Under the pieces are notes generated by a model that saw only the letters and a list, made by a program, of their open reading frames with translations, had not been told where the DNA came from and made no database searches. A DNA stretch of 14,265 bases from Nostoc sp. NMS4 (GTDB lineage Bacteria > Cyanobacteriota > Cyanobacteriia > Cyanobacteriales > Nostocaceae): the NCBI RefSeq assembly GCF_017115095.1, contig NZ_JABXKI010000204.1, positions 42,229 to 56,493 of the forward strand, read 5' to 3'. The position numbers and the translations under genes are program-made. Below are positions 1-14,265 of this stretch, one piece after another. The first letter of the stretch is position 1; the number at the start of each line of letters is the position of its first letter.

Positions 1-221
1 TGGCAAATCTCTACAATTCTCAAGGACGCTACGACCAAGCCGAACCCCTGTTTCTCCAAGCTTTAGAAATTCGTCAGCAGGTGTTTGGGGTAAATCATCC
101 CAATACGGTTACTGTTCGGCAAAATCTAGAAAATCTTCAAGCTCAAAAGAGTGCTAGCCGTAAGGTTGAGAACAATCCTAACAATTCCTGGTGGGAGAAG
201 TTTTTAGGGTTATTTGAGTGA
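1..221 (+). CDS. TPR-repeat protein, C-terminal fragment (gene begins upstream of the window)
   Basis: Frame 3 is open from the window edge and reads ANLYNSQGRYDQAEPLFLQALEIRQQVFGVNHPNTVTVRQNLENLQAQK... This is a kinesin-light-chain-type TPR unit (TPR_10/TPR_12-like). Stop TGA at 219-221. Confidence 0.7.
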   Translation, partial: ANLYNSQGRYDQAEPLFLQALEIRQQVFGVNHPNTVTVRQNLENLQAQKSASRKVENNPNNSWWEKFLGLFE

Positions 222-339
222 AGCGAAAGTTGTAATTATAGAAGACAGCTAGCGCTCTCTTCTGTTTCAATACGACTCAGTTAAGTAGTCAGACAGAATT
301 AATTAACGTGAGTTCGACGACGAATGAAAGCCAGAAAGC

Positions 340-475
340 TTGCTGCTAGAAGAATTTAAGGAATTTTATACATTGAACGTACTTCTTGGTTGGCGTGGGG
401 CATTTCCCAACATAGTCAGCTACACAAGATTTGTAGAATTGATGCCTTTAAGCATGGGTTCCTTCTGCCTTCTCA
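340..475 (+). pseudogene. IS982-family-like transposase relic (about 45 codons only)
   Basis: FKEFYTLNVLLGWRGAFPNIVSYTRFVELMP resembles, from memory, the conserved AFP..PSY.RFVE.MP block in the N-terminal third of cyanobacterial IS982-family transposases. There is no DDE catalytic part. A stop lies just upstream at 325-327, and the fragment abuts the 3' end of the PIN gene. Confidence 0.4.
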
Positions 476-865
476 ATACAAAAGTTGAACCCGATCAGAA
501 AACTTTTCTCCAAACTTGCGATCAAAGGTGATTACTTGAACTTGCTCTTGAATTGCTGCGGCAACAAACACCGTATCATAAAAAGAATGGTTTTTCTGTA
601 CTGCTAGCTCTAGTGCAGTGTCTCGAATATCAATAACAGGAATAATTTTCGTTACCAATGATTCCGCATCTTTCAAAACCTCAAGCCCAATAGTTAGCGG
701 TAGCTGTCTAAAGACAATCCATTGCCATACAACATTACCCAATTCAGCAAAAAAAGAATCGGGAACAATAATTTGTTCCGCTCTTTCTAAAGCAGAAAGT
801 GCTTGCTCATGTTGAGATTCTACACGTAATAAAGCATACACAAAAACCATCGTATCAATCACCAT
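473..865 (-). CDS. vapC: PIN-domain ribonuclease toxin, VapC family
   Basis: MVIDTMVFVYALL... carries the N-terminal acidic residue (D4), the FYDTVFVAAA motif and the C-terminal ITFDRKF motif typical of PIN/VapC. I chose the ATG at 865-863 because it shares one base with the TGA of the upstream small ORF (TGATG). The longer 152-aa ORF start at 931 is less likely. Confidence 0.8.
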   Translation of the reverse strand: MVIDTMVFVYALLRVESQHEQALSALERAEQIIVPDSFFAELGNVVWQWIVFRQLPLTIGLEVLKDAESLVTKIIPVIDIRDTALELAVQKNHSFYDTVFVAAAIQEQVQVITFDRKFGEKFSDRVQLLY

Positions 866-1080
866 CAAAGTCGTCCTTGTTCCTTCCACTCTTGCACTTG
901 ACTGCTCGACTGAATCGGCAATATCTCCCAACGTTTACGGATTCGAGCGATCGCTGCTTCTCTTGTTGACTCATTTGCTCTCTTCACTTCTGCCAGCAGG
1001 TAGCTAATTAACTTCAGCCGTGCCTCATTTGAGAGGTCTTTCGTTTGATTCATCAGTTCTTGTAGCTGTTCTTGACTCAT
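865..1080 (-). CDS. Putative antitoxin partner of VapC (71 aa)
   Basis: Small ORF immediately upstream of the PIN gene, with its stop overlapping the PIN start codon, which is the usual type II TA architecture. I recognise no specific antitoxin family from the sequence, so the role is inferred from context. Confidence 0.55.
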   Translation of the reverse strand: MSQEQLQELMNQTKDLSNEARLKLISYLLAEVKRANESTREAAIARIRKRWEILPIQSSSQVQEWKEQGRL

Positions 1081-1206
1081 TTAGCTTCTGGTTCAACTCA
1101 CTTTTTGAGTACTTTAACAAAATTTCTGGGCTAACACACCCTACTTATACTTATAATGGAGAACTTAGTTTTTGGTCTTCCCCTAGACTAAAAATCAATA
1201 GTTTAT

Positions 1207-1246
1207 AAACAAGGTCTGCTTACGCAGGCTTTGTTTGCTTTTTCTC
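1207..1246 (+). terminator. Orphan rho-independent-terminator-like hairpin
   Basis: aaacaaggtctgc (1207-1219), loop ttac, gcaggctttgttt (1224-1236). This is a 13-bp stem with 2 G-U pairs when read as plus-strand RNA, followed by the T-rich run gctttttctc. No credible plus-strand gene ends here. Confidence 0.35.
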
Positions 1247-1494
1247 TGGCATAACCTGGAAAATATTAAGTATAAAACCGCTATAGGTGTAGAGTGTTTT
1301 ACCGCGTTAGGGTAACGCATTATTTCAGGTTTTCTGTGCCTGATAAAAACCATCATATATCATACACCTTTTCAACGCCTAAAGAGCAGTTTGACATCAA
1401 AAATTACTTTATAAATTTAGCAAAAAAAGTTAAATAAGCTTCCATCTTTGGGAACAATAAACCTATCGAATTTCAGGTAAGTAGGTTAAAAGCA

Positions 1495-1842
1495 TTGACT
1501 GATGAAACTGCGGAACTTTTGTACCCCTCGGTGGAGAAATTGGTTAACGAGATTGTGGCAGTTAACCACGCTTGGAAAGTAGCTCGTGAATTATTTGGAC
1601 AAGATTCACCCCTATCTATTTCTTCACGGGATTTAAAAACCTGTTTGCAGGTGCGTTTGTTACGAAGCTATGCACCAAAACAGGTTTATTTAATTGAGGA
1701 TAAACAATCAGAAGGTGAACCGGTTTACAGCTTATGCCTCCGGGAATCTATAGGAACTCGCCTGTATGCAGAACATCTCCCAATGCGGATAGCTAAAGAA
1801 GTTCTTACGGATAAAGAATTAGAGCAATTCAAAAAGTTATAA
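1495..1842 (+). CDS. Hypothetical 115-aa protein, first gene of the Zorya-like operon
   Basis: Open frame with a TTG start (start uncertain; an in-frame GTG lies at 1531). It ends 25 nt before the GTG of the ZorA-like gene, on the same strand. No TM segment and no domain I can recognise. Confidence 0.5.
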   Translation: MTDETAELLYPSVEKLVNEIVAVNHAWKVARELFGQDSPLSISSRDLKTCLQVRLLRSYAPKQVYLIEDKQSEGEPVYSLCLRESIGTRLYAEHLPMRIAKEVLTDKELEQFKKL

Positions 1843-1867
1843 CCAAGATAAACAAGAGGGGTGCAGC

Positions 1868-4129
1868 GTGGAAATAACAAAAGTTTGGGACATTATTTGG
1901 CATAACGAATTTTTTCATTGGGCAGTTGCTTTTGTGTTGATAGCCGCAATTATTGTCGAGCTTTACACATTATGGCAGTATTGGCTCTCAGAGTGTGGCA
2001 CAAGTGAAGCCGCGATTAAATTTTTGAATAATTTGAAAAAGGGTAAAAATGTAAAGCTTTCAAACAAAGTTCGCCCCTGGTTAAAAGAGTATTTAGGAAC
2101 TGATGACTCTAGTAGATTCAAACAACAAGATGGTAATTTTATACTGATAAAGTATCCATCTATCTTAGCCAACCCCATACCTCGTAGTTCCCTACGCTTC
2201 GTGACAACCTTGTGTACTGCCATTGGTCTTTTAGGAACATTTTATGGTATACAACAGGGACTCCAAGGAATCAATTTATCTACAGAAGATACGAAAGAAC
2301 TGATAACTGCCAGTAAAGAGCTATTGGTGGGAATGAAAACAGCTTTCTCTACTTCCATGATGGGGCTTGGTTCTGGTAGCTTATTTACTCTAGTTTTGTT
2401 TGCATGTGATTCGCTACGTCAGAAACGGCGTGATAGTTTGCGTCATAAATTGAAGGCGATCGCAACTTTAAAAACGGCAGACAATGCCAACCATGAAATA
2501 GCTGAAGCACTTAGTCTTGTAGCAAAAAACTTGACTGGGTTAAAGCAGCTAAATGCAGAAGGCATTGGTCAAGCTGTAGGTAGGAGTATTGCAGAACAAT
2601 TCGCAGGTTTAAATCAGTTGTCAGCCCAAGCTATTGGTCAATCTGTAGGAGAGCAAGTGCAGACTGCTATCTTACCGGCGCTGCGAGCAATTTTCAAAGA
2701 GCAGCAACAACTTCGACAACTTCAAGAAAATCAGGGACAGAGAGTTTTAGAAGAACTGATCAAAGATTTGCGAATTCAGGTACTCGAACCCATTGCAGAT
2801 CGGCTAGATAAAAGTGCAGAGTTAACCCAACAAGCTTCCGAAGCTGTGCTGACTCTGCATAGAGAATTGGGTGGTATTTCTCAAAGTTTGGCAAATTCCA
2901 TCCTGACAATTGAGAACTTTCAAAAAGAGACTTTGGTAAAACTTCAAGGATTTGCTAAGAATTTGGGAGACACCCTCAATCAATTCCAAACAGATACAAA
3001 AGATGTTTTACAACAAACAGCACAGGAAATTAACCGAGCCGTAGACCAAAGTATTCAAGGACTTACAGCCCAACGAAGTGCTTTTGAAACAAGTGCAGTG
3101 CAAGCTGCTGCTACCTTCCGAGGAATACGAGAGGAACTGCAAACAGCGCTACAAGAACGCGCAGTAGTAGAACAGCAGATGCTTCAAGGATTTGCTAACA
3201 ATATGGGGCAAACTTTGAGTCAATTCCAAACTGAAACTACGGGAGTTATACAACAAACATCTCACGAAATTAATCGAGGTGTAGCTCAAAGTATCGAAGG
3301 AATGACAGCCCAGCGAAGTGCTTTTGAAGCAAGTGCAGTGCAAGCTGCTGCTACTTTCCGAGGAATACGAGAGGAACTGCAAACAGCACTACAAGAACGC
3401 GCAATAGTAGAACAGCAGACGCTTCAAGCTACTCGGACTGGAATTATCCAAATTCTCACCCAAGCAAATAGAACCTTTCATGAGCAAACTAATACTTTAC
3501 AAACAGTGGGTAATCAAGCTTCTGGGTTAATGAATGATGCGAAGGATAATCTTCTGGCTACTTTAGGCAATATCGACGCAACACTCACAGCCACCCGCCA
3601 AACAGTAGAGGAAGATTTGACCAGATTTAGGCAAGAATATCAAACAAATTTACAGATGTTTTTTCAAGAACAAAACAACTTACTTGAAGGGACGCTAGGC
3701 AAACAACAGGATGGATTATCTGAGGTTGTTAACAATCTTGATCGGGTCTTCAGAGAAGAATCTCAAAGACGTAGTAAATTGACTCAAGAAGTAGACGGAA
3801 GTATGACAAAAATTCAGAAGTCTGTCGAACAAATTAATCAATTAGTTATTGCGGCTGGATTAAACGACGGACAACGACTAATGCAACTAGAAAAGCTTGC
3901 TAGCGGTATTGGACAGCAAGTGCAAATAGTAGATAAATCATACATAAATTTGAATCAAAAATTTGACATTAGCCTTGAGTCTTGGCAGAGTCATCTTGAA
4001 AGGTCTATGCAAAGAACTGTTGACTTACAGGAAAGCTTTTTCCAAAAAGCAGATACTTCTATGGCTAGAGTTTGCGGAGATTTACTCAAAACAGCAGAAG
4101 TGTTAGTAGCAGCAAATAATAAATACTAA
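1868..4129 (+). CDS. zorA: ZorA-like protein: MotA/ExbB/TolQ-type proton-channel membrane domain plus long helical or coiled-coil tail (753 aa)
   Basis: GTG start preceded by agagggg. TM1 spans about aa 15-38. TM2 and TM3 (aa ~108-180, nt ~2189-2407) carry a MotA_ExbB-like signature: AIGLLGTFYGIQQGL ... LLVGMKTAFSTSMMGLGSGSLF. The remaining ~570 aa are Q/E/L/A-rich, low in Pro and Gly, and contain internal repeats. This matches the long cytoplasmic tail that separates ZorA from flagellar MotA or ExbB. Confidence 0.75.
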   Translation: MEITKVWDIIWHNEFFHWAVAFVLIAAIIVELYTLWQYWLSECGTSEAAIKFLNNLKKGKNVKLSNKVRPWLKEYLGTDDSSRFKQQDGNFILIKYPSILANPIPRSSLRFVTTLCTAIGLLGTFYGIQQGLQGINLSTEDTKELITASKELLVGMKTAFSTSMMGLGSGSLFTLVLFACDSLRQKRRDSLRHKLKAIATLKTADNANHEIAEALSLVAKNLTGLKQLNAEGIGQAVGRSIAEQFAGLNQLSAQAIGQSVGEQVQTAILPALRAIFKEQQQLRQLQENQGQRVLEELIKDLRIQVLEPIADRLDKSAELTQQASEAVLTLHRELGGISQSLANSILTIENFQKETLVKLQGFAKNLGDTLNQFQTDTKDVLQQTAQEINRAVDQSIQGLTAQRSAFETSAVQAAATFRGIREELQTALQERAVVEQQMLQGFANNMGQTLSQFQTETTGVIQQTSHEINRGVAQSIEGMTAQRSAFEASAVQAAATFRGIREELQTALQERAIVEQQTLQATRTGIIQILTQANRTFHEQTNTLQTVGNQASGLMNDAKDNLLATLGNIDATLTATRQTVEEDLTRFRQEYQTNLQMFFQEQNNLLEGTLGKQQDGLSEVVNNLDRVFREESQRRSKLTQEVDGSMTKIQKSVEQINQLVIAAGLNDGQRLMQLEKLASGIGQQVQIVDKSYINLNQKFDISLESWQSHLERSMQRTVDLQESFFQKADTSMARVCGDLLKTAEVLVAANNKY
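2537..2674 (+). repeat. Two tandem 69-bp (23-aa) units inside the ZorA-like tail
   Basis: GLKQLNAEGIGQAVGRSIAEQFA followed by GLNQLSAQAIGQSVGEQVQTAIL. The units start at 2537 and 2606. Confidence 0.6.
2942..3428 (+). repeat. Exact 240-bp (80-aa) in-frame tandem duplication inside the ZorA-like tail, plus 8 nt of a third unit
   Basis: Units start at 2942 and 3182 (cttcaaggatttgcta...), and the motif gcttcaag recurs at 3421. The protein units run LQGFAKNLGDTL...ERAVVEQQM and LQGFANNMGQTL...ERAIVEQQT, with 63 of 80 residues identical by my hand alignment. Confidence 0.9.
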
Positions 4130-4150
4130 ATTACCAAGGGAGTAATTAAA

Positions 4151-4813
4151 ATGGCTGATTTGATCAGCGACGAATTTGTTGAAACACAAATTGCTGATGA
4201 CGATGACTCTAGTATCTATCTGTCTATTGCCGATATGATGTCTAGTTTACTAATGTTTTTCGCATTGCTATTTATCACTACACTACTCCAACTTGCACAA
4301 AAAGATGCACCAAAACGGGTAGTAATTGGTAATGTTGTCGGACAGATGAAAAGCAACAATATCAATGTTAAAGTCAACCCAGAAACCGGGGATGTCAGTA
4401 TCCAAGAATCAATTCTTTTTGCCAAGGGAAGTACAGAACTGAAACCAGAAGGTAAAGCCTTCCTTCGCAGCTTTATTCCTGTTTACAGTGGTGTTATTTT
4501 CTCTAAACCAGAATTTGAGAAGGAAATTAGCCGTGTAGTTATAGAAGGTCACACTAGCTCAGATGGAGACAACAAAACCAATCTACAACTAAGCTTGTTG
4601 CGATCAGCATCAGTTTACAACTACATTTTCTATGATATGAATTTCCCTACTAAAGCACCTTTAAGCCAAAAAATATTAGCTGCTGGTCGTGGAGAAATCG
4701 AATCTGACAAGCAACGTGATAATCCAGGCGATCGCAAGGTAGTTTTCCGCTTTCAGTTCCGCAGTGATGAGTTAAAAAAAGATATCATCAAAACCTCTCT
4801 TGAAAGGAGCTAA
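4151..4813 (+). CDS. zorB: ZorB-like protein: MotB-type TM/plug with conserved Asp plus OmpA-like peptidoglycan-binding domain (220 aa)
   Basis: IYLSIADMMSSLLMFFALLFI matches the MotB-type TM motif, with Asp28 at nt 4232-4234. The C-terminal ILFAKGSTELKPEGKAFL ... VVIEGHTSSDGDNKTNLQLSLLRSASVYNYI ... AAGRGE matches the OmpA/MotB C-terminal signature. It starts 21 nt after the ZorA-like stop. Confidence 0.8.
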   Translation: MADLISDEFVETQIADDDDSSIYLSIADMMSSLLMFFALLFITTLLQLAQKDAPKRVVIGNVVGQMKSNNINVKVNPETGDVSIQESILFAKGSTELKPEGKAFLRSFIPVYSGVIFSKPEFEKEISRVVIEGHTSSDGDNKTNLQLSLLRSASVYNYIFYDMNFPTKAPLSQKILAAGRGEIESDKQRDNPGDRKVVFRFQFRSDELKKDIIKTSLERS

Positions 4814-6203
4814 AACATTGAATTCTCAGTTTTCCATTCCTTCCCTACCTGAAACTCCCCAGTGTAGTCCTAATCAACTTATTCAGCTTGCAAGCAACTT
4901 ACCAGATGTAACAATATCAATACCAAGTGTTGATAAAGTATTGGAAGCTATTGAACAGGGTAAAGCTGATCGAGTAAGTAAGTTAGACTGGGTTTACTGC
5001 ATCCATGCTAAAGCACAATGGGATCAGCAAAATATTGACCGATGTAGGAAAACATCAGCAGCCATTTGGAAGGTAGCAATTTCTAATTTATGGTTGCAAC
5101 ATCAGCTATTGTGGCGTTTAGCTCTTTATTATGGCGATCGGCAAGAACAGGTGTTAGCACAGTCTTTAGCTGAATCTTTTGATATCTTTGCTAATTCTGA
5201 CTTAGTTAGTCACCTGCTACCAGTTCAAATTATTCGGGTATTTTGTAATAAACAAGCAGGCAGAGAATTAGCAAAAATTGCTTGTGAACAGCGTGTTAAT
5301 CGAACTGAATTACTAAACATAATCAAAGAAGATTTACCTATTTGGATTCCATTATTTAGCAGATTCATAGAAGATATAACTCCCTATTTTACTACAATTC
5401 GCTCTCAAGATCAGCAGCAAGTAAGATGGCTGTTAAGTTGTTTAGATGAAATGTCAGATAGTCAGCAAATAAAAGCTGTTAATCATTTACTAACTAATGT
5501 TTCCAATGATATAGCAAACAATCATTCTTTACTGGTTGATTGGTTGAGAAATAACTATAGAAATAGTGAAAATTGGTATAAACTTTCAGATCAAGCAAGG
5601 CAAAGACTTCGAGAGTGGATTGGAGGTATCAATTATGCTGATTTCCAAAAGTTAGTAAATCTCATATTGAAGAAGCTCGATTTCCCAGACTTCGAGTCAA
5701 AACGGCTATGTAGTCGCAGAAACTTTTGGGCTAGTTACAGTAACCGCTTTGAACGGCTTCGCATCTTGTTACCCACGACATCACAAATTGCCATAGGGTA
5801 TCAAATCCAAGGTGATGTTGATCTATTAGAAGATGATGGTAGCGACCCGACAGAGGTTTGTATATTTGATTTTGGTGAGTGGTTTGTAGTCGAATTCTTT
5901 CGTGGAAGAGGTAGTGAGACGCGCCTGTTTCCGAAAAATTCCAGAAATGAGCAAATCCTTTTTGGTGAATCCACGCTTTCAGTCAAGCGGATTCGTTGTC
6001 TGGGTGGCGATAAGCACGATCATGAATTTCTTTGGCAATTCTTTTGCCGCCAATGGCTTGCAAATAAGGGAATTAACCCAAATCCAAGTACTGAACCTTA
6101 CACAAACCCGACAGCAGATCAATTACAACAGCGAGAAAACAGGCTTGGGCGGTGGAAAAGAGAAATTGAATATCTGGAACAGCAACATCGAGCCTACGTG
6201 TGA
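4800..6203 (+). CDS. EH-signature-like (ZorC-like) protein, 467 aa as given (461 aa if TTG 4818 is the start)
   Basis: Overlaps the ZorB-like 3' end. The best ribosome-binding context is AGGAG at 4805-4809 followed by an in-frame TTG at 4818. The C-terminal third has RRNFWASYSNRFERLRILLP, then CIFDFGEWFVVEFF (Glu365, nt 5892-5894), then GGDKHDHEFLWQFF (His406/His408). This Glu-then-His arrangement about 40 residues apart is what I recall for the EH_Signature domain of Zorya ZorC. The assignment rests on motifs and context and has not been searched. Confidence 0.55.
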   Translation: MKGAKTLNSQFSIPSLPETPQCSPNQLIQLASNLPDVTISIPSVDKVLEAIEQGKADRVSKLDWVYCIHAKAQWDQQNIDRCRKTSAAIWKVAISNLWLQHQLLWRLALYYGDRQEQVLAQSLAESFDIFANSDLVSHLLPVQIIRVFCNKQAGRELAKIACEQRVNRTELLNIIKEDLPIWIPLFSRFIEDITPYFTTIRSQDQQQVRWLLSCLDEMSDSQQIKAVNHLLTNVSNDIANNHSLLVDWLRNNYRNSENWYKLSDQARQRLREWIGGINYADFQKLVNLILKKLDFPDFESKRLCSRRNFWASYSNRFERLRILLPTTSQIAIGYQIQGDVDLLEDDGSDPTEVCIFDFGEWFVVEFFRGRGSETRLFPKNSRNEQILFGESTLSVKRIRCLGGDKHDHEFLWQFFCRQWLANKGINPNPSTEPYTNPTADQLQQRENRLGRWKREIEYLEQQHRAYV

Positions 6204-6224
6204 TATTAGAAATTTTCATAGAGA

Positions 6225-6578
6225 CTACTGATGCACAATAATGGTGTCTCGACTTATTTCAATATAGGAATGCTGCTTAAACAATTCAACTATAGATTGG
6301 AAGTTAGCTATAAATAGGGATTCCAATTCTGAGTTATTGATATTGCCTGTCGTGATTAAAAGGAGTTTATAAGGTTGCTGAACTGTTAAAAAAGAGTTGA
6401 CAAAATCCACATCTTTAGTAATTAAAATTCAATTTTGTTGAATTGATACGGTATTAATCTCATTATCTGGCGTAGCATTTTCCCTTGGTAAGTCTCTGGT
6501 GTGGATCGTGTCATAACCTAAAGTTTTGATAAAACGGGCGAGACGAACTGGTAATTGAGCATCGACAATAAATTTCAT
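6225..6578 (-). pseudogene. DUF5615-family (PIN-like/Mut7-C-like) toxin gene interrupted by one in-frame TGA
   Basis: ORFs 6429-6611 and 6225-6410 are in the same frame (6611 minus 6410 is 201). The continuous reading is MKFIVDAQLPVRLARFIKTLGYDTIHTRDLP...NTVSIQQN*ILITKDVDFVNSFL...LLLITTGNINNSELESLF...EISRDTIIVHQ, which matches the DUF5615 pattern end to end. The TGA lies at 6431-6429. The ATG at 6578 overlaps the stop of the DUF433 gene as ATGA. Confidence 0.75.
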
Positions 6579-6811
6579 GAGGCGATTCGATGAATGCTTT
6601 TGACTTGGCACAGTCGAGCCGCAAATAACAAGACAGCCAAAATATCTTCAGATTTTAAATCGTCATAATCTTTCAATATTTCCTCAGTACTCATGCCAGA
6701 ACTGAGCAGTTCTAAAATAAACTCAACTGGATAACGAAGTCCTCGAATACAGGGTTTACCGTGGCAGATATTTGGATTATGAGTGATGCGTTGTAGAAGT
6801 GTGTTGTTCAT
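6575..6811 (-). CDS. DUF433-domain protein (antitoxin-like partner of DUF5615)
   Basis: ITHNPNICHGKPCIRGLRYPVEFILELLSSGMSTEEILKDYDDLKSEDILAVLLFA matches the DUF433 signature (dP.i..GkP.i.G.R..V..il..l..G.s.eeI...y..l..edI.aal.yA). It has a 4-nt ATGA overlap with the downstream DUF5615 frame. Confidence 0.8.
   Translation of the reverse strand: MNNTLLQRITHNPNICHGKPCIRGLRYPVEFILELLSSGMSTEEILKDYDDLKSEDILAVLLFAARLCQVKSIHRIAS

Positions 6812-14265: not shown

What the first reader, a model, noticed from the sequence alone, without database searches (positions are those of the whole stretch)
1495..6203. Zorya-like stator-based operon with non-canonical gene content: small unknown gene + ZorA + ZorB + ZorC-like, and no ZorD/ZorE/ZorF-G effector
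Four same-strand genes are packed with 25-nt and 21-nt gaps and one overlap. Gene 2 has a MotA/ExbB-type TM2-TM3 channel signature followed by a ~570-aa helical tail. Gene 3 has a MotB-type TM with the conserved Asp plus an OmpA-like peptidoglycan-binding domain. Together these are the defining ZorA/ZorB pair of the Zorya anti-phage system, not a flagellar, Tol or Ton motor: there are no TonB, ExbD, TolR or flagellar genes here, and the long tail is ZorA-specific. Gene 4 looks like the EH-signature ZorC. In described Zorya types the stator comes with ZorC+ZorD (Snf2 helicase/nuclease), ZorE (HNH) or ZorF+ZorG. Here the next gene downstream is on the opposite strand and is a small TA module, so the locus encodes no recognisable nuclease or helicase effector. 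An unannotatable 115-aa gene leads the operon instead. This could be an undescribed Zorya subtype, or a ZorABC core that relies on a different or distant effector.
Basis: partly seen in the sequence, partly recalled or inferred. Interest (0 to 1): 0.85.

Follow-up and report, generated by a model that had tools for sequence, protein, structure and literature searches.

The report
ZorD-less Zorya cassette with new small protein
This Nostoc locus is an intact four-gene relative of the Zorya anti-phage system that, in dozens of species, lacks the usual nuclease gene and instead carries a conserved small protein of unknown fold, which suggests a fourth, undescribed Zorya architecture.

Summary
Four intact same-strand genes lie at 1495-6203 with 25-nt and 21-nt gaps and a 14-nt overlap. 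Genes 2-4 match PADLOC type I Zorya models ZorA (1018 bits), ZorB (240 bits) and ZorC (595 bits), far better than any Mot, Exb or Tol model.

No ZorD, ZorE, ZorF or ZorG is in the window. The missing ZorD is not a strain-specific loss. The same cassette (g1-ZorA-ZorB-ZorC) is intact in 38 other species genomes, mostly Nostocales, and none has a ZorD within 10 kb. All four genes are under purifying selection.

Gene 1 ("g1", 115 aa) is a real family: 146 clusters at 50% identity and five invariant residues. Its structure model is confident (pLDDT 92.5) but has no PDB or viral structural neighbour. In every context I read with downstream sequence, g1 directly precedes a Zorya stator gene.

In Proteobacteria the cassette sits beside nuclease-bearing systems: Zorya II, a complete Zorya I, or a Druantia III-like pair. 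In cyanobacteria it stands alone.

The g1-linked ZorA and ZorC always hit the same PADLOC models, and ZorB did so in all but one locus. A canonical ZorABCD operon in the same locus hits different models.

Verdict: a new variant of Zorya. Its effector step is unknown.

The parts
1081..1494 (+). Intergenic region upstream of g1, the presumed promoter region of the cassette. It contains a terminator-like hairpin at 1206-1237.
   Evidence: There is no ORF of 60 aa or more apart from 1020-1208. No convincing sigma-70 match lies on the + strand, and overall counts are no better than shuffles. The promoter is inferred, not shown.
1495..1842 (+). g1: a 115-aa acidic protein (pI 5.7) that defines a new family. 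It is always the first gene of this cassette type.
   Evidence: There are no Pfam, PADLOC or NCBIfam hits. It has 101 close homologues and 146 representative clusters by HMMER. Residues N24, K48, Q52, H94 and P96 are invariant across 54 diverse sequences. The AF2 model has pLDDT 92.5, and Foldseek finds nothing at E<=1e-3 in PDB or BFVD. dN/dS is 0.29.
1868..4129 (+). ZorA: MotA/ExbB-like channel subunit (channel signature at residues 109-178, nt 2192-2401) with a helical tail of about 565 aa.
   Evidence: PADLOC ZorA1 PDLC00597 at 1018 bits. Pfam MotA_ExbB at 20.8 bits, below the cut-off. NCBIfam best hit is antiphage_ZorA_2. dN/dS is 0.24.
2942..3428 (+). Tandem 240-nt repeat (2.0 copies, 85% identical) inside zorA. 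It encodes two 80-aa tail modules (ZorA residues 359-438 and 439-518).
   Evidence: TRF result. Orthologues carry 1, 2 or 3 copies, giving ZorA lengths of about 672, 753 and 835 aa.
4151..4813 (+). ZorB: MotB-like plug/TM segment with Asp28 (codon 4232-4234) and an OmpA-type peptidoglycan-binding domain (residues 89-195).
   Evidence: PADLOC ZorB1 PDLC00609 at 240 bits. Pfam OmpA at 42.6 bits. It aligns to solved EcZorB 8qyd_F at E=3e-9, with D28 opposite D26. dN/dS is 0.16.
4800..6203 (+). ZorC: EH-signature protein. It has a helical N-terminal domain, an alpha/beta domain (residues 319-422, nt 5754-6065) that carries the conserved E352, E365, E373, R375 and H406-D407-H408, and a C-terminal long helix.
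   Evidence: Pfam EH_Signature at 134 bits over the full model. PADLOC ZorC1 PDLC00618 at 595 bits. The AF2 model has pLDDT 85.2. dN/dS is 0.37.

Best explanation
The locus is an intact member of a distinct lineage of the Zorya anti-phage system. Its conserved gene set is g1-ZorA-ZorB-ZorC, and it has no ZorD as a rule.

Shown here. ZorA, ZorB and ZorC are Zorya-type proteins. The four-gene set is conserved, under purifying selection, and recurs in two phyla. g1 was found only directly upstream of these stator genes.

Inferred by analogy with solved E. coli and Shewanella Zorya systems. ZorA and ZorB would form a 5:2 proton-driven inner-membrane motor. ZorB would anchor it to peptidoglycan when a phage perturbs the envelope. 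Rotation would then pass down the long ZorA tail, whose length here varies in 80-residue modules. The tail would recruit or activate ZorC, a DNA-binding EH-signature protein.

Speculative. g1 is co-translated with the stator and acts as a lineage-specific subunit or adaptor at the tail-effector step. Execution is done either by ZorC plus g1, or by a nuclease supplied in trans. In Proteobacteria that nuclease would come from the adjacent ZorE, ZorD or DruE. In cyanobacteria it is not identified.
For: - Zorya identity: PADLOC gives ZorA 1018, ZorB 240 and ZorC 595 bits. Pfam gives EH_Signature 134 bits and OmpA 42.6 bits. ZorB D28 aligns with EcZorB D26.
- Conservation: 39 intact cassettes including the window, and 25 decayed ones. 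g1 is present in 39 of 39 loci with intact ZorABC. dN/dS is 0.16-0.37 for all four genes. In Nostocaceae the cassette sits at a syntenic chromosomal site. It also sits elsewhere, including on Nostoc sp. HK-01 plasmid2 and in Crocosphaera.
- No ZorD within 10 kb in the related genome loci or after ZorC in the metagenome loci.
- A separate clade: in L085 a canonical operon hits ZorA PDLC00601, ZorB PDLC00608, ZorC PDLC00623 and ZorD PDLC00627. The divergent g1-linked cassette in the same locus hits PDLC00597, PDLC00609 and PDLC00618, as the window and Vibrio do.
- Defence-island context elsewhere: Zorya II is co-operonic, with gaps of 0-7 nt. Druantia III-like YjiT/YjiV pairs follow the cassette. 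Type I RM, DISARM/Dpd-like and TOTE genes also occur nearby.
- Precedents: type III Zorya protects without a recognised nuclease and has a leader gene before zorA (PMC8565338). ZorC binds DNA and is recruited to activated ZorAB (PMC11946911).
Against: - In canonical type I systems deletion of any gene, ZorD included, abolishes defence (PMC11890865; PMC11946911). A ZorABC core with no nuclease therefore has no demonstrated way to kill phage.
- About 40% of related loci are decayed.
- In Nostocaceae the cassette sits among housekeeping genes rather than in an obvious defence island.
- ZorC shows no detectable sequence or fold match to anything in the PDB, including the solved EcZorC.
- g1 has no detectable similarity to any known domain, nor to ZorC, ZorD or ZorE. 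Its role is a guess.
- I could not examine the rest of the Nostoc sp. NMS4 genome.
Confidence: 0.7

Rival explanations
1. The cassette is an effector-less sensor module that works only with a separate nuclease system. It senses envelope breach and hands over to a nuclease encoded by another system: ZorE, ZorD or the Druantia III DruE in Proteobacteria, and some unlinked system in Nostoc.
For: Every proteobacterial or unassigned context I read adjoins a nuclease-bearing partner. Zorya II (ZorABE) lies 0-7 nt upstream. A complete ZorABCD lies head-to-head. DruH/DruE-like pairs lie 36-182 nt downstream or after a CARF gene. Published work shows that Druantia III can co-opt ZorE without ZorAB (PMC13192584).
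Against: The cyanobacterial cassettes, including this window, have no such neighbour within 10 kb. Only L036, L086, L119 and L069 lie next to a DpdE/DrmD-like SNF2 helicase. Defence genes cluster in islands anyway, so adjacency may reflect island structure rather than functional dependence.
Confidence: 0.3
2. The cassette is a decaying remnant of a type I Zorya that lost zorD in an ancestor and is no longer functional.
For: 25 of 64 evaluable related loci have frameshifts, split genes or internal deletions. Canonical systems need ZorD.
Against: All four ORFs in the window are intact. dN/dS is 0.16-0.37 in all four genes, g1 included. The same gene set recurs in Proteobacteria and in distant cyanobacteria at unrelated genomic sites. 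The g1-linked proteins form their own clade beside a canonical ZorABCD in one locus. That pattern fits an old independent lineage, not repeated loss.
Confidence: 0.08
3. A cognate ZorD exists elsewhere in the genome, so this is a split type I system.
For: I could see only 14 kb of a 56-kb contig. Whole genomes could not be scanned.
Against: Type I operons are described as contiguous zorABCD. None of the cassettes examined here has ZorD nearby. In L085 the only ZorD belongs to an operon with its own ZorABC of a different clade.
Confidence: 0.1
4. The cassette is a non-defence envelope motor: a peptidoglycan-anchored stator for a housekeeping process in filamentous cyanobacteria.
For: It occupies a syntenic site next to terC, ndk and the arginine decarboxylase gene across Nostocaceae. 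Crocosphaera also has it among housekeeping genes.
Against: Its strongest similarities are to Zorya models only. Its patchy presence and frequent decay are typical of defence genes. It occurs in defence islands in Proteobacteria and on a Nostoc plasmid. It also occurs in unicellular cyanobacteria.
Confidence: 0.05

Closest known systems
Zorya type I (ZorABCD; E. coli NCTC9026, Shewanella ANA-3, Serratia)
   Same: It has ZorA with a MotA-like channel and a long helical tail. It has ZorB with the conserved Asp and an OmpA-type peptidoglycan-binding domain. It has an EH-signature ZorC, in the A-B-C order on one strand. PADLOC files all three under type I models.
   Different: There is no ZorD (SNF2 helicase/nuclease), which is essential in the studied systems. 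There is an extra conserved leader gene, g1. The proteins belong to a separate model set (PDLC00597/00609/00618) from a canonical operon in the same locus (PDLC00601/00608/00623/00627). ZorC is shorter (467 aa) and gives no PDB hit.
Zorya type III (ZorF-ZorA-ZorB-ZorG)
   Same: Both are four-gene layouts with an accessory gene in front of zorA and another after zorB. Neither has a recognised nuclease. Type III was nevertheless shown to protect (PMC8565338).
   Different: g1 and ZorC do not match the ZorF or ZorG models. ZorC carries an EH signature, whereas ZorF and ZorG are DUF3348 and DUF2894 proteins.
Zorya type II (ZorABE) and Zorya II-Druantia III islands
   Same: Both have a ZorAB stator with a tail. 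In Vibrio and Shewanella-like contigs the g1-ZorABC cassette is co-operonic with ZorABE and/or followed by a DruH/DruE-like pair. This matches the published Zorya II-Druantia III linkage.
   Different: The window has no HNH ZorE. The Nostoc cassette stands alone.
Flagellar MotAB, ExbBD and TolQR stators
   Same: They share the ancestral 5:2 ion-driven stator architecture and the MotB-type Asp and peptidoglycan-binding domain.
   Different: Their models score far lower than the Zorya models (MotS/MotD 16-18 bits). The long ZorA tail is absent from them. There are no TonB, TolA or flagellar genes in the window.

Membership tests
Zorya (any type) | ZorA: MotA/ExbB-like channel subunit with a long cytoplasmic helical tail | tested here: met
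   PADLOC ZorA1 PDLC00597 at 1018 bits. Pfam MotA_ExbB at residues 109-178 (20.8 bits, just below cut-off). About 565 further residues follow.
Zorya (any type) | ZorB: MotB-like TM segment with the conserved Asp, plus a peptidoglycan-binding domain | tested here: met
   PADLOC ZorB1 at 240 bits and Pfam OmpA at 42.6 bits. D28 aligns to EcZorB D26 in 8qyd_F.
Zorya (any type) | ZorA5B2 complex with a tail | not testable with these tools
   No multimer prediction was available.
Zorya (any type) | Protects against phage | not testable with these tools
   This needs an experiment. The only support is context: defence-island neighbours in other lineages.
Zorya type I | ZorC with an EH-signature domain | tested here: met
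   Pfam PF15611 at 134 bits over model positions 2-423 of 423. PADLOC ZorC1 PDLC00618 at 595 bits. E365 and H408 are conserved. No similarity to solved EcZorC was detected by sequence profile or Foldseek.
Zorya type I | ZorD: SNF2-type helicase with a nuclease domain, encoded after zorC | tested here: not met
   There is no ZorD hit in the window or within 10 kb in the related genome loci. Metagenome loci show only one weak (32%) SNF2 match, 7 kb upstream in L121. A genuine ZorD scores 1435 bits with the same library. The rest of the genome was not searchable.
Zorya type II | ZorE HNH endonuclease after zorB | tested here: not met
   There is no ZorE hit in the window. A genuine ZorE scores 546 bits.
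Zorya type III | ZorF (DUF3348) and ZorG (DUF2894) flanking zorAB | tested here: not met
   g1 has no PADLOC or Pfam hit. ZorC hits only the ZorC1 and EH_Signature models.
Flagellar MotAB, ExbBD or TolQR | Best match to these families, with partner genes (TonB, TolA, flagellar) nearby | tested here: not met
   In NCBIfam the best ZorB hit is Zorya ZorB1 at 47 bits, against MotS/MotD at 16-18 bits. No partner genes are in the window.
Proposed g1-ZorABC lineage | A g1-family gene directly upstream of a stator gene, with ZorA, ZorB and ZorC of the PDLC00597/00609/00618 type | tested here: met
   The window meets this. So do V. vulnificus L082 and L085. L084 also does, except that its gene order is g1-B-A-C and its ZorB best matches PDLC00610. 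All contexts with downstream sequence show g1 followed by a stator gene.

The most novel reading that the evidence does not exclude
g1-ZorABC is a self-sufficient fourth Zorya type. In it, the novel-fold g1 protein, with its invariant Asn, Lys, Gln, His and Pro, works with the EH-signature ZorC in place of the ZorD helicase-nuclease. Either the pair is a new kind of effector, or the system stops infection without degrading DNA. The 80-residue tail modules would tune how far from the membrane the response is delivered.
Probability: 0.3. Interest if true: 0.8.

Novelty: new variant of a known kind. Interest (0 to 1): 0.62.

Why it matters
Zorya is one of the most widespread anti-phage systems. 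Its open question is how a rotating membrane motor switches on cytosolic effectors. All mechanistic work so far uses systems with an obvious nuclease (ZorD or ZorE), and published surveys kept only canonical gene orders. Cassettes like this one would therefore have been left out.

A conserved lineage that keeps ZorABC, drops ZorD and adds a small protein specific to this lineage gives a natural minimal system. It could be used to ask what ZorC does on its own and what the ZorA tail contacts. It could also show whether Zorya sensors can feed other systems' nucleases, as its tight linkage to Zorya II and Druantia III-like genes in Proteobacteria suggests.

The natural 1, 2 or 3-copy variation of an 80-residue tail module offers a ready test of whether tail length matters. 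For cyanobacteria, it identifies a common candidate defence locus that annotation leaves mostly as hypothetical proteins.

Tried and rejected
- Fold of g1. Foldseek of the confident g1 model against PDB and BFVD gave nothing at E<=1e-3.
- g1 as a split-off Zorya domain. hhalign of the g1 profile against a canonical ZorC, ZorD and ZorE gave probabilities of 0.3% or less. I therefore dropped the idea that g1 is a detached ZorC, ZorD or ZorE domain. The templates were single sequences, so sensitivity was limited.
- ZorC against solved structures. ZorC alone, the ZorC profile, and Foldseek of the ZorC model found no Zorya entry. ZorA gave only a spurious Mce hit.
- SNF2 helicases near the cassette. 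Those next to the cassette in L036, L086 and L069 match DpdE/DrmD far better than ZorD (695 and 298 bits, against 59 bits or none). I rejected them as ZorD.
- Large flanking ORFs. Fifty-one cluster representatives of large flanking ORFs gave no ZorD, Dru or Zor hits.
Metagenome scans with diverse g1 alignments failed for lack of a conserved stretch.
- Other searches. The viral contig scan found no g1. Rfam and tRNA scans of the window were empty. L090 was uninformative because g1 lies at the contig end. The P0241 locus returned no DNA.
- Literature. Searches for a fourth Zorya type, ZorH, Zorya-like or ZorABC variants found no description of this cassette. The library holds open-access papers only.
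Full report
**What is in the window.** Four intact + strand ORFs occupy 1495-6203: g1 (1495-1842, 115 aa), gene 2 (1868-4129, 753 aa), gene 3 (4151-4813, 220 aa) and gene 4 (4800-6203, 467 aa). The exact g1 protein is on record for Nostoc sp. NMS4.

Gene 2 matches PADLOC ZorA1 model PDLC00597 at 1018 bits. It has a MotA_ExbB-like segment at residues 109-178 (20.8 bits, cut-off 22.9). Gene 3 matches ZorB1 model PDLC00609 at 240 bits and Pfam OmpA at 42.6 bits. Gene 4 matches ZorC1 model PDLC00618 at 595 bits and Pfam EH_Signature over the whole model at 134 bits. g1 matches nothing in Pfam, PADLOC or NCBIfam.

ZorB aligns to the solved E. coli ZorB (8qyd_F, E=3e-9), with its Asp28 opposite the proton-relay Asp26. 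In NCBIfam the best hits are Zorya ZorA and ZorB1. Flagellar MotS and MotD score only 16-18 bits. The genes are therefore Zorya-type, not Mot, Exb or Tol.

The rest of the window holds no defence hit. It encodes a PIN/VapB-like pair, a DUF433/DUF5615 pair, TerC, Ndk, arginine decarboxylase, a nucleotidyl transferase and an IS110-like transposase.

**The missing ZorD is a conserved feature.** A scan of one genome per species found 76 loci with relatives of this ZorC. Of 64 loci not cut by contig ends, 39 including the window have all four genes intact and 25 are decayed. Every locus with intact ZorABC also has an intact g1, 39 of 39.

I clustered all ORFs of 450 aa or more in the 10-kb flanks and scanned representatives. 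None is ZorD. L036 carries an SNF2 helicase that matches DpdE at 695 bits and no ZorD model. L069 carries one that matches DrmD at 298 bits, against 59 bits for ZorD. A true ZorD scores 1435 bits with the same library.

The cassette is also intact and alone in the unicellular Crocosphaera sp. XPORK-15E. It is present on Nostoc sp. HK-01 plasmid2. In 44 further metagenome loci, g1 is followed by ZorA, ZorB and ZorC wherever enough sequence exists.

Pairwise dN/dS against the window is 0.29 for g1, 0.24 for zorA, 0.16 for zorB and 0.37 for zorC. These pairs share the window sequence and are not independent.

In Nostocaceae the cassette lies at one syntenic site upstream of terC-ndk-speA. In other genera it lies elsewhere.

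**g1 is a protein family found only beside Zorya stator genes.** A profile search of 1.84 billion representative proteins found 146 clusters at E<=1e-3 and 100 at E<=1e-10. Across 54 diverse members, N24, K48, Q52, H94 and P96 are invariant, and W27 and A92 nearly so. The protein is acidic (pI 5.7).

The AlphaFold2 model is confident (pLDDT 92.5, pTM 0.84). It shows three helices, a three-stranded sheet and two short helices. It has no Foldseek neighbour at E<=1e-3 in the PDB or in BFVD. Profile comparison with a canonical ZorC, ZorD and ZorE shows no similarity.

Gene overlaps with the next gene suggest translational coupling. The overlap is 8 nt in L085 and 4 nt in L084.

**Contexts outside cyanobacteria.** In Vibrio vulnificus and Shewanella-like contigs the order is ZorA2-ZorB2-ZorE2, a PADLOC type II Zorya. 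After a gap of 0-7 nt come g1, ZorA (PDLC00597), ZorB (PDLC00609), a longer ZorC (PDLC00618, about 780 aa, with a C-terminal extension giving weak TPR/HEAT-repeat hits) and a CARF protein.

In Ferrimonas balearica, L089 and L084, the cassette is followed within 36-182 nt by a YjiT/YjiV pair. I read this pair as Druantia III DruH/DruE-like. In the Shewanella-like loci the same pair follows the CARF gene.

In L085 the cassette lies head-to-head with a complete canonical ZorABCD. That operon hits different PADLOC models (PDLC00601, 00608, 00623, 00627), while the g1-linked genes hit PDLC00597, 00609 and 00618. The g1-linked proteins are therefore a separate clade, not a truncated copy of ordinary type I.

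The Zorya II-Druantia III linkage is published. I found no mention of this cassette.

**How it probably works.** Published type I work shows a ZorA5B2 proton-driven motor. It is activated by envelope perturbation, and its tail recruits the DNA-binding ZorC and the nuclease ZorD. Deletion of any gene abolishes defence.

For this cassette, the stator and ZorC parts of that model transfer by homology. That step is inferred. The execution step does not transfer, because no nuclease is encoded.

Three options remain.
- ZorC plus g1 form the effector.
- A nuclease is borrowed from another system. Adjacency supports this in Proteobacteria but not in cyanobacteria.
- The system acts without degrading DNA. 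Type III Zorya also has no recognised nuclease and still protects.

I favour g1 as a stator-associated adaptor or regulator at the tail-effector step, with low confidence. The ZorC model (pLDDT 85.2) has a helical N-domain and an alpha/beta domain carrying the conserved E352, E365, E373, R375 and H406-D407-H408. It gave no informative PDB match.

**Tail-length polymorphism.** zorA contains a 240-nt tandem repeat at 2942-3428 (2.0 copies, 85% identity). It encodes 80-residue modules that are 63/80 identical at the protein level. Orthologues carry one, two or three modules, giving ZorA lengths of about 672, 753 and 835 aa.

**Verdict.** This is a new variant of a known kind. Remaining doubts are whether it defends against phage at all, what executes defence, and whether an unlinked partner exists in the genome.

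Noticed in passing
window 6225-6611 (- strand), stop codon at 6429-6431: The DUF5615 gene of the DUF433/DUF5615 pair downstream of zorC carries an in-frame TGA. Twelve Nostoc orthologues have an Arg codon there (CGA, AGA or CGG). It is therefore a strain-specific nonsense mutation and a likely pseudogene.
   Followed up: yes
window 2942-3428; ZorA orthologues in L003-L074: An exact 80-residue module in the ZorA tail is present in 1, 2 or 3 tandem copies in different species. Tail length therefore changes in steps of 80 residues.
   Followed up: yes
L005, L007, L009, L013-L016, L022, L023, L027, L041, L048, L052, L053, L055, L057, L059, L061, L064, L066, L067, L070, L076, L077: Many related cassettes are decayed by frameshifts or internal deletions. 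Some deletions join g1 directly to a ZorC remnant, or a g1 N-terminus to a ZorA tail. The database proteins P0101 and P0185 look like such fusion products. Many of these genomes are MAGs, so some breaks may be assembly errors.
   Followed up: partly
L080-L083 (Shewanella-like contigs, Vibrio vulnificus): An apparent seven- or eight-gene operon: ZorA2-ZorB2-ZorE, g1-ZorA-ZorB-ZorC, then a CARF (Cas_NE0113) protein. That is two different Zorya stators in one transcription unit. Here ZorC carries a C-terminal extension of about 300 aa with weak TPR/HEAT-repeat hits.
   Followed up: partly
L084, L088, L089 (also L080, L081): The g1-ZorABC cassette is directly followed by a YjiT/YjiV (Druantia III DruH/DruE-like) pair. 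This parallels the published Zorya II-Druantia III linkage. In L084 the stator gene order is inverted (g1-ZorB-ZorA-ZorC).
   Followed up: partly
L086 (Nostoc sp. HK-01 plasmid2, AP018320.1), L036, L119: A plasmid-borne copy of the cassette is followed by a 949-aa SNF2 helicase and a large DNA-modification enzyme. The equivalent helicase in L036 best matches DpdE/DrmD. A similar helicase neighbours g1 in L036 and L119. This looks like a DISARM/Dpd/ARMADA-like neighbour rather than ZorD.
   Followed up: partly
window 1206-1237: A 14-bp-stem, terminator-like hairpin followed by a T-run lies in the intergenic region between the PIN/VapB-like pair and g1. Its role is unknown.
   Followed up: no
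window 12183-13550 (- strand): A 455-aa ORF has only a weak, sub-threshold DEDD_Tnp_IS110 hit (24.4 bits). It may be a divergent IS110-family transposase. One related locus (L009) shows a short 79%-identical fragment.
   Followed up: no
window 7793-8227 (+ strand): A 144-aa ORF with no family hit largely overlaps ndk (7930-8379) on the opposite strand. It is probably not a gene, although tblastn finds it wherever ndk is conserved.
   Followed up: no
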